Of a DNA stretch of 64,000 nt, positions 1 through 64,000 are shown piece after piece. Numbering within the stretch: the first letter of the stretch is position 1; each line of letters starts with the position of its first letter. The position numbers and the translations under genes were made by a program. The notes beneath the pieces were generated by a model. The model was not told the DNA's origin. It made no database searches and saw only the letters and a list, made by a program, of their open reading frames with translations. The stretch is from the NCBI GenBank assembly GCA_016176785.1, contig JACOWN010000004.1:12558-76557 (forward strand), in the 5' to 3' direction. This DNA is from Parcubacteria group bacterium (GTDB lineage: Bacteria; Patescibacteriota; Minisyncoccia; Phycocordibacterales; UBA2135).

Positions 1-437
1 ACGTCAACATGCGTTTTGATGCCGGGGTCGTTGCGGAACTTCGCTTCAATGAAAAAATGTTCATGTTCTTTCTGGGCGAGAACGTCAATTTCATGCGTGA
101 CGCACTCGCCTTCCAAAAAGCGGTTGCGCTCCGTCGCGTATCCCATGGCGCGAAGCATCACTTCAACGAATTGCTCAAAATAAAAACCGGCTGGTCCCAG
201 ATCGGCAACGCCGCGCTTTAAACTGTATCGCGCCGCGACACCGACGTTTTCCTTGACGAGGTGCCGGAGCGCCCGCCGGAAGATCTCGGACGTCGTTGCC
301 CCCGGCTTGAGCGTCTGCGTCACTTTTTCGCACACCGCATTCGCAAACGCCTCCGGTGCGCCGGATGCGCGCAGCGACTCGCAGAGTTTCTCTTTTTGGA
401 ACTCTTCGGTCTCCCCGCTTGCTTTCGTGATTTCCAT
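1..437 (-). CDS. ATP-cone domain plus restriction-endonuclease-like (Mrr-type) domain protein. It is 3'-partial: the start codon is at 437 and the gene runs off the window start.
   Basis: Manual minus-strand translation from ATG at 437: MEITKASGETEEFQKEKLCESLRASGAPEAFANAVCEKVTQTLKPGATTSEIFRRALRHLV... (ATP-cone-like N-terminus) followed by ...FYFEQFVEVMLRAMGYATERNRFLEGECVTHEIDVLAQKEHEHFFIEAKF (REase-like core). It is not in the ORF track because it lacks an in-window stop. Confidence 0.55.
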   Translation of the reverse strand, partial: MEITKASGETEEFQKEKLCESLRASGAPEAFANAVCEKVTQTLKPGATTSEIFRRALRHLVKENVGVAARYSLKRGVADLGPAGFYFEQFVEVMLRAMGYATERNRFLEGECVTHEIDVLAQKEHEHFFIEAKFRNDPGIKTHVD

Positions 438-559
438 AATAGTTTAGTGTAGCATCCGGCGCAAAATGAGTCGACATGTACCCCTAAAGGTACGGTGTTT
501 ACAGACCGCCGCCGACGCTTTATGATGGGGTAGGATGCACGAATGATCGGGAGGGAATC

Positions 560-1963
560 GTGTGCGGTATTATCGGGGTCGCCAACCTTGAGACATGCGC
601 CGTACCGACATTGTTCGCCGGGCTTCTCAATATGCAGCATCGCGGCAAAGAAAGCGCGGGGGTCGTAACGCACGCGAATGGAAGCTACGCAGAAAGAGGC
701 GGCATGGGAGAAGTGCATATTGCGCTTGATGAAAAGCGCATAGAGAATATGCCCGGGCGATGCGGCATCGGCCACACGCGTTATTCGAACGCCGGCGCCA
801 GTTCACCCGACAACCGGCAGCCCTTGCGCGGAGATTTTCGCGGGCATGGGTTTTATCTGGGCCACAACGGCAGCGTCATAAACGTAAAATCGCTGGGAGA
901 AACCCTTTCGCACCCGCTTGGTCCCGAGGCGTCGGACACGCGAACCGTCGTCGCGCTGCTTTCCAATGCGCCGCAGACCGACTTTGAAAGCGCGCTTATC
1001 GCGACGCTTGCGCGGCTTCAAGGGGCGTTCAATTTTCTCATCCTCTTTGAAGACACGCTCTACGCGGCAAAAGACGCCTTCGGATTTCACCCGCTGCAGA
1101 TCGGTACTCGCGGCGGCGACGTCATTATCGCTTCCGAAAGCTGCGTTTTCGACCATGTCGGCGCATGTTTTGCGCGCGACATCATGCCGGGGGAACTTGT
1201 TACTGTACGCAACGGTTCGATTACTTCTTCCCAATGGACCGCGGAAACGCGTCTTGCGTTTGATATTTTTGAATACATCTACTTTCTGCGACCGGACAGC
1301 GTTGTTCACGGCGTTGAGGCGGGTGCCGCGCGCTACCATATGGGGCGGCGTCTTGCAAAAATATCGCCGCGCAGGGTGGACGCGGTCATTCCCGTCGCCG
1401 ATTCCGGAAACGAAGCGGCGCTCGGCTATTGGGAAACGATGACGAAGTTCGGCTACGACATCAGTTTTCGTCCATGGGCGCTCTTCCGACCTCATACGAC
1501 CGGCAGAACTTTCATTGAGCCGGTGCAGAAGATGAGAGAAGAATGGATCAGGCGGAAGTTCAATCCGCGCCCGTCGCAGCTGCGCGGCGCACGCGTACTT
1601 TTGATCGACGACTCCATCGTGCGCGGCAATACGCTCGCGCGGGCGGTGCGGACGGTGCGCGCCGCCGGCGCTTCCGCCGTGTTCGCCGGTATAGCTTCCG
1701 ACCAGTACCGGTATCCGGATTTTTACGGCATTGACACCTATCGCAAAAAAGACGAACTCATCGCACGCCGTTTTGAAGGCGACGCCGAGCGTATATGCGG
1801 CGCGTGCGGACTCGACGGACTCGCCTATCTTCCGCACTCCGAAGTTATAAAAGCGGTGCTTGATGCCCGCGCACCGACGTCAATCCTCGCCGAAACGTGT
1901 TTCTATGACGGTCCGTTCACCGGACGTTACCCCGCGGGAATGGGATCGTACACGGCGCTTTAA
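560..1963 (+). CDS. purF: Amidophosphoribosyltransferase (glutamine PRPP amidotransferase).
   Basis: GTG start giving MCGIIGV with the Cys2 nucleophile of Ntn class-II amidotransferases; a PRTase motif VLLIDDSIVRGNT; 467 aa; GGGAGGG RBS upstream. Confidence 0.93.
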   Translation: MCGIIGVANLETCAVPTLFAGLLNMQHRGKESAGVVTHANGSYAERGGMGEVHIALDEKRIENMPGRCGIGHTRYSNAGASSPDNRQPLRGDFRGHGFYLGHNGSVINVKSLGETLSHPLGPEASDTRTVVALLSNAPQTDFESALIATLARLQGAFNFLILFEDTLYAAKDAFGFHPLQIGTRGGDVIIASESCVFDHVGACFARDIMPGELVTVRNGSITSSQWTAETRLAFDIFEYIYFLRPDSVVHGVEAGAARYHMGRRLAKISPRRVDAVIPVADSGNEAALGYWETMTKFGYDISFRPWALFRPHTTGRTFIEPVQKMREEWIRRKFNPRPSQLRGARVLLIDDSIVRGNTLARAVRTVRAAGASAVFAGIASDQYRYPDFYGIDTYRKKDELIARRFEGDAERICGACGLDGLAYLPHSEVIKAVLDARAPTSILAETCFYDGPFTGRYPAGMGSYTAL

Positions 1964-1985
1964 ATTAAAAACCAGCATTACTGCT
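1955..1985. terminator. Bidirectional intrinsic terminator between purF and the convergent hypothetical gene.
   Basis: Hairpin CCAGCATTACTGCTGG flanked by an A-run and a T-run (AAAAACCAGCATTACTGCTGGCTTTTT). Confidence 0.6.
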
Positions 1986-1991
1986 GGCTTT

Positions 1992-2387
1992 TTATTGATG
2001 CGGGCGGTTCGCGTGCGGGCGTTCCGGATGGGGATGCGCCTCGTGCTGGGCCTCTTGAAGCGCGCGAGAAACGCGCTCACCGATCATCTGCTCGATCTTG
2101 CCGCGGAGAAGGGACGTGAGGAAAGACAACCGAAGGAAAACGCGAACGTCGTCGCTTCGGATGGAAAAATCCCCCTGAAACTCAAAACTCAAAAACGAGA
2201 ACTTGACGTGGATGTTCTCATGCTCGTCTGTGCGTTCAAGCGCCTTCTGCTCGTCGGCAAATTCCCGCACGAGATTATCCGTAAGTTTTGCGAGAGCGGC
2301 GTGCGCCTGCTCAACTGAAAGACACCGGAACGGGACATCAAACTCAAGCGTCCGATGGGGCATTGGCATCTCCAAATTGTTCAACAT
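1992..2387 (-). CDS. Hypothetical protein. The start is assigned at the MLNNLEMPMP methionine, which lies inside a conserved palindrome.
   Basis: ORF 1992..2447 with mixed, non-repetitive composition, in contrast to the Arg-rich antisense ORF. It is followed directly by the terminator hairpin. Its function is unknown. Confidence 0.4.
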   Translation of the reverse strand: MLNNLEMPMPHRTLEFDVPFRCLSVEQAHAALAKLTDNLVREFADEQKALERTDEHENIHVKFSFLSFEFQGDFSIRSDDVRVFLRLSFLTSLLRGKIEQMIGERVSRALQEAQHEAHPHPERPHANRPHQ

Positions 2388-2400
2388 CGGGTGTTGAACA
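2378..2400. repeat. Copy 1 of the 23-bp palindrome TGTTCAACATCGGGTGTTGAACA.
   Basis: Perfect 9-bp arms with a TCGGG spacer. It overlaps the putative start codon of the 1992..2387 ORF. Confidence 0.9.
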
Positions 2401-2459
2401 ATTACGCGTCTAAAGAGGAAGCATACGCCTTCAATAAAAAAAAGCAAGGGTGCCCCGCC

Positions 2460-2960
2460 CTACTCAAAGCGCCGCCACGCGGTCTTTTCCCCTCCCCCCG
2501 TCCTCCGCCGTTCGGCCATCGCCAGTTCATCGTAAATACCGTCGATCAAATCGTACTTCTTTGCTTCCTCAAGAGTCACCCAGGCATATTCGTCAAGCTC
2601 GTCTTTCTGGAGCGTAATATTACCGCCCGCAAGTTCCGCGACGCACGAGATCACGAGCGACGGTGAACCGTCTTCGTGAACGGTCGCCAAGCTCGTCAGA
2701 TAGTCAATGTTTTTTATGTCAACGCCGACTTCCTCAAGCACCTCCCGCCGGAGCGTCCGTTCCAGAACGTTGTACCAGTAAAACTCGGTGTCCTTTTCAA
2801 GGCCGAGATAGTCCCCCGCCTCAAGTTTCCCGCCGGGCACCGTCCACTTCCCCGGGAAGCGTTTTTTTGTCGGCGCGCGGCGCGTGATGAGATATGTGCC
2901 GTTGCCGCCATCGGTAATGATTGCCGTAACGGCGACTTCATGCAGGTGGTTGTTGTGCAT
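2460..2960 (-). CDS. NUDIX hydrolase.
   Basis: Nudix box GGKLEAGDYLGLEKDTEFYWYNVLERTLRREVLEEVG (the REx2EE motif). The start is taken at MHNNHLHEVAVTAIITD; the ORF extends upstream to 3035. Confidence 0.85.
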   Translation of the reverse strand: MHNNHLHEVAVTAIITDGGNGTYLITRRAPTKKRFPGKWTVPGGKLEAGDYLGLEKDTEFYWYNVLERTLRREVLEEVGVDIKNIDYLTSLATVHEDGSPSLVISCVAELAGGNITLQKDELDEYAWVTLEEAKKYDLIDGIYDELAMAERRRTGGGEKTAWRRFE

Positions 2961-3078
2961 GGTTTTTGGCGACGCGCGCCCGGCGCGCGTCTCTTTGTCA
3001 TACATAATAGAGTATATCAAAACAGCGGCGGACACGGAATATCGCGGGTGGAAATGCGTAGTGATAAAAAAACCCGCG

Positions 3079-4029
3079 CTATGAGGCGGGTCTGCGTTCG
3101 GTCATGCGCCGCTTGATCTTGCGGCCCAAAACATCGGGAGATAAGCGCGCCAGGTCCGCGATCTCCGGCCTGAATTCGGTGCCTATCGAAAGAGGTTGCA
3201 TTGCGCGCACGACCCGACAAAGAACGCGAACGGAAATTTGGCGGACTCGTTCGCATGAAAGACAAAAATCGTCCGCTATGGCCCCCAGCGTCTCGCCGTT
3301 CACGTAGTGCCGTGAAAAAATATCCATATTGCGCGGCGGAATGGACGCGCGCGCTTTTGCAAACGCTTTTTTAAAAAGCGTTCGTTTCCGCTCTTCAAGG
3401 TTTTTTCTCTCGGCCGTTTCTTCTGGGTTTGGAGTGCCGCTCGGGAGCAGGTCCCCAATCGTTAGGGACGAATCGCCTGACGGCGAGTGCGGCCGCATAT
3501 CCAGCGACAAAAAACCGTCCGCGAACGAGTCAAGCGCGGCGATCACATCTTCCGAAGTGCCGAATTTTTTGGCAATGTCCTGCGCTTCGGAGCCACTCAC
3601 CGGCCGCGCCAAGATCCCGCGCGCGCGCTTCTCGCGCTGAAGACCGTAGTGCGCCTTTTTACGCTGCGTGGAGGTTATGACCCGCACCAGGTGCGCGTCC
3701 TTGAGAAGCCGCCCCCTGACTCGAGACACTACCCAATGCGTGGCATATGTTGAGAAACGAAGCTCCCGTGCGAGCTTAAAATAACCCGCGGCTTCAATGA
3801 GTCCGAGAGACCCCTCTTGCATCAGGTCCTCAAACCGCTGGTCGTGCGGCTTGCAGTAACGCCGCACAAGCATAAAGACAAGCTTCATGTGCGCGCCGAC
3901 TATCGCGTCAAACGCCTGTCGGTCGCCGTTCTTTTGGTACCGAAAAAACAGCGCTCGCTCTTCTTCTCTGGACAAGAGCGGCGTCTCAAAGATCTCGCGC
4001 CAATAACTCTGCCTGCGAGAAGGAGACAT
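3079..4029 (-). CDS. RNA polymerase sigma factor, sigma-70 family (alternative sigma).
   Basis: Region 2 motif DLMQEGSLGLIEAAGYF..STYATHWV and region 4 HTH LSCERVRQI. The start is at MSPSRRQSYW; the longer ORF reaching 4152 lacks support. Confidence 0.85.
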   Translation of the reverse strand: MSPSRRQSYWREIFETPLLSREEERALFFRYQKNGDRQAFDAIVGAHMKLVFMLVRRYCKPHDQRFEDLMQEGSLGLIEAAGYFKLARELRFSTYATHWVVSRVRGRLLKDAHLVRVITSTQRKKAHYGLQREKRARGILARPVSGSEAQDIAKKFGTSEDVIAALDSFADGFLSLDMRPHSPSGDSSLTIGDLLPSGTPNPEETAERKNLEERKRTLFKKAFAKARASIPPRNMDIFSRHYVNGETLGAIADDFCLSCERVRQISVRVLCRVVRAMQPLSIGTEFRPEIADLARLSPDVLGRKIKRRMTERRPAS

Positions 4030-4066
4030 GGAAACACCTGCCGTATCTTTTCGCGGTTCTTTCGCA

Positions 4067-4095
4067 AGATTACAATGGTAAATGACACTTGTCAA
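4067..4095 (-). promoter_or_regulatory. Sigma-70-like promoter for the sigma factor gene.
   Basis: On the minus strand, TTGACA, then 17 nt, then TAATCT, about 35 nt upstream of the ATG at 4029. Confidence 0.4.
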
Positions 4096-4169
4096 AAACT
4101 TGACACCGCCTATTTTTAATAGCAGTATTCTGGAGAGATGGCACATAACCAAAACCGGAGGAGGGCGCC

Positions 4170-4862
4170 GTGCTCATGTTCTTCGCGACGGGGCATGCTC
4201 GCTCGTGCCCCGGACAACTGTCATGCAGCTGCCCGCGACTGCGCGCAGTCGCGGTCTCGGCGTTTGTTTCGTTCCTTATCTCGTCGCTTGAGATAACGAT
4301 GGGGTTCCATGCCGACAGCTTGGCGCTCGTCGCCGATGCGGCGCACACGTTCTCTGACGGCTTTGCGCACGGCATCACGGCGTATGCGATCATCGCGAGT
4401 TACCGCAATGCCAAGCGCGCGGTTCTTTTTGACCGCCGCGGGCTCTCGGTGAACGCCGTACTCCTCGGATTTTCCGCCGCAGTGATCGCCGTGGAAGCGA
4501 CGCGGCGGTTGTTCTCCCCCTCGCTTGACGTCGCGGGCCTAACGGTGATGACGGTTGCCGGCGCGGCGCTCGTCGGAAACGTATTCCAACACTACTGGCT
4601 CGTGCGCGGCTCGCGGCATTCGGAAGGAAACCACGGCGAGAATACGCTCACCGGCCTCATGAAGCACATCGCCGTCGACATCGCGCAAAGCGCGTTTGTC
4701 GTCGCGGGCGGCATTCTCATCATCGTAACCGGTATCGCGTTAATCGACCCGCTTTTTTCGCTCGTTCTTGTTCTCATCATGCTCTATCAGGTGCGCCGCC
4801 TCTTACAGCGGGCGGGCGGGATGGGACAAAACGGCCATGACCACACTTCAACCCTCTCGTGA
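4170..4862 (+). CDS. Cation diffusion facilitator (CDF) family transporter, membrane domain only.
   Basis: HADSLALVADAAHTFSD motif (TM2 HxxxD metal site) and several hydrophobic helices. At 230 aa it lacks the usual C-terminal cytoplasmic domain. Confidence 0.65.
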   Translation: MLMFFATGHARSCPGQLSCSCPRLRAVAVSAFVSFLISSLEITMGFHADSLALVADAAHTFSDGFAHGITAYAIIASYRNAKRAVLFDRRGLSVNAVLLGFSAAVIAVEATRRLFSPSLDVAGLTVMTVAGAALVGNVFQHYWLVRGSRHSEGNHGENTLTGLMKHIAVDIAQSAFVVAGGILIIVTGIALIDPLFSLVLVLIMLYQVRRLLQRAGGMGQNGHDHTSTLS

Positions 4863-4954
4863 GGGTTTTTTCATGCGCTCGCTTGTATTGCGAAAGCGCA
4901 GTATGCTATACTTCCACAATTATATTTCGTCATTATCACTTCATCCCACCAAGC

Positions 4955-5656
4955 ATGGACCAGCAACCACAAAACGTTTTAATCCCCGGGGCAATCGTTA
5001 TCGCCGGCCTTCTTATCGCCGGAGCGGTTTTTATGACAAATAGAGACCTGCCGGCTTCGCCCGCCGCCGTCGCCGACACGAACGCGCCGCTTTACTCCAT
5101 GCGGCCGGTGTCAACAGACAGTGACCATCTTTTGGGAAGCCCTGATGCAAAAATTATCATCGTTGAGTACTCCGACCTTGAATGCCCGTTCTGCAAGAGT
5201 TTCCACAACACCATGAAGCAAGTTATGGAAACGTACGGCAAAGACGGTTCCGTGGCGTGGGTGTACCGCCATTTCCCGTTAACGACGATCCATCCCAAGG
5301 CGCAGAAAGAAGCCGAGGCGAGCGAGTGCGCCGCCGAACTCGGGGGAACGCTTGGTTTTTGGGAATACGTTGACCGCGTATTTGAACTCACACCGTCAAA
5401 CAACAATCTTGACCCCGCTCTTCTCCCGAAAATCGCGGAGGATGTCGGGCTTGACCGGGCGGATTTTGAAGCATGCCTCTCAAGCGGAAAACACAGAGAA
5501 CGCGTTACCAAGGACCGAGACAACGCGATCGGCATCGGCGCCCAAGGCACGCCTTTCAGCGTCATGCTCTCAAAAGACGGAGCCGCCCGACCGATTGAGG
5601 GCGCCGTGCCGTTTGACTCCCTAAAAACGATCATAGACGGAGCGCTCGCACAATAG
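4955..5656 (+). CDS. DsbA-family thiol:disulfide oxidoreductase (thioredoxin fold), membrane-anchored.
   Basis: N-terminal TM helix followed by a CPFC active-site motif in ...IIVEYSDLECPFCKSFH. The start is at MDQQPQ. Confidence 0.8.
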   Translation: MDQQPQNVLIPGAIVIAGLLIAGAVFMTNRDLPASPAAVADTNAPLYSMRPVSTDSDHLLGSPDAKIIIVEYSDLECPFCKSFHNTMKQVMETYGKDGSVAWVYRHFPLTTIHPKAQKEAEASECAAELGGTLGFWEYVDRVFELTPSNNNLDPALLPKIAEDVGLDRADFEACLSSGKHRERVTKDRDNAIGIGAQGTPFSVMLSKDGAARPIEGAVPFDSLKTIIDGALAQ

Positions 5657-5684
5657 TTGCGTTTCCTCACACCTTTGCCGTTTT

Positions 5685-5716
5685 AAGAAAAACCCCCGTC
5701 TCTCGCGGGGGTTTGC
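5685..5716. terminator. Bidirectional intrinsic terminator between the convergent dsbA-like and ftsH genes.
   Basis: AAGAAAAACCCCCGTCTCTCGCGGGGGTTTGCG. Confidence 0.6.
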
Positions 5717-5729
5717 GTGTATCTTTGCC

Positions 5730-7661
5730 TCAACCGTGGGCGTCGGGATCATTTTCCGGCTGTACGCCGGACGGCTCTCCCTCGGGAGCTTTTTTCGGTG
5801 GACCAGACGCCGGAACTATTGATTCGTTTACCCATTCGTTTTCGGTTCGTACAATCGTCTCGCCGCGCATGGCACGTTCAATTTCGTCACTACCGGTCAG
5901 GGTTTCGTACTGAAGGAGCGCTTCCGCCAAACGGTCCAGTTCTTCTCGGTGCTTGAGAAGCGTCTCTTCCGCCGTCTCCTGCGCGCGCTTAACGATCTTC
6001 TCCACCGCGTCGTCAATGCGCCGCATCGTCTGTTCCGACATCTGCTGCCGTTCGGTGATCGCCCGACCGAGGAAAATCTCCCGTTCGGAAGCGCTGAAGC
6101 GGATCGGTCCCAGCGAACTGAAACCCCATTCCGTCACCATTCGTCGGGCAAGTTCGGTCGCCTTTTCAATATCGCTCGCCGCTCCGGTCGTGCAGCTGCT
6201 TTTTCCGAAGATGATTTCTTCGGCCTTTCTGCCGCCGAACATCATGGCGAGCTGCGCGTTGAGCTGATCTTTCGTGTAATTGAAACGGTCGCGTTCCGGA
6301 AGCGCGAGCGTCATGCCGAGCGCGCGGCCGCGCGGGATAATCGTCACTTTATGCACCGGCTCGTTGCCGGGAACGCGGAGCCCGACAATCGCATGCCCCG
6401 CCTCGTGATACGCGGTGATTTTCTTGTCCTCATCGCTTACGACGAGCGAACGGCGCGCGGTCCCCATCATCACTTTATCCTTGGCATCTTCAAAATCGCT
6501 CCGTGCGGCCATTTTTTTATTCCGCCGCGCGGCGAAAAGCAGAGCTTCATTCACCAGGTTCGCGAGGTCGGCGCCGGAGAAATGCACGGTACCGCGGGCG
6601 ATAACCTTGAGGTCTACGTCGGGAGCGATCGGCTTTCCCCGCACATGCACCGCAAGGATTTTTTCTCTCCCCACGACATCGGGCAAGGGCACCGTAACCT
6701 GCCGGTCAAACCGGCCCGGGCGAAGGAGCGCCGGGTCAAGAATGTCGGGCCGGTTCGTCGCCGCTACAATGATGACCGCTTCGTGGGTGTCAAAACCGTC
6801 CATCTCAACGAGGATTTGGTTCAAGGTCTGCTCGCGTTCGTCGTTGCCGCCGCCGAGTCCTGCGCCACGATGACGCCCGACGGCGTCTATCTCGTCAATG
6901 AAAACGATACAAGGAGCATTTTTCTTCGCTTGCTCAAACATTTCCCTGACGCGGCTCGCGCCGACGCCGACGAACATTTCAACGAAATCGGAGCCGGAAA
7001 TGGTGAGGAACGGGACATTCGCCTCTCCCGCAACCGCGCGCGCAAGAAGCGTCTTCCCCGTGCCGGTCGGGCCGATCAAAAGCACGCCCTTGGGGATTTT
7101 CGCGCCAAGCGCTTGGAACTTTCGCGGGTCGCGGAGATACTCCACGATTTCCCGCACCTCTTCCTTCGCTTCGTCAATGCCCGCGACATCCGCAAAAGTA
7201 ACGCGCCTCTGGTCCCACGTCAGAAGCTTTGCCTTTGAGCCGACGAAGTTCTGCATGCGGCCCAGGGGGCCGCCGCTCTTCGCCATCCATCGTATCAGGA
7301 CGACCCACAAAACGACGAGAATGGCAAAGGGGAGGAGCGCGAGAAAGAGTTGGCCCAGAAGCGACGGCTCCGGCGGAGCGTTGACGGAAAAGCGCACATT
7401 GCGCCGTTCAAGGCGGTCCGCCAAAAACGCATCATTCGGCGGAACCCGAGTTTTGAAGGACGAGCCGTCGCGGAGATTCCCGCGCATAATGTCGCCCTCT
7501 AACTCCGCCGAAACGACCGCGCCGATTTCCAGTTTTGTGAGGAACTCCGAATACGGAATGACGCCGGGTTCCTTATCGGGCGCGGGCGCATTGAGCTTTT
7601 GAAAAGCGACTACCAAAAGCAGAAACACGACCAAAAACAAGAGATTGCTGTTCTTCCGCAC
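5730..7661 (-). CDS. ftsH: ATP-dependent zinc metalloprotease FtsH.
   Basis: N-terminal TM helices, Walker A GPTGTGKT, an SRH region, and the HEAGHA zinc motif; 643 aa. Confidence 0.95.
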
Positions 7662-7719
7662 CGCTTCGTCTCCTCAGCGCATATTCCATTATGAAGAATA
7701 CGAGGGAAAATGAAGAACG

Positions 7720-10700
7720 TCAACGTGTGCGTGTTGGTGCGAGACCCGTCATGGCGTGGAGCGCGCAATACGGGCACTTTGCGTCGGCGCATGCCCGGTC
7801 CCAAAAAGCGAGGTCTTCAATTTCGCGCGCCGCGGACAATGCGAGCGACCGCACGGCGCGCACTTCCTCGCCGGTTATCGCGAAGCGCTCGGCGCGGTAT
7901 TTTCCTCCGCGCGCGGGTTCAATAAAATCTATCTCGCCGGACACCATGGAGAAACGGCCGCGGTCATAGTGGTCAAGGAGAAGGCGATAAAAAACAAGTT
8001 GGCGCTTGAAGTCGCCGGTTGAGGTTTTGGTCGCTCCTTCAATGTGATTCCGCGATTTCGGAGCGCCGGTTTTGTAATCAACAACATTTACATCGCGTCC
8101 GGCGAGAAGCTCCACCTTATCAAGCGTGCCGCGCAAACGGAGGCCGCCCGTTCTCCCCTCATCGCGCGGCAGAAGAACATCTACCTTGAATTCGTTTATG
8201 ATGTTCCGCGGCCACGACGCGCGGCGCGCCTCATAATATCCGCGGAGCGCCGCTTCGCCCTTTTTGAGCGCGTCCTCAAAATCGGACTCATGAAACGGCT
8301 GCGCGCGCGCGTAATCGCGGAACATTGTAACGAGTCCTTCCGCGCCGATATCGCCGTCCTCACGCCAGCGGTCAAAAAAATATCTGAGTGCGGCGTGTGC
8401 GGCAGTGCCGAACATAAGGTGCTTCACCGGCGCCTGCGGGATCCGAAGCAGATTGTTGTAAAAATACTTCCACGGACATGAAAGATAGTTATTGAGCGCG
8501 GTCACCGAAAGCCCCTGTTCCTGAAAAAGACGGTTTAAAAATGCTTTGTCGGCGGCGGGGGCGGGTCGCGCGGCAGGCGGATGCAGGAATACCTCTGTCT
8601 GCGCGGTCTTTTCAAACGGCGCGGTCGGTATGACGCGGAGATGCCCGTCCCCGATCTCTTCCACGCATTGGAACGGAAGCGCCGGCGCGCCCCGTTCGTT
8701 CTCGCGCGCGTATGAAAGAAAGACGCCGACACGCGCGCGTGTCAAGGCGACATAAAAGAGACGGCGTTCGTCGTCAATGTCCGCGGAGTCGCCGCGCTCC
8801 GTTCCCGTCGGGATATCAAAATGGGTAACGGAGCGGCGGTTGCCCCATATGCCGTCGGCAACATGTATGAGGTACACATAATCAAATTCCAACCCCTTTG
8901 CTTTGTGCGCGGTCATAAGCCGCACGCGGCCCTCGCCGCCTTCTCGCGCGGCCGATTTCAAAAAAATATTGTGTTCTTCCAAAAGGGCGAGGTACGCGAC
9001 GCAATCCGAAAGCGTCGCGGAACGCTTGGTCTCAACAAGCGCTCTCATTTCCGCAAAAAAACGATTGAGTTTTTCTATATTTTCTGCGGCCCGTTCGTGT
9101 GCGCAAGCGGCGGCAAGCAGGCCGGACTCTTCAAGAAGCCGTTCAAGAAAAACAAGGATGCCGTTGTTCGCGGCAAGTGTGCGCAATGAAGCCAGCCGGC
9201 GATAGAACTCGTCAACCGTGCGTTCGTGTTCAATACCGGCCGCGCGGCGATGCCGTTTTGACTTGAGCGTTCCGTAGAGAGAAAGCCCGCGGCGCCGCGC
9301 GTACGAAATGAGGCGGTATATGTCGAGCGGTTCAAGACCGAGGATGTCAAGGTGCAGGGCGTCAACGAGGCGCCGGTCGTCCCCAAAGTCGTGGACAGCC
9401 CGCACGAGTATGATGAGTTTGCGGATAAACGGGTCGGCGAGAATGTTTTGGCTTGATTCAATAACGAAGGGGATGCCGCGCTTTTCAAATACATGCGCGA
9501 CGGCTTCCGCCTCGTGGTTCGTCCGATACAAAACGGCGATCTCGGACGGCGGAACGCCCTCGTCTACGGCGCGCCTGACGGCATCGGCAAGAAAAAGAAG
9601 CTCGTGTTCAGGGTGTGAAAAAGCGCGGACCTCGATCGGAGTGCCTGTATCGCGCCCCGCCGCGACGAGGCGCGTCGCAAGCTCGTTTGCGAATGCGTGA
9701 GGGACGGCTCGTTTTGCTATCATGCTCCCCGCCGCGTCAAGGATGGACTGGGTTGAGCGATAATTATGCGAGAGCGTGATGACGGGCGCGTCGGGGTAAC
9801 GCTTCGTGAAATACAAAAAATTATCAAGGGACGCGCCCTGAAAGCGGAAGATCGCCTGTTTCTCGTCGCCGACGACGAAAAGGTTTGGCGAAGCGTGATA
9901 TGACGCAAGGAGTTCGAGAAGCCGGTTTTGCGCGCGATTCGCGTCCTGATGCTCGTCGGCGAGAAAATAGTGGTATGTTTCCTGCAATTCAAGAAGCACA
10001 TCGGGGTTGCGAAGAAGCGCCTGAATCGTTTCAAGGATCATGTCGTCATAGTCGTACACGTTCCGTTCGCGAAGCTCCCGTTCGTATTTTTGGTAGACCG
10101 CCAAAAGTTCTTCATTCTTGTCAATGCGTTTTTTCTGCGCCGCATACACGCCCTTCATGCGGCCCGCATATACGCCGTCTTGGTACACGAGGTCGGGTAT
10201 CGCGTGAAAATCGCGCCGCTGCTTCGCGATGGTCTCCGCGACATCGGGCGGCGCTGCGTTGTCCTGTTTGAGCTCGCTTATTTTCGCGGCAATCGGGTGG
10301 AGATAAAAAAACGCATTGCCGAACGGTTTTAATTTTGAAAGCGACGACGACGCGATGCATTCCTTGAGGAGAGAGAAACGCTCAACGTCGTTCATGTGGC
10401 GTGCGCCGATGATGCGCGGAAAAGCGTCGGGGTAGGTGCGGATAACGTCGTTGCAAAAACTGTGGAAGGTGTGTATTCCCACGCGATATCCGCCGCTGCC
10501 GATTATGTGAACCAACCGCTTGCGCATTGAAAAAACGCCCGACTCGGTGAATGTCAGGGCAAGGATGGCGTCCGGCGGCGTGTCGGTTTTCCGAAGAATG
10601 TTCGCGATGCGAAGCGTCAGGATCTGCGTCTTGCCGGTGCCGGGTCCCGCGAGAACCATAACGGGGCCTTCAATGGAATCAACGGCCTTTTTTTGGTCGG

Positions 10701-10743
10701 GGTTTAGTTTCCTGTATTCTGCAAAAAACCTCTGTTGAGCCAT
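7720..10743 (-). CDS. UvrD/PcrA-family helicase fused to a C-terminal PD-(D/E)XK (Cas4/AddB-like, Fe-S) nuclease domain.
   Basis: N-terminal VLAGPGTGKTQ Walker A and UvrD helicase motifs. The C-terminus has a VVDYKTG nuclease motif and cysteines (CADAKCPYC). 1007 aa. Confidence 0.88.
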   Translation of the reverse strand: MAQQRFFAEYRKLNPDQKKAVDSIEGPVMVLAGPGTGKTQILTLRIANILRKTDTPPDAILALTFTESGVFSMRKRLVHIIGSGGYRVGIHTFHSFCNDVIRTYPDAFPRIIGARHMNDVERFSLLKECIASSSLSKLKPFGNAFFYLHPIAAKISELKQDNAAPPDVAETIAKQRRDFHAIPDLVYQDGVYAGRMKGVYAAQKKRIDKNEELLAVYQKYERELRERNVYDYDDMILETIQALLRNPDVLLELQETYHYFLADEHQDANRAQNRLLELLASYHASPNLFVVGDEKQAIFRFQGASLDNFLYFTKRYPDAPVITLSHNYRSTQSILDAAGSMIAKRAVPHAFANELATRLVAAGRDTGTPIEVRAFSHPEHELLFLADAVRRAVDEGVPPSEIAVLYRTNHEAEAVAHVFEKRGIPFVIESSQNILADPFIRKLIILVRAVHDFGDDRRLVDALHLDILGLEPLDIYRLISYARRRGLSLYGTLKSKRHRRAAGIEHERTVDEFYRRLASLRTLAANNGILVFLERLLEESGLLAAACAHERAAENIEKLNRFFAEMRALVETKRSATLSDCVAYLALLEEHNIFLKSAAREGGEGRVRLMTAHKAKGLEFDYVYLIHVADGIWGNRRSVTHFDIPTGTERGDSADIDDERRLFYVALTRARVGVFLSYARENERGAPALPFQCVEEIGDGHLRVIPTAPFEKTAQTEVFLHPPAARPAPAADKAFLNRLFQEQGLSVTALNNYLSCPWKYFYNNLLRIPQAPVKHLMFGTAAHAALRYFFDRWREDGDIGAEGLVTMFRDYARAQPFHESDFEDALKKGEAALRGYYEARRASWPRNIINEFKVDVLLPRDEGRTGGLRLRGTLDKVELLAGRDVNVVDYKTGAPKSRNHIEGATKTSTGDFKRQLVFYRLLLDHYDRGRFSMVSGEIDFIEPARGGKYRAERFAITGEEVRAVRSLALSAAREIEDLAFWDRACADAKCPYCALHAMTGLAPTRTR

Positions 10744-10787
10744 GGCTTTGTGCAGGAATTATAACACCAACCTTGCGAACAAACATC

Positions 10788-10833
10788 AAAAAAGGACCGT
10801 CCTTGGGGGCGGTTATCCACAGTTTTTTCCACA
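10788..10833. repeat. Composite repeat, copy a: palindrome AAAAAAGGACCGTCCTT plus tandem DnaA-box-like TTATCCACAG and TTTTCCACAG.
   Basis: Read directly from the sequence, between the rpoD stop and the helicase start. It belongs to a 6-member family. Confidence 0.85.
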
Positions 10834-10851
10834 GTTAACTGCTAGCGACTG

Positions 10852-12141
10852 CTAGTAATTCTCCAGCCGCTTTGCCCGCTCGTGCTGGCGGATTTTCTCA
10901 TGCGCTTTGGCTTCAATTTGGCGAATGCGTTCACGGGTAACGCCGAACTCGCGCCCCACCTCCTCAAGCGTGTGTATGACGCCGTCGGTAAGGCCGTGGC
11001 GCATCTCCAAAATTTTCCGTTCCTTCGGCGTTAATTCCCCCAAAATCTCCTGGATCTGGTCGCGAAGGATCCGAAGCGACGCTTCTTGCGCCGGAGAAGC
11101 GATACGGTCATCCTCAATAAAATCCCCGAAAGTTGATTTCTCGTCATCGTCGCCCACCGGACTTTCAAGCGAAATGGTGTCTTGGTCAATGCTCTGGATA
11201 ATGTGTATTTTTTTCACGTCAAGGCCCATCTCCGCCGCGATCTCCTCGGGCAGCGGGTCACGCCCCAAATCCTGTGAAAGGCGGCGCACGACCTGCTTAT
11301 ATTTCGCGATGGTTTCAACCATGTGAACGGGGATGCGGATGGTGCGCGATTGGTCGGCAAGCGCGCGGGTGATCGCTTGCCTGATCCACCACGTGGCATA
11401 CGTTGAGAACTTGTAACCCTTGGTCGGGTCAAATTTTTCAATCGCTTTGAAAAGGCCGATGTTGCCCTCTTGTATGAGGTCAAGAAGCGAGAGATCCCTG
11501 CTCCGCCCGACATAGCGTTTTGCGATGGAAACAACGAGGCGGAGATTCGCCTTCGCAAGCAGGTTTTTCGCTTCTTCGTCGCCCCCCTGGATCCGGCGCG
11601 CGAGCGTTTTTTCGTCCGATGCGGTAATAAGCGGATATTTGCCGATTTCCTTCAAATACATTTGGATTGAGTCAATGGACGATTCGTCGCCTCCGCCGCG
11701 GTATCTTCCTTCAACGACCGCCTCTTTCCCATCGCCGTCAAGAAGCGTCCCGCTTTCAACAATATCAATCCCTTCGCCGCTTAACCGGTCGTAGAGGGAT
11801 TCCAAAAAAGGAATGTCGTCCTCTATTGTCGGGAATGCCTTTAAAATCTCGTCATGCGTCACAAAACGCCGGTCTTTGCCTCGGGCGACCAGCTGGTCAA
11901 CGCGATGTGTGACATCGGCTTGTTTGTGAGACGGCGCCCTCTCCCGCGGAGAATGCTTCGGCGTAGCGGCGCGTTTTGCTTTCTCCTTCCGAAGATGCGC
12001 CGCCGCGACAGTGCGGCGGGGATGCCTCGCAACCGCCGCTTTCTTCCGGCGGTGCATACGCGGCGTCCCCTTGCGAGAGCCGCTCCGCCGCGGCGGCGCG
12101 CTTTTTCTTTTTTTGTTTTTTGAGGGACGTTTGTGAGACAT
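10852..12141 (-). CDS. rpoD: RNA polymerase primary sigma factor.
   Basis: Regions 1.2, 2, 3 and 4 are present ([22 protein letters not shown]). It has a basic N-terminal extension and sits immediately downstream of dnaG, the classic dnaG-rpoD operon. Confidence 0.93.
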
Positions 12142-12145
12142 GGCA

Positions 12146-13909
12146 CTATTTTGAAAATGCGCGCAACCGCTCCGAAAGCGCGTGCAACTCCCGCGAAACG
12201 CTTTGGCATGCGCGCAGCAACTCTTCCGTCCGTTCTTCGCTCTGCGCCCGTTCCGCCGCCTGAAGTTCTTTAAGCGTCTCCGCGAGGCGCCGCTTCAAGA
12301 CTCGTTCCTCGCCGCGGGCGCACAATTCTTCAAACTCGGCGGCGAGGCGCGGCGCTTCGGTATCAGTATAATACATTTCCGCCTCAAATAACATGCGGCC
12401 CTGCGCCGCCGTATCGTAGCGCGCGATATTTTCCGTGAACGTTTTTCCCGTAACGCGCAACAAGCGTTCGTCGGCGCTTCCGAGATCAATCGGCGGCGCA
12501 GGCATTTTTTTTGTCCACAAAAGCAAACCGAGAAGCCGGCGCAGGACCGCATCGGGAGCGGCTTCTCCCCCCGCCTTCTCGGGCGGCGCGATGCGCTTCT
12601 CTTTTGATCCGGGCAAACTCGCGCCCGCTTCCGGCGAAGGCGATGGTTTTACGCGGCGCACCGATTCCCATATCGCTTCTTCGGGAAGCGCAAGCTCCTC
12701 CGCTATGCGGCTGACAAAATGCGCCTGCTCAATGGGGCTGCCGAGGCGCGCGACGAACGGCACCACCGCCTGCTCAACGCGCGTGCGGTATGCATGCGCG
12801 TCGCCGCCGTGTTCTTCTTTGAGGATGGCGAGGTAAAACTCGATGACATGCATGGTCCGTTCCGCGATCTCGTTCCAACGTGAGGCGTCTGCCGCCGCAA
12901 CCGATGCCGGATCCTCGCCGTGAGGCAAGCGGATAAGGAGAACCGAGAAGCCGCGGGTAAGCGCGCGGCCGACGCTTCGCTCAAGCGCCGCGCGTCCCGC
13001 GGCGTCGGCGTCAAATGCGAAGATGAGGGTGTTCGCCATACGCCTGAGAAAATCCAAATGGTCATCGGAGAGCGCCGTTCCGGACGGCGCGACGGCGTAC
13101 TCAATGCCCGCCTGGTGCGACAGCACGACGTCCATCTGCCCTTCCACGACCATTGCTTTCCCGAGGCGCCGCATGTGGCTTTTGGCCTTGCTCAACCCGT
13201 AAAGAAGCTTTGACTTGTGGAACAGCGGGGTTTCGGGACTGTTGACGTATTTTGCCGTCGCCCCGTCCTCTGTCCCGAAAATACGTCCCGAAAACCCGAC
13301 AACGCGGCCGCTTGCGTCCGCAATGGGAAACATGATGCGGCTGCGAAAACGGTCATAGAGACGTCCGTCGCTGCCGCGGATTGCGCACCCGCTTTCAAAA
13401 AGGTCTGCGTCGCGGAAACCTTCGTTCCGCAAGAACGTCGTAAGCGCTTGCCACGACGCCGGCGCAAAACCGACGCGGAACGCGCGCGCGGTCTCCGGCG
13501 AAACGCTTCGCGCGGCGAGATATGCGCGCGCGTCGGCGTTGCGCGCGAGTTCATTCTCAAAAAAACGCGCGGCGGACTCAAGGACTCGAAAAAGACGCGC
13601 GCGCGCCTCATCTTCCGCCGGATGGTACGACCGAAGCGGCACCCCCGCCCGTTCGGCAAGCACTTTTAACGCGCCCGAAAAATCAAGCCCCTCCATGTCT
13701 TGAACGAACTGGAAAACATCCCCGCCGTTGTCGCACCCGAAACAATGGTACGTGTCCCGTTCCGGCGAAACAAAAAAAGAAGGGGTTTTTTCATTATGGA
13801 AAGGACACCGAGCTTTGTAATTCTTACCCGCCCGCTCGAGCTTCACGTATGAAGAGACGACATCAACGATGGAGAGGCGCTCTTTGATTTGCTCGACGGG
13901 AGAAGACAT
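12146..13909 (-). CDS. dnaG: DNA primase.
   Basis: Zinc ribbon [30 protein letters not shown] and a TOPRIM domain; 587 aa. Confidence 0.93.
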
Positions 13910-13997
13910 GCGAAAAGTATAACACGAACAAAAACGCGCAACCGCGCGGGACCAGACGACCCGCTTTCAGTCCCGCCGCGCCCTTTCCACCCGTCGT

Positions 13998-17678
<3,681 letters not shown>

Positions 17679-17692
17679 AAAAGCGCGCGGCG

Positions 17693-20600
17693 TTACGCGG
17701 AGGCGGGCGGTTTAGTGGTTGCTAACTCAACGTTCAGCGCGAGCGAACGCAGGTTGTGAAGCAGCACCTTGAACGATTCGGGAATGTTGACGCTCCGGAT
17801 GTCCTCGCCTTTGATGATTGAGTCAAACGCCGCGGCGCGGCCGAAGATGTCGTCTGATTTGATGGTAATCATCTCTTGCAAGATGTGGGCGGCCCCGTAT
17901 CCTTCAAGCGCCCAGACCTCCATTTCTCCGAATCGCTGGCCGCCGCTTTGCGCTTTGCCGCCGAGCGGCTGTTGGTGAATGAGCGAATACGGGCCGATGG
18001 AGCGCATGTGGATCTTGTCTTCAACCATGTGGTGCAATTTCAAAACGTACATGTAGCCGATCGCGACGTCCTGCGCGAACGATTCTCCGGTGCGTCCGTC
18101 AAAAAGCGTTACCTTGCCGCTTTCGGGGAATCCCGCGCGCGTGATCTCTTCTTTGATCTCTTGTTCCGTCGCACCCAAAAACGGCGGGGTGATCGCCTGG
18201 TAGTTGAGCGTGCGCGCGGCAAGCCCGAGATGCATTTCCAATATCTGGCCGAGGTTCATGCGCGATGGGACGCCGAGCGGCGTCAAAATGATGTCAACGG
18301 GGGTGCCGTCGGCGAGATACGGCATTTCCTCAATGGGAAGCACTTTTGAGATGACGCCTTTGTTGCCGTGGCGGCCCGCCAGCTTGTCGCCGACTGAGAT
18401 GTTCCGCAGCTGCGCGACGTCCACGTGAATGCGCTTGATGATGCCCGGCTCAAGATTGGCGCCGTGTTCGCGTGAAAATACGCGCACGCCGATGACGCGT
18501 CCTCGCTTGCCGTGTTCCAGCCGCTTTGACGTGTCTTTCACGTCGCGCGCTTTTTCACCGAAAATTGAGCGGAGCAGACGCTCTTCGGGCGTTAATTCCG
18601 CCTCGCCTTTGGGAGTAATTTTACCGACGAGAATATCATTGGGGCCGACTTCGGAACCGATCATAACGACCCCCTCTTCGTCAAGATTTTTGAGTTTTGT
18701 TTCGCCGACGTTCGGAATATCCGGGGTTGTCACTTCCGGTCCCAGTTTCGTATCGCGCACGTCAACGATGAATTCCTCAATGTGAATTGAGGTGAACACC
18801 GCATCCCGAACGAGGCGTTCGGAGATGACGATCGCGTCTTCATAATTTGCGCCGCTCCACGACAGGAAAGCGACGAGTGCGTTCTGCCCGAGCGCAAGCT
18901 CGCCGCCGACGGTTGAGGATGTGTCCGCAAGCACTTCGCCTTTTTTGACTTTGCCGCCGACCGCAACGCTCGGCCGCTGGTGGAAAACGGTAAAGTCATT
19001 GGTGCGCGCGAAATTCACCAAACGGTATTCTTTCTCCGTTCCCTTCTTGTTTTTGACGACAATTTTGCGCGCATCAACGTACGAGGCGATTCCGTCTTCC
19101 GTCGCAACGACCATGCGGCCCGAGTCAACCGCCGCGCGGCGCTCCATGCCCGTCGCCACGAGCGGCGCGTGCGGAATAATGCACGGCACCGCCTGCTTTT
19201 GCATGTTTGAACCCATGAGAGCGCGGTTCGCGTCATCGCGTTCAAGGAACGGGATGAGCGATGTCGCGACGGAAAACGGCTGCGAGGCGGCGACGTCAAT
19301 CAACTGGACGTCGCGCGGAGGGACCAGTTTGATCTCACCACCCGGGCCTGCGGCGCGCACTTCAACGAACGGATCCGTAATGGCGCCTTTCTCATTCGTT
19401 GAGGTGGCGGCGTGGGTAATGTTGTATGCCTCTTCTTCAAGGGCGTTCAAATAGACAATGTCGTTTGACACGACGCCGTTCTTGACTTTTGCGTACGGCG
19501 TTTCAACGATGCCGAAATCATTCAGCCGCGCATAGAGCGAAAGGCGGAGAATGAGGCCGATGTTTTGGCCTTCGGGCGTTTGTATGGGGCACACGCGGCC
19601 GTAGTGCGAGGGGTGAACGTCGCGGACTTCAAAGCCCGCCCGTTCGCGCGTCAGACCGCCGGGTCCGAGCGCGGAAAGCGTCCGCAGTTGTTCAAGCTCG
19701 TCCAGAATATTTTTCTGGTTCATGTGCTGGGACAACGAGTTCGTATTGAAAAATTCCTTGAGCGACGCTTGAAGCGGTCGGGGGTTCATGAGCTGCACCG
19801 GCAGCGTCGTGTCGGGATCAATGGTGGACATGCGGTCCTGGATATTCCGCTTGATGCGCGTCAAACCGACCCGCAAACGTTGCTGCAGCGTTTCGCCGAC
19901 GAGACGGACGCGGCGGACGCCGAAGTGGTCGATGTCGTCCCCTTTCGCCCCCGGTGTCGTGTTGAGCTTCACGATATGCGTAATGATGGCGACGAGATCG
20001 TTGAGCGTCACCACTTTCCCCTCTTTGGTTTTTGCGCCCTGGTGCGCGGCGGTCTCCCCGCCGAAGAGCGAATTAAAACGATACCTCCCGACGAGCGAGA
20101 GATCGTATTTCTCCGAGCTGAAGATTGAAAGAATGAAATCGCGCGCGTGTTCGGGGGTCGCCAGCGTGCCGTCGCGCAACCGGCGATATACTTCAATAAA
20201 AGATTCGCCGGCGTTTTTTGCGATGTCTTTTTCGAACGAACGGGCGATAAACCGCTCTGCGTGTTCGTTCCCTTTGAAAAGCGCCTTCAGCTCGTCGTCG
20301 CTCGCGCCGTTGCCGAAAATGCGCAAAAGCGACGAAACGGGGAACTTTCGTTTCTTGTCAATGCGCACGGCAACGGTGTCGTCCGTTTCCGTTTCAAACT
20401 CAACCCATGCGCCGCGCGCCGGTATGATTTTTGCGCCGAAAAATGCGCGGCCGCGCGCGAACTCCTCGGTAAATGTCACGCCGAATGAACGCGTGAGTTG
20501 GGAAACAATGACCCGTTCGTTGCCGTTAATGATAAACGTGCCGTGATCGGTCATGAGCGGGAAGTCTGCGAAAAAGATCTCCTGTTCTTTTTCCGTATTG

Positions 20601-20890
20601 AGGATTTTGTTCTTCAGCCGAATACGCATCCGAAGCGGCGATTCAAGCGTCAGTTTGTTTTCCTTCGCATAAAACTCATCATAGGCGGGCGGCGAGAACT
20701 CAAAACTCAAAAACTCAAGTTCAAATTTTTTTCCGGAATAATCAGAAATGGGAGAGAACTCTTTTGTGAGTTCCGCGATGCCGTTCGTCAAAAGCCATTC
20801 ATACGAAGCGCGCTGGCTTTCAACCAGGTTCGGCATTTCTATCATCGGTTTTTTATACCGAGAAAAATATTTTTTCGTTTGCGTTGCCAT
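17693..20890 (-). CDS. rpoB: DNA-directed RNA polymerase subunit beta.
   Basis: 1065 aa with characteristic beta-subunit conserved blocks. It is directly upstream of rpoC. Confidence 0.97.
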   Translation of the reverse strand: MATQTKKYFSRYKKPMIEMPNLVESQRASYEWLLTNGIAELTKEFSPISDYSGKKFELEFLSFEFSPPAYDEFYAKENKLTLESPLRMRIRLKNKILNTEKEQEIFFADFPLMTDHGTFIINGNERVIVSQLTRSFGVTFTEEFARGRAFFGAKIIPARGAWVEFETETDDTVAVRIDKKRKFPVSSLLRIFGNGASDDELKALFKGNEHAERFIARSFEKDIAKNAGESFIEVYRRLRDGTLATPEHARDFILSIFSSEKYDLSLVGRYRFNSLFGGETAAHQGAKTKEGKVVTLNDLVAIITHIVKLNTTPGAKGDDIDHFGVRRVRLVGETLQQRLRVGLTRIKRNIQDRMSTIDPDTTLPVQLMNPRPLQASLKEFFNTNSLSQHMNQKNILDELEQLRTLSALGPGGLTRERAGFEVRDVHPSHYGRVCPIQTPEGQNIGLILRLSLYARLNDFGIVETPYAKVKNGVVSNDIVYLNALEEEAYNITHAATSTNEKGAITDPFVEVRAAGPGGEIKLVPPRDVQLIDVAASQPFSVATSLIPFLERDDANRALMGSNMQKQAVPCIIPHAPLVATGMERRAAVDSGRMVVATEDGIASYVDARKIVVKNKKGTEKEYRLVNFARTNDFTVFHQRPSVAVGGKVKKGEVLADTSSTVGGELALGQNALVAFLSWSGANYEDAIVISERLVRDAVFTSIHIEEFIVDVRDTKLGPEVTTPDIPNVGETKLKNLDEEGVVMIGSEVGPNDILVGKITPKGEAELTPEERLLRSIFGEKARDVKDTSKRLEHGKRGRVIGVRVFSREHGANLEPGIIKRIHVDVAQLRNISVGDKLAGRHGNKGVISKVLPIEEMPYLADGTPVDIILTPLGVPSRMNLGQILEMHLGLAARTLNYQAITPPFLGATEQEIKEEITRAGFPESGKVTLFDGRTGESFAQDVAIGYMYVLKLHHMVEDKIHMRSIGPYSLIHQQPLGGKAQSGGQRFGEMEVWALEGYGAAHILQEMITIKSDDIFGRAAAFDSIIKGEDIRSVNIPESFKVLLHNLRSLALNVELATTKPPASA

Positions 20891-21139
20891 GATGCGGGGA
20901 TGGTATTACGCGCGCGCAAAACAAGGCGGCGCATCTGCCGTTGCCTTGTTTAAATGAAAAAACATCAAAAAAGACCCTCGATCATACACTCTCGGGGTTT
21001 TTGCTCGTAGTAAAGGTTAGCGTGCGGTCATGAGAACCTCTAACATGGCGCAGAGCGCCATATGGGCCGCGGGACGATTACGAACGGCCCTGCACGGGGA
21101 CGCACATCCGCTACTCAATCAGACATTCAATATGGGGGA

Positions 21140-21167
21140 AGTATAGCAAGGTCTAAAAAATTGTCAA
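21140..21167 (-). promoter_or_regulatory. Strong sigma-70-like promoter upstream of rpoB.
   Basis: On the minus strand, TTGACA-16-TATACT. It implies a leader of about 240 nt that contains a bulged hairpin plus a U-run (20973..20999), a possible attenuator. Confidence 0.45.
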
Positions 21168-21350
21168 CCCTCTTTTTATTTTTAGCGGGGATACTGGCGT
21201 CCCGGCTGCCGCCAGATATGCGCTCTTTGAAGTAAAAAGGCCTTGTTTTATTGACTCATCGTGGGATTCGCCTCGTTGTTTTCGTTCCAACGCGCTATAG
21301 GTTGTCAAGAATGGTTATCCACAGGATGAGCAACGACAAGGCGTCTCTCT

Positions 21351-22058
21351 TCATGAGGGGCGTTTCCCGGCGCGCGCATGCCGCCATGCTTTGATTTTTG
21401 TGTGGTTGCCGGAACGAAGCACGGCCGGAACGCGGTACGTTTTCCCTTTCCATATGAGAACTTCGGGGCGGGTGTAGTGCGGATATTCAAGAGCGCGCAC
21501 GTCAGGCGCTTTTTTTTCATTTTTGAGGAGAAAATCCCAATGTGACTCCTCCGCAAGGGACTCGCACGCGATAACACCCGGAATGAGGCGCGAAACGGAG
21601 GAGACAACGACCATGGACGCGACATCGCCGTCGGTCGTAACATACGGGCCGATCGAGATCTCTTCGGCATGCAATGCTCGCGCGACGCGCTCGTCAATTC
21701 CCTCATAGCGGCCGCTGATGAGGATGATGCGCGCATATTTCTTCGCCCAGTCGGAAGCGGTTTTTTGAGTGAACGGTTTTCCTTTCGCGGAAAGAAGCGC
21801 GATCTTTGTTTTTGCGTCCGGTTTCTTTCCCCGAAAAATACGGCCGACGGCGCGAAGTATCGGCTCTGCTTTCATGACCATACCGGCTCCCCCGCCGTAC
21901 GGCTTGTCGTCCGTTGTCCGATGCGCATCTTCCGCAAAATCACGGGGATTATGGAACTGCACGGATATTTTTTTACGTTTCTCCGCACGTCCGATAACGG
22001 AGTGCTTGAAATACGAGAAATTTTCGGGAAAAAGTGTGACGATGTGAAAACGGATCAT
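21351..22058 (-). CDS. trmD: tRNA (guanine37-N1)-methyltransferase.
   Basis: MIRFHIVTLFPE N-terminus and the ...DDKPYGGGAGMV SAM-binding knot motif. Confidence 0.9.
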   Translation of the reverse strand: MIRFHIVTLFPENFSYFKHSVIGRAEKRKKISVQFHNPRDFAEDAHRTTDDKPYGGGAGMVMKAEPILRAVGRIFRGKKPDAKTKIALLSAKGKPFTQKTASDWAKKYARIILISGRYEGIDERVARALHAEEISIGPYVTTDGDVASMVVVSSVSRLIPGVIACESLAEESHWDFLLKNEKKAPDVRALEYPHYTRPEVLIWKGKTYRVPAVLRSGNHTKIKAWRHARAGKRPS

Positions 22059-22106
22059 ATGCGGTAATTGTAACAGGCGCGGACGAAGCGCGCCCTCAAA
22101 CGAAAA

Positions 22107-22126
22107 CCCCGCCGCGGCGGGGTTTT
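22107..22126. terminator. Intrinsic terminator-like hairpin between the KH-protein gene and trmD.
   Basis: AAAACCCCGCCGCGGCGGGGTTTTCG. Confidence 0.5.
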
Positions 22127-22147
22127 CGTTTGAAAAGAAGGTAAAAG

Positions 22148-22456
22148 CTAGAGCTTAAGATCTTCCATCGCTTGATCAACCTCCCGCGTCGCGCTCCGGC
22201 GCAGACTTCCCGCCGGTTCATTGATCTTCAGATTGACCCGCGCGTGGTTTTTGAGACCGACAATGCGCAACAGCGTGCGGATCGCTTTTGCCGTCGCGCC
22301 GCCGCGGCCAATGATGACACTCATGTCAGGCGCCGCGACATCGAGCGTGAGAAGAACTCCCATTTCATCAACGGTTCTCGTCACCTTGACGGCATCGGGG
22401 GAATCGACCAACGACTTAACGAGATATTCCAGAAATTCCTGGTCTTTTTCTACCAT
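22148..22456 (-). CDS. KH-domain RNA-binding protein (UPF0109/YlqC-like).
   Basis: 102 aa with a GxxG KH motif (IGRGGATAKAIRTL). It lies in the rpsP-trmD cluster. Confidence 0.8.
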   Translation of the reverse strand: MVEKDQEFLEYLVKSLVDSPDAVKVTRTVDEMGVLLTLDVAAPDMSVIIGRGGATAKAIRTLLRIVGLKNHARVNLKINEPAGSLRRSATREVDQAMEDLKL

Positions 22457-22561
22457 AAAACTAGAACGATCCTAAACTTGTAAAGACAGACCTGCCACGA
22501 GATCCGACGGTATTGAACCCCGCTGGTTGAAACAAATGGTACATGAAGCGACCGCTTTCTG

Positions 22562-22966
22562 TCAAGCTTTTTCTCGCGCCGCATTGTCCTCCGCACTCTG
22601 CGGAGGAAGGGGCTCGGCGGCTTTCTCTTCTTTCGGAACGGGCGCCGCGACGCTCGCGGAAGCGGTCTCTTCCGTTTTGGATTCTCCTTTCGTCTTTCTC
22701 TTCCGTGACGCAACGTCGCGTTTTACTCCCGTGATGACCCCGTGGCGTATCAAGAGGTTGTGCATCGTGTCGGATGCCTGCGCCCCTTCCTTCATGCGCG
22801 CCGCGATGCGCTCGCGCTTCAGGTCGGCGGCGTGGGTGCGCGCGTTGTACCAGCCGAGGATCTCAAGAAATTTTCCGCTGCGCGTCCCGTGACGAGAGTC
22901 GGTTAAAACCACCCGAAAGTGGGGCTGCCCTCGTTTGCCGAAGCGTTGGAGGCGGATCTTTAACAT
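22562..22966 (-). CDS. rpsP: 30S ribosomal protein S16 with a C-terminal Lys/Glu/Ala-rich extension.
   Basis: MLKIRLQRFGKRGQPHFRVVLTDSRHGTRSGKFLEILGWYN. The start is at MLKIRL; the ORF-track extension to 23455 is unsupported. Confidence 0.85.
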   Translation of the reverse strand: MLKIRLQRFGKRGQPHFRVVLTDSRHGTRSGKFLEILGWYNARTHAADLKRERIAARMKEGAQASDTMHNLLIRHGVITGVKRDVASRKRKTKGESKTEETASASVAAPVPKEEKAAEPLPPQSAEDNAAREKA

Positions 22967-23217
22967 GGTTCGTATGCTAACAAAAGCAAAGCGAAGACGC
23001 AACATCCTCACAAAAAAGAAAGTGCCCCGGCAAAGATGCGGGGCAAGGGCTCCCACCGGCGCGGCGCGGGGAGGGGGGGGTTCCCAAGGGGGACTGGGAG
23101 CGCCGCGCCGGTGGAACTCGGAAACTCTCACGAAAAACTTCCTATCCCAAAGGTTAGCGATAAAGCGAGCAAATGTCAAGAACCCTAGAAATGGCATGCG
23201 CTCCGTGGTACAACTGA

Positions 23218-25164
23218 ATGATGCACAAGAAAAAACCTGCGTCTCGGCGCGCCCGAGAACTGTCCGCCGACGGAACGCTTCGCATCGGGAGGAACGGCAT
23301 CGGATATTTTCGCGGCGACGGCGCAGAGGAAGAAATTGAGATTGACCCCGCGTATTTGAACACCGCGCTCCACGGCGACCGCGTGCGCGTCCGCCTTGAC
23401 CCCGTGCGTCGGGAACCGCAAACCGGCGAGGTCGCGGCGATCCTTTCGCGCGCAAAAGAACGTTTCGTCGGAACGCTTAAAAAAGAAAACGGCGTTCTTT
23501 TCATTGACCCTGACGACCGCCGCATGTACACCGATATCATTATTCCGGAGGGAAAAAACAAAAACGCGCGCGTGGGTACCAAGGTGGTCGGGAAAATCGG
23601 TGCGTGGGACGACCCGAAAAAGAATCCGGTCGGCGAAGTGGCGCGCGTCCTCGGCGCGGTCGGGAACAATGAAGTGGAAATGGAGGCGATCGTCCTTGAC
23701 CGCGGTTTTGCATCAACCTTTCCCGAAGCGGCGGAGCGCGCGGCGCAGAGCTTGAAACGCGACGCGCCCCGCATGTTTAAAACGGAAGAAGCGATGCGGC
23801 GCGACCTCCGCGCGCACACCGTCTTCACCATTGACCCTGAAGACGCAAAGGACTTTGATGACGCGCTTTCGGTCCGCGCGCTTCCCAACGGCCGTTTTGA
23901 GGTCGGCGTGCACATTGCCGACCCGACGTTTTACGTCCCCCGCGGGTCGGTCCTCGACCGAGAGGCGGCGCTGCGCGGCACTTCGGTTTATCTCGTTGAC
24001 CGGACCATTCCCATGCTGCCGGAGGTGCTGTCAAACGATCTCTGCAGTTTGAATCCGGACGAAGACAAACTCTCCTTCTCCGCTATTTTTGAACTGACGG
24101 CGGACGCCGCCGTCACCGAGCGGTGGTTCGGCAAAACGATCATACGCTCGTCAAAACGGTTCTCCTACGAAGAAGCGCAAGAAGCGCTTGACAGCCGCCG
24201 CGGGCCGTACGTCGAACAGCTTCTCACGCTCAACCGCCTCTCACGCGCACTGGCGAAAAAACGCACGGACGCCGGCGCGATCGAGTTTGACCAGCGGGAG
24301 GTGCGCTTCAAGCTCGATTCCCGCGGCGTTCCGATCGGCGTCTACGAAAAACGGCGGCTTGCAACCCACAAACTTATTGAACAATTCATGGTGCTCGCCA
24401 ATAACGAAGTCGCGCACTTCATGTCAACGCGCGACAAAAAAATTGACGAGACGTTCGTATACCGCGTTCACGACATACCGAACGAAGAGCGCATGAACGA
24501 GATCGTCAACCTGATGCACGCGCTCGGGTACGATGTTCCGCGCGGCAAGACGCGATGGTCGGCCCGCGACGTGAACGCACTCCTTCAAATGGCAAAGGGC
24601 AAGGCGCATGAGGACATCGTGGAGCTTGCGACCATTCAGGCGATGGCGAAGGCGGTTTACTCAACAAAAAACATCGGGCATTTCGGCCTTTCGCTTTCCC
24701 ACTACACGCATTTCACCTCGCCCATACGCCGCTATCCCGACATGATGGCGCACCGCCTTCTTGCGCGCTATCTTGCGGGAGCGCGGGTCCCTGCCGGAGA
24801 TCTCCACGAGTACGAGGCGCTCTCGCGCTACGCGACGGAGCGGGAGATCGCGGCGCAAGATGCCGAGCGCGCCTCGCAGAAATTCAAACACGCCGAATAC
24901 ATGGCAAAACGGGTCGGCACAACGTACGACGGCACTATCACTGGCTTCACCGAGAAGGGAATGTTCGTCCGCACCGAAGAGACGCTTTCCGAGGGGATGG
25001 TCCGTTTCCGCGACATTAAAGACGACTACTACATGCTTGACGAGACGACCTTCAGCGTCGTGGGGCAGAAAAAGAAGCGAAAGTTCTCCCTCGGCGACAA
25101 AGTAAAAATACGCGTTAAAAACGTGAACGTAGAGAAGCGGCTGATCGATTTTGAATTCGCCTGA
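23218..25164 (+). CDS. rnr: Ribonuclease R (RNB-family 3'-5' exoribonuclease) with a C-terminal S1 domain.
   Basis: RNB catalytic region (FTIDPEDAKDFDDALS) and a C-terminal S1-like KVKIRVKNVNVEKRLIDFEF; 648 aa. Confidence 0.9.
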   Translation: MMHKKKPASRRARELSADGTLRIGRNGIGYFRGDGAEEEIEIDPAYLNTALHGDRVRVRLDPVRREPQTGEVAAILSRAKERFVGTLKKENGVLFIDPDDRRMYTDIIIPEGKNKNARVGTKVVGKIGAWDDPKKNPVGEVARVLGAVGNNEVEMEAIVLDRGFASTFPEAAERAAQSLKRDAPRMFKTEEAMRRDLRAHTVFTIDPEDAKDFDDALSVRALPNGRFEVGVHIADPTFYVPRGSVLDREAALRGTSVYLVDRTIPMLPEVLSNDLCSLNPDEDKLSFSAIFELTADAAVTERWFGKTIIRSSKRFSYEEAQEALDSRRGPYVEQLLTLNRLSRALAKKRTDAGAIEFDQREVRFKLDSRGVPIGVYEKRRLATHKLIEQFMVLANNEVAHFMSTRDKKIDETFVYRVHDIPNEERMNEIVNLMHALGYDVPRGKTRWSARDVNALLQMAKGKAHEDIVELATIQAMAKAVYSTKNIGHFGLSLSHYTHFTSPIRRYPDMMAHRLLARYLAGARVPAGDLHEYEALSRYATEREIAAQDAERASQKFKHAEYMAKRVGTTYDGTITGFTEKGMFVRTEETLSEGMVRFRDIKDDYYMLDETTFSVVGQKKKRKFSLGDKVKIRVKNVNVEKRLIDFEFA

Positions 25165-25168
25165 TAAT

Positions 25169-25219
25169 GTAGAACATCGGGTGTTGAACAAAACAATGTT
25201 CAACATCGGGTGTTGAACA
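25169..25219. repeat. Two tandem copies of the TGTTCAACATCGGGTGTTGAACA palindrome: one with a degenerate left arm and one perfect.
   Basis: GTAGAACATCGGGTGTTGAACA, AAACAA, then TGTTCAACATCGGGTGTTGAACA, in the rnr/rplU convergent gap. Confidence 0.9.
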
Positions 25220-25235
25220 AGCGGTGTCACGGAAA

Positions 25236-25260
25236 ATGGAGGCGTAACGCCTCCATTTTT
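25236..25260. terminator. Intrinsic terminator for rnr; it also abuts the rplU stop.
   Basis: ATGGAGGCGTAACGCCTCCATTTTT. Confidence 0.65.
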
Positions 25261-25567
25261 ATTTCACTTTTATTTTTGCGTACGGCTGCCGATGGCCCCT
25301 TTTCTTGTGGTAACGGACCTTCGCGCGAAAACGGACGACGGTTACCTTTTTCCCCCTCCCCTCCTCAACGAACTCCGCCTCAACCTTCGCCCCTTCTACG
25401 TACGGCGTCCCGATTTTTGTTTCCGTGCCGTCATCCCACAGAAGCACTTTATCAAACACCACCGTGTCACCGGCGGCATGCCCTCCCCCGAGTTTTTCTA
25501 TTTTCAGTGCTTTTCCCGGCTCCACTTTATACTGCTTTCCGCCGGTTTCAATAATCGCGAATTTCAT
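25259..25567 (-). CDS. rplU: 50S ribosomal protein L21.
   Basis: MKFAIIETGGKQYKV...VRFRAKVRYHKKRGHRQPYAKIKV. Confidence 0.9.
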   Translation of the reverse strand: MKFAIIETGGKQYKVEPGKALKIEKLGGGHAAGDTVVFDKVLLWDDGTETKIGTPYVEGAKVEAEFVEEGRGKKVTVVRFRAKVRYHKKRGHRQPYAKIKVK

Positions 25568-25606
25568 AGTGCTCTTATCCTAGATGCAAAGAAGCCAAAA
25601 GTCAAA

Positions 25607-26668
25607 CTACTCTTCACCCATCTGCGGTTTCTCAAGAAAAAGCGGCTCGACGCCCGCGTCTTTTCCCGTTATGCGAACGACGTCTTTGTCAATTTTCTTA
25701 AACTCCTTGTGCGCCGCGTTGTAATGCGACACCGTCGTCTGCAGCGAACCGCCGAGTTTGTGCAAAAAGCCGTCGTAACTTTCAATGTGCCGCCCCAACT
25801 CCCCCACCCGTTTGATGATCCCCTCCGCCCGCTCCTCGATCTGGAGCGCTCGCAGGCCCTGCAGTACGGTCTGGAGATACGCGAGGAACGAGGTCGGCGA
25901 GACAATGATGACTTTATATTTGCTTGCGGCGCGCTGGATAAGATTTTCGGTGTCGTCGGTCACCGCGCCGATCTTGTTGACAAGGAGGTCGTAATAGATC
26001 GCCTCGTGCGGGATGAACATAAAAGCGAAGTTCATCGTGCGCTCATCAGGCCGCACGTATTTGGCCGTTTCAACGATCCGATTCTTGAGGTCGTTCACGA
26101 ACACCTTTTCAAGACGCTCGCGCTCGGTCGGGTCTTTTGCCTCCGCGAGGCGGTTGTAATTTTCAAGCGAGAATTTGGAGTCAATGGGGATGATGCGGTC
26201 TTTCACAAAAACCACGGCGTCAACGATCTCGCCGTTGGAAAACGCGTACTGCATCTGGTAGTCGTCCGCGGAGAGAACATTTTTGAGGAGCGTTTCAAGG
26301 TAATACTCGCCGAGCACTCCCCGCTGTTTCGGATTCTTCAATATGTCCTGAAGATTTTGAAGCTGTTCGGCGAAACCGACCACCTGACGCCCCGTCTCTT
26401 TAACCGAGGTCAGCTCCTTGGTGATCTCTTTGATGAGGCTGTGCGATGCGCTGTATTGCTCGCGCATGGAATCGTGCATCTGCCGCTGCGATTCCCCCAG
26501 ACGGTCATCAAGCGTCTTGGTAAGCGCGGCGATCTGGTTCTGTATAAGCGTCAAACTGCCGACGCCGCTGTCGGCGCTTCGCTCCCGCGAGCGAAAGAGG
26601 GCCCAAAGGAAAATCCCCGCCGCAAGAGCGCCGACCGTGATACCGATGCCGAGCAGGAAGTAATTCAT
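25607..26668 (-). CDS. rmuC: DNA recombination protein RmuC.
   Basis: N-terminal TM helix then a coiled-coil, and the RmuC conserved C-terminal region (…VIIVSPTSFLAYLQTV…); 353 aa. Confidence 0.8.
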   Translation of the reverse strand: MNYFLLGIGITVGALAAGIFLWALFRSRERSADSGVGSLTLIQNQIAALTKTLDDRLGESQRQMHDSMREQYSASHSLIKEITKELTSVKETGRQVVGFAEQLQNLQDILKNPKQRGVLGEYYLETLLKNVLSADDYQMQYAFSNGEIVDAVVFVKDRIIPIDSKFSLENYNRLAEAKDPTERERLEKVFVNDLKNRIVETAKYVRPDERTMNFAFMFIPHEAIYYDLLVNKIGAVTDDTENLIQRAASKYKVIIVSPTSFLAYLQTVLQGLRALQIEERAEGIIKRVGELGRHIESYDGFLHKLGGSLQTTVSHYNAAHKEFKKIDKDVVRITGKDAGVEPLFLEKPQMGEE

Positions 26669-26688
26669 GGGTTATGTGACCGCCGAGC

Positions 26689-27654
26689 TCAGAGAAGCAG
26701 GCTCGCGGCAAAAAAGCCGAAGTATACCAAGAGTAGCATGACCGCTTCAAAACGGGTAATCCGATTCGCGGTGTAAACGAACAGGTGAAAAAAGAGGAAC
26801 GCGATAAAGAGAGCCGCCGCAACGAACACGAAATTCTCCGTCGTTTCAATGACGATGGGCTGTATAATGGCGACGAGACCGACGACCGCCGCCGCCTTGA
26901 ACGCAATGGAGCCGAGCGCGTTGCCGAGCATCGCCTGCGCTTGTCCCGCCGCAACGGCGCGGATCGAGAAAATGAGTTCCGGCAATACGGTGCCGAGTGC
27001 GAGCACGATCGCGCCGAACAAAAGGTACTGCGACGCGAAATAGGTTTGAACGATCTCCCGCGCGGACCATATCAACAAAAATGAACTCGCGAGCAGGACG
27101 GCGACGCCGAGCAAAAAACGGGAAAGATGATGAAAGACATGCCCCACCGAACGCAGGCCCGGATGACGGTGGGCGGGCGTCATTTCTTTGTGGAAATACT
27201 CTTTGTCGCGAAAAATTTTTATGAGGTAGAGCGCGAAAACGCCGATGAGCACAAAACCGTCGCCGCGCGATATCGTCCCGTCCGCGCCCAAAAGGATGGG
27301 GAGGACGCCGATCAAAAAAATAAGCCAGAAATTTTGCGACGATATCCTGCCGTCCCCGCGCACCGCTCCGGAAATGATGACCGCCGCGCCTATGACGAGC
27401 GTGATGTCCGCAAGATTTGAGCCGAAAATGTTGCCGAGCGAAAGTGTCGGCACCCCCTGGAACGCGGATGAGATGCCGATAAAAAGCTCCGGAACCGACG
27501 TTGCGAGCGCCACGAAAAAAAAGGCGGTGATGAACTGCGAAAGTTTCAATATCTCCGCGATGCCGCCGACTGCGCGCGGAAGCAATCGTCCCGCCCAGGT
27601 GATAAGCGCCAGCGATCCGGCAAAAATGAAAAAGGAGAAGTCCATATATGACAC
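26689..27654 (-). CDS. Ca2+/Na+ antiporter (CaCA/YrbG family).
   Basis: Two alpha-repeat motifs, GNIFGSNLAD and GNALGSIAFKAAAVVG, and about 10 TM helices. Confidence 0.8.
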   Translation of the reverse strand: MSYMDFSFFIFAGSLALITWAGRLLPRAVGGIAEILKLSQFITAFFFVALATSVPELFIGISSAFQGVPTLSLGNIFGSNLADITLVIGAAVIISGAVRGDGRISSQNFWLIFLIGVLPILLGADGTISRGDGFVLIGVFALYLIKIFRDKEYFHKEMTPAHRHPGLRSVGHVFHHLSRFLLGVAVLLASSFLLIWSAREIVQTYFASQYLLFGAIVLALGTVLPELIFSIRAVAAGQAQAMLGNALGSIAFKAAAVVGLVAIIQPIVIETTENFVFVAAALFIAFLFFHLFVYTANRITRFEAVMLLLVYFGFFAASLLL

Positions 27655-27751
27655 TTTTATTATACCATGCGCGCCAGTGAGACGTTATTGGCGTACCGTG
27701 TGGTATGATAAAAAGACGAACGCATCATAATGCATTTTTTATAAAACCCGC

Positions 27752-28207
27752 ATGACATTACACGAACAAATACAACGCGACGTGAAGGAAGCGCTTAAGG
27801 CGCGGGACGAAGCGCGTTTGCGCGCCGCGCGGAACCTTCTCGCGGCACTCACGAACGAACTTGTCGCGAAACGGCAAAAACCGAATGAGATACTTTCCGA
27901 CGAAAACACGCTCGCCGTGGTAAAACGGCTCGCGAAACAGCGGCGCGAATCGATCGAACTCTACGAGAAAGGGGGGAGGCCGGAACTTGCGGCGGCGGAA
28001 CGCGCGGAGCTCGGCTATCTTGAGGGCTTTCTTCCGGAACTCATGTCCGAGGATGAGATCCGCGCGGTTGTTATGAGTAAAAAAGCGGAACTCAACATAA
28101 CCGACGCCGCAGGCGTCGGGCGCCTCACGGGCGCCGTCATGCAGGCACTCAAAGGCCGCGCCGATGGAGCGCGCGTGAAAGCGATAGTTGAGGAACTTTT
28201 GCGCTAG
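27752..28207 (+). CDS. GatB/YqeY domain protein.
   Basis: 151 aa with a YqeY-like pattern (…AALTNELVAKRQK…KQRRESIELYEKGGRPELAAAE…). Confidence 0.8.
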   Translation: MTLHEQIQRDVKEALKARDEARLRAARNLLAALTNELVAKRQKPNEILSDENTLAVVKRLAKQRRESIELYEKGGRPELAAAERAELGYLEGFLPELMSEDEIRAVVMSKKAELNITDAAGVGRLTGAVMQALKGRADGARVKAIVEELLR

Positions 28208-28209
28208 GG

Positions 28210-28245
28210 TGTGGATAACCCGCCCCAAGGACGGTCCTTTTTGGG
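28210..28245. repeat. Composite repeat, copy b, in inverted orientation: TGTGGATAA followed by the CCAAGGACGGTCCTTTTT palindrome.
   Basis: It is the reverse complement of copy a. Confidence 0.85.
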
Positions 28246-28325
28246 CCTTAATTGACAGTGGAGGCGTCACCTGTTAGTTTCAAGATAGGAAAACTTGCGC
28301 CCAGACAGGAAGGGCAAAGAAACAA

Positions 28326-29033
28326 ATGCGCATATCCCGCCGTGTAGTGACCGTTGCTCTGCTCTTTCTTGGTCTTACAATCATTCCGGTACTCGCCGCA
28401 CCAGATGCTCCCCAGATAAGCGAGGACGAAGCGCGCGAAGCGATGCGCGCAAAGACCTCTCTTGAAATCGCTGCTCGGAACGATCTGAGCTGGGAGGAGC
28501 TCGGGAGAGCGATCCCGCTTCGCGGACTCAAACTTGAATACACCGCAACGGATGAAGATGTCGGCGAGACGATTCTCAAGACCGGCGGGATCACGCGCGA
28601 AAAAGCGGCGATGTCTATCTTCAGGAGAGCTGAACTGGAAATCGTTCAGGCATTTTTGGAGGGAAATCCAAATCGTGCGTATGAGGTCTTTGTGAAAATG
28701 CTTGCGGAGGTGCACGCGAAGCTCGTCGCCTATCTCAACCTTCCCCGCGGCAGTTCCTGGGAAGCTATCCGGCGCGTAAGCGCTTTGAAACAACTCGGGC
28801 TTGAACGCGACTACTCCGGCGACGGCGTGGCGCGTATGTCCGTCGGGGAAATCGGCAGGTATTTCGTAGCACAGTGGCGAGAGAGTTTCGCCGGAAACCT
28901 CGACATGCCGAGAGAAGCGCCGTGGGAAGAGTTGTTCCGGCGGGTTTGGATGCGAGAGGTCGGCCTTCCGGATGATGCGCCGACGACGACATGGCGGGAC
29001 ATATTCATTTTGGACGCCGCAAACACGAAGTAG
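28326..29033 (+). CDS. Hypothetical secreted protein with an N-terminal signal peptide.
   Basis: MRISRRVVTVALLFLGLTIIPVLAAP signal peptide; followed by a strong intrinsic terminator. It is preferred over the antisense ORF 28248..29048. Confidence 0.6.
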   Translation: MRISRRVVTVALLFLGLTIIPVLAAPDAPQISEDEAREAMRAKTSLEIAARNDLSWEELGRAIPLRGLKLEYTATDEDVGETILKTGGITREKAAMSIFRRAELEIVQAFLEGNPNRAYEVFVKMLAEVHAKLVAYLNLPRGSSWEAIRRVSALKQLGLERDYSGDGVARMSVGEIGRYFVAQWRESFAGNLDMPREAPWEELFRRVWMREVGLPDDAPTTTWRDIFILDAANTK

Positions 29034-29047
29034 CGATTTCGGGGTCA

Positions 29048-29072
29048 TGCGTTTGAACCGGCAGACCGTCTG
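29048..29072 (+). terminator. Intrinsic terminator.
   Basis: CCGGCAGACCGTCTGCCGGTTTTTT. Confidence 0.7.
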
Positions 29073-29158
29073 CCGGTTTTTTCTTTGCGCCGTAAAGGGT
29101 TGATTTTTTTAGAAATAATGTTACAATGTAAAAAGCATAGAACGACGGGGGGTGAAAA

Positions 29159-29455
29159 ATGGACGATATCTCGCAGCTAGTAAGTCACGCGGCACGTAAA
29201 ATCGCGGGGGGAGACAACCCCGTTGCCGCGGTGCGCGCGACGCTCAAAAACCTTCGCGGGATGCTTCCCGCGGAAGAGTACGAGACGTTGAAGAGTAATA
29301 TATTTAGAGAGCTCGGTCGGAGAGGCGCCGCCGCGCGAAAGGCAAGGCGGCGCGCTCGAGAAGCGGAGAAAGAGAGGCGCCGCGCCGTCCTTGAACAAGA
29401 CATGGCGGACGCGGCAATGGAACGCAACGACCACCTCCTCCCCGATGACGACTAG
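29159..29455 (+). CDS. Hypothetical small protein, 98 aa, Arg/Glu-rich.
   Basis: An ORF with an RBS-like GGGGGGTG upstream and a terminator immediately downstream. It is preferred over antisense ORF 29177..29434. Confidence 0.45.
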   Translation: MDDISQLVSHAARKIAGGDNPVAAVRATLKNLRGMLPAEEYETLKSNIFRELGRRGAAARKARRRAREAEKERRRAVLEQDMADAAMERNDHLLPDDD

Positions 29456-29477
29456 AGGCCCGCGCTGGCCTCTTTTT
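29455..29477 (+). terminator. Intrinsic terminator.
   Basis: GAGGCCCGCGCTGGCCTCTTTTTC. Confidence 0.65.
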
Positions 29478-29491
29478 CTTTTGCGTTATAC

Positions 29492-30175
29492 TTGAGGGGT
29501 ATGAACGAACTCGTCAATTATTTAATCGCCGGCGGCGTTCTCAAGACGCCCCGCCTCATTGCGGCATTCCGCGCCATAGATCGCGCGGAGTTCGTTCTGC
29601 CGGAATTGAAACACGAAGCGTATCTTGATGTTCCCCTTTCAATCGGTTACGGCCAGACCATTTCCCAGCCGACGACGGTCGCCATGCTTCTTGAGTGGCT
29701 CCAACCGAAAGAGGGAAACAAAATCTTGGACGTCGGTTCCGGTTCCGGCTGGACAACGGCTCTTCTCTCCTCAATCGTCGGCGCAACAGGCCGCGTCATT
29801 GGCGTAGAATTAATTTCCGAACTCGCGGAGTTCGGGAGGCAAAACGTCGCAAAATACAACTTTATTAAAACAGGCATCGCCGAACTCAGGAACGAAAGCG
29901 CGGAATACGGTTTTCCCAAAGACGCTCCCTTTGACCGCATTCTCTCCGGAGCATCTGCAACGCGCGTGCCGTCGGCGTGGAGGGAACAGCTCGCCGTCGG
30001 CGGACGCATGGTTCTGCCCGTCAAAGATTCGGTCTGGCTGTTCGTCAAAAATCCCGACGGCTCGTTCGCTGAGGAGGAATACCCCGGCTTTGCCTTTGTC
30101 CCCTTCGTAAAGGGGACCGACGAACCTGAAAAGGACGGTTCTTTTTCAAGTTATCCACATGTGGATAACCCCTAA
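29492..30175 (+). CDS. pcm: Protein-L-isoaspartate O-methyltransferase.
   Basis: GYGQTISQPTTVAMLLEWL and the SAM motif ILDVGSGSGWTTALLS. The last 17 codons are encoded by repeat copy c. Confidence 0.85.
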   Translation: MRGMNELVNYLIAGGVLKTPRLIAAFRAIDRAEFVLPELKHEAYLDVPLSIGYGQTISQPTTVAMLLEWLQPKEGNKILDVGSGSGWTTALLSSIVGATGRVIGVELISELAEFGRQNVAKYNFIKTGIAELRNESAEYGFPKDAPFDRILSGASATRVPSAWREQLAVGGRMVLPVKDSVWLFVKNPDGSFAEEEYPGFAFVPFVKGTDEPEKDGSFSSYPHVDNP

Positions 30176-30205
30176 AAGGACCGTCCTTGGCGGTGTTTAT
30201 CCACA
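30128..30205. repeat. Composite repeat, copy c, the most complex one: palindrome, then TTATCCACA abutting TGTGGATAA (inverted DnaA boxes), then palindrome, then TTTATCCACAGG.
   Basis: It lies at the pcm/mpg convergent junction and supplies both stop codons. Confidence 0.85.
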
Positions 30206-30846
30206 GGGTATACGAAGCGATATGGCTTTTTTGACCACACGGGACCAGCGTAGCGGATGCCGATCCTCGGCGTTCGCTGGATGTCCCTCGTTTTTATTTT
30301 AATCCCCCTGTCTTCTATCCAGAGCCCCGTCTTGAAACCGAGTTTTTTTGCGTTGAGCTTTTTGCCAATCTTAAGCGCTCTCGTTAATTTTCCCGGCCCG
30401 TCAAACCTCCGGATATCGGACTCCCGTCTAACGGGCGCAACCCCGCGGATCAAAATTGCCGCCGGATACCCGCGCTTTCCCGTCACGATGTTCAACATCC
30501 AGTGCATGCCATAAGTGAAATACACATATATGCGCCCCGCCTCGCCGAACATCACTTCATTCCGCGCGGTTCTTCTCCTGTGCGCGTGAGACGCTTTGTC
30601 GCGGAAACCGTCATACGCTTCCGTCTCGGTAATCATCGCGGCGATTTCCCGCCTCCCCATTTTCCGCACCAAAAATTTTCCCACGAGCTCCCGCGCGACC
30701 GTAACGGTCGCGCGGGTAAAAAACGCCGCTGTAAGTTTTTTTCGGCCCGTTGATGTTCGGCGTGATGCCCGGTGAATATATGTTGCCGTATCTCCCACAT
30801 TAAAAACTATATCACATGCCGGCCGCCGCCAGACGGAGACGCCCAC
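30172..30846 (-). CDS. DNA-3-methyladenine glycosylase (Mpg/AAG family).
   Basis: …TVARELVGKFLVRK…ITETEAYDGFRDKASHA… matches the AAG-family signature. The true start may lie internal to the ORF. The C-terminal 12 codons are encoded by repeat copy c. Confidence 0.75.
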   Translation of the reverse strand: MGVSVWRRPACDIVFNVGDTATYIHRASRRTSTGRKKLTAAFFTRATVTVARELVGKFLVRKMGRREIAAMITETEAYDGFRDKASHAHRRRTARNEVMFGEAGRIYVYFTYGMHWMLNIVTGKRGYPAAILIRGVAPVRRESDIRRFDGPGKLTRALKIGKKLNAKKLGFKTGLWIEDRGIKIKTRDIQRTPRIGIRYAGPVWSKKPYRFVYPVDKHRQGRSF

Positions 30847-30914
30847 GCACGGAGAGGCCGCGAAGGCACATTAGACAATCTTTGTTTTTTTGCACAAGTT
30901 GAGGCCGCGCCGAG

Positions 30915-33900
30915 GTGCGGATAAAATGGAGGCAGAAAACACGGCGCCCTCCCCCTTTCTCGGAGTATCCGACAGACATGTCGAACCGACTATATCCGTT
31001 TGACGAAAGCCGCCTCAAGTCGCTCTTTGAAAATTTTACCGGAGAACCTTTCAGAGCAGAGCTTGAGAAATACATCCGCGAGGAAATACTTCCCAAAATT
31101 CCCAACCCCAAGACTGGAGCGCGCGGCAACGCCCTGAATCCCGCGCTACGCGCCGCCATTGAATACGGCAGACGTCACGGCCTTTTGAAGCCCGGGCATT
31201 TGGTGATGAGTTCCGCGCTTGACGCCTGGAACGAGGAACAAAAAAAGCGTTTCCGCGAACTCTACGAAAGCGGCGCCTCGTATCGCGCCATCGCGGAGGA
31301 CCCGCTTCTCAAAGACGCTATCGCCGATTTCAAAAGCCGCACCACCGCCGTCAGCAATGCCGCGGAGCGTCTCAGGTGCGACAAGGCGAAGCGGCGGCAG
31401 GCGAAAAGAACGACTCACGAAGCAAAGAAAATTGACTCCGTATGGGGCCTGCCGGGATTCAAGGAGCGCGTGCACGCCATCGTATTGAGCGGCGCATTGG
31501 TTGATTCGGGTCCAGATGCGCTTTTTGAACTCCTTCGTAAGGAGTTTGCCGAAACCGCCAAAACATACCACCTTACGTTCAGCAAGAGCGCCTTCAAAAA
31601 GCGGCTTTACGAGCTTCTCTGGCCCCCGGACGTCGACAAGGCGCTCCAAGAGGTGATACGGGCTCGTATGGACCCCAAAAAAGAGTTCTGCCCGCTTTTC
31701 CCCCATATTCCGGAGAGCATGGTAGAACGCCGTGCGCGGTGGCACCGCGGCGTTATCACAACCAGCAAACGTTCAGGCAGGGCGGTGCCCGGTATTTTCC
31801 GCGTTCCCGCGCGAGCCGAGTTCGGCGACCTTTCAAAGTTCCGCATGCCGCAGACAAGTTTTCGCAAGCCATGTGAAATTGCGTTTGCGGACGACAAAAA
31901 CGACTGGACGCTTATGTTTCTGAACGGCGCAAATATCGGAACGCAGTATCCCGCGGACATCGTCGGCAATCCCGTGCGACGCGCGCTTTCTGACGCCGAG
32001 TTTCGGGGTGACCGCGTCGTGTTCGCGACAAACATCCTCGCCATGGAACTCAAGAAGGCCGCTGGCCCACGCAAAGTGGGACGCGCGCTTGTTATGGGCG
32101 ACAATATCAACACTAAAATCTTTGCGGATGAAGAATACCGCCGCGAAGTTGAGGACATTATTGCCAATGCCCCTGAAGACGAGGTTGCATATCAGAACGC
32201 GGAGGAACTCTTGGACAATCTTCTCGCGGGCTGGAGAAAAATCTGCGTCAAACCGAATAAAAAACCGGAATTCACGAGATCAATTTTCGTCATCCTCGGC
32301 TACAACGAAGAAGAAATCATCAAAACAATCGCGTACTGGGACGTGCATTACTGGACCCAACTGAAACAAAACGAATTGAGCGCGAAGATAAAAGTTACCT
32401 CTCTTGCGCTTGCGGCAGCCGAAAGAAACGATGACTGGACGCGTTTTGCCGAGAATGAACGCCGTCTAGAAATCCTGCAGGAGCGCCTTAATCGTACGCG
32501 CGTGACGAATGTTGCGACCCAGGAGTGGCAACGTTTTTACAATCGCGCCCGCGCGCTCGTCGTACGGAAAATTGAACGGGCGATCCCGAACGCAAAAGTC
32601 ATCGGCCAAGGAACGACACTCGTAAAGATCGACGGCGAGATTATTGAAATTAATATTCCGCATCATGACAGAGTAACCGACGCGCTCCTCAAGAACTATG
32701 CCGGAAATTACGGACCGAGGAATCTCCGAGAAATGCTCGCAAAGACCGTCGTTATCTGCGGTCCATGGGGAATCCAGTTCCGCGGGACGGTCCGCGAAGC
32801 CGATTACGACGGCAAGCGCGGTTCAGCGAAGATTTTTGTCGCGCCGATCGATGTTGACGATGCATACCTCCGCGAGATTCTTGCGGACACGGTAAAATCC
32901 GAACACCCGCTTGCAAGGGCGATGTCAAATGACCAGTTTTTCCCCGGCGTTTTGCGCTTAAGCCGCGCCAATGGCGTAATTGATGCGGATTTCGTTCCCG
33001 TCAAAGCGCTTGAGGCGCATAAAAAATATCCCAAACCGCGGCGCCAGAACCGGGATAGCGTAAGGCATTTTTCGCCTTACGCGCAAGGTACAAAGTACAT
33101 CTGGATAGAAATTCCCTCGGACCCTCATTGGGGCGGGCGCTCAAAGGAGTTCGTCACCGATAAGGCAAGCGGCAAGCGTCTCGGCATGGGTGAAGCGGTA
33201 TTTGAGATGCAGCGCCGCGAGGGGCTCTGCGTAGGCACAGCGATGCCGGTGCATATTGTCGCGGTTTGCGATGACCCCTCGCAAGGGCAGAACTTTCCCG
33301 CGCGCACGCAGCCGCATCCGCACGAACTCTCGCCGCAGCGCATTGAAGAGCTTTCGCTCGCACTCATGAAACATGCGGACCGCATACAAGATCCCCAGGA
33401 ATTCCGCGAAATCCTCCGCTCAATGAACCGATTCTACAGTTACCAAATTGAAACTCGCGCCGCTGATTTCCCGCACCACCAGATGTTCCAAATGATCGAA
33501 CGACAAATCATGCCGAATGCGGATATTTGGAGCGCGGTGCTCCGTCGCGCGCGACATGCCGGGCTTGTTGTTCGCGGCTTGAGCGCGTTCCCCGAAGCGC
33601 GCGAAGCATACGCGCTTGCGCGGGAAGACACGCGCGATGTCGGCATCTTGAACTTCGGCTCCGGAAACCACATGGAACACACGGTGAACGGAGAGATTAT
33701 TGAGGGACCGTTCTATGCGTTTATCCTCCGGCTTTTGCTCGGGAAACAGGACGAATGGCACGGCGAGGAGGAATTTCTCCGCCGCATGGTCGCCGCGCCG
33801 CATTACAGCGGCAAAGCGATCGGTTGGGGACGATTCCGCGTCGGTAACGGTTATGAATACGGCCTCGAAGTGCGCGACTCGCCTCCTCGGATGAGCGGCT

Positions 33901-34253
33901 GGGGCGACCCGATTTACGGAGCGGTCAAAAACGATCCCCAGCGAGGTAACTATTCGCGTATCTTTAACGGCCGCATGGCGGTGAAGATTTACGGCGACAA
34001 ACACTTCTTCGGAACGGCGGCAACGGACTACGCGCTCTACCATATGAGCGCGTCGGGCACGCATACGGACAGGTACGGCGAATACGGATTCCCTCCGAAC
34101 AATACCGGCGTATCGTTTGTCGGGCTTCCCGTTGACGGCCCCGACAGCGGCCCGATTCTCATCCGTTATCTCCCGTTCGATGTCATCAAGGATTTCGTGG
34201 AAGATAACCCCCGTCCGTTTGACTGGGAAAAATATCTCCAGAATCCCGCGTAA
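30915..34253 (+). CDS. Large hypothetical protein, 1112 aa from a GTG at 30915, or 1091 aa from the ATG at 30978. It has no recognisable domains.
   Basis: Uninterrupted ORF with a balanced, non-repetitive composition; a strong intrinsic terminator immediately downstream; no TM segments or signal peptide evident. Confidence 0.7.
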   Translation: MRIKWRQKTRRPPPFSEYPTDMSNRLYPFDESRLKSLFENFTGEPFRAELEKYIREEILPKIPNPKTGARGNALNPALRAAIEYGRRHGLLKPGHLVMSSALDAWNEEQKKRFRELYESGASYRAIAEDPLLKDAIADFKSRTTAVSNAAERLRCDKAKRRQAKRTTHEAKKIDSVWGLPGFKERVHAIVLSGALVDSGPDALFELLRKEFAETAKTYHLTFSKSAFKKRLYELLWPPDVDKALQEVIRARMDPKKEFCPLFPHIPESMVERRARWHRGVITTSKRSGRAVPGIFRVPARAEFGDLSKFRMPQTSFRKPCEIAFADDKNDWTLMFLNGANIGTQYPADIVGNPVRRALSDAEFRGDRVVFATNILAMELKKAAGPRKVGRALVMGDNINTKIFADEEYRREVEDIIANAPEDEVAYQNAEELLDNLLAGWRKICVKPNKKPEFTRSIFVILGYNEEEIIKTIAYWDVHYWTQLKQNELSAKIKVTSLALAAAERNDDWTRFAENERRLEILQERLNRTRVTNVATQEWQRFYNRARALVVRKIERAIPNAKVIGQGTTLVKIDGEIIEINIPHHDRVTDALLKNYAGNYGPRNLREMLAKTVVICGPWGIQFRGTVREADYDGKRGSAKIFVAPIDVDDAYLREILADTVKSEHPLARAMSNDQFFPGVLRLSRANGVIDADFVPVKALEAHKKYPKPRRQNRDSVRHFSPYAQGTKYIWIEIPSDPHWGGRSKEFVTDKASGKRLGMGEAVFEMQRREGLCVGTAMPVHIVAVCDDPSQGQNFPARTQPHPHELSPQRIEELSLALMKHADRIQDPQEFREILRSMNRFYSYQIETRAADFPHHQMFQMIERQIMPNADIWSAVLRRARHAGLVVRGLSAFPEAREAYALAREDTRDVGILNFGSGNHMEHTVNGEIIEGPFYAFILRLLLGKQDEWHGEEEFLRRMVAAPHYSGKAIGWGRFRVGNGYEYGLEVRDSPPRMSGWGDPIYGAVKNDPQRGNYSRIFNGRMAVKIYGDKHFFGTAATDYALYHMSASGTHTDRYGEYGFPPNNTGVSFVGLPVDGPDSGPILIRYLPFDVIKDFVEDNPRPFDWEKYLQNPA

Positions 34254-34269
34254 TGTTCTTTCCAAAAGC

Positions 34270-34294
34270 AATCCCGCATCCGCGGGATTTTTTA
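34270..34294 (+). terminator. Intrinsic terminator for the large ORF.
   Basis: AATCCCGCATCCGCGGGATTTTTT. Confidence 0.7.
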
Positions 34295-34375
34295 ATTTTA
34301 ATGTTTCTATGCTGGTATTCTTCAGAACATTAGAATGGATGCTGACGCGCATGCCGCCTGCGCAAGCGAGAAACA

Positions 34376-34401
34376 CAAAAAAAAAGCCGCACGAGTGCGG
34401 C
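34376..34401 (-). terminator. Intrinsic terminator on the minus strand for the 34416..34907 gene.
   Basis: On the minus strand: GCCGCACTCGTGCGGCTTTTTTTTT. Confidence 0.65.
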
Positions 34402-34415
34402 TGGGGCGGGAAGGA

Positions 34416-34907
34416 TTACGCGCTCTGCTCGCGCGTCTCAAGGACGCCGCGAACGACCCGTATCTCATACGTCGCGTTTGCTGCGGCGTCGCGAAGCGTC
34501 AGTTTCGTCGGGACATACGCGTCCGACGTCGCGCCGAGCATCCGTTCAATCCACATTGAAATTGTCGCTCCGGTCAAACTGCCGGCAACCGTCCCGCAAG
34601 TATAGGGAATGAAGAGCGACCAGGACATGCCGAAGTGAACGAGGTAGGCAAAGGTCGCAAACCAGATGCCGTTCGAGAACCATGCGGCAACCATATGATA
34701 CGGCATGCTGTTTCTGTTGCGCGCGCGGCTCACCATCGTAAAGCTCACGTTCTGCGCAAACGCAATGAGCATCATATAGGCGTAATTGATCGGATTGCCG
34801 GTCGTCGGCCACACCAAAAGGTCGTTCCCCAAAGCGAGAGAATATGCGAGGCCTGCGGAGAGCATGAAGAAGACGGGGTTAAGAAAGAAGCTTCGCACAT
34901 GCTTCAT
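34416..34907 (-). CDS. Hypothetical integral membrane protein with about 4 TM helices.
   Basis: The start is assigned at MKHVRSFFLNPVFFMLSAGLAY. It has hydrophobic helices and a terminator downstream. Confidence 0.5.
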   Translation of the reverse strand: MKHVRSFFLNPVFFMLSAGLAYSLALGNDLLVWPTTGNPINYAYMMLIAFAQNVSFTMVSRARNRNSMPYHMVAAWFSNGIWFATFAYLVHFGMSWSLFIPYTCGTVAGSLTGATISMWIERMLGATSDAYVPTKLTLRDAAANATYEIRVVRGVLETREQSA

Positions 34908-35089
34908 TGTTCGGCTCCCTGTTCCGTTCTGCCGAGGCGGCATTCCAATTCCTCGCGCGTCATGCGCGCAAGCTCACGGCGGAGGTCGCGGCGCGCGAAG
35001 AGGTCTTCGTGGTCTTGCCCGGGGTGACGTGCGTCAAGAATTTCCTCGATCAGCCGATTGCGGTCTGATTCTTCAACGCAGTTGCCCAT
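34904..35089 (-). CDS. Hypothetical small acidic protein, 61 aa, translationally coupled (ATGA overlap) to the membrane protein.
   Basis: ORF 34904..35089. Only the coupling and position support it. Confidence 0.3.
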   Translation of the reverse strand: MGNCVEESDRNRLIEEILDARHPGQDHEDLFARRDLRRELARMTREELECRLGRTEQGAEQ

Positions 35090-35186
35090 CAGAACACTCC
35101 TCTTTGTCTGCGTTAAAAGGTACCACGCCGTTGAAATGCGTCAAACGGCGGTGCAAAAGACATAAGGCGGGTTTGCTTGCTTTGCG

Positions 35187-35210
35187 CATTTTTATGACCC
35201 CACCGGGATT
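35187..35210. repeat. Direct repeat of the tRNA-Glu 3' end (CATTTTTATGACCCCACCGGGATT), a putative att-site remnant.
   Basis: It matches 35395..35425 (CATTTTTATACCGATGACCCCACCGGGATT) apart from a 6-nt indel, and is 184 bp from the tRNA 3' end. Confidence 0.6.
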
Positions 35211-35409
35211 GGGGGTCAAGTTTCTAAGCTCAAACTTCGCGCTTCGCGCTCGTCTTCGCTAAGAACTTCCTCCCCGAGCTCGCCCCCTTCGACTCGCTTC
35301 GCTCGCTCAGGATGGCTCCGCTTTTCGAATCCCGGACGCGAGTGAAGCAGTTCACTCGCTTGGGCTCACCGAATAAAAATGACATTCTTAATGTTCATTT
35401 TTATACCGA

Positions 35410-35484
35410 TGACCCCACCGGGATTCGAACCCGGGTTCCAGCGTTGAGAACGCTGTGTCCTAGACCAGGCTAGACGATAGGGCC
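35410..35484 (-). tRNA. tRNA-Glu, anticodon CUC.
   Basis: Manual fold of GGCCCTATCGTCTAGCCTGGTCTAGGACACAGCGTTCTCAACGCTGGAACCCGGGTTCGAATCCCGGTGGGGTCA: 7-bp acceptor stem, a D-arm, anticodon stem CAGCG/CGCTG with loop TTCTCAA, and a T-arm CCGGG-TTCGAAT-CCCGG. CCA is not encoded. Confidence 0.85.
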
Positions 35485-35559
35485 GCAAGGGAAAGGATAC
35501 CATCCAGCATCGCAAAAATCGACCCCCGCGGAACGGGGGCGCTTATGAACGCATGCTTC

Positions 35560-35775
35560 TTAGCGCCGGCCGGACGACCTGCCGATGAACCCTCCGAGCC
35601 GGAGGCCGAAGTAAAGGAAACTGCCAGAGACGATGAGCGCCGCCCACGACATCCACAGAGGGACATCAAAACCGCCGATGACGGCCGGCCACTCATTGGT
35701 CACGCGGAAAGCGTGAAGAACAAAAACGGCCAGAAAGATAAGCGACGTTGCGAGATAATAATCCTGCTGTTTCAT
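35560..35775 (-). CDS. Hypothetical small membrane protein, 71 aa.
   Basis: The start is at MKQQDYYLATSLIFLAVFVL. It has two hydrophobic helices and is upstream of, and same-strand as, the MgtC-family gene. Confidence 0.35.
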   Translation of the reverse strand: MKQQDYYLATSLIFLAVFVLHAFRVTNEWPAVIGGFDVPLWMSWAALIVSGSFLYFGLRLGGFIGRSSGRR

Positions 35776-35815
35776 TAAAAATAAAAAATAATGCTGGTAA
35801 ATCGACCGCGGTTCG

Positions 35816-36289
35816 TTAGTTTGCGTCGTCCCAGTTGCCGGATATTTTTTTAATACCGTACTCGGCAAACCAGACGACGGTAAAAATGAAAAGCGCGATA
35901 AGGGTCGTCGCGACCGCAAGAAGATACAGGCCGAAGCCCGAGGCAATGCCGATGCCCGCGGCAACCCACAGTCCCGCAGCCGTGGTAACGCCCTGGACGG
36001 CATGCGCGTTTTTGACGATCAAGATCCCCGCCCCCAAGAAGCCGATGCCGGTTACCACATGTGCGGCGACGCGGAGCGGGTCAAAATTCGTTACACCGAT
36101 AAATTGGCGGGTTACGATCTCGGAGATGACGATAAAAAGCGCCGCGCCCAAACTGACGAGCGCGAACGTCCGCATACCCGCCGTTTTGTGCGCGATCACC
36201 CGCTCGGTGCCGAGAAGCAACCCCAAGACGGTGGCGACGATAAGCCGAGCCAAAACATCTTCGGTCCCCGGATCAAAAAATCCGAACAT
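35816..36289 (-). CDS. MgtC/SapB family membrane protein.
   Basis: 157 aa with …RTFALVSLGAALF… and …GIGFLGAGIL…, typical of the MgtC N-domain. Confidence 0.8.
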   Translation of the reverse strand: MFGFFDPGTEDVLARLIVATVLGLLLGTERVIAHKTAGMRTFALVSLGAALFIVISEIVTRQFIGVTNFDPLRVAAHVVTGIGFLGAGILIVKNAHAVQGVTTAAGLWVAAGIGIASGFGLYLLAVATTLIALFIFTVVWFAEYGIKKISGNWDDAN

Positions 36290-36360
36290 GCTTTAAGTAT
36301 ATCAGAAGCAGACGCCGCGGCGCTTGCTGTTTGTCCACAGCTTTCGCCAATTTCAAGATT

Positions 36361-37197
36361 TTAAAAAAGGGTGCTTTTCCGTTTTGTGTTTTTGGACGAA
36401 GATGCGGGCGCGCGTTTTCCCGGAGCGCTCTGCCGTTTCTTGGCGCCGATAATGACGTCGCCCGAGGCGGCGCGATATGCGCAGTAGTCGCACGCGGGAG
36501 CGGCGGCCGGAACGTTATCCGACATGAGGCACGCTCGCGCATCTTCAAGCGCTTTCACGACCCACGCGTCAGAGCCGGCATACGGAATGACCGAGACATC
36601 AAACTCAAGTTTGCCGTCAAATGCGGATTTGTCGCGCCCGGCGTTCGCATACACGAAATAGCCGGTGTCGGACACGGGGAACCCGTTGCGGCGGAAGAGC
36701 CACTGGTACACCTCCATCTGCCGTTTGTAGCCGTCCTGCCATTCGGCATCAAGCGTCACCTCGCTCGCTTTGCTGGTTGATTTGTAATCAACGATATGGA
36801 GTTCCCCTTTGGGGTTCACCCACACGTCGTCAATCGCGCCGTATACACGGAAACCGGTCGGCTCGTGGTGATAAAAAATGCCCGTGAAAGGGTCGCGCCA
36901 TGTTTCAATTTTTTCATGGGCGAGCGGCACCGCGTTAATGTCGTACGCGCTCATCAAGGGATGCGGGTTGCCCGCGGCGCGATGGATGTCAAACTCTTTT
37001 TTGAGGAGTGCGTCAACCGCGCTGTTTAAATTGAACGGGAACCCCGGCGGCCTCCCGACGCCGAGCCGGCGGTCAAGATAAAAACAGCGGGGACATTCAA
37101 GAAAAAGGTCAATTTTTGAACGGCTCAATTTAAAGGGCTCCGTACTCCGAGGGTCAAAGAGACCGCGCGTTCGCTTCGCCGTGTAATATTTGGACAT
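36361..37197 (-). CDS. PD-(D/E)XK nuclease superfamily protein, Cas4/RecB-like, with an Fe-S cysteine cluster.
   Basis: N-terminal CPRCFYLD, an IVDYKST nuclease motif, and C-terminal CDYCAY. The start is at MSKYYTAK. Confidence 0.75.
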   Translation of the reverse strand: MSKYYTAKRTRGLFDPRSTEPFKLSRSKIDLFLECPRCFYLDRRLGVGRPPGFPFNLNSAVDALLKKEFDIHRAAGNPHPLMSAYDINAVPLAHEKIETWRDPFTGIFYHHEPTGFRVYGAIDDVWVNPKGELHIVDYKSTSKASEVTLDAEWQDGYKRQMEVYQWLFRRNGFPVSDTGYFVYANAGRDKSAFDGKLEFDVSVIPYAGSDAWVVKALEDARACLMSDNVPAAAPACDYCAYRAASGDVIIGAKKRQSAPGKRAPASSSKNTKRKSTLF

Positions 37198-37290
37198 GGG
37201 ATGATTATAGCACGATTTTTTTAAACTTGACAATCAAAAAGTTATATAGTATTACATAGATGTATCGTCGGGTGCAATTAGGAGGAAAAA

Positions 37291-37557
37291 ATGCACCAGA
37301 ACCAGAAGAAGGATACCACCGAAAAGAAGCGGAACAAGGCGGCGAGGCGCGCCGAAGCCGGCGCGAGGCGCGCTGCGGAGCGCGCCGGGATGCGGTTCGC
37401 GCCAAGTCCCCGTTCCACCCCGCCCAAGGGCGGGAACTACGGGAAGAACGGCGAATCGCGCCACCTTGCGAAGGTGGCGCGGCGCTCGCGCCGCGCGCGC
37501 GGCGAAGAGCCCAAGCCCAAGTTCCGGGGCATGGGCGCCTTCGTCTCTTCCCGCTAA
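37291..37557 (+). CDS. Hypothetical small basic (Arg/Lys-rich) protein, 88 aa.
   Basis: Strong SD (AGGAGG, then 7 nt, then ATG) and an upstream TTGACA -35-like element at 37228. It is the first gene of a two-ORF unit that ends at the terminator at 37794. Confidence 0.45.
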   Translation: MHQNQKKDTTEKKRNKAARRAEAGARRAAERAGMRFAPSPRSTPPKGGNYGKNGESRHLAKVARRSRRARGEEPKPKFRGMGAFVSSR

Positions 37558-37572
37558 CGGGAGGAGATGAAC

Positions 37573-37736
37573 ATGACCCCCAAGTCGACTCCGCAGCCGC
37601 CCGCAACCCCCTCCAAGAAGTCCGAGGGGGACGCCGTGACGAAGCGGCGCATCATGCAGAGCCGCGAGCGCCGCTTCAAGATCGCCGCCGCAGCCGTGGC
37701 TGCGGCGGCGGGCGCGGTCGCGTTCGCCAAGGCGTA
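37573..37736 (+). CDS. Hypothetical small protein, 54 aa, with a Pro/Lys-rich N-terminus and an Ala-rich hydrophobic tail.
   Basis: Strong SD GGGAGGAG 7 nt upstream of the ATG. It is absent from the ORF track, probably because it is under 60 aa. Confidence 0.35.
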
Positions 37737-37793
37737 ACGCGACCGCACGCACTTTCCCAAATCCCAAACAAAAAAGAAAAAACAAAAACCTAC

Positions 37794-37824
37794 AAGGCAG
37801 CTCTCCGAGCTGCCTTCATCATTT
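37794..37824 (+). terminator. Intrinsic terminator after the two small ORFs.
   Basis: AAGGCAGCTCTCCGAGCTGCCTT followed by CATCATTTT. Confidence 0.55.
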
Positions 37825-37846
37825 TAAGAGCGCCACTCCGGAGCGG

Positions 37847-38434
37847 TCATTTCCGCATGTACTGCCCCATGAGTTCCGCGCTTTGAAGCACGTGCCCGAC
37901 CATTGCCTCCTCAAGCTCTTCTTTGCCGCCGGTCGGAGGAAGCAAGAGCTCCGTGTCAAGCGCATATATCTTGAAGAAATAGCGATGCTCGCCTCGCCCG
38001 GGGCACGGGCCGCCGTATTTTTGTTTTCCGAAATCAGTCATGCCTTCCACCACCCCTTCCGGAACGCTCCCCTCCGCAATTCCAGTAACCGTCGGCGGGA
38101 TATTCCACACCACCCAATGGACAAAAAGCCCTGACGGCGCATCGGGGTCGTCAACAATGAGCGCAAGCGTTTTCGCATCGGCTGGAATATCCGAAAAGGC
38201 AAGCGGCGGGTTGATGTCGCCGCCGTCGCATGAATAGAGTGCGGGGATCGCTTCTCCGTTTTCAAATGCCGTGCTTGAGATTTTCATGAGTAGAGCGGGG
38301 GGCAAAGACGGTGACTCTGATGCACCCGCCGCTCCGCCTGACCGCATATTGTTTATTGTAACAAAAACAAGAGCAACAAAAAACAATGCGAGAAACGAGA
38401 GCGTGAAAAATGTCCGAGGCCGCATGATACTCAA
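37847..38434 (-). CDS. YbhB/YbcL (PEBP/RKIP) family protein with a signal peptide.
   Basis: Signature GGPCPGRGEHRYFFKIYALD, …DDPDAP…HWV…, and an N-terminal hydrophobic signal. Confidence 0.85.
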   Translation of the reverse strand: MSIMRPRTFFTLSFLALFFVALVFVTINNMRSGGAAGASESPSLPPALLMKISSTAFENGEAIPALYSCDGGDINPPLAFSDIPADAKTLALIVDDPDAPSGLFVHWVVWNIPPTVTGIAEGSVPEGVVEGMTDFGKQKYGGPCPGRGEHRYFFKIYALDTELLLPPTGGKEELEEAMVGHVLQSAELMGQYMRK

Positions 38435-38458
38435 CGCAAAAGACGAGCACGCTTCCCC

Positions 38459-38740
38459 TTAGGGGTATGCCAGCGGGGTGACCGCGCCCTCGGCTTCAAG
38501 AAGGCGTCGTTTCTTCGCCGCGCCGCGGTTATAACCGCCCGTCGCACCGTCGGAGCGGATGACGCGGTGGCATGGTATCGCGGAGTTCCTGTTTTGCGCG
38601 AGAACATTTCCCGCGGCACGGTATGCGCGCGCCGCGCCGGCGCGGCGCGCGACTTCTTTATAGGTCAATACTTCTCCGCACGGAATACGCCTCACGACTT
38701 TCAAAACTTTCTCCGCAAACGTCGCTCCGCCGTTTTTCAT
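38459..38740 (-). CDS. Methylated-DNA-protein-cysteine methyltransferase (MGMT/Ogt) DNA-binding domain protein.
   Basis: IPCHRVI active-site motif (PCHR). It is short, about 93 aa, from the start at MKNGGATF. Confidence 0.8.
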   Translation of the reverse strand: MKNGGATFAEKVLKVVRRIPCGEVLTYKEVARRAGAARAYRAAGNVLAQNRNSAIPCHRVIRSDGATGGYNRGAAKKRRLLEAEGAVTPLAYP

Positions 38741-38798
38741 GATTGTACGGTAACAAAAGAACTTCTTTAAAAGAAGTCTTTTGTTTTTGAGTGGGCCA

Positions 38799-40973
38799 CT
38801 AGCGGACAATAAGGCCGTTCAACACATTGAACACCGCGCCGAAAAATACTGTCGGATTCAATGACTGCGGTGCGGGAGCCGGTTCTGACGGAGGAGGCGG
38901 CAGCGGAGAAAAGTCAGTCGGAGGCGGCGGCTCGCTCGGAGCGATAAAGTTTTGAGGCGGGAGCGGCTCGGCGGTCGGGAAAGGCATCGTTTGCGGAACG
39001 GCCCCTTCTTCTCGCGGAGGAGGGGGCATAAATCCCCCCTCGGGAGGCATCACAGGAAAACCGTTCTCACCCTCGGAAAATCCTTCGGGACGCATCGGCA
39101 TTGCCTGCGGAATGAACCGCTCCATCTCGTCCGGTCTCTTCATTTCTGTATCCCCCCGTTCGCCTTCCCGCATTTCACGCGGCATACCGCCGTCGGGAGA
39201 TTGGAACGGAATGCGGTCCCCCTCTTCCTTTGGGCGGTTAAAGAATCCCGGGAACCCTCGGGGAGGAACCGAAGAGCCGTCTTGCGGCATCATTCCCTCT
39301 TGCGGCATTGCGCGCGGAAGCGGCGGCCGCATTTCGCGTCCTTCACCCGGCGGAAATCCTTGCGGTGGGCCGGATTCTCCTTCCTTAAACTCTCCGAAAA
39401 ATTGTTCGTCGCGACGAGGCATTTCACCGCGCTCAAACTGCGCGCGTATCTGGTTGAACTTGTCAAACCGTTCTTGGAACTCCGGCGGGACATCTCCCGG
39501 AACGCCGCCCGGACCGAAACCGGGAGGAGAACCGAAACCGGGAGGCGGGCCAAACCCCGCGGGCCCTCTTCCGCGCGGCTCAAACCTCTCAACTTCCACA
39601 AACCGCTGAAGTTCTTTTTTCGCTTCGTTCGGATTAAGGAATCCTTCGTTGACGGCAAATGCCGTGCATTCTTCAAAATGCGACGGGTCGGAACAGTACT
39701 TTCGGCACTCGCCTTCCCCGCGGCAGCCGCCGGGGCCGCCTTGCTCCTGAACTTTTTTGTCAAGGGATTTGAATTTTTCGATCCGCGCGAGCTCCTTGGG
39801 CGGCAGGAGGCCGTTTGTTTTTGCAAACTCAAAACATTCATCGCGGTGCGCGGGGTCGCCGCAGTACTGCTCACACTCCCTGCCGCGGCAGCCGCCGGGA
39901 CCGCCCGCCTGCGATGCGGCAAGAAACTTTCGCGCTTGCGCCGCTTCGTCCGGCTTCATCAAACCGTTCTGTTCGGCGAACGCAAGACACTCTTCTTCGT
40001 GACCGGGTGTTTCGCAATAATCGCGGCATTCTTGCCCGCGGCAGCCGCCGGGGCCTTCAACGTCAAGCAACCGCTCAAATTTCTCCGCATCCGCCCTGTC
40101 CTCAAACAGGTCGTGTTCTTTTGCGAACGCGAGGCAGGTTTTCCCGTTTGCCGGATTTGAACAGAACTGGTCGCACTCTTCAAATCCTTGGCAACCGCCC
40201 GGACCGCCTCCCGCCTCCTCCAAAACTCGTTGGGCCTTTTCAACGTCAATCCGCGGTCCGGGTGGGCCACCGCCCGGACGAGGCGTGCCGCGGCCAGGGG
40301 CCCCGGGAAATTCGCCGCGAAGGAACTTTTTCGCTTCTTCCGCTTCATCAGAACTCATCTGCCCTTCGGCGACCGCAAAGTCAATGCACTCCACTTGGTG
40401 CGTTGAACAGTATGAGTTGCACTCCGCAGCGCTTCGGCATCCGCCCGGGCCGCCGCGTTTTGCTCGCGCCGCTTCCTCGGAACTTATCTGCCCTTCGGCG
40501 ACCGCAAAGTCAATGCAGGTGTTTGAATTGGCCGGTTCATTGCAGAATGCGTTGCATTGTTCCGGCGTTCGGCAGCCGCCCGGGCCGCCGCGCCGCGCGC
40601 GCGCCGCCTCCCCGGGACTTATATGGCCATTCGCTTCGGCAAAACCGATGCACTCGTCAAAATTTGACGGCGTATCGCAATACGAACGGCATTCGTTTTC
40701 ACCGCGGCATCCGCCGGGGCCGCCTTCATCGGGAACCGGAGCGGGACCGCCAACGTCAAACCCGCGGCCTCTCGCCCATTCAACGCACCGGCTCGTATTG
40801 GCGGCATCATCGCAATACTCCGCACACTCATCAAGCGAGCCGCAATTTCCGAGTTCGGCGACGGGAAACTCAATATCAAAAGGGTTGATCTGCGCGCGCG
40901 CGTCCTCGCCTGAAAACGCAAAAACACCGACAAACGCCGCGAAAAGAATGAGGGGGTAAATAAAGTATTTCAT
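38799..40973 (-). CDS. Secreted tandem-repeat protein: a signal peptide, eight ~45-aa cysteine-rich repeats, and a C-terminal Pro/Gly/Glu/Met-rich low-complexity region.
   Basis: Start at MKYFIYPLILFAAFVGVFAFSG (signal peptide). The repeat consensus is GGPGGCRG.xEC..YC..P.....C..FA...G.....EA..A, with 4 Cys per repeat. The last ~250 aa are PGFGPPPGF/MPP-rich, ending in a hydrophobic TVFFGAVFNVLNGLIVR. Confidence 0.75.
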   Translation of the reverse strand: MKYFIYPLILFAAFVGVFAFSGEDARAQINPFDIEFPVAELGNCGSLDECAEYCDDAANTSRCVEWARGRGFDVGGPAPVPDEGGPGGCRGENECRSYCDTPSNFDECIGFAEANGHISPGEAARARRGGPGGCRTPEQCNAFCNEPANSNTCIDFAVAEGQISSEEAARAKRGGPGGCRSAAECNSYCSTHQVECIDFAVAEGQMSSDEAEEAKKFLRGEFPGAPGRGTPRPGGGPPGPRIDVEKAQRVLEEAGGGPGGCQGFEECDQFCSNPANGKTCLAFAKEHDLFEDRADAEKFERLLDVEGPGGCRGQECRDYCETPGHEEECLAFAEQNGLMKPDEAAQARKFLAASQAGGPGGCRGRECEQYCGDPAHRDECFEFAKTNGLLPPKELARIEKFKSLDKKVQEQGGPGGCRGEGECRKYCSDPSHFEECTAFAVNEGFLNPNEAKKELQRFVEVERFEPRGRGPAGFGPPPGFGSPPGFGPGGVPGDVPPEFQERFDKFNQIRAQFERGEMPRRDEQFFGEFKEGESGPPQGFPPGEGREMRPPLPRAMPQEGMMPQDGSSVPPRGFPGFFNRPKEEGDRIPFQSPDGGMPREMREGERGDTEMKRPDEMERFIPQAMPMRPEGFSEGENGFPVMPPEGGFMPPPPREEGAVPQTMPFPTAEPLPPQNFIAPSEPPPPTDFSPLPPPPSEPAPAPQSLNPTVFFGAVFNVLNGLIVR

Positions 40974-40983
40974 GGAGAGAATC

Positions 40984-41241
40984 CTATCTGAAAGGATTAA
41001 CGGCGCCGCCGCTCTCAAACGGGTTTGTGTACGCTCCGCCCACCGGATTGGCCGCCGTCTCAAACGGATTCGCCTTCTGCGCAATTTCCGCCTGCGCCGC
41101 CTCCTTTTGCGCCGCGAGAAGGTCGCTTTGGCCTTTTGAGTAGCCGAAATAGTAACCGCCGCCGAGACCGATAACGATCGCGACCGCCACGATGACCCAC
41201 ATATTGATTGCTCCTTCTTCGTATTCGTGGTTCATAGACAC
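40984..41241 (-). CDS. Hypothetical small membrane protein, 85 aa, immediately upstream of the Cys-repeat gene.
   Basis: One TM helix (WVIVAVAIVIGLGGGYYFGY), then three N-P-F motifs (ANPFET, TNPFES, VNPF). It sits 8 nt upstream of the next ATG. Confidence 0.5.
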   Translation of the reverse strand: MSMNHEYEEGAINMWVIVAVAIVIGLGGGYYFGYSKGQSDLLAAQKEAAQAEIAQKANPFETAANPVGGAYTNPFESGGAVNPFR

Positions 41242-41356
41242 AAGGACGATCTGCGGCCCGCAGATCGCGTTATGATTATGACTGATAAATAAATGACGAA
41301 TTCTCTTTTAGTGTATCACGCTCAACACAAAGATGCTTACCGCTCAAGGGGCGCAC

Positions 41357-41402
41357 TTTTCCACACCCCCGAAAAGGACGGTCCTTTTGGGGTTTATCCA
41401 CA
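41357..41402. repeat. Composite repeat, copy d: TTTTCCACA, then the palindrome AAAAGGACGGTCCTTTT, then TTTATCCACACG.
   Basis: It lies downstream of mnmA in the gap 41242..41414. Confidence 0.85.
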
Positions 41403-41414
41403 CGTTATCAACAA

Positions 41415-42515
41415 TTATCGGATGATGCCGCCGCCGAGGCATTCTTCGCCATTTTTATCATAAATGACGAGTGACTGGCCGGGCGCAACACCGCTTTGAG
41501 ACGCCTTGAAACACACGGAGATGCCAAGACCTTGTTTTTTAATTCCTGCCTCAACGAGCGGCTGTCGATACCGATACCTGACGCGATACGTCTTGTCCGC
41601 GCCGGGGATTGCACCGCTAATGAAGTGTTCATTTTCTAACGCGACTTCTGAAACGGAACCCGGCATCTCCGGTGTCCGTGCCGAAACCGTAACCGTATTT
41701 GCTTTCGCATCCTTGCCTACGACATAGTGCGGCTCATCATGCGGCGTTTTTTTGGTGAGAATAAATCCGTGCCTTTGGCCGATGGTGAGATAAAACGCCC
41801 CGTCGTGATGCCCGACAACCTCCCCCGCTTCGTTCAAGACGTCCCCTCGCCGAAGCGGGATAAAGTGCCGCAAAAATTCCCTCATGGGAAACTCGCCCAC
41901 GAAACAGAGCCCCTGGCTGTCTCTGCGTTCCGCATTGGGAAGACCGAACTTTTTTGCAAGCTTCCTTACCTCTGACTTTTCCATCCCGCCCACGGGAAAC
42001 AGTGTGCGGCGAAGTTGTTCTTGCCCAAGCGTCCATAAGAAATAGCTTTGGTCCTTATTCTTATCTTTTGCAGTATGCAACAGATAAGAAATTTTGGATT
42101 TCGGATTTCGGATTTCGGATTTGCGCGCATAATGTCCTGTCGCAATAAAATCCGCCCCCATTTCCCGCGCTTTCTGTAAAAATAATCCAAACTTTATGTG
42201 CTTGTTGCACATCACGTCGGGATTCGGCGTTCGTCCCGCCTTGTATTCGCGAACCATATAGTCCACGACCTCGCGTTTGTATTCTTCGGCGAAGTCAAAA
42301 ACAAGGAACGGGATGCCGAGATGCGCCGCCGTGCGGCGCGCCATACTTTCGTCGTCCGTTTTGGCGCACTCAATAAAGTCGGGCTTCCAGACACGGATAA
42401 AAACGCCCGTCACATCGTAACCGGCTTCTTTAAGAAGCGCCGCGGCAACGGAAGAATCAACTCCCCCGCTCATTCCAACGAATACTTTTTTATCCCCGCC
42501 CGTCACTTTCATCAA
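41415..42515 (-). CDS. mnmA: tRNA-specific 2-thiouridylase.
   Basis: PP-loop VFVGMSGGVDSSVAAALL; 366 aa; it contains an in-frame repeat insertion. Confidence 0.9.
   Translation of the reverse strand: MMKVTGGDKKVFVGMSGGVDSSVAAALLKEAGYDVTGVFIRVWKPDFIECAKTDDESMARRTAAHLGIPFLVFDFAEEYKREVVDYMVREYKAGRTPNPDVMCNKHIKFGLFLQKAREMGADFIATGHYARKSEIRNPKSKISYLLHTAKDKNKDQSYFLWTLGQEQLRRTLFPVGGMEKSEVRKLAKKFGLPNAERRDSQGLCFVGEFPMREFLRHFIPLRRGDVLNEAGEVVGHHDGAFYLTIGQRHGFILTKKTPHDEPHYVVGKDAKANTVTVSARTPEMPGSVSEVALENEHFISGAIPGADKTYRVRYRYRQPLVEAGIKKQGLGISVCFKASQSGVAPGQSLVIYDKNGEECLGGGIIR
42096..42123. repeat. Heptanucleotide microsatellite (GGATTTC)x3 plus GGATTTG, inside the mnmA coding sequence.
   Basis: Read directly. 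On the minus strand it encodes EIRNPKS-EIRNPKS-KI; 21 nt is three heptamer units, which is in frame. Confidence 0.9.
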
Positions 42516-42600
42516 AAAAAATCATAACACAGAATATGTGATATGTATAGAAATGAGGAGGCGGGTGCTCGCTAAATATATTCGCTGACGCTCAACTCTT

Positions 42601-43620
42601 TTACGGCACATACCGCGCTTTCTTTATTTTGTGTTCTTCAAACGTCTGGCTGAAGTGGAGATTGCCGGCGAGATCGGAAAGATAAAACAGATAGGGCGTC
42701 TCGCGCGGATTGAGCGCCGCTTTGATCGACGCGAGTCCGGGGTTCGCGATGGGACCGGGCGGCAGGCCGGTGTATTTGTACGTGTTGTACCGCGATTCGT
42801 TCGTCTGCAAATCGTCAAGAGTCAATTCAAACGTGTTTTTGCCGTTGATGTAAAGAAAGGTCGCGTCCACCTGAAGCGGCATGCCGATCTCAAGCCGCCG
42901 CCACAAGATGCCGGCGACGGTTTGTTTGTCGTCATAATGCCGAACTTCTTTCTCAAGGAGCGACGCCATGGTAATAATATCGCGCTCCTTCCTGCCGCTC
43001 GCGGCAAGCTCGCTTTCAATTTCCTTCGTGCGCAGATCAAAATTATTCCGCAGCGCCTGGTACACGTCCCGCGCTTTCACGTTCGGCAGGAAAAAATAAG
43101 TGTCGGGGAACAAGTATCCCTCATCCCGTTGCGCGATCCGAATGAACTCCTCCGGCTCAAACTCGGGAAAATTTTTCTGCATGATCGCGGCGATCTCCGC
43201 CGCCGACGCTCCTTCGGGAACCAGCACGCGGACCAAATCAAGCCCGTAAACGCCGCGCGCGAGACGCCACGCTACCGTTATGAGCGTCCCCGGTTGCGCA
43301 AAGAAATAATCGCCGGATTTCACGCCCGTCTCACCGGCAAAAAGACCGACGAACGCCTTAAAGAAAAAAGGTGAATTGATGATCGACTTTTCTTCCAGCA
43401 TGGCGGCTGCCGCCGATACGCTCGCCCCTTCACTGACGCGCACCATGACCCCCGCCGGAAATCCGAAAGGCGCGCTGAAAAAGAGAAGATACCCGAGAAG
43501 AAAAAGAACCGCGCTGCCGTACGCGGCGGACCGACGGCGTTCTCGGCGCGAACTGAAGCGGCGCGCGAACGCGTTCGGCACATTCAAAAGCGACGCCAAA
43601 AGGAATCTGATGAAAAACAT
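42601..43620 (-). CDS. mltG: Endolytic murein transglycosylase (YceG family).
   Basis: N-terminal TM helix and the YceG-like core (…LYINGKNTFELT…YNTYKYTGLPPGPIANPG…). The start is at MFFIRF. Confidence 0.85.
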   Translation of the reverse strand: MFFIRFLLASLLNVPNAFARRFSSRRERRRSAAYGSAVLFLLGYLLFFSAPFGFPAGVMVRVSEGASVSAAAAMLEEKSIINSPFFFKAFVGLFAGETGVKSGDYFFAQPGTLITVAWRLARGVYGLDLVRVLVPEGASAAEIAAIMQKNFPEFEPEEFIRIAQRDEGYLFPDTYFFLPNVKARDVYQALRNNFDLRTKEIESELAASGRKERDIITMASLLEKEVRHYDDKQTVAGILWRRLEIGMPLQVDATFLYINGKNTFELTLDDLQTNESRYNTYKYTGLPPGPIANPGLASIKAALNPRETPYLFYLSDLAGNLHFSQTFEEHKIKKARYVP

Positions 43621-43624
43621 GAAG

Positions 43625-44947
43625 TTATACCGGCAAATTGGTGGGCGGTTCGCCGCGCCGCGATTCAATGCGTTCAAAGGTCGGCGTCTCCGCAACGCGG
43701 CCGGGGAAGTGGTACAGCGTCGCGAGTTCCTCGGTGTTCAAGACATACGCCTTGCGCTCATACGGCGGGAAAAACCACGACCGCTTGCGGTATCCGTCAA
43801 ACAAAATCCATTTTTTGTACGCAACGCGGGCGCCGGAGGGAGAAAAAAACGGCGCGCCGATCCCGGGCCCTTGCGGGGGAATGTTAATGTAGTGCTGCCA
43901 CGGGAAATCAATATCGGTGTAGTCGCGCGGCCGAAATCCGTTCAGATCGTTGGTTGAATACGCCTTCATGACGCCGAACATGCCGGCGATGTTCGCCCCG
44001 TTAAAGGCGTCTTTTTTGGCGAGATAGATGGCACGGATGCCGCAGTCATATCCAAGCTTTCCGATCTTTCGCTCGATCGCTTTTATCGTGTTGCGTTCGC
44101 CTTCGGTCATCATGGCAAAGCGGAAATCCGACCCCTCCATCCCGGGCGCGGCGCCCGAGCGTTCTTTTGATTTCTCAAAAATCTCATTGATGATCTCCTT
44201 GCCTTGGTCTTGCCAGTCCTCATTCACGCCGAAAATGGGGGTCGGGTCTTTTTTGCCCTTATTCGCCCGCACGATAATTTGAAACCATACCTGCTCGCCG
44301 CGGCCGACACCCCCCATGAACTCAAGCATGGGTGTCAGGGGGTCAACCTTGAGTTCTTCTTTGGGGTCACGGTCAAGGTTGTAGTCAACATACGTTTTGA
44401 GCGGAAAGGGGCTTTGTTTTGTAAGGGTAAACTCTGCTGCATACAAATTCCAATCGGAACCCTTGCGCGCGTAGGGAACTAGGGCGGTATAATCGGACAC
44501 TTCGTGGACTTCGGCGTCCGGATATTGCGAATACACCTGCGTTTCTATGAATTTTGCGACGGCTGCGCGCGTCCAAACAAAAAAGTGTATCGCTCCCTCA
44601 AGGGAAACGAGCTCAAGCGAGAAATAAGCGCGGGTTTTCCCGAGAACATAGCGGTCATACCAATTTGATTCGCCGACCGTCTGGTGAAGCGCGTTCAAAA
44701 CGACCTCCATCGCGAGCGGCGATTTCATCTGTTCGCGCGGCACTTTTATTTCAAGGAGGGTGATTTTTTGCCCAGCAAGAAATCGCGCGCGTTTATACGG
44801 CACCCACAACGTCCAAAAGATGAGGAGCAAAACGGGCGGCAGCCAGAACGGCGTATAGGCAAACGTGTCGGCAAAAAGCCGCGCGAGTGTTTCCGAGGAA
44901 AACGCAACGCTCTGCCAGAAAAAAACCAGCGGATCGGGTACGTTCAT
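43625..44947 (-). CDS. Hypothetical membrane-anchored protein of about 440 aa, with an N-terminal TM segment and a large soluble domain.
   Basis: ORF with its start at MNVPDPLVFFWQ (or 4 codons upstream at MIYA). It is co-directional with and 4 nt upstream of mltG. No domain recognised. Confidence 0.6.
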   Translation of the reverse strand: MNVPDPLVFFWQSVAFSSETLARLFADTFAYTPFWLPPVLLLIFWTLWVPYKRARFLAGQKITLLEIKVPREQMKSPLAMEVVLNALHQTVGESNWYDRYVLGKTRAYFSLELVSLEGAIHFFVWTRAAVAKFIETQVYSQYPDAEVHEVSDYTALVPYARKGSDWNLYAAEFTLTKQSPFPLKTYVDYNLDRDPKEELKVDPLTPMLEFMGGVGRGEQVWFQIIVRANKGKKDPTPIFGVNEDWQDQGKEIINEIFEKSKERSGAAPGMEGSDFRFAMMTEGERNTIKAIERKIGKLGYDCGIRAIYLAKKDAFNGANIAGMFGVMKAYSTNDLNGFRPRDYTDIDFPWQHYINIPPQGPGIGAPFFSPSGARVAYKKWILFDGYRKRSWFFPPYERKAYVLNTEELATLYHFPGRVAETPTFERIESRRGEPPTNLPV

Positions 44948-45080
44948 TGCGTATATCATACCGCAGATGTGCCGTTTTTCGCAAACACGACCTCCCAGCG
45001 GTACGAAAACCGCGCCCCGCTTCAAGCGGGGCGCGGAATGCATATTCGCCGGGGGACGCGTGGACGCTCTCGCAATCGGC

Positions 45081-46127
45081 CTAACCGACAAGCGTATATC
45101 TGCCGTCGGCGTCGCGTTTGAAATATCTTTTGTTTTGGAGATTAACCACCACGGTATTTTCCTTCACATACCGCTCTTTGAGCACGCGCTCAACCAAATC
45201 CTCGCGCGACAACTTTCCTTGTTCTTTGAGTATCCGCATGATGATCTCGCGCACCACGCCGTTTGAATACCCCCATTCGGCGAGACCGTATAAACCGCGG
45301 CCAACCAGCACAAAGCGTTCCTTATCCTTGATAAGTTCGTTGTGACAGGTCGCCACATGCGCCGGACGGTTGAAAAGAGCATGGATCTCTTGCGCAACTT
45401 CGCTAAAATGCAGCGGGGACCCGTGTCGGCGAATAACGAGATATGCGTAGTCGCGGACGCCGCGCGCGCGGATGTTGGGCGATGCGGCAAGCCCCCACTC
45501 GCCCAATGAGTTTACGCCGACCATTTTTGAAATGTTGAGCCAGCGGCGCATCGTTTCTTGATTTCGAAAGTTGTCTGGCGCTCCCGCAAGCCGTTCACCG
45601 AAAGAATTGAGAATGTCGTCTTCGGCGACGAGGTCATCCGTTGACAGCGACTGATATAAACTGTGAAGCGCCTGGTGGACGATCGAGCTCACGCGCTCGT
45701 CAACGCTCCAGCGGTGTTTGAAATGTTGGTCTTCGCGCTTGCGCTCAAATCCGTCGCTCAAGACAAGGAGGAAGTGGGCGTGGTTCTGCGCGCTTCTGTC
45801 CTTCGCCACATGGAGAAGCACGTCCTCTTCGGCGACCAAAGCGCCGAGGGCGTGGACAAAGTCCCGCAGCTCTTCGCGCGCCGCGCTCTCCGCTTCGTAT
45901 GCATCTGATTTTTTGATCGCATTCAGAGCAAAGTTTTCTATCTGACGCACGCGCTCTCGCGTGATGCCGTATTGTTCGCCGATTGACTCAAGCGTTCGCC
46001 GTTTGGCGTCAACGCCGAGGCCGAAGCGGCTCGTAAGGACATCGCGGGCCCGGTCTGGAAGCACCGCAAGTAGATTTTTATTGACCTGTTTTGGCTTGAA
46101 GGTGAGAACCGCTTTCATATGGCGCAA
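45081..46127 (-). CDS. Sigma-70 region-4 HTH plus HARE-HTH domain protein.
   Basis: The N-terminus RTLESIGEQYGITRERVRQIENFAL is a sigma-70 region 4. The C-terminus SPLHFSEVAQEIHALF…ERFVLVGRGLYGLAEWGY looks like a HARE-HTH domain, as in the RpoE-delta N-terminus. Confidence 0.65.
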   Translation of the reverse strand: MRHMKAVLTFKPKQVNKNLLAVLPDRARDVLTSRFGLGVDAKRRTLESIGEQYGITRERVRQIENFALNAIKKSDAYEAESAAREELRDFVHALGALVAEEDVLLHVAKDRSAQNHAHFLLVLSDGFERKREDQHFKHRWSVDERVSSIVHQALHSLYQSLSTDDLVAEDDILNSFGERLAGAPDNFRNQETMRRWLNISKMVGVNSLGEWGLAASPNIRARGVRDYAYLVIRRHGSPLHFSEVAQEIHALFNRPAHVATCHNELIKDKERFVLVGRGLYGLAEWGYSNGVVREIIMRILKEQGKLSREDLVERVLKERYVKENTVVVNLQNKRYFKRDADGRYTLVG

Positions 46128-46186
46128 TTATTTGATAAATGAGAAGATAGCCTATTCCTAGCACCCCTGTCAAGCCGCGTCAAGGG

Positions 46187-48628
46187 TCACCCGCGAAGAA
46201 CGATGTTGACGAGCGCGTGGGGAACGACGACCACCCGCACGATATCCTTTCCGTGCACCCATTTTTGTATCGCAGGCCGTTCAAGCGCCGCGTTTTCAAG
46301 GTCGGTATCAGAGGCCGACGCGGCCGCTTCAAATTGGTCGCGTACGCGGCCGTTCACCTGTATGACGACGGTCACGACTCCCTCATGGAGTAGCGCCTCG
46401 TCATACCGCGGCCACGGCGCCTCATGGATGGAGTGCTCATACCCAAGCGAACGCCACAATTCCTCCGCGATGTGCGGGGCGAACGGCGCGAGCAGCAAAA
46501 GAAGCGTTTCAAAATCGCGGCGAGAAACGTCTGGCGCGCTTTCAAGGCCATTCGCGAAAATCATGAGTGCGGAAACCGCCGTATTGAAATGAAAGTGCTC
46601 AATGTCTTCCGTCACTTTTTTGACGGTTCGATTGAGCGCCATTGTGTGCTTTTGGTCACTGGCGGCGCGCGGCGCATCATTGACTTTTTTCCGCAGCCGC
46701 CATACTTTTTCCAAAAAACGCCGGGAACCGATAATGCTTTCGGTGCTCCATGTTCCGCTTTCTTCAAAGGGGCCCATAAACATCTCGTAAACGCGCAAAG
46801 TATCCGCGCCGTATGTTGCAACCACGTCATCGGGGTTGACCACATTTCCCCACCGTTTGCTCATTTTGCGGCCGTCTTCGCCGTAGATAAGCCCGACGCC
46901 TTTCAAGCGCATGAACGGCTCTTTATAATTCACCGCCCCAATGTCGTAGAGGAACTTATGCCAGAAGCGCGCGTAGATCAAATGCCGGGTAGCGTGTTCA
47001 ACACCCCCCTCATAGAGGTCTACCGGCGACCAGTATTTTTCCTTTTTTTTGTCAACGAGCGCCTCGTCGTTCGCGGGATCAATGTAGCGGAGGTAATACC
47101 ACGATGAACCCGCCCACTGCGGCATGGTGTTCGTCTCGCGCTTCCCTTCGCCGCCGCACTTCGGGCATTTCACGTTCACCCACTCGGAGATATTCGCAAG
47201 CGGCGACTCGCCCGTGCCCGTCGGCTCATAGCGCTTTACGTCGGGCAGAAGGACGGGTAGATCCTCTTCCGGCACCGGAACCGCTCCGCATTTTTTACAA
47301 TGAATGACGGGGATCGGTTCTCCCCAATACCGCTGGCGGGAAAAGACCCAATCGCGGAGTTTGTAGTCCACCCGTTTTTCGCCGCCGACAAAGTCGGTGA
47401 TTTTGTCCTTCGCCTCTTCGCTTGAGAGGCCGTCAAATCGGCCGGAGTTAACCAGAATGCCATCCCCCTCATACGCGCCCGGTTGGGGTTTTTTGATTGA
47501 GGGTTTTTCAGATGCCGGTCGTATAACGTGTCGTTTTTCCATGCCATACTTTTCGGCAAATTCCCAATCACGCTCGTCATGCGCGGGCACCGCCATAATG
47601 GCACCCGTGCCGTAGCGCGCGAGCACATAATCGGCGACCCAAATCTGGATTTCTTCTCCGGTCGCCGGATTGATCGCCGTAAGGCCTTTCAGCTCAACGC
47701 CGGTCTTTTCCTTCCCTTCCGCCATCCGCTCAATTTCTGTTTTGTGCGCCGTGCCGTGAATATATTTTTTCACTTCTTCCTGATTCTTGACTCCCGATTC
47801 TTGACCCTTTTCGTTGAGCAATTTCGTAACGAGCTTGTGTTCCGGCGCAAGCACCATGTACGTTGCTCCAAAGAGCGTATCGGGGCGCGTGGTAAATACT
47901 TTGATTTTTTCATCACGCCCCGCGATGCCAAATTCTATTTCCGCCCCTTCGCTCTTTCCAATCCAGTTTCTCTGCAATTCTTTGATGTGCTCCGGCCACT
48001 CAAGGCCTTCCAAATCCTCCAGAAGCCGGTCTGCATATTCGCGAATTTTCAAAACCCATTGCCGGATCGGCTTCTGTTCCACCTCGCTTCCGCACCGCTC
48101 GCATCTGCCGCCCTCCAGGTCCTCAAGCGCGAGACCGGTTTTGCACGAAGGGCACCAGTTAATGGGCTCGTCTGATTCATACGCAAGCCCTTTTTTGAAT
48201 AATTGAAGAAAAATCCACTGTGTCCATTTGTAGTACGCGGGGTCTGTCGTATTTATCTCCCGCTCCCAATCGTAGTTAAATCCGAGCTTCAAGAGCTGTT
48301 CTTTGAACCGCGCAATATTTTTCTCAACTGCAATGCGCGGATGCACTTTGTTCTTAAGCGCGTAATTTTCCGCAGGCAAACCGAATGCGTCCCAGCCCAT
48401 GGGATGAAGGACGTTATGCCCCGTCATTTTCTTAAAACGGGAATAGATGTCGGTCGCGATATATCCTTTGGGATGCCCTACGTGAAGCCCCTCTCCCGAG
48501 GGATACGGGAACATATCAAGCACGTATGCCTTCGGCTTGGACGGGTCCTCCGTGGTGCGATAGAGGTTGTTTTTTTTCCATTTCTCCTGCCACGCCCGTT
48601 CTATTTTCTTATGGTCGTATTCTTGCAT
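46187..48628 (-). CDS. leuS: Leucine-tRNA ligase.
   Basis: HVGH in the HIGH region (…HVGHPKGYIATD…), KMSKRWGN in the KMSKS region, and CP1 editing-domain zinc Cys motifs; 813 aa. Confidence 0.95.
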   Translation of the reverse strand: MQEYDHKKIERAWQEKWKKNNLYRTTEDPSKPKAYVLDMFPYPSGEGLHVGHPKGYIATDIYSRFKKMTGHNVLHPMGWDAFGLPAENYALKNKVHPRIAVEKNIARFKEQLLKLGFNYDWEREINTTDPAYYKWTQWIFLQLFKKGLAYESDEPINWCPSCKTGLALEDLEGGRCERCGSEVEQKPIRQWVLKIREYADRLLEDLEGLEWPEHIKELQRNWIGKSEGAEIEFGIAGRDEKIKVFTTRPDTLFGATYMVLAPEHKLVTKLLNEKGQESGVKNQEEVKKYIHGTAHKTEIERMAEGKEKTGVELKGLTAINPATGEEIQIWVADYVLARYGTGAIMAVPAHDERDWEFAEKYGMEKRHVIRPASEKPSIKKPQPGAYEGDGILVNSGRFDGLSSEEAKDKITDFVGGEKRVDYKLRDWVFSRQRYWGEPIPVIHCKKCGAVPVPEEDLPVLLPDVKRYEPTGTGESPLANISEWVNVKCPKCGGEGKRETNTMPQWAGSSWYYLRYIDPANDEALVDKKKEKYWSPVDLYEGGVEHATRHLIYARFWHKFLYDIGAVNYKEPFMRLKGVGLIYGEDGRKMSKRWGNVVNPDDVVATYGADTLRVYEMFMGPFEESGTWSTESIIGSRRFLEKVWRLRKKVNDAPRAASDQKHTMALNRTVKKVTEDIEHFHFNTAVSALMIFANGLESAPDVSRRDFETLLLLLAPFAPHIAEELWRSLGYEHSIHEAPWPRYDEALLHEGVVTVVIQVNGRVRDQFEAAASASDTDLENAALERPAIQKWVHGKDIVRVVVVPHALVNIVLRG

Positions 48629-48682
48629 AGCGTTGCTTTGAACGAGTCGCGGCGCGCAAAATGCGCGCCGCGGTTGGCGGGA

Positions 48683-49258
48683 TTACTCCTCTCGCTTTTG
48701 GAACCACTTGATACCGACGAATACGAGCGCCGCAAGCGCAATGCCGAGAACGGCAACCTTCAGATAATCGGACATGTGCGACCAATATCGCGTTGAAGCG
48801 ATAATGAGCGTAATGATGCCGCCGGAGGCGAACCCGAACATGACCGCCTCATACGCGCGGACAAAGTAACTGCCGATAAGGGTCGCGGTGCCCAGGATGA
48901 CGAGCACGATGAAGAAATTGCGTTCGTACATTGCGCGCGCGTCCTCATACTCCTGCCGACAGGTAAAATCCTGGTCGCAATACCCCTGGCGCACCATCTC
49001 CAGCGGGACGGGCTCTATTGTTCCCGCGCGCGGGATGCCTTTTTGGATGAAAGAATCCTCATTCCATTGGCCACCGATGGCAAGACACTCGTCTTTTGCT
49101 TCCGGCACGACGCGCACCGGTTCCGCTTTGCAGAAATCGTTATATTGCGGTTCTTCAAATACCAACTGGGTGCTGACGATGAAAAAGAGATTGAGGACAA
49201 TGATGATGGCGAGCACGAGCCCCCATTTAAGAAAACTTCTGGGATTAATGTTGAACAT
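48683..49258 (-). CDS. Hypothetical membrane protein with about 3 TM helices.
   Basis: The start is at MFNINPRSFLKWGLVLAIIIVL. It has a cysteine-containing extracytoplasmic loop. Confidence 0.5.
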   Translation of the reverse strand: MFNINPRSFLKWGLVLAIIIVLNLFFIVSTQLVFEEPQYNDFCKAEPVRVVPEAKDECLAIGGQWNEDSFIQKGIPRAGTIEPVPLEMVRQGYCDQDFTCRQEYEDARAMYERNFFIVLVILGTATLIGSYFVRAYEAVMFGFASGGIITLIIASTRYWSHMSDYLKVAVLGIALAALVFVGIKWFQKREE

Positions 49259-49423
49259 GACGAGTGGCGTGCGGTTATGCGCCGCCGGCAAATAAGACGC
49301 TGGTAATCATGGAGCATACTATACCACAAAAACAGGGAAAGAAAAACTCTGCGCCGGCGGCGCTTGACGCCGCTCCCGCCGGGGGTACAGTTCAGAAAGA
49401 AGTGCCGAGAGAATGGTGTGTTC

Positions 49424-50302
49424 ATGGCGAGCCGTTCCCGACACCGGAGGCTTGTGCCTCTTACCGGTGATGAAGAATGCGGACTTATTCGGCGTTTTCA
49501 AGAAACCGGCGACAGAGCGGCCCGCGATGCGGTCGTTGCGGCGCATGGACGCCGTATCCGGTGGATTGCGGTGCGCATGGCGAACTACTACCGCGTTGAG
49601 GTCGATGACCTTGCGCAGGAAGCTTTCTGCGGCTTGTGCCGCGCGATAGAGAAATTTGACTGTGCGCGCGGCGTTTCGTTCACAACGTACTCCGAATGGT
49701 GGATCCAAACATTCATGCAGGTGTGGATTTTCCATAACGCGTTCGTCGCTAAAATTGATAAATGCCGCGAAACGGAGCGTCTTTTTTCAAATCTCACGAG
49801 AGAAAAAATACGCCGCGGCATTTACGGGCGGCTGTGCAGCGACGCGGAGGCGGAAGATATCGGCGCCACGCTCAAATGTCCGCCGGAACGCGTTCGCGCG
49901 TTTGACGCTATTTTCAGCAGCGGCGCATTGCCGATAGACGAGGTGCGCGCGTTCATCGCGGATAAGGCGCCGTCACCGGAAGAGCAATGCATCACTCGTG
50001 ACGAGCGCGCGCAAAGACGAAACGTTCTCCGCACGGCTCTCCTGGCGATTTCCCCGCGCAACCGGCGCATCTTTGCGCGCTATTACGCGGAAAAGAGGGG
50101 CGATACGACGCACGCCATGGCGCGCGAATACGGTGTCTCTCACCAGAGGGTGGAACAGATCGCGCGGGAAACATTCATAAAAGTGATGCGGCGCGCGCGG
50201 GCTCTTGCGTCCGAACAAGGGATGCCGCCGCCTCATCCGGAATACCGAGCGATCGCGCCGCCGACTCGTCGCCCGCAAAAATCTAAGACCAAAGCCGACT
50301 AA
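49424..50302 (+). CDS. RNA polymerase sigma factor, sigma-70 family (alternative sigma).
   Basis: Region 2 DLAQEAFCGLCRAIEKFDCARGVSFTTYSEWWI and region 4 AMAREYGVSHQRVEQIARE. The start is at MASRSRH. An upstream TTGACG-16-TACAGT promoter-like element lies around 49358. Confidence 0.8.
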   Translation: MASRSRHRRLVPLTGDEECGLIRRFQETGDRAARDAVVAAHGRRIRWIAVRMANYYRVEVDDLAQEAFCGLCRAIEKFDCARGVSFTTYSEWWIQTFMQVWIFHNAFVAKIDKCRETERLFSNLTREKIRRGIYGRLCSDAEAEDIGATLKCPPERVRAFDAIFSSGALPIDEVRAFIADKAPSPEEQCITRDERAQRRNVLRTALLAISPRNRRIFARYYAEKRGDTTHAMAREYGVSHQRVEQIARETFIKVMRRARALASEQGMPPPHPEYRAIAPPTRRPQKSKTKAD

Positions 50303-50340
50303 GCCGAGCGAACGAAAATCGCCTCGGCTTTTTCAATCTT

Positions 50341-50386
50341 AAAAAAAGGACGGTCCTTTTCGGAGTTTTCCACAGGTTTTCCACAG
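50341..50386. repeat. Composite repeat, copy e: the palindrome AAAAAAAGGACGGTCCTTTT plus two tandem TTTTCCACAG boxes.
   Basis: It lies between the sigma gene and ychF, which are convergent. Confidence 0.85.
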
Positions 50387-50401
50387 TTATTGGCCCGCTG
50401 T

Positions 50402-51478
50402 CTATATTTTGAACTCAATAACATCGCCGTCTTTGACGATGTAGTCACGCCCCTCGGTTCTGACGAGCCCTTGTTCGCGCGCTACGGCGTATGACCCCGC
50501 GGCAAGCAGGTCCGCGGCGGCAATCACCTCCGCGCGAATAAACTTGTCCCTGAAATCGGTATGGATCGCGGCGCCCGCCTCCGGGGCCGTTCCACCGCGC
50601 GGAATCGTCCACCCCCTCGTTTCATCGGGGCCGGTCGTAAAGAAGGTAATGAGACCGAGAATCTCGTACCCTTTCTGAATAAGCGCGTCGAGCCCCGCCG
50701 AAGAAACGCCGAACTCTTGCCGCGCGAGCGCGCGGTCGTCGGGGGTGAAGTTCGCAACATCCTTTTCAAACGCGCTGTCAAGCGAAACCCACGCCGCGCC
50801 CGACGCTTCAAAAAAATCACGGAGCGCATCCGGCAATTCCTCTTTCTCAACCGACCGGTTCACGACATACAAAATCGGCTTGAGGGTCAGGAGGTTCAAG
50901 TGCTTTACCGCCGCGCGCTCTTCGTCGGAAAGAGGAAACGCCCGGGCAAGTTTCCCGCCGTCAAAATGGCGCTCAAGTTTTTCGAGAACCGCCTGTTCGG
51001 TTCGTGCACCCTTGTCGCCGCTCCGCACTTCCCTCTCAATGCTGGTGCGCCGCTTCGCCACAACTTGATGGTCGGCAAGCACGAGCTCAAGATTGACGAC
51101 TTCAATATCGCGAAACGGGTTTATCGTGCCGTGGACGTGCGTAACGTCGCCGTTCTCAAAGACGCGCACGACTTCCGCTATCGCGTCAACCTCTCTGATG
51201 TGGGAAAGGAACTGATTGCCGAGTCCCTCGCCCTCCGATGCTCCCGCCACCAAACCGGCTATATCAGTGAACTCCACGACGGCCGGAATCACTTTTGCCG
51301 ACTGCGAGAGCCCGGCGAGTTGCGTGAGCCGTTCATCCGGCACCGGCACGATGCCGACCGACGGGTCAATCGTGCAAAAAGGATAATTTTCCGCCGGCAC
51401 GCTTCTGCCCGTCAGCGCGTTAAAAAGCGTGGACTTTCCCACGTTCGGAAGACCGACGATGCCGATGGAGAGTGACAT
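50402..51478 (-). CDS. ychF: Ribosome-binding ATPase YchF (Obg-like GTPase family).
   Basis: G1 motif GLPNVGKSTLFNALT and a TGS C-terminal domain. The start is at MSLSIGIVG. Confidence 0.9.
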   Translation of the reverse strand: MSLSIGIVGLPNVGKSTLFNALTGRSVPAENYPFCTIDPSVGIVPVPDERLTQLAGLSQSAKVIPAVVEFTDIAGLVAGASEGEGLGNQFLSHIREVDAIAEVVRVFENGDVTHVHGTINPFRDIEVVNLELVLADHQVVAKRRTSIEREVRSGDKGARTEQAVLEKLERHFDGGKLARAFPLSDEERAAVKHLNLLTLKPILYVVNRSVEKEELPDALRDFFEASGAAWVSLDSAFEKDVANFTPDDRALARQEFGVSSAGLDALIQKGYEILGLITFFTTGPDETRGWTIPRGGTAPEAGAAIHTDFRDKFIRAEVIAAADLLAAGSYAVAREQGLVRTEGRDYIVKDGDVIEFKI

Positions 51479-51520
51479 ATGAATGAGAGTGTATAGAAAA
51501 GCCGCCCGTTTTACAAACGA

Positions 51521-51550
51521 AAAGCCCCGCCTTTCGGCTGGGCTTTTCGC
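51521..51550. terminator. Terminator-like hairpin with flanking A and T runs, downstream of the O-antigen-ligase-like gene.
   Basis: AAAAGCCCCGCCTTTCGGCTGGGCTTTTCG; the stem has one mismatch. Confidence 0.4.
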
Positions 51551-51654
51551 AGACATTCGGATGCTCGGAACTCCAAGCACTCACCAAAACAGTTTAGCAA
51601 ATATGAGCCGCGAAGTCAATAACGGGGTGTGGATAGCGTCCGCCGCGTTGCGTC

Positions 51655-53931
51655 CTACGGCCGCCCTCCCGCGCGGATGATCGCGATCCACTGTGCGGCT
51701 TGTTCCTTAAACCGCGGTTCAAGCTCAGCGGCTTTTTCAAGCTCGCGGATCGCATCCGCCCGCCTCCCCAATTCAACGTATGCGGCGGCGAGAGAAATGT
51801 GCGCTTGAACATCGTTCGGGTTACGACTTAAATAATCGAGCCAGAGCGCAGCGACTTTTTGAAAATTGCCGGCATCAACATATGCGGCAACAAGCGGCGA
51901 GCTGCGGACATCTATCCTGTATAATTGGCCTGCGAGCAATTCTTCAGCGCGTTTCTCGTTTCCGGTGCGGATAAGCATGGTGACGTACAAGTTCAAGGCG
52001 CGACTGTTCTTTGGCTCAAGCGCAAAAGCATCCTCCGTTGCCTTAAGCGCCCCCTTAAAATCGCCCGCATTCAGATACGCGTCAGCCAGCAAAAAATAAA
52101 TGTCTTGCTTTTTTGGCGAAGCGGCAAGAGCCTCCTTGGCATAAAAGAGCGCTTCTTTCGGCATTGAATAAGAGGCGAGAAGCGACACGAGGAACAGGTG
52201 ATATCGCGCGTTCTTGGAATTTTCTCCAATTTGCGCCAATAATTCGCCTTGAGCCAAAGTGAAAAAACTTCGTTTAATCTCTTGCGGAACCGGCGACTGC
52301 GCAAGTGAAATCGTAACTTGCGCAAGCTGTTCGCGCGCTTCGGCTCGTCCTAAATATCCCAAAGCGATCGCTCGTTCAAAGCTACGGAGTTTTTTCTCAA
52401 GTGCCGCCCGTTGTGCATCCGGAGTTCCCGCCCCTTGAGCCTCGCGGAGATCAATGCCCTGAAGAAGCGCGCGATTTGCCAAAATCCCCTTGATATTAAA
52501 AAAATAGACGCCGAAAATAATCGTGACGACGACAAGGGGGGCGACAAAACGCTCCATGATCTCGCGACGGGGCGTCTCCGCGCGCGCTCGTTTGGGAATC
52601 AAAAAAGAAAAAACAGATGGCGCCTTCTCGAACGATTGGCCGTGAATAAACGCGAGAACCAAGAAAAAGAAAACGTAACTTACAACGTTGTCAAAGACGA
52701 AAAGATTTTGAAAAAAATACGCCGCCAAAAGCCCGGTCAAAATGCTTTTTTCGGCGGGGTTGAACCGCTCCGCGCGCCTTTCCCCCCGTTCGTCGTGCCG
52801 ATTGGGATATACCCAAATCGCATACAAAAGAGCTAGAAAGATAGAAAGGTATGCGAGAAGTCCGAGGAAGCCTCCCGCGATAAGCCAGTCAAAAACGACA
52901 TTATGCGCTCGGTCAAACCACGGTTCTTGCGCGTACATCCGCGGGTCGTAGTATTTGCTGAACACAAGCATGAAATTGTCCTGTCCCCAACCGAGAAGCG
53001 GATGCTCTTTCACGCCTTCCCACGACATGCCCCACAAAAGAAAACGCGACTCCCCCACCGAAAGCGATATGTCGGAAAGCCGTCCCAGCGCGGGACTATT
53101 GTGGATGAACTCCGTCTTTCTGACAGCCATGAAGCCGCTTATTAAAATGAGAAGCGCTATGAGCGCCGCGAGCGCGGGCTTTTTCAACGAGGGCGCTTGA
53201 CGGCCGCCCCAAAAGAGCATGAGGCACGCCGTGAGTATCACACCCCCCACAAACGCAAGAATGGCGCCCCTCGTTGCGGTGTTAAATAAAATGAAAAAAT
53301 TAAGCGCTCCCGCAGCCCCGTATGTCCATTTAAGAATTCGGCTTTTGTTCTCTCCGGCAAAAAGAAAGGCGGCGAAGAAAATATGAAAGAGGAGGTACGA
53401 CGCCAGATACGTCGCGTTACCGAAGGTGGCATCAACACGAGCGCCTCCCTGATTTATCACAATGAAACCGAGAAGTTGAAAAATGCTGTAAATTGAAACG
53501 AGAACGCTCACACCAAGCGACGTTTGCAAGAATCGTGTCCACAGGGTGCGCGTCGTGAGCATTGAACCCGCAACGGCGAACAGAGCAACGAGGTGCAGAA
53601 GCGTGATGAGGCCGTCCATCCGTTCATAGTTTGACCAAAAACTCCGCAAGAAATTTTCGCCAAAAATATCGGCGGCGGTGATAATGCCAAGAAAAACAAT
53701 GAGCGTTCCCCAAATCCATGAAAACCGGAGGCGGTAGCGCGCGTCCCGCCACGCCAAAATGAGCCACCCGCCCAGAATAAGCTCAACAATGATCCGGAAT
53801 GCGAAATTTTTTCCCGTAATAAACGGAAAATACATCATTTTGGCGACGACAAAAGGCAGGAACGGAAGCAAAAAAATGCCGCCAATAATGCCGTAGCGAA
53901 GTATTTTGTTGAGCGTTCCATCCGATGGCAT
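51655..53931 (-). CDS. O-antigen ligase/polymerase-like (Wzy_C) polytopic membrane protein with a C-terminal TPR-repeat domain.
   Basis: About 12 TM helices over the first ~430 aa. The C-terminal ~300 aa contain tetratricopeptide repeats (…ALGYLGRAEAREQLAQ…YLNAGDFKGALKATEDAFALEPKNSRAL…). Confidence 0.8.
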   Translation of the reverse strand: MPSDGTLNKILRYGIIGGIFLLPFLPFVVAKMMYFPFITGKNFAFRIIVELILGGWLILAWRDARYRLRFSWIWGTLIVFLGIITAADIFGENFLRSFWSNYERMDGLITLLHLVALFAVAGSMLTTRTLWTRFLQTSLGVSVLVSIYSIFQLLGFIVINQGGARVDATFGNATYLASYLLFHIFFAAFLFAGENKSRILKWTYGAAGALNFFILFNTATRGAILAFVGGVILTACLMLFWGGRQAPSLKKPALAALIALLILISGFMAVRKTEFIHNSPALGRLSDISLSVGESRFLLWGMSWEGVKEHPLLGWGQDNFMLVFSKYYDPRMYAQEPWFDRAHNVVFDWLIAGGFLGLLAYLSIFLALLYAIWVYPNRHDERGERRAERFNPAEKSILTGLLAAYFFQNLFVFDNVVSYVFFFLVLAFIHGQSFEKAPSVFSFLIPKRARAETPRREIMERFVAPLVVVTIIFGVYFFNIKGILANRALLQGIDLREAQGAGTPDAQRAALEKKLRSFERAIALGYLGRAEAREQLAQVTISLAQSPVPQEIKRSFFTLAQGELLAQIGENSKNARYHLFLVSLLASYSMPKEALFYAKEALAASPKKQDIYFLLADAYLNAGDFKGALKATEDAFALEPKNSRALNLYVTMLIRTGNEKRAEELLAGQLYRIDVRSSPLVAAYVDAGNFQKVAALWLDYLSRNPNDVQAHISLAAAYVELGRRADAIRELEKAAELEPRFKEQAAQWIAIIRAGGRP

Positions 53932-54039
53932 TTCCCCACTATACTAAAAACATCATAAAAATGCCACTTTTTGACGGGGCGGCGGTTTTCGGTGTATAGA
54001 TGATGAAGAGCCGGAGTGTCTTGAGAAAGGGCCAGGGGC

Positions 54040-55137
54040 ATGGCGAAGAGCGTTGTGTTTGTCGCTGAGCAGGAAGCGCCGTCTCAGGTTTTTGCGCGTC
54101 TCGCTGATCACATTGCGGGCCGCTACGGCCACGGCGGATGGCTTGCGTGCCATCTCGGCTACGGAGAAAAGATCAGTTCTTTTCCGCGTCTTGCGCGTGA
54201 TGTCGCGGAAGCGGTATGCGTTCTGGCCGGTGTGTCTCCGGAACGAGGTCTCGCGGACGCCGAGGTCGCTGCGTGCGGCACGGCGCATGTAAATGGTATC
54301 CCGTACGGACTCTACGCGGACACATGGAGCCGCGCGAGAGGCACAATGCATTATCCGCGTGAAGTCCGCGCCGCCGCATCATTCATTTTTCTGGCGGACG
54401 AGTGCGACAAGAAAGCCGTGCGGAAACGATTCCCGAACGCAACCGTTACGGTCACCGGCAACCCCATCTGGGAAAGTTTTTTCTTTTCCGAAGACACGAA
54501 GGATGCGGCGCGCGCATTGCTCAGCGGCGCATGCGACATATTCGGCAACCGCATCGCGTTCACGCCGCAGGACTCGGTCATTCTCTGCGCCGGAGGAACG
54601 GACTACGCCGAGAACGTTCTTCACTTCGGCAGCGTTATGAACGCCTTCGCAATGAGCCGAGGACAACTCTGGGCAAAAAATGCCGCCGTCGTTTTTGCGC
54701 CGCATCGAAGGGATTTTTCCGAGCCGGAGGCATACCGCTTCTTTTCGCGATCAGCGAATGGGGTGCGCACCTTCGTGGCGCAAGGGAGCGCGTTCCCGAT
54801 ATCGCGTCTGACCGCCGCTTCCGACCTTGTCGTTGATGCGCGGACATTGGCTGGCGTTGAGGCAATGTGTCTCCGGAAACCGGTCATTGATTTTTGCACC
54901 GCCTTATCAATCGCGCGGTATCGGAATGGGAACGGATACAGCCGTTTTGAACCGTCTCTCCGCGGCGCAGTGCATACGGTATACGGCGACACCAACATGC
55001 TCGCGTTCTCGATCCAGCATTTTTTGGGTTCGGGAGGCGCCGGCATGCGGGAACGCCAAGAATTGTTCATGCCGCGGCCGGAGCGGAAAGGAAGCGCTCT
55101 TGAAAAAATGTATGAGGCGCTGAAGAGATTTTTCTAA
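54040..55137 (+). CDS. Hypothetical GT-B-fold-like protein (paralog A). It has the motif architecture of the UDP-GlcNAc 2-epimerase/LpxB/MurG superfamily, but no specific family is assigned.
   Basis: 365 aa; motifs VVFVAEQEAPS…, TVTGNPIW, ILCAGGTDYAENVLHFG, and SDLVVDARTLAGVEAMCLRKPVIDF. It is clearly paralogous to 55323..56413. Confidence 0.65.
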   Translation: MAKSVVFVAEQEAPSQVFARLADHIAGRYGHGGWLACHLGYGEKISSFPRLARDVAEAVCVLAGVSPERGLADAEVAACGTAHVNGIPYGLYADTWSRARGTMHYPREVRAAASFIFLADECDKKAVRKRFPNATVTVTGNPIWESFFFSEDTKDAARALLSGACDIFGNRIAFTPQDSVILCAGGTDYAENVLHFGSVMNAFAMSRGQLWAKNAAVVFAPHRRDFSEPEAYRFFSRSANGVRTFVAQGSAFPISRLTAASDLVVDARTLAGVEAMCLRKPVIDFCTALSIARYRNGNGYSRFEPSLRGAVHTVYGDTNMLAFSIQHFLGSGGAGMRERQELFMPRPERKGSALEKMYEALKRFF

Positions 55138-55160
55138 CGCAAACGCCTCATGTAGCAAAA

Positions 55161-55183
55161 CCGTCCCCTCGGGACGGTTTTTT
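55161..55183 (+). terminator. Intrinsic terminator after paralog A.
   Basis: CCGTCCCCTCGGGACGGTTTTTT. Confidence 0.8.
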
Positions 55184-55222
55184 ATTGACAGCTGGCCGCC
55201 TGCGTCGCGGGTTAATTAATTT

Positions 55223-55245
55223 GTTCAACATCGGGTGTTGAACAT
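55223..55245. repeat. Palindrome TGTTCAACATCGGGTGTTGAACA, copy 3.
   Basis: It is part of a ~90-bp cassette (terminator, then TTGACAGCTGGCC…TTAATT, then the palindrome) that is duplicated at 56449..56528. Confidence 0.9.
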
Positions 55246-55322
55246 AAAATATGTAGCACTTGACTGTTGGCCGCCTGTGTGCGAGAATGCTTCCGGACGA
55301 AAATACTGTTTGAGAGGCAGAA

Positions 55323-56413
55323 ATGAGCCTGCTGCTCCTTGTCGCTACGGATAAAGCCCCATCGTCCGCATTTGAAAAATTTGCAATCGCTACGAACATG
55401 CGCGAAAGGGGTGAGGCTGCCACTCTCATTGGCCACGGGATAAAGATTTCATCAGGAGAAGTTGGAAGCTCTTTTGCCAAGCTTAACCCGGGTTGCGTGC
55501 TCATCGGCATGTCTTCCAAAGAGATAAACTCCGAGGGAGAAATACGCGCTTGCGAGATCGCGCGTGAGCGCGGCATTCCGTATGGATTCTACGCCGACAC
55601 GTACGGCGCGGTGACCGGGCGGCCACAGTTCACTGCGGCGTTAAAGGAGGGGGCTTCGTTCCTCTTCGTGCGGAATCAGACGGAAGCCGATCGCGCGCGT
55701 GGACACTTCCCGCGCTCCGTTATCGTCGTTTCGGGCAACGTCATGCAGGAGGATTGGTTTTATCCGACCGCTACCTATGAAGACGTGCGCCGGAAGATGG
55801 ACGTCGCGCCCCGGGAACTCGCGGTGCTGTGCCCGTCCGGAAAAGAGCTCGTGGTGAACCTCATCCATTTCGGCGCGGCGATTGAAGCGGCGAAGATATG
55901 CCGTTTGGAACGCCGGATGGATATGCGCGTTTTTCTTGCTATTCATCCGGGCGATCCAAAGGAGAATTATGAACATTACCTGGCTCTTGCGAGATTTTCA
56001 CAGTCGGTGCCAGATTTTCACAGTCGGTGCCGGTTCGCGCAGTGGGAAAAGAAATAATGTCAACGGGAGAGCTTCTGGTCGGATGCGACATCGTGGTCGC
56101 ATCCATGTCAACAGTAAGCGACGAGGCGGCGTGCCAGCGAAAACCCGTCATTGATTTCATGAGTGACATAGCGCTTGGAATACACGAAAAAACAGCCGGA
56201 CGCCGCGACTGGGAACCGTGCAATGAGGGAGCTTCGTTCCCGGTCCACGGAGACACCGGTGCACTTGCGCACGCCATGCACGGACTGCTTGCGGAAGGAT
56301 CTCCGCTTCGGGTTGAGCAGCGAAAAAATCAGGAACGCATGTTCCCTCTGCCGCGGGAACGCGGAGAAGCAGTGCGCCTGATGCACGAAACTATCGTAAA
56401 GTTCCTTAAGTAA
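55323..56413 (+). pseudogene. Paralog B of the GT-B-like gene, disrupted by a 20-bp tandem duplication that splits it into ORFs 55323..56057 and 56027..56413.
   Basis: The two ORFs align collinearly with paralog A (GIPYGFYADTYG vs GIPYGLYADTWS; QRKPVIDFMSD vs LRKPVIDFCTA; VHGDTGALAHAMHGLL vs VYGDTNMLAFSIQHFL). Removing one 20-bp copy restores a single frame. Confidence 0.7.
55992..56031. repeat. Perfect 20-bp tandem direct duplication (AGATTTTCACAGTCGGTGCC)x2.
   Basis: Read directly. 20 nt is not a multiple of 3, so it causes the frameshift in paralog B. Confidence 0.95.
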
Positions 56414-56430
56414 TAAAGTTCCTTAAGTAA
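56397..56430. repeat. Perfect 17-bp tandem duplication (TAAAGTTCCTTAAGTAA)x2 spanning the paralog B stop codon.
   Basis: Read directly. It duplicates the last 4 codons and the stop. Confidence 0.95.
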
Positions 56431-56448
56431 AACCCGCAACCGCAAACA

Positions 56449-56471
56449 CCGTCCCCTCGGGACGGTTTTTT
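56449..56471 (+). terminator. Intrinsic terminator after paralog B, identical to the one at 55161.
   Basis: CCGTCCCCTCGGGACGGTTTTTT. Confidence 0.8.
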
Positions 56472-56505
56472 ATTGACAGCTGGCCACCTGCGTCGTGGAT
56501 TAATT

Positions 56506-56528
56506 TGTTCAACATCGGGTGTTGAACA
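56506..56528. repeat. Palindrome TGTTCAACATCGGGTGTTGAACA, copy 4.
   Basis: Perfect copy, in the second cassette. Confidence 0.9.
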
Positions 56529-56553
56529 AAGCGGTTTTTAAAATGTATAGCGA

Positions 56554-56587
56554 ATATGTGCCCAAAAAGGACCCGTCCTTCTCCTGC
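56554..56587. repeat. Composite repeat, copy f: AAAAAGGACCCGTCCTT plus TTTATCCACAGCGG.
   Basis: It sits just downstream of the cytidylyltransferase stop, on the minus strand. Confidence 0.8.
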
Positions 56588-56601
56588 TTTATCCACAGCG
56601 G

Positions 56602-57117
56602 CTATGAGTGATATTTTTCCAGCAATTCCGAGCTTGAGCGGATCTTATCGCCTCCGACATTAAAAATCATTTTAACGCCGAGTTTTTTACAGATGTCCGC
56701 TTCGGGAATGTCTTTTTCATTGCGGCGGTCGCCGCCGTTCGCAAAAATATGCGGACGAAACTTTTCAATTGCGGGAACGACATCGTTGCGTTCGCTTTCC
56801 AAAATAAAAACCTCGTCAACGCATCTCATGCTCCTGATGAGTTCGGCTCTATCGTCCTGCGACATAAACGCTTTCCCCTTCTTTCGAACAAGCCACCGGT
56901 CGCAATTCAGGACAACCACAAGCCGCGTGCCGAGTTTTTTCGCTTCTTCAAAGAGACGCAGGTGCCCCACGTGCAGCGGGTCAAAGCCGCCGCTTACCAT
57001 AACGACGGTTTCTTCAATGCGGCCGTAGTCGTCCTCGTGCCGGATGACGTCTTCTTCCCGCGGCTCTCCGAGCGCGACCTCGACATACGCTCCGCGGTAC
57101 AGCCGGTGTTTTTCCAT
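56602..57117 (-). CDS. Cytidylyltransferase-like nucleotidyltransferase (RfaE domain II/HldE-C-like, or glycerol-3-phosphate cytidylyltransferase family).
   Basis: HxGH motif in VMVSGGFDPLHVGHLRLFEEAKKLG, and a C-terminal …FANGGD…STSELL block. The start is at MEKHRLY. Confidence 0.8.
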   Translation of the reverse strand: MEKHRLYRGAYVEVALGEPREEDVIRHEDDYGRIEETVVMVSGGFDPLHVGHLRLFEEAKKLGTRLVVVLNCDRWLVRKKGKAFMSQDDRAELIRSMRCVDEVFILESERNDVVPAIEKFRPHIFANGGDRRNEKDIPEADICKKLGVKMIFNVGGDKIRSSSELLEKYHS

Positions 57118-57300
57118 CGGATTCACTTTGTATAATCCGAGGTGCCATTCGCTTCTCTTTGCGTGCGACTGCAAACTGGTGCGACCGGTGACGAACAGGA
57201 ACTTAAGCCAAAAATGCCTGCGGTGGAAAAACTTCCACATGCGGCCCCATGGCCTTTTTTCGTGCATTAACATAGGCAAATGCGAGTGGCGGCCCTTTCT

Positions 57301-58389
57301 TTACCCGCCGAGAGACGCTTTGGTCTTCCGCGCTTCTCCCGGCACAAAGCGCTCGTACCTTCCGTCGGTATATTGGAAAGCGTCTCCGGAAGAATGCCGG
57401 TATTCGTAACCGTGCTGCCGCGTCAATTTTGAACCGTCCATAACGATCGGGTATGAGTAAAACCGCCACACGCCGCGCGATGTGGGAACTTTGCCGCGCG
57501 TCAGATGCCAGAAAACGAAGTACGCGAGCCGGACCATCCACGGCGAAACGCGGAGCACTCGCTTCCCCACCGCGCGCGCCATATCGGGCGCAAATACCGG
57601 CTCCCCCGGCGGCGTAATGTTATACACCTCATACGCCCCCGGAACGTCCCGCAGAGACAGAAGCTCAACGATGTCCGTAACGTCATCTTCATGAATGAAT
57701 TGCCTCACCCACCACGGCGTCGCCGGCACAAAGGAAACCATAAGTGAAATGACCCGATACACGGCGTCCCCCTTCAGTTGCCCGGCGAGCGCCGATTGAA
57801 GACCGAAGCGCGTCCGCATAAACCGCCCGCGCGGACCGGTAATGGCCGCCGGACGGATGACGAATACCTGCGTCGTGCCGTTCGCTCTGTTGGAGGACCC
57901 CCGCCACAGCCGATGGAGCGATTCCTCAACGTGTTTTTTTTCAGCCCCGTACGAGTACTCCTCCTCGCGCATCGGTTCGTCCTCGGTAAACCGATGCTCC
58001 GCCGAGTTGGTCCGATATGCTCCGTATACCGCCGCGCTTGAGAAATAAATGAGTTTTTTTACCGACGGCGTCTTAAAAGCGAAAGTAAAAACATTTTCGG
58101 AACCGTCCACATTCCAGCGCCGCTGCAGGCCGCTCCGTCCATAGAGTTCTCTGATCTGCCACGCCGTATGAATAACCACATCGGGTTTTTTCTCCCGGAC
58201 CGTCGTCTGCCACGAATGGTCGGCGGTATTCGCCGTGATCCAGAAGATTTTTGCATTGTTCGTCAAAAGGTCCGGTTGCGGTTCCTTATCAAGCGCGACA
58301 ATGAGGGACACGTCGTCCCGTTTTGAAAACTGGTCGCAGAGCATTGCGCCCACATATCCCGCCGCGCCGGTTATAAATAATGTTTTCAT
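57301..58389 (-). CDS. NAD-dependent epimerase/dehydratase (SDR family).
   Basis: Rossmann motif MKTLFITGAAGYVGAML and the catalytic YxxxK motif YGAEK; 362 aa. Confidence 0.85.
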   Translation of the reverse strand: MKTLFITGAAGYVGAMLCDQFSKRDDVSLIVALDKEPQPDLLTNNAKIFWITANTADHSWQTTVREKKPDVVIHTAWQIRELYGRSGLQRRWNVDGSENVFTFAFKTPSVKKLIYFSSAAVYGAYRTNSAEHRFTEDEPMREEEYSYGAEKKHVEESLHRLWRGSSNRANGTTQVFVIRPAAITGPRGRFMRTRFGLQSALAGQLKGDAVYRVISLMVSFVPATPWWVRQFIHEDDVTDIVELLSLRDVPGAYEVYNITPPGEPVFAPDMARAVGKRVLRVSPWMVRLAYFVFWHLTRGKVPTSRGVWRFYSYPIVMDGSKLTRQHGYEYRHSSGDAFQYTDGRYERFVPGEARKTKASLGG

Positions 58390-58422
58390 TGTATAGCGCC
58401 TATCACCGCGTGCATGACTCCC

Positions 58423-59763
58423 CTACCTTCCCGTTCGCGACAAAAGCGTCTTGACGGTCCGCAGGGCGATGACGAGGTCAAGGATGAACGACCGATTCTT
58501 TACATAATACAGGTCGTACGAGAGCCGCACCTTCATCTCCTCAATGGACTGCGGCTGGGTTTCCTGCTTGATCTGCGCCCAACCGGAAAGACCGGGGGTG
58601 ATGAGGTAGCGCGCGTCATAGTACGGCACTTCCTTACGGACCCGCTCCGCAATGCCCACCGTATCGGGGCGAGGCCCGATGAGCGACAGATCGCCGCGCA
58701 CCACATTCCACAGTTGGGGGAGCTCATCAAGGCGCGTTTTGCGAAGCACTCGCCCCACCCGCGTCGGCACATTGTCGCCTTCCCCGGGCCAGATGCCTTC
58801 CCGATTCCTGCGCAAGCTCCGGAACTTAAAGAGCGTGATAGATGCGCCTCCGCGGCCCACGCGCTCGTGGCGGTAGAGCACCGGCCCGCGGTCACTCACC
58901 CATACCGTTGCGGCGGCGAAAGGAAATAAGACCGCAAACAGGACAAGCAGGGGCAGGGCGATAATGACGTCAAACGAACGCTTCAATGTATCATACACGG
59001 GGCGCGATGATTGCGACAAGTGTTCCAAAAACCACTGATGCCGAACGAGTGACAGCGGAATGCGTTCAAAAACGGACTCATAGAGCGTGTCCAGGTCAAT
59101 GACCTCTACGCCGCGAAAGAGCAACCGGTACAAGACGGGCAGCGCCTCACGGCACTGTTCGTGTCCCATGTCTACCACAACGGCATTCGCCTTCCCCGCG
59201 AGCACGCTCTCCTCAATGCGGCGCGCAAGCGCCTTCGGCTCTATCTTGTGGGGATACAGCCGCTCAATAATGTGAAATCCGTAATAATCGTTTTTGCCGA
59301 GCGTTTCGTACAACTCCTTCGCTTCCGCGCCGCTGCCGACGAGCACCGCGCGTATGAGTTCCGCACGGCGAAGAAACCGTCCGATGTATAAACGCCATCC
59401 CAGAATGAAGAACGAGGAAACGATGAGATAAATGAACAGGTTGGTCTTGGGCGTGATGCTAAAATACGGAATGAGATAAAAGAAAAAAACCGCGATGACG
59501 ATATTCACGCTCTGGGTCCGCGCCAGATTTGAAAGCAATTTCTTTTTTGAAAAAACAGTCGCTTGGTCGTAGAGGCCCGCAATAATGAAAACGACGACCC
59601 AAAGGATAATGAGGATGGAAAAAGGCGCAATGTGGTCAGTGAATGCCGCCGGGTCTGGAAAGGAAGCTGAGCGAATCGCGAGCGCGGCAAGGAGCGCAGC
59701 GTAAAAAAGCGCCGTATCGCCGAGAAGCAAAAGCGCCATGCGCATAATCGGGCGGTTCCACAT
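58423..59763 (-). CDS. Polyprenyl glycosylphosphotransferase (WbaP/EpsL-like sugar transferase).
   Basis: N-terminal TM helices. The C-terminal bacterial sugar transferase domain has …ITLFKFRSL…GPRPDTVG…PGLSGWAQI. Confidence 0.85.
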   Translation of the reverse strand: MWNRPIMRMALLLLGDTALFYAALLAALAIRSASFPDPAAFTDHIAPFSILIILWVVVFIIAGLYDQATVFSKKKLLSNLARTQSVNIVIAVFFFYLIPYFSITPKTNLFIYLIVSSFFILGWRLYIGRFLRRAELIRAVLVGSGAEAKELYETLGKNDYYGFHIIERLYPHKIEPKALARRIEESVLAGKANAVVVDMGHEQCREALPVLYRLLFRGVEVIDLDTLYESVFERIPLSLVRHQWFLEHLSQSSRPVYDTLKRSFDVIIALPLLVLFAVLFPFAAATVWVSDRGPVLYRHERVGRGGASITLFKFRSLRRNREGIWPGEGDNVPTRVGRVLRKTRLDELPQLWNVVRGDLSLIGPRPDTVGIAERVRKEVPYYDARYLITPGLSGWAQIKQETQPQSIEEMKVRLSYDLYYVKNRSFILDLVIALRTVKTLLSRTGR

Positions 59764-59878
59764 AGTACATATCTATAACATAAAGGCGCTCGCGGAGGTT
59801 ATATACAAGACAGGCCTTCTGTGGCATCCGAAGCACTCACCAGACACCTCCGCACCGCCTGCGGCGTGATCACATCGC

Positions 59879-61063
59879 ATGCAGAAGAACAAGCACAAAA
59901 CAAAAATACTCTACGTCATCACGAAATCAAACTTCGGCGGTGCGCAGCGGTATGTATATGACCTTGCGACGTCTCTCCCGCGGGAGGATTTTGACGTTGC
60001 CGTTGCGCTCGGCGGCGATGGGCTGTTGAAGCAGAAACTTGACGAGGCGGGTGTGCGCACCGTATCCATGCCGTCGCTCCAGCGCGACATACGCGTCGCA
60101 AAAGAATTAAAAACTTTATGGCGCCTGTTCCTCCTCATTCGCCGCGAGCGCCCGCGCGTCCTCCACCTGAACAGCTCCAAAGCCGGCGCGCTCGGCGTCC
60201 TCGCCGCTCGCCTTCATAATATGACGGCTCAAGACCGTGAGCTAAAAACTAAAATCATCTTCACCGCGCACGGCTGGGCATTTAACGAGGACCGCCCGTG
60301 GTGGCAAAAAGAATGTTTCCTCGTTCTTTACTGGCTTATCGTTCTTTTGTCCCACCGGACGGTTGCCGTGTCGCAGGCGGCAAAAGATCAGGTTGCGCAC
60401 CTGCCGTTCATCGGCAAAAAAATCATCGTTATACATAACGGCGTTTCGGCTGAGAAAATGCTTGAACGCGCCGCGGCGCGGCGCGCGCTCGCGCGGCGCG
60501 CCGGCATCCCCGAGGCCGAAGCAGAAAATGCGCTGTGGATAGGCACGGTGGCGGAACTTCATAAAACCAAGGGGCTCAACTGCGCACTTGAGGCGATCCG
60601 CCTTCTCGGCGCGGCGCGGAAAAAAATTATCTACGCCGTTTTAGGCGAAGGAGAAGAACGGCGAGCGCTTGAGGAGCTCATAAAAATACACGGCCTTGAA
60701 GACCGCGTGTACCTTCCCGGATTCATTCCGAATGCAGCCGCATGCCTCAGCGCGTTTGATATTTTCACGCTTCCCTCCGTTTCCGAAGCCCTTGCGTACG
60801 CCGTCCTTGAAGCGGGGAGCGCCGGACTCCCCGTCGTTGCGACGAAAGTCGGCGGCATACCCGAGATCATCACCCATGAAGAGAACGGGCTCCTCGTTCC
60901 GCCACGGGAACCGCTTCGCCTCGCTCATGCGCTCGGCATCCTTATGGAAGATGCGGAAAAACGGGAGCGGTTCGGGGCGCGCCTTAAAGAAAAAGTAGAG
61001 TCCTCCTTCGCAAAAGAAAAAATGCTCCGCGAAACGAGCGTTCTTTACAGCGCGCGATTTTAA
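59879..61063 (+). CDS. Glycosyltransferase family 4.
   Basis: GT-B fold; a C-terminal EX7E region (…[33 protein letters not shown]…ENGLLV…). Confidence 0.85.
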
Positions 61064-61587
61064 AACCGCGCGTTTTTTTGCAGCGCTTCCACGAGCATCG
61101 CAACCGCTTCGTCGATGCTCACCTGGTTGGTTTTGACGACCACCTCCGCATCGGTCGGTTTTTCATAAGGATTTTTTTCGCTCATGCCGATGAGATCCCC
61201 GATATCTCCGGCACGCGCTTTTTTGTAAAGCCCTTTCACATCGCGCGCTTCGCATACAGCAAGCGGGCAGTCAACAAAAACCTCAATATAGTTCTCACCC
61301 ACAATGCGGCGGTTTTCTTTCCTGTCCTCCGCATACGGCGAAATAACCGGTACAAGGATGACATCATGCGCTCTCTTTTTCTCGCACGCCAACTCGGCGA
61401 TGAGGCGATTATTCTCCCGTATGTCCTCGCGCGAAAAGCCGAGGGGCTTTTCGCGCTTATCCCTCACATCGTCGCCGTCAATGATAACGACACTCTTTCG
61501 TTGTTTTTTGAGCGCCTCGGCAAACGCCTCGGCAAGCGTCGTCTTGCCGGAGCCGGAAAGTCCCGTGAGCCATACAACAAGTCCCAT
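61060..61587 (-). CDS. cysC: Adenylylsulfate (APS) kinase.
   Basis: P-loop VWLTGLSGSGKTTLA and the …IIDGDDVR… motif; 175 aa. Confidence 0.88.
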   Translation of the reverse strand: MGLVVWLTGLSGSGKTTLAEAFAEALKKQRKSVVIIDGDDVRDKREKPLGFSREDIRENNRLIAELACEKKRAHDVILVPVISPYAEDRKENRRIVGENYIEVFVDCPLAVCEARDVKGLYKKARAGDIGDLIGMSEKNPYEKPTDAEVVVKTNQVSIDEAVAMLVEALQKNARF

Positions 61588-61624
61588 ACTATATCTATAA
61601 CTAGCACACGTATAAAAAAGTAAA

Positions 61625-61647
61625 CCCCCACACCTTTTCTCTCATTG
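61625..61647. repeat. Left 23-bp inverted repeat (CCCCCACACCTTTTCTCTCATTG) of an AT-rich islet.
   Basis: It matches the reverse complement of 61920..61942 at 22 of 23 positions. Confidence 0.85.
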
Positions 61648-61903
61648 CAGACTTTCAGTAATTCTTCTTTTGAGTTGCGTTAATGCTTTGCCATCTTTTT
61701 TGAGAGTTGCTTCTCTTTTTCTCGCGTCACCCTCGCTATAAAATGCCTCGTAGTAGCGCAACTCCAGAGGACGCCTTGGTTTTGTGGATGGCACCTCTCC
61801 TCCGTTATGTCCTCTCGGGTCTGCGTCTCAAATCATTGGTGCATCCAATGTAGAGCTTCTCATCTTTTTTACTTTTCAAAATATAAAGATAAAACACCAG
61901 CTT
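61642..61903 (-). pseudogene. GIY-YIG nuclease (UPF0213/YhbQ-like) remnant, frameshifted and lacking a recognisable start codon.
   Basis: Frame 1 gives KLVFYLYILKSKKDEKLYIGCTNDLRRR, then a stop. After skipping one nucleotide the reading continues as PRGHNGGEVPSTKPRRPLELRYYEAFYSEGDARKREATLKKDGKALTQLKRRITESLQ, the typical C-terminal half of the family. No ATG/GTG start codon. Confidence 0.6.
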
Positions 61904-61919
61904 ATTATATGATTTGAGA

Positions 61920-61942
61920 CAATGAGAGGAAAGGTGTGGGGG
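61920..61942. repeat. Right 23-bp inverted repeat (CAATGAGAGGAAAGGTGTGGGGG). It is preceded by a 12-bp inner inverted repeat, ATGATTTGAGAC (61909..61920), which pairs with GTCTCAAATCAT at 61825..61836.
   Basis: Read directly. The outer IRs bracket the GIY-YIG remnant and a sharp local drop in GC content. Confidence 0.85.
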
Positions 61943-61943
61943 T

Positions 61944-61970
61944 AAAAAAAACGCCAGTGGTATCACTGGC
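61944..61970 (-). terminator. Intrinsic terminator on the minus strand for the sat/HAD/61963..62493 operon.
   Basis: On the minus strand: GCCAGTGATACCACTGGCGTTTTTTTT. Confidence 0.65.
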
Positions 61971-62493
61971 GACTTTGGAAAAATGCCGCAGCGGCAATAA
62001 GAGAAGGGCGATGATAGCCCACAAACACTTTCGAGTATTCCGTAAGGACATAGCGCAAGAGACGCGGTTCCCACCATGTACACGCAACATCTTCCTCGTA
62101 CGGTCCATCCGCATACGAAGGATGAAAATTGTTGTCCACTTCCACAAGAAACGTTGGTCCCCGTACTGCCCGACGGTGGAGGACAGCGTCTGTCCAACAA
62201 ATTGGTGGCATGCCAACGACAAGTACGGGAGCTTCGTCGAGATGCGTGCGCACAAGGTCAGCGGGTTTAGCTAACACAAAATCCGCAACCTTGGTTTCTT
62301 CCCTGATGCCGCGTACAAGCGCATCCACCACGGCTTCGTCCGGCTTAACCGTTTCAGCAATACACTCTTCGCGGCCGCCATCATACGGATCGGGCTTATG
62401 AAAGTGGGGGTTACGTGTTTGGGTCATAATCGCAATGTCACCTTCAGAATCCCTTCGGTAGATTACCCCAAAAACAACAAGCTTATAGTCCAT
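61963..62493 (-). CDS. Hypothetical protein, possibly a divergent Nudix-like hydrolase.
   Basis: The start is at MDYKLVVFGVIY. The segment GGREECIAETVKPDEAVVDALVRGIREETKV only loosely resembles a Nudix box. Its start overlaps the HAD-like gene end by 11 nt. Confidence 0.45.
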   Translation of the reverse strand: MDYKLVVFGVIYRRDSEGDIAIMTQTRNPHFHKPDPYDGGREECIAETVKPDEAVVDALVRGIREETKVADFVLAKPADLVRTHLDEAPVLVVGMPPICWTDAVLHRRAVRGPTFLVEVDNNFHPSYADGPYEEDVACTWWEPRLLRYVLTEYSKVFVGYHRPSLIAAAAFFQSRQ

Positions 62494-63331
62494 CACGCGC
62501 CTCCTTTGCAAGCAACGATTCGAGAACAGGCAAGACATGCCTTAAATCGGCTGTTCTGCTCTTGGGGTCAACAAAGTGTATTCTCGCAAGAACGTCGGGG
62601 GACTGTGTCCGCAGAAACGCTTCAAGCGTCTCATTATAGTTAAAGGCAATCCCGTTTCCTCCCGAGGAAGCAACCCCTGCGATGCCGCCGCTGTCTCCCA
62701 TGGTGTCTCCCATGTGGACAACATCACACAGTCCGCACGAAGGAAAGTTTTTTAGAACGTACCGGGCGACAAGATCTGCTTTCGCGCTTTCGTCCACAAT
62801 CCCAAGCTCAACATCTCCCGTCGCTTGAATTCGATCGTATACTTGTGCATAAGCAGCAGGGGGGTCAAAGTAGTCGAAAACCATTTGCCGTAATTCGGCT
62901 TCTTCGAGCACGCAATCTGGCGACCCGTCTTTCCCAAACTTGAGAATGTTTCCAAGGTGGCCGTGTATTGCCGTATCGCCAAGCATCGCCTGGATGGCAT
63001 ATATCGTCACGGAATATCCCGTGGAATTGACGACAAGCGGAACATCATGCGACCGTAGGAATGCAATGAATTCATCAAATCCACTGACAAACCGCATATG
63101 CGTTCGCACATATTCAATCGCCTGGCGAAGCGTAAGCCCCCGCGTAAGCGGGCCGGCTGTGCCGAAGGCCTCTTGCATGGTCGCGGTCCCGCTTGTCTGC
63201 TTCCTGAATACTGCATCGGCTATTCTGAAGTTCTCTCCACTACAAAAGAGCCGAATTATGTCGCTCATTGAGTGCTGATGAATCAATGTGCCGTTCAGAT
63301 CGGACGATACGATAAGGCGCGGCGGTGACAT
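62483..63331 (-). CDS. HAD-superfamily-like hydrolase, atypical.
   Basis: An N-terminal SSDLNGTL motif resembles HAD motif I (DxDGT), but with Asn at the second Asp position; 282 aa. Confidence 0.45.
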   Translation of the reverse strand: MSPPRLIVSSDLNGTLIHQHSMSDIIRLFCSGENFRIADAVFRKQTSGTATMQEAFGTAGPLTRGLTLRQAIEYVRTHMRFVSGFDEFIAFLRSHDVPLVVNSTGYSVTIYAIQAMLGDTAIHGHLGNILKFGKDGSPDCVLEEAELRQMVFDYFDPPAAYAQVYDRIQATGDVELGIVDESAKADLVARYVLKNFPSCGLCDVVHMGDTMGDSGGIAGVASSGGNGIAFNYNETLEAFLRTQSPDVLARIHFVDPKSRTADLRHVLPVLESLLAKEARDGL

Positions 63332-63385
63332 CTCTCACCTCATGCCGTGTTGTGTTCTTCCTGCCTTATACCATGCGGTGAAGAA

Positions 63386-64000
63386 TCAGTCAACAAATAC
63401 CTTTTCATTCTTCTCTACCATGTCAATAATCACTTTTGAAATCTCCGGACGCATAAACCAGTTCGGAGGCATTAGACCAGCGAGAAACATTTTACGCGCA
63501 TCCGTCCCGCTGATGTGCATTTTTTCATTTTCGGCGTGCGCTCCGCCGTCGTCATCTTCGTGGACGTGTCTCCCGAGGCGTTCTGAATAAAAAACCTTGT
63601 TAAACCTGACGGGCGTAATGCCGATATCGGGGAATCGGTCAAAAATTTCATGGGATGCGGTTGGAGCATAAAAGTCGCCAACACCTGTGTGGTCTCTACC
63701 GACGACAAAGTGACTGCAGCCGAAGTTCTTTCGGCAAAGCGCCGTAAAGAGCGCCTCGCGCGGGCCTGCGTAGCGCGAAAAGGTCGCGTATGTGGCAAAG
63801 ACCACCTTATTCTTCGGATAAAACTGCTGTGACATCATTTCATACGCCTTAATGATCGGGAGCGAATGAAAATCGCCACTTTTTTTCTTTCCGATGACGG
63901 GATGCACGAAAAGACCGTCGGCGTTCGCGCGAGAAAGCGCTTCCATCTGAATAAATTCGTGCCCGCGATGCGGAACATTCCGTGTGTGAAAACCAACCAC
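63386..64000 (-). CDS. sat: Sulfate adenylyltransferase (ATP sulfurylase), 5'-partial: the N-terminus lies beyond the window end.
   Basis: GFHTRNVPHRGHEFIQ (QTRN/HRGHE-type signature) and a GRDHTG motif. The ORF runs off the window. Confidence 0.85.
   Translation of the reverse strand: MVGFHTRNVPHRGHEFIQMEALSRANADGLFVHPVIGKKKSGDFHSLPIIKAYEMMSQQFYPKNKVVFATYATFSRYAGPREALFTALCRKNFGCSHFVVGRDHTGVGDFYAPTASHEIFDRFPDIGITPVRFNKVFYSERLGRHVHEDDDGGAHAENEKMHISGTDARKMFLAGLMPPNWFMRPEISKVIIDMVEKNEKVFVD

Follow-up and report, generated by a model that had tools for sequence, protein, structure and literature searches.

The closest described counterparts of the proteins studied here are alpha-helical repeat proteins that are exported or reside in an oxidising compartment and are cross-linked by disulfides, namely the Helicobacter cysteine-rich proteins HcpB/HcpC and the Sel1-like protein COA7. 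Repeats of the Hcp/Sel1-like type comprise two helices and two cysteines, whereas the repeat described below has three helices, four cysteines and a GPGG turn. Their solenoids form grooves for extended peptides, a possible model for the docking of NPF motifs. In the order of its parts, the large protein of the present locus also resembles the LPXTG substrates of sortases, which consist of a signal peptide, N-terminal repeats, a Pro/Gly-rich wall-spanning region and a hydrophobic stretch with a basic end. It differs from them in that its LNPTV sequence is not conserved, its hydrophobic stretch is amphipathic and only about 14 residues long, and a small partner gene is dedicated to it. Escherichia coli PBP5 (DacA) is likewise an exported protein with a short amphipathic helix at its C-terminus, which keeps it on the outside of the cytoplasmic membrane, but PBP5 has no sequence relationship to the large protein. 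Finally, archaeal S-layer glycoproteins of the PGF-CTERM type share the ectodomain, the low-complexity spacer and the hydrophobic C-terminus with a basic end; the large protein, however, has neither the PGF motif nor an archaeosortase context and belongs to another lineage and another fold.

The gene pair and its distribution

The locus lies on the minus strand of the window, i.e. the whole 64-kb stretch of DNA that was analysed, where a small gene precedes a large one with a gap of 10 nt.

40984..41241, minus strand: small partner gene, encoding 85 aa if it starts at GTG and 83 aa if it starts at the ATG at 41235
38799..40973, minus strand: large gene, 724 aa plus stop, starting with ATG (MKYF...)

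A mechanical ORF call placed the start of the large gene at an upstream TTG, giving 761 aa. The large protein is identical to 'MAG: hypothetical protein HYS74_00595 [Parcubacteria group bacterium]', and a database protein 98% identical to the small one (P0189) has 83 aa.

More than 765 homologues of the large protein were found by a word-indexed search; an exhaustive profile search of the same family gave 1763 clusters at 50% identity, and a genome profile scan at least 11 loci. All members are annotated as 'hypothetical' and are named only from Parcubacteria/Patescibacteria, in which they span many candidate phyla at overall identities of 35 to 50%. The reading frame is intact throughout the family, contrary to the breakage in relatives that an earlier note on this DNA had named as a reason to doubt the protein. 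The small-protein family comprised 251 matches, nearly all of 73 to 109 aa, among which there was no Pfam match and no fusion. In all 15 testable loci the small gene is located directly upstream of the large one on the same strand, and an all-against-all BLAST of the neighbours at these 15 loci detected no conserved third gene. The tie that had been proposed between the two genes is thereby strengthened, since the small gene is the sole conserved neighbour. The unit formed by the four-cysteine, three-helix repeat and the NPF gene is real, widespread and conserved across Parcubacteria.

Architecture of the large protein

The large protein is composed of a signal peptide, eight four-cysteine units, a tail of about 240 aa and a short hydrophobic C-terminal helix.

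40893..40973, minus strand: signal peptide, aa 1-27, likely cleaved between ARA and Q, as read from the sequence
40314..40892, minus strand: N-terminal cap (NPFDIEFPVAELGNC) and units 1-4, aa 28-220, pLDDT about 86-96
40254..40313, minus strand: Pro/Gly-rich linker between two four-unit blocks, aa 221-240, pLDDT below 50 at 223-235
39579..40253, minus strand: units 5-8 with a leading helix, aa 241-465, pLDDT 88-96
38856..39578, minus strand: disordered Pro/Gly/Glu/Phe/Arg/Met-rich tail, aa 466-706, pLDDT 34-50 except for helix 497-514
39432..39485, minus strand: Phe/Arg/Glu amphipathic helix within the tail, aa 497-514, PEFQERFDKFNQIRAQFE, pLDDT about 93
38802..38855, minus strand: hydrophobic/amphipathic C-terminal helix, aa 707-724, ending in PTVFFGAVFNVLNGLIVR with Arg as last residue; helix 707-723, pLDDT 50-64

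On reading the sequence, the N-terminus, MKYFIYPLILFAAFVGVFAFSGEDARA followed by Q, has the character of a signal peptide of the Sec type, in which an AxA site is present and a twin arginine is lacking; the AlphaFold2 model shows a helix at 2-21 and then a low-confidence break at 25-28. The large protein thus appears to be exported through Sec. This agrees with the secreted protein of about 725 aa with eight tandem four-cysteine repeats that the earlier note had described, given the Sec-type N-terminus, the extracellular-type modules in homologue tails and the 724 aa, 8 units and 32 cysteines found here. The length of about 45 aa assigned to the unit, in contrast, applies to units 1-4 only: from first cysteine to first cysteine, successive units are 45, 45, 45, 82, 50, 51 and 55 aa apart.

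Within each unit the cysteines follow the pattern C-x4/5-C-x3-C-x6/8-C. GPGG precedes seven of the eight units, and unit 1 has ELGNC at this place. The cap consensus of the family alignment is F-D-I-x-F-P-I-x-E-L-G-x-C. Both the sequence and the AlphaFold2 model show the array divided 4+4 by a disordered linker of 20 aa. The repeats were modelled at pLDDT above 90 (337 residues of the protein reached at least 90; a separate di-repeat model had 87.7), and each unit is predicted to consist of the GPGG or a 3-10 turn and helices A, B and C. Among 979 units of 120 homologues, 975 have exactly four cysteines; as only four units deviate, the pairing of the cysteines cannot be derived from degenerate units. 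Between Cys 3 and Cys 4 there is a conserved residue, which is His in 58% or Asn in 37% of cases. Units 6-8 form the best-conserved part of the family. Across proteins that share 35 to 50% overall identity, unit 1 and the last two to three units are orthologous position by position, and the number of middle repeats ranges from 5 to 12. The modules are thus predicted to fold as three-helix units, probably locked by disulfides.

Relation of the repeat to known domains

For both proteins and 25 homologues, Pfam and NCBIfam yielded no named-domain match to the repeat, only sub-threshold or accessory ones. When hmmsearch was run with the di-repeat profile over all PDB sequences, the best match, to tablysin, had an E of 0.41 and is spurious, and Foldseek returned nothing at E <= 0.001, either for the full model against PDB or for the di-repeat model against PDB and BFVD. 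The earlier judgement that the repeat is not a named domain therefore held in all of these searches. A literature search found no paper on a four-cysteine repeat family of this kind; the Cys-rich proteins of Peregrinibacteria are different, being much larger and of Myxococcus type.

Several known families were compared with the repeat. Neither the Sel1-like repeat (PF08238) nor a TPR family was matched up to E = 1 by the window protein or up to E = 0.01 by nine homologues, and superposition on SLR/TPR structures by Foldseek gave E = 3.7 and a TM-score of about 0.1 for the SLR protein c5321 and E = 2.4 and a TM-score of 0.29 for a designed TPR. Weak Pfam matches to the SHOCT-like (PF22746), DUF2680 and SPP1 gp23.1 (SPP1_GP23-1) families arise where helices B and C meet, at FA-x3-G-x-[IM]-[ST]-x-EEA. 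With a cut-off of 27, the window protein scored 13.3 bits, whereas a few homologues pass, among them P0007 and P0061 at 33.9 and 30.5 bits. These matches extend over about 20 residues and leave out the cysteine part; they look like a common capping-box helix motif and not like homology.

Known domains do occur as accessory modules in the tails of some homologues, namely Kazal, Laminin_G_3/ConA-like and a MopE-like motif, along with further Cys-rich modules and one that was judged Ig-like by eye only. The Kazal domain (PF00050/PF07648) is not present in the window protein; homologue P0026, for example, has it at 35.6 bits. With about 1000 units already aligned, a new domain family could be set up for the repeat.

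The tail and the C-terminal helix

In the 244 aa at 481-724 we counted 54 Pro, 30 Gly, 28 Glu, 23 Phe, 19 Arg and 14 Met. Of the Pro/Gly/Glu/Met-rich tail that had been described before, the first three residues stand, whereas Met is less frequent than Phe and Arg. The amphipathic helix within the tail recurs in homologues, e.g. as IPPEFRDRFE..F..FEQFRGEFE.

The chain ends in SLNPTVFFGAVFNVLNGLIVR. The hydrophobic C-terminal segment that had been noted earlier is a conserved feature of the family, in which some 14 consecutive residues of hydrophobic or amphipathic character are kept in about 100 of 120 homologues, even in a variant of 1431 aa (P0247), and the last residue is Arg or Lys in 73 of the 120. 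The helix is shorter than a normal TM span and frequently contains polar or charged residues. From its conservation, a mean hydrophobic moment of 0.40 among homologues and the terminal Arg, we infer an anchoring role.

The check for a sortase or exosortase signal that had been proposed for this segment revealed no recognisable one. A conserved LPXTG was absent from 120 C-termini, and with the window protein and 10 homologues no NCBIfam anchor or sorting-domain model matched at E <= 1, which includes PEP-CTERM, PGF-CTERM, GlyGly-CTERM and the other exosortase, archaeosortase and rhombosortase models. The protein was thus rejected as an LPXTG sortase substrate: its C-terminus has the hydrophobic stretch and the R/K end of such substrates but neither their motif nor a match to an NCBIfam model. 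An HMM of the C-terminal peptide matched no other ORF in the window or in 16 fetched loci, a sample too small to decide on a general sorting signal. The peptide may represent an anchoring signal of a new kind.

The small NPF protein

The small protein begins with a short N-terminal tail, which is followed by one TM helix, a segment rich in Ala, Glu, Gln and Lys, and the NPF tail at the C-terminus.

41140..41202, minus strand: TM helix MWVIVAVAIVIGLGGGYYFGY with the motif G-x3-G-Y-Y-x-G, marked by invariant Gly columns in alignment A3
40987..41073, minus strand: NPF tail ANPFE..ANPVG..TNPFE..VNPFR

The upstream 85-aa gene with one TM helix and three NPF motifs was found as previously described, and a degenerate NPV can be added to the three NPF. 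Four NP[FLVIMY] motifs occur in 96 of 120 homologues, mostly at a spacing of 8 residues, and in 119 of the 120 NPF and at most three further residues close the chain. The mean net charge of the 12-residue flanks of the TM helix in the homologues is +0.16 on the N-side and +0.77 on the C-side; as these charges are ambiguous, the NPF tail could be cytoplasmic.

Some homologues carry the JGI label FliL, but the score is 13.4 bits against a cut-off of 179 and only the N-terminal TM helix is alike. The eukaryotic NPF ligand motif of EH domains (PF16601) was also rejected, at E = 0.11 and 13.4 bits against a cut-off of 27.6; we know of no EH domain in the Parcubacteria lineage. Nor does a shared NPF link the two proteins: the mature N-terminus of the large one reads NPFD here and SIFD, SPFD or NIFS elsewhere in the family, and because of this variation the occurrence of NPF in both is probably coincidental.

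Proposed role of the pair

We tentatively favour, at somewhat short of an even chance, an envelope-associated scaffold or attachment function for the pair, combining disulfide-stapled helical rods, a disordered wall-spanning spacer, a C-terminal membrane-binding helix and a small NPF partner. Judging from its signal peptide, the large protein would first be exported through Sec. Outside the cell its eight units would fold with two disulfides each and stack, four by four, into two stiff alpha-helical rods. The disordered, proline-rich segment of about 240 residues would then serve as a spacer across the wall or a periplasm-like space, and the C-terminal helix, about 14 residues long and with Arg/Lys as its last residue, would tie the chain to the cytoplasmic membrane from outside, either as an in-plane anchor as in PBP5 or as a very short tail anchor. 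The small protein would be a single-pass membrane partner presenting four NPF motifs with an 8-residue period at its chain end. One may speculate that these motifs dock on the helical repeats like peptides in the grooves of TPR/Sel1-like proteins or, as an alternative guess, that the TM helix of the small protein pairs with the C-terminal helix of the large one. The net role would be that of an envelope scaffold or tether to which binding modules (Kazal, lectin-like, Ig-like) were added in some lineages.

A more far-reaching version, which we regard as possible with the chances clearly against it, is a Parcubacteria-wide envelope module made up of a new disulfide-stapled three-helix fold, a new C-terminal membrane-attachment peptide and a bitopic partner that docks four NPF peptides into the repeats. 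Such a module would act as a tether or spacer that sets the envelope architecture from the membrane to the surface layer, or would serve in host contact. Parcubacteria are among the largest uncultured bacterial radiations; they are ultra-small, and their envelope-building proteins are largely unidentified. The cassette offers a concrete and testable candidate for a part of the envelope or of the host-contact apparatus because it is conserved across candidate phyla and lies among housekeeping genes, and because its repeat has no Pfam, NCBIfam or PDB counterpart. The NPF partner provides a simple interaction hypothesis.

The matrix or adhesion role put forward in the earlier note is plausible, since some homologue tails carry extracellular modules. 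In a rival reading the protein would serve an episymbiotic lifestyle, as an adhesin for attachment to the host or as a secreted effector, with rods that bind a host surface ligand and a tail and C-terminal helix that only present the rods or enter the host membrane. An episymbiotic way of life has been inferred for Parcubacteria, and enrichment cultures are reported to contain exported proteins that are highly expressed and bear adhesion-type domains. The lectin-like, Kazal and (by eye only) Ig-like accessory modules of homologues, the variable number of middle repeats and the type IV pilus genes that adjoin the large gene in locus L001 are consistent with such a function. However, the pilus linkage occurs in only one of 15 loci and the window protein itself has no accessory binding module, and end units conserved by position, at 35 to 50% identity across many candidate phyla, are unusual for host-specific adhesins. 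We therefore consider this explanation unlikely. A core envelope component fits better than a fast-evolving adhesin, because unit 1 and the last units each keep their own sequence character across the family and because the locus lies among housekeeping genes.

The four cysteines, perhaps together with the His/Asn, might instead hold a metal ion or an Fe-S cluster in each unit, so that the array would be an extracellular metal store, buffer or electron conduit. All four cysteines are invariant inside a helical segment of 20 residues, and their compact spacings resemble some [4Fe-4S] loops, e.g. that of endonuclease III. His or Asn is conserved between Cys 3 and Cys 4, and a few homologues have the MopE-like putative metal-binding motif. 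Moreover, Parcubacteria are thought to inhabit anoxic, reduced habitats, in which disulfides would be less stable. Against this, a signal peptide of the Sec and not the Tat type implies that the chain crosses the membrane unfolded and without cofactor, the interchange of His and Asn suggests hydrogen bonding or capping and not a metal ligand, and the CxxC or CC motifs typical of Zn sites and metallothioneins are absent. CPR bacteria also encode disulfide machinery of the MdbA-like and VKOR types; an MdbA-like oxidoreductase family, with VKOR as its most frequent neighbour, is enriched in CPR (Meheust et al.). A metal array is improbable on this evidence, and Sec export together with the disulfide-dependent Kazal domains in the same chains leads us to favour disulfides over metal.

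An S-layer protein, or a stalk tying the S-layer to the membrane by analogy with archaeal S-layer glycoproteins with their Thr/Pro-rich spacer and C-terminal anchor, would have the same order of signal peptide, folded ectodomain, low-complexity spacer and hydrophobic C-terminus with a basic residue, but appears improbable, as no SLH, PGF-CTERM or other S-layer signature was found in Pfam or NCBIfam and no lattice is known to be built from helical rods of small disulfide units. In its favour, cryo-EM of ultra-small groundwater bacteria by Luef et al. 2015 reportedly revealed a surface layer whose protein is unidentified.

Surroundings of the gene pair

In the window the gene pair is bracketed by hairpins.

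38748..38780, minus strand: AT-rich hairpin with U-run, 20 nt past the stop of the large gene, −14.8 kcal/mol, z-score −3.1
41246..41268, minus strand: GC-rich hairpin immediately upstream of the start of the small gene

The first is a possible terminator of the two-gene unit; the second could be an mnmA terminator or a 5'-UTR element. The housekeeping genes around the pair are mnmA, an mltG-like gene, leuS and rpoBC. Wall-related genes are not conserved neighbours of the pair over the 15 loci; those seen near it are MltG in the window, SLT_2 in loci L001 and L012, MurJ in L003 and MreB in L005.

Organization of the gene pair

The large four-Cys repeat protein and the small membrane protein upstream of it are encoded on the reverse strand, 10 nt apart, with the following features:

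40984-41241 (-): small NPF gene, 85 aa if started at GTG, 83 aa if started at ATG 41235; its product has one TM helix followed by the tail ANPFE..NPVG..TNPFE..VNPFR
38799-40973 (-): large ORF of 724 codons, from ATG 40973 to its end at 38799
Large protein, N-terminus: signal peptide of typical Sec type, MKYFIYPLILFAAFVGVFAFSGEDARA, with likely cleavage before the following Q
Large protein, repeats: eight four-Cys units with exactly 4 Cys in each (32 in total), spaced C-x4/5-C-x3-C-x6/8-C
Large protein, tail: ~240 residues (481-724, 244 aa) with P 54, G 30, E 28, F 23, R 19, M 14
Large protein, C-terminus: hydrophobic, ...PTVFFGAVFNVLNGLIVR

The earlier note had described both products accurately, apart from two small points. 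The eight four-Cys units are present, laid out as two four-unit blocks with a linker between them, and GPGG precedes seven of the eight. In the tail, Met is exceeded by both Phe and Arg (14 against 23 and 19).

Hairpins flank the pair on both sides, which together with the short gap fits a two-gene transcript. A GC-rich hairpin with a perfect 10-bp stem (GCGATCTGCG-GGC-CGCAGATCGT), at 41246-41268, ends 5 nt short of the GTG start of the small gene; it could be the mnmA terminator or a 5'-UTR element occluding the start region. Beyond the large gene, an ORF at 38459-38809 (-) encodes a protein of at most 116 aa, whose sole match is the DNA_binding_1 domain of O6-methylguanine methyltransferase, with the PCHRV active-site motif kept. 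Its TTG start would overlap the 3' end of the large gene; translation more probably begins at the ATG at ~38741, past the hairpin on that side of the pair.

Family and four-Cys unit

The large protein exactly matches 'hypothetical protein HYS74_00595' from a Parcubacteria-group MAG; its nearest relative shares only ~51% identity. More than 765 homologues emerged from a word-indexed search. When 1.84 billion cluster representatives were searched exhaustively with a profile, 1763 clusters scored E <= 1e-3, of which 890 reached E <= 1e-30. Their source names are all 'hypothetical' or taken from an accessory Kazal domain. The organisms named belong to Parcubacteria/Patescibacteria lineages (Sungbacteria, Niyogibacteria, Azambacteria, Wildermuthbacteria, Ryanbacteria). 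The TPA MAGs behind loci L007, L009, L012-L014 and L016 carry the Parcubacteria-type cassette and are titled 'uncultured Candidatus Saccharibacteria bacterium', a title that may serve as a catch-all label for Patescibacteria. The ORFs proved intact across the family, mostly 560-990 aa long, with 5-12 units (commonest count 9).

About 1000 units of 120 proteins yielded the consensus GGPGGC-(R/K)-G-x2-E-C-R-x-(Y/F)-C-x-(D/N)-P-x-(H/N)-x2-E-C-x2-F-A-x3-G-x-(I/M)-(S/P)-x-EEA, with exactly four Cys in 975 of 979 units. The earlier note did not recognise the unit as a named domain, and neither did Pfam or NCBIfam; a di-repeat profile found no match among PDB sequences, and sequence and structure searches revealed nothing comparable. 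Weak matches to SHOCT-like, DUF2680 and SPP1 gp23.1 families were confined to the ~20 residues where helices B and C meet and look like a common helix-capping motif. In an AlphaFold2 model built from a 96-sequence alignment, residues 30-220 and 240-465 reached a pLDDT of ~90 or higher (87.7 for a di-repeat model). Each modelled unit opens with a short 3-10 turn formed by GPGG, followed by helix A bearing Cys 2 and 3, helix B bearing Cys 4, and helix C.

The upstream NPF gene

A gene of ~80-105 aa lies immediately upstream of the large gene, on the same strand, in 15/15 loci with an upstream region (scored: window, L001, L003, L005, L006, L008-L016; L007, cut at a contig end, was left out), and all-against-all comparison identified it as the sole conserved neighbour. 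Its design is alike across loci: after a short N-tail comes a TM helix containing G-x3-G-Y-Y-x-G, and the NPF motifs follow a segment rich in A/E/Q/K. Of 120 family members, 96 possess four NP[FLVIMY] motifs, mostly at 8-residue spacing, and in 119 the chain closes with NPF and no more than three further residues. No fusion to another domain occurs among them. The charges flanking the TM helix are ambiguous as to its topology. The Azambacteria locus L015 carries a tandem pair of small genes, 1714-2049 and 2074-2364 (+), upstream of the large gene.

Linker, tail and accessory modules

The linker (223-235) and the greater part of the tail were predicted to be disordered. Within the tail, a helix at 497-514 (PEFQERFDKFNQIRAQFE) was predicted at pLDDT ~93, and its counterpart, an F/R/E-rich amphipathic helix, recurs across the family. 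In nearly all homologues the final ~14 residues are F/L/I/A/G/N/S-rich (mean hydrophobic moment 0.40), often preceded by PPPP(S/T) and ending in Arg or Lys in 73/120. The segment lacks LPXTG and matched no curated sorting-signal model, so that no sortase or exosortase signal is recognisable in it. It was absent from all other ORFs of the window and fetched loci.

Additional modules occur in some homologues, either N-terminally or within the tail: Kazal domains, Laminin_G_3/ConA-like domains, Ig-like modules (seen by eye only, no Pfam match), a MopE-like motif or extra GPGGC units. All are of extracellular type. The 1431-aa variant P0247 retains the C-terminal helix despite many added 'CPSGQYW(N/Y)' Cys-rich repeats; it also has a Kazal-like segment by eye, without Pfam match. 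P0294 and P0298 combine an N-terminal Ig-like module with Laminin_G_3 near the C-terminus, and P0294 lacks the usual C-terminal helix.

Proposed role

The large chain would run from signal peptide through folded repeats and a disordered Pro-rich spacer to a membrane-seeking C-terminal helix. This order of parts is common to monoderm cell-surface proteins and archaeal S-layer glycoproteins; here the parts themselves are non-homologous and a recognisable sortase signal is missing. We tentatively regard it as an envelope-associated scaffold or attachment protein working with its NPF partner. Across the family, the first unit and the final two or three are position-by-position orthologues, the middle units varying in number, and the neighbourhood is housekeeping (mnmA, a YceG/MltG-like gene, leuS, rpoBC). 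Both features suggest a core envelope component more than a fast-evolving adhesin. In view of the accessory binding modules, an attachment role is still conceivable. A host adhesin is unlikely. The pair may, with a fair but lower probability, be an envelope module in its own right that is confined to Parcubacteria.

The four Cys of each unit could also make the protein a metal-binding array. Kazal domains, however, require disulfides, and the accessory modules are extracellular in type. Moreover, an MdbA-like oxidoreductase family is enriched in CPR bacteria, with VKOR as its most frequent adjacent gene (Meheust et al.). On these three grounds a pair of disulfides in each unit seems more likely than a metal site, and a metal-binding array appears improbable. 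An S-layer or stalk protein is likewise improbable. Adhesin, metal array and S-layer or stalk are narrower readings that overlap with the broad envelope reading.

The closest working analogue of the large protein is the Helicobacter Hcp proteins, disulfide-cross-linked Sel1-like solenoids; when tested, the large protein did not qualify as a Sel1-like/Hcp family member. No description of the four-Cys repeat, its protein's C-terminal peptide or the small NPF partner turned up in the literature searched or among curated models. The parts of the pair are new, the general layout familiar.

Other ORFs of the window

Another envelope-related gene, 51655-53931 (-), encodes a 758-aa protein with a Wzy_C (O-antigen ligase-like) membrane domain fused to C-terminal TPR repeats. 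The 488-aa ORF at 43625-45091 (-), with hydrophobic N-terminal segments and no Pfam match, is flanked by the YceG/MltG-like gene and a protein at 45081-46127 (sigma-70 region 4 plus HARE-HTH domain). At 30915-34253 (+), an 1112-aa ORF without Pfam match at E <= 1e-5, and with neither signal peptide nor TM helix apparent by inspection, looks like a large cytoplasmic protein. Finally, long ORFs overlap on opposite strands at 25292-26776 (+) and 25607-26668 (-); the former (494 aa) is possibly only a shadow of the latter, given its odd Arg/Leu/Phe-rich composition and lack of a Pfam match.

Follow-up and report, generated by a model that had tools for sequence, protein, structure and literature searches.

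A frameshifted GIY-YIG nuclease gene between inverted repeats in a Parcubacteria genome, probably a dead copy of a compact insertion element of Patescibacteria

RESULTS

An AT-rich unit between an operon terminator and cysC

The window, i.e., the whole 64-kb stretch of DNA that was analyzed, contains an AT-rich islet between the terminator of the sat-HAD-NUDIX operon and cysC, where the preliminary description had placed it. The islet unit is 318 bp long, a canonical 317 bp plus one inserted base (Table 1). Its GC content is 42.8%, compared with 55.7% for the whole window, which bears out the low-GC, foreign composition described earlier, and it falls within the lowest 0.2% of 320-nt windows by GC. 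Two other low-GC spots in the window were considered as well: the one at ~20.6 kb proved to be the 5′ end of rpoB, and the one at ~56.4 kb proved to be ordinary intergenic DNA that includes the end of a gene.

The inverted repeats that were first proposed to bracket the islet are indeed present. Complementarity of the arms extends over 24 nt (61624 to 61647 and 61920 to 61943; 96%), of which the outermost A/T pair is part of a 4-bp target duplication and lies outside the element, leaving 23-nt ends with one C·A mismatch between the C-arm and the G-arm. The 23-mer is found at two sites only, with none expected by chance, and the 64-kb window holds no arm copies besides these two. The 12-bp inner repeat previously seen to pair the leader with the NDLRR codons is perfect.

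Directly outside both ends of the element is the sequence TAAA on the plus strand, a 4-bp duplication that reads TTTA on the gene strand. The boundaries rest on three criteria: the ends of blastn homology, the register of the inverted repeat, and the 4-bp duplications just outside. Homology to copies in other genomes stops no more than 4 nt from these boundaries (window copy versus L004, 78% identity). The terminator of the upstream gene consists of a hairpin (61971 to 61952) and a T8 run that are distinct from the element's repeat, contrary to the suggestion that the repeat might be part of that terminator; the stop codon of ORF 61963-62538 falls within the hairpin. When the element and one copy of the duplication are removed, a plain T-rich terminator tail is restored on the gene strand (..CACTGGCGTTTTTTTTACTTTTTTATACG..), and an empty site would read ..TTTTTTTTA joined directly to CTTTTTTAT.. 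The empty-site alleles that the preliminary description envisaged in relatives were not found in a metagenome scan with cysC, and the single moderately close relative of the locus, L084 (cysC 67% identical), also lacks the two neighboring genes.

TABLE 1 Features of the element and its insertion site in the window
Feature	Position	Strand	Evidence or remark
Whole element	61625-61942	-	Homology ends, repeat register, flanking 4-bp duplications, GC
Target-site duplication, copy 1	61943-61946	.	TAAA on plus strand, TTTA on gene strand
Target-site duplication, copy 2	61621-61624	.	TAAA on plus strand
5′ terminal inverted repeat (C-arm), CCCCCACACCTTTCCTCTCATTG	61920-61942	-	Outer part CCCCCACACC conserved in ~60 loci
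3′ terminal inverted repeat (G-arm), CAATGAGAGAAAAGGTGTGGGGG	61625-61647	-	Overlaps last two codons and stop codon
Inner helix, 5′ strand, GTCTCAAATCAT	61909-61920	-	Leader, just upstream of -10 box; 12/12 complementary
Inner helix, 3′ strand, ATGATTTGAGAC	61825-61836	-	Spans codons N21-D-L-R-R25
TATAAT box	61904-61909	-	6 nt upstream of start codon; read from the sequence
GTG start codon	61895-61897	-	Aligned with family Met1
N-terminal reading frame, 30 codons, MFYLYILKSKKDEKLYIGCTNDLRRRPERT	61805-61897	-	Ends at premature TAA, 61807-61805
Frameshift zone, CCCGAGAGGACA	61808-61819	-	One extra base and ~5 substitutions versus family consensus CTTTCAGAACA
C-terminal reading frame (+1), HNGGEVPSTKPRRPLELRYYEAFYSEGDARKREATLKKDGKALTQLKRRITESLQ	61642-61809	-	Stop TGA at 61644-61642
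Intrinsic terminator of upstream NUDIX-like gene, CGCCAGTG-ATAC-CACTGGCG plus T8	61944-61971	-	Host-owned; marks insertion site

A GIY-YIG nuclease gene with a genuine frameshift

The minus strand of the unit encodes a GIY-YIG protein in two frames, with residues 1 to 23 at 61897 to 61829 and residues 30 to 84 at 61809 to 61645, showing 91% and 78% identity by tblastn, respectively. The 1-nt frameshift reported earlier is one extra base that, among the window copy and 30 aligned homologous elements, occurs in the window sequence only (A2 alignment, column 147). The insertion creates a TAA after codon 30, and the reading frame is not intact. The HMM search of the frame-corrected protein that had been proposed yielded a match of the 84-amino-acid product to Pfam PF01541 (E = 6.3e-15; 55.7 bits against a cutoff of 22.6) over profile positions 1 to 74 of 78, spanning both parts of the gene. 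GIY-YIG is the only domain above the Pfam cutoff; a weak overlapping match to T5orf172 scored 16.9 bits (cutoff, 20). In a 40-sequence alignment that included the corrected window protein, Y3/Y5, Y16, G18, R26, H30, and E62 are invariant, and N31, which the window protein retains, is nearly so; the catalytic residues are preserved in the corrected protein. The family protein is under purifying selection, with a median dN/dS of 0.14.

The window frameshift is real, rather than a sequencing error, and the sequence with the extra base is identical in three independent read-set assemblies (SRR12113431, SRR12113385, and SRR12113384; L001 to L003). It is extremely unlikely that this is an intact, ordinary gene whose frameshift stems from faulty sequencing or assembly and whose repeat belongs to the neighbor's terminator. 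A single base is involved and all of the assemblies derive from short reads of related samples, as that explanation would have it; however, the sequence recurs unchanged in three further independent assemblies, ~5 further substitutions surround the extra base, the terminator hairpin is a separate structure beyond the element, and the repeat is common to the whole family. The deposited genome also has no protein accession fitting the GIY-YIG gene between cysC (MBI1999157) and the next listed protein (MBI1999159), and therefore the gene is apparently unannotated as a protein there. Programmed +1 frameshifting was considered separately and dismissed, since CCC-GAG-AGG-ACA-TAA offers no slippery or re-pairing codon and the 30 aligned homologues all keep the frame.

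The gene was also described as having no canonical start codon, and it does begin with GTG. This is not the defect it was taken for, because the GTG matches the Met1 position of the family exactly and the intact homologues L009 and L020 begin with GTG as well; such a start is normal in this family. The TATAAT box is the presumed -10 element of a leaderless mRNA, a promoter function that we infer from the sequence. In most elements of the A2 alignment (31 in all), TATAAT or TAnnnT precedes the ATG by 6 to 8 nt, and a Shine-Dalgarno sequence is absent. A generic promoter scan did not report the box because the -35 region is weak.

A family of insertion units with common ends

Intact 84-amino-acid homologues, up to 81% identical, are abundant in Patescibacteria, and nearly all come from CPR genomes; 16,542 representative clusters matched at an E value of ≤1e-3. 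No relatives were found in viral contigs. The preliminary description proposed looking for further copies of the 23-bp repeat, and although the window has none, the gene sits between the common ends CCCCCACACC…GGTGTGGGGG in ~60 of 72 testable loci from other genomes. At these bracketed loci, inverted-repeat scores were 14 to 24, compared with shuffle maxima of 8 to 13. Similarity between copies from different genomes ends exactly at the terminal repeats, such that in blastn the element alone aligns, edge to edge. L010 and L013, for example, align over positions 2455 to 2772 in both at 89% identity, and the pairs L005/L021 and window/L004 likewise align over the element alone. Element size is constant, at 317 to 319 bp, across very diverse genomes, and the 80 loci studied represent at least 50 different neighbor-gene contexts. 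One contig carries two copies (L027/L041), L051, L052, and L073 contain second copies, and mini-elements were found beside full elements. Gene-less arm pairs of 30 to 140 nt number at least 12 in ~360 kb of the other loci, and in L049, an arm pair holds a tRNA-Asp gene in place of the nuclease gene.

Of 57 elements scored, 31 (the window copy and 30 of the 56 others) have an exact 4-bp duplication at their flanks, whereas 5,000 shuffled pairings gave 2.4 on average and 9 at most. The signal is specific to the register: when the boundary was shifted by 1 nt, 0 to 1 matches remained. Direct repeats of variable length (9 to 14 nt) were at one point candidates for the duplication, and re-anchoring resolved them into a constant 4-bp duplication plus a target resembling the element end.

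The units are a previously undescribed ~317-bp insertion element that is widespread in the ultra-small bacteria of the CPR/Patescibacteria and contains little besides the 84-residue GIY-YIG nuclease gene and its inverted-repeat ends. The islet in the window is, in our estimate with a probability of about 0.7, a dead copy of this compact element, and the earlier view of a decayed, repeat-bounded mobile unit is supported by the family-wide repeat, the homology ends, the 4-bp duplications, the gene-less versions, and the frameshift.

A different origin would have the units be MITEs moved by an unrelated transposase that reads the terminal repeats, with the GIY-YIG gene as a passenger. DDE transposases, such as those of the IS5, IS701, and IS1380 groups, typically go with terminal repeats and a 4-bp duplication of fixed length, features that fit such a transposase here, as do the gene-less versions and the L049 arm pair with its tRNA-Asp gene. 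However, the gene, promoter box, arm-embedded stop codon, and in-gene inner helix form one integrated unit of constant size, and such coevolution with the ends is unexpected of a passenger. No recurrent transposase gene was seen beside the loci in the at least 50 unrelated contexts, and the elements encode no transposase of a recognized catalytic class, their sole reading frame being the GIY-YIG nuclease. A small GIY-YIG enzyme with its own flanking repeats also has a precedent in the Ssn nucleases, as described in PMC11893778. With these points against it, we regard passenger status for the gene as quite unlikely.

Two covarying helices

Both inverted repeats behave as conserved helices. Compensatory changes were found in 21 of 35 pairs, comprising 14 of 23 in the outer helix and, across 31 elements, 7 of 12 in the inner helix. 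Paired cells made up 90.9%, compared with 38 to 52% in slid controls, and none of 500 shuffles reached the observed helix values. Both helices also reappeared when either strand was folded as single-stranded DNA (z-scores, -6.4 and -7.2). For the inner helix, where codons in other copies have changed synonymously or between R and K, the leader has changed to match; judged from these alignments, the inner 12-bp repeat is a conserved covarying helix and no accident.

Covariation would also be expected if the complementarity acted on RNA, in processing, stability, or silencing, and the gene were a resident, domesticated host gene with no present mobility implied. Models for such a role include hok-type fold-back, RNase III stalks at rRNA intervening sequences, and the read-through translation block of IS10/IS50. 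Within populations, copies stay fixed at a single locus, selection on the protein is strongly purifying, and copies beside tRNAs and in helix 25 of 23S rRNA, a known site of RNase III-processed intervening sequences (PMC11270868), would require removal at the RNA level. However, both 5′ helix strands are upstream of the TATAAT box and the leaderless start and therefore would not be part of the mRNA presumed for the element itself. On the gene strand, G·U pairs were not favored over A·C pairs, with 15 versus 24 in the outer helix and 7 versus 14 in the inner helix; the wobble asymmetry, as a guide to RNA versus DNA and to the strand, thus gave no gene-strand G·U excess, showed a weak trend for the opposite strand, and was not decisive. 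RNA pairing also leaves unexplained the 4-bp direct repeats, the homology that ends at the arms in at least 50 contexts, and the gene-less hairpins of 30 to 50 nt. We therefore think it unlikely that the pairing acts on RNA instead of serving a mobile element, and an RNA-level role could be secondary instead of alternative.

Insertion sites

In six genomes, a tRNA-His gene is the immediate neighbor of the element, and both orientations occur. Further copies adjoin the 3′ ends of tRNA-Gly, tRNA-Ile, and tRNA-Phe genes and the 5′ ends of tRNA-Ala genes, and one copy, L069, is inserted within helix 25 of 23S rRNA. Insertion would duplicate 4 bp of a target that reads roughly G-NNNN-C and is often A/T-rich, and the preference would be for the 3′ edges of transcription units, i.e., terminator tails, tRNA 3′ ends, and in one case 23S helix 25. 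The window copy would have landed in the T-tract after the sat-HAD-NUDIX operon terminator, upstream of cysC.

Rfam searches of the window region at a permissive threshold gave chance-level matches only, and across all 80 loci they gave tRNAs, one 23S rRNA, one unrelated sRNA, and nothing else. Perfect DnaA-box 9-mers adjoin 11 elements, and a connection to a replication origin was considered and rejected; the boxes look like a favored target rather than an origin, because each is single and their contexts differ.

The preliminary description likened the islet to a homing-endonuclease or MITE cassette. The MITE comparison holds for the gene-less versions, but a classical homing endonuclease is a poor match to an 84-amino-acid protein that has no DNA-binding domain and is accompanied by repeats and duplications. 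We accordingly consider it very unlikely that a free-standing GIY-YIG homing endonuclease gene spreads here by cutting empty alleles, followed by recombinational repair, with the repeats being incidental. The GIY-YIG fold is classical among homing endonucleases, the group I intron endonuclease model TIGR01453 and I-TevI in the PDB are matched weakly, and non-intron insertions in the rRNA genes of CPR bacteria have been reported to carry GIY-YIG frames (PMC11270868). However, the TIGR01453 scores are below the cutoff of 56 (26.8 for the intact homologue P0001 and 15.6 for the window protein) and cover profile positions 4 to 34 only, the protein has no DNA-binding module, and the insertion sites are numerous and poorly conserved. 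Homing would not produce terminal inverted repeats, 4-bp duplications, or gene-less hairpin derivatives.

DISCUSSION

The window copy is a decayed member of a new insertion-sequence-like variant, whose mode of movement we infer. An intact element consists, in order, of a C-rich repeat (CCCCCACACC…), a leader with a TATAAT box 6 to 8 nt before the start codon, the 84-codon gene for a single-domain GIY-YIG nuclease, and a G-rich repeat (…GGTGTGGGGG) that overlaps the stop codon. The window copy later gained one base, which cuts the nuclease short after 30 codons and leaves both helices and the TATAAT box intact. Mobilization would be by the encoded nuclease. By analogy with Ssn, this enzyme would recognize a helix in single-stranded DNA, formed either by pairing of the two ends or by pairing of one end with an arm-like target, and cleavage would take place at the helix base.

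The units may further be autonomous transposable elements whose sole protein is the 84-residue GIY-YIG nuclease and whose choice of target is guided by DNA, a possibility that we advance tentatively and with less conviction than the identification of the islet itself. Pairing would occur between the G-rich arm and single-stranded targets that are C-rich and resemble an arm, as the 3′ end of tRNA-His (C73-CCA) does, the nuclease would meet at the target the same helix that is found at the element's own ends, and the element terminus would restore the displaced tRNA end. The protein has 84 amino acids and no obvious DNA-binding domain, and autonomy is therefore putative. We know of no strand-transfer chemistry for GIY-YIG enzymes, which are hydrolases. 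The 4-bp duplication suggests a double-stranded target with staggered cuts and sits poorly with a mechanism that acts on single strands alone. Each of the identical proteins P0001, P0067, and P0118 is found at one locus across 14 to 24 contigs from many samples and thus gives no sign of recent movement, and the most similar copies at different places are only 85 to 89% identical. Movement of the element appears to be slow, as copies are fixed at one locus within the sampled populations.

The closest known system is the Ssn/NTS family described by Chenal et al. in 2025 (PMC11893778). As described there, Ssn nucleases consist of a single GIY-YIG domain and cleave single-stranded DNA adjoining their cognate hairpin, even when it is split over two oligonucleotides, and their genes are flanked by the cognate hairpin repeats, an architecture whose resemblance to insertion sequences those authors remark on. 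The Ssn proteins (CDD cd10448, GIY-YIG_unchar_3) and the CPR protein, at 84 amino acids, are both single-domain GIY-YIG proteins of <100 amino acids, and in both systems cognate G+C-rich complementary sequences stand on both sides of the gene and free repeat copies occur as short hairpins. The two are homologous, with cross-profile scores of 46 to 49 bits and 37% identity to the SRM-flanked Azospirillum protein. A profile of Ssn-type relatives of the Azospirillum gene gave CPR proteins a median of 46 bits and UPF0213 proteins 35, and the CPR profile gave Ssn-type proteins 48.7 bits and UPF0213 proteins 43. On these scores, the CPR group appears to be a distinct subfamily, roughly equidistant from Ssn and YazA/UPF0213 and not demonstrably inside the Ssn clade, and the earlier label of UPF0213-like is accordingly approximate, since the family stands about as far from the one type as from the other.

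The arrangement of repeats differs between the two systems. An Ssn gene, as described in the article, has one or more complete local CGTC-tagged hairpins per side, whereas each side of the CPR element carries half of one long-range inverted repeat, and therefore the gene lies inside the "loop." The SRM pattern HGTCWYN(0-2)YYVSBRHN(0-5)WNVSBRGN(0-2)RNCYNB recovered the published NTS and the four repeats around the Azospirillum gene, thereby reproducing a bona fide Ssn locus; it had no sites in the window and had sites near 1 of 80 CPR genes. What sets the CPR element apart is that it has defined ends and 4-bp duplications, keeps to a size of ~317 bp, carries a TATAAT box internally ahead of a leaderless start, and forms a second covarying helix that extends into the gene. 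The Results and Discussion of Chenal et al. (PMC11893778) make no mention of such features, and a term search of the text of that article found no mention of CPR lineages.

Other systems share parts of this architecture. Like the CPR element, REP/REPIN-RAYT and IS200/IS605 systems have one small nuclease gene flanked by inverted short palindromic repeats, a repeat that also occurs as gene-less hairpins or doublets, long-term and mostly vertical persistence at one locus, and an expected dependence on folded single-stranded DNA. Their enzyme, however, is an HUH tyrosine (Y1) transposase with a covalent DNA intermediate, in contrast to the GIY-YIG hydrolase of the CPR element, and in IS200/IS605 elements the target is not duplicated and hairpins lie subterminally, where the CPR element has terminal inverted repeats. 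Classical insertion sequences and MITEs resemble the CPR element in combining terminal inverted repeats with a target duplication of fixed length, in forming discrete units in many contexts, and in giving rise to miniature derivatives, and in classical insertion sequences the promoter likewise lies partly within a terminal repeat. To our knowledge, no described insertion-sequence family has a GIY-YIG protein, the known enzymes being of the DDE, DEDD, HUH, serine, or tyrosine type. At ~317 bp, the CPR element also falls short of half the length of even the smallest insertion sequences (~0.7 kb, IS200). The best matches among solved structures are UPF0213 proteins (E. coli YhbQ and B. subtilis YazA; PDB 1zg2 and 1ywl; E = 3e-8 and 2e-6), which are of similar size and ~42% identical to the CPR protein. 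However, YazA-type genes belong to a conserved housekeeping operon, trmNF-yazA-rsmI, with overlapping frames, whereas the CPR genes occur between inverted repeats in at least 50 contexts.

If the units do move by means of their own 84-amino-acid nuclease, the Ssn principle of a minimal GIY-YIG enzyme that reads a cognate DNA helix would extend to a true insertion element. This would add a new catalytic class among bacterial transposons and would be the first GIY-YIG-driven transposon class with terminal repeats and target duplication. The element may be the smallest self-contained mobile element type known, and the lower size limit for autonomous mobile DNA would then be reset. The large number of "GIY-YIG nuclease family proteins" annotated in CPR genomes would be accounted for, as would the tolerance of insertions by tRNA and rRNA genes. 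The arm variants that covary with their proteins offer a panel of enzyme/site pairs for single-stranded DNA tools, and the signature CCCCCACACC…GGTGTGGGGG ~317 bp apart with flanking 4-bp repeats permits automatic recognition of units and pseudogenes.

The same movement would account for the non-intron insertions with GIY-YIG frames in the rRNA genes of CPR bacteria. Such insertions were reported by Tsurumaki et al. (2024; PMC11270868), who gave no description of inverted repeats, target duplications, or occurrence outside rRNA genes; copy L069, in 23S helix 25, is exactly a non-intron rRNA insertion with a GIY-YIG frame of the kind they reported.

Anatomy of the window element

Read on the minus strand from 61975 to 61590, the window carries a 318-bp unit with a GIY-YIG gene, inserted between the terminator of a NUDIX-like gene and cysC.

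Features of the window element, in order along the minus strand
Feature	Position	Strand	Remarks
NUDIX-like gene stop codon and intrinsic terminator	61971-61944	minus	CGCCAGTG-ATAC-CACTGGCG, then T8
TTTA, 5' copy	between terminator and C-arm	minus	read from sequence
C-rich arm (C-arm) CCCCCACACCTTTCCTCTCATTG	61942-61920	minus	repeat finder and sequence
Inner-repeat 5' strand GTCTCAAATCAT	1-base overlap with C-arm	minus	sequence
TATAAT	61909-61904	minus	six bases, then GTG
GTG start	61897-61895	minus	opens GIY-YIG reading frame
Premature TAA	61807-61805	minus	GIY-YIG frame broken after 30 codons
+1-frame continuation, ends TGA	61644-61642	minus	GIY-YIG remainder
G-rich arm (G-arm) CAATGAGAGAAAAGGTGTGGGGG	61647-61625	minus	holds last two codons and stop
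TTTA, second copy	directly after G-arm	minus	sequence
T-rich spacer, then cysC ATG	ATG at 61587	minus	sequence

The preliminary description had reported an AT-rich islet bounded by 23-bp inverted repeats, enclosing a 12-bp inner repeat and a frameshifted GIY-YIG remnant, and all of these were recovered. The repeat finder gave arms of 24 nt that are 96% complementary, together with an inner repeat of 12 bp free of mismatches, and the G+C content (42.8%, versus 55.7% for the window) falls in the lowest 0.2% of all 320-nt windows. Removal of one base yields an 84-amino-acid product that matches Pfam GIY-YIG in an HMM search (E = 6.3e-15). The 23-mer arm has just two sites in the 64-kb window, both at element ends (zero expected by chance), and a search there for further copies found none. 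The apparent lack of a canonical start codon proved not to be a defect, as the GTG aligns with the family Met1 and two intact homologs also start with GTG.

The frameshift is real, because the element sequence, from a deposited "Parcubacteria group bacterium" genome, recurs base for base in three separately assembled read sets, and because column 147 of A2, our alignment of 31 elements, is occupied by the window copy alone. About five of the nine bases around the extra base differ from the family consensus, and no slippery sequence permitting programmed frameshifting was found at the break. The nuclease gene of this copy is broken, and its cis-acting sites are intact.

The region's only promoter-like match, TTTATA-17-TATAGT (61588-61616), ends just before the cysC ATG, which lacks a visible Shine-Dalgarno sequence; cysC, too, may be expressed from an mRNA with a very short leader or none at all. 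In the nearest relative found (L084, 1-2213), cysC follows sat directly, with 31 nt to the longest cysC open reading frame and about 70 nt to the cysC-homologous region. In the window (61963-63331), a HAD-like gene, the NUDIX-like gene, and the element intervene, and all 2.3 kb of this DNA may have been added later.

A family of GIY-YIG elements with cognate arms

The result of interest is the architecture at the level of the family. The corrected window protein matches hundreds of intact 84-amino-acid proteins, with identities up to 81%, whose named sources almost always belong to a Patescibacteria (CPR) lineage. A profile search of 1.84 billion representatives matched 16,542 clusters at a threshold of E <= 1e-3 and 3,039 at E <= 1e-10. 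More than 547 loci came from a genome scan limited to one genome per species, and 80 of them (designated by L numbers, with coordinates counted within each) were kept for analysis. The median pairwise dN/dS among intact genes is 0.14, and the protein is therefore maintained by selection. Many of the profile hits are 210 to 480 amino acids long (P0261, P0271, P0281, P0351, and others) and match the family over their first ~80 residues only; they may reflect translation continuing beyond the element or true fusion to a second domain.

The gene lies between both arms in about 60 of 72 testable loci, with alignment scores of 14 to 24 versus 8 to 13 for shuffled sequences. The upstream arm has the consensus (A)CCCCCACACC(T/A)…, and the downstream arm, …GGTGTGGGGG(T), begins at or over the stop codon. 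Variants change jointly on both sides (CACCCACACCTAT with ATAGGTGTGGGTG, GCGCACACACC with GGTGTGTGCGC, and GCCCCTCACC with GGTGAGGGGC). The 80 loci represent at least 50 unrelated gene neighborhoods, and when loci from different genomes are compared by blastn, the element alone aligns, with similarity stopping at the arms: for L010 against L013 the match covers 2455-2772 in each (89% identity), and for the window against L004 it covers the element ± 4 nt (78% identity). The inverted repeat is characteristic of the family.

Target-site duplication and proposed mobility

In a first pass, direct repeats of up to 14 nt straddled the ends of 46% of elements, compared with 4.4% of mismatched pairings. 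When boundaries were set at the C that opens the C5 run and the G that closes the G5 run, 31 of 57 elements proved to be flanked immediately by an exact 4-bp repeat, whereas 5,000 shuffles averaged 2.4 with a maximum of 9. Among the other elements, several are still misanchored or differ by one base. A one-base shift of the boundary is enough to remove the signal. The tetramers are mostly A/T-rich (TTTA, TTAT, TAAA, ATAA, and others), preceded by G in 19 and followed by C in 18 of the 31. The longer first-pass repeats consist of this duplication plus target sequence resembling the C-arm. The window copy has TTTA on each side (gene strand), and deleting the element with one TTTA leaves an uninterrupted terminator tail.

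The family-wide arms, the 4-bp duplications, and the broken gene support the earlier proposal of a decayed, inverted-repeat-bounded mobile unit carrying a nuclease gene, and the window copy is probably a recently disabled member of an undescribed, insertion-sequence-like family of GIY-YIG elements. The mobility of the CPR elements is inferred from comparative anatomy. A search for empty alleles, which the preliminary description had suggested, found none, and no relatives were found on viral contigs. A protein that recurs unchanged across many samples keeps to a single locus, and the nearest dispersed copies are 85 to 89% identical. Element G+C tracks host G+C (r = 0.65) yet stays lower, a pattern expected of long residence. 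Making staggered cuts and rejoining DNA with an 84-residue hydrolase may require host repair or a partner enzyme.

Insertion sites

Many copies adjoin tRNA genes, as placed by ARAGORN and Rfam. A tRNA-His gene adjoins the element in six genomes, on the C-arm side in three and on the G-arm side in the other three, with flanking genes that differ between the two sets. At these sites the element sits between …TAGG or …TAAG and C(A/C)CCCA. The discriminator and CCA that it displaces are supplied again by its own terminus, CACCCA or CCCCCA, which keeps the tRNA-His gene complete. Other copies adjoin the 3' ends of tRNA-Gly, tRNA-Ile, and tRNA-Phe or the 5' ends of tRNA-Ala, follow terminator hairpins (window, L013, and L068), or lie between genes within the tRNA arrays of L051 (1741-2834) and L073 (1936-2844), each interleaved with two divergent GIY-YIG copies. 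L029 (800-1080) carries the tRNA-His 3' end (CCCTGTAGGCACCC) three times in ~450 nt: at the gene's own end, 150 nt farther downstream on the left side of the element, and on the element's right side. This pattern suggests successive insertions at one site.

A perfect DnaA-box 9-mer (TTATCCACA) adjoins the outer boundaries of 11 elements in at least nine gene contexts (L011, L026, L027, L028 [a mini-element], L032, L034, L035, L039, L043, L054, and L055); all loci together hold 37 perfect boxes versus ~5 expected. Because the TTAT/ATAA duplication falls inside it, the box seems to be a preferred target.

In an Uhrbacteria genome (L069, 1795-3170), a family member lies inside the 23S rRNA gene at helix 25, a classical location for intervening sequences. 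Its reading frame runs past the G-arm into rRNA sequence, giving 98 amino acids, and no 4-bp duplication is visible at this locus. The position links the family to the non-intron insertions with GIY-YIG reading frames reported in CPR rRNA genes, for which that study describes no repeats (PMC11270868). Elsewhere, a DUF3800-II RNA motif (L074, 4734-4797) lies 2 kb from a family member and is probably unrelated to it.

The inner helix

In the window's subfamily, the N21-D-L-R/K-R25 codons pair with the 12-nt stretch that separates the C-arm from TATAAT, and this pairing is kept through at least eight sequence versions (GTCGTAAATCAT/ATGATTTACGAC, GCTTCAGATCAT/ATGATCTGAAGC, and CCTTAGATTAT/ATAATCTAAGG, for example). 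Cognate inner pairs of at least 10 nt occur in 28 of 79 loci versus 2.4% of noncognate pairs. For both helices in the 31-element alignment, 90.9% of cells are paired, compared with 38 to 52% in controls with slid partner columns. Changes on both sides are seen in 21 of 35 pairs (14 outer, 7 inner), and none of 500 shuffles reached any of five helix measures. When either strand of the window element is folded as DNA, the two helices stack into one ~35-bp stem (z-scores, -6.4 and -7.2).

Most of the 31 elements in A2 have TATAAT or TAnnnT 6 to 8 nt upstream of the start codon, and a Shine-Dalgarno sequence is absent. These features point to a putative internal promoter and leaderless mRNA, from which the 5' strands of both helices would be absent. 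An RNA helix on the gene strand should favor G·U, but imperfect pairs on that strand comprise 15 G·T versus 24 A·C in the outer helix and 7 versus 14 in the inner. Both considerations favor a role in DNA, either as folded single strands or simply because the two ends are identical. In read-through transcripts the helices may have an RNA function as well, whether in removal from tRNA or 23S precursors or in an IS10/IS50-like block to outside activation.

Comparison with known systems

Among described systems, the Ssn family comes closest (PMC11893778). There, Neisseria meningitidis SsnA is a 94-amino-acid single-domain GIY-YIG enzyme that, bound to the NTS hairpin, cleaves single-stranded DNA immediately upstream, even with the hairpin split over two oligonucleotides; ssnA is flanked by NTS repeats, an architecture its authors liken to an insertion sequence (PMC11893778). 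Plasmid AZO_p3 of Azospirillum lipoferum 4B (L103, 540-1120) carries a canonical Ssn-type 97-amino-acid gene between sufB and sufC, with two plus two flanking inverted, CGTC-tagged copies of CGTCATCCCCGCGAAGGCGGGGATCCAG.

The CPR elements would work alike in outline, pairing a gene with cognate flanking complementary sequences. However, they have a single long-range inverted repeat where Ssn/NTS has complete hairpins on each side, and, unlike Ssn/NTS, they have defined ends, 4-bp duplications, constant size, an embedded promoter box, and the inner helix. Neither the window nor 79 of the 80 CPR loci contain the published Ssn repeat pattern. With the CPR profile, median scores are 48.7 bits for Ssn-type proteins and 43 bits for YazA/UPF0213 proteins, whose YazA-type genes are located in a housekeeping operon; the Ssn-type profile gives 46 bits for CPR and 35 bits for UPF0213 proteins. 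The CPR proteins are homologous to the Ssn type but form a group of their own. REP/RAYT and IS200/IS605 follow analogous logic but rely on HUH enzymes and leave the target unduplicated. We know of no insertion-sequence family that uses a GIY-YIG protein, and our literature search found no published description of these units.

Gene-less derivatives

At least 12 arm pairs without a gene occur in the locus flanks. They include hairpins of 30 to 50 nt (L064, L058, L051, L038, and L081), units of 65 to 140 nt (L045, L028, L071, and L079), and three pairs in tandem (L011). In L045, the mini-element has the same arms as the full element. The short hairpins resemble REP or NTS repeats more closely than conventional MITEs; one in L051, of 47 nt, lies directly on the 3' end of tRNA-Phe. 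In L049 (2816-2922), arms in the style of the family (CCGCACCAAAAATA… / …TTTTGGTGCGG) have a tRNA-Asp gene (2831-2906) between them in place of the nuclease gene.
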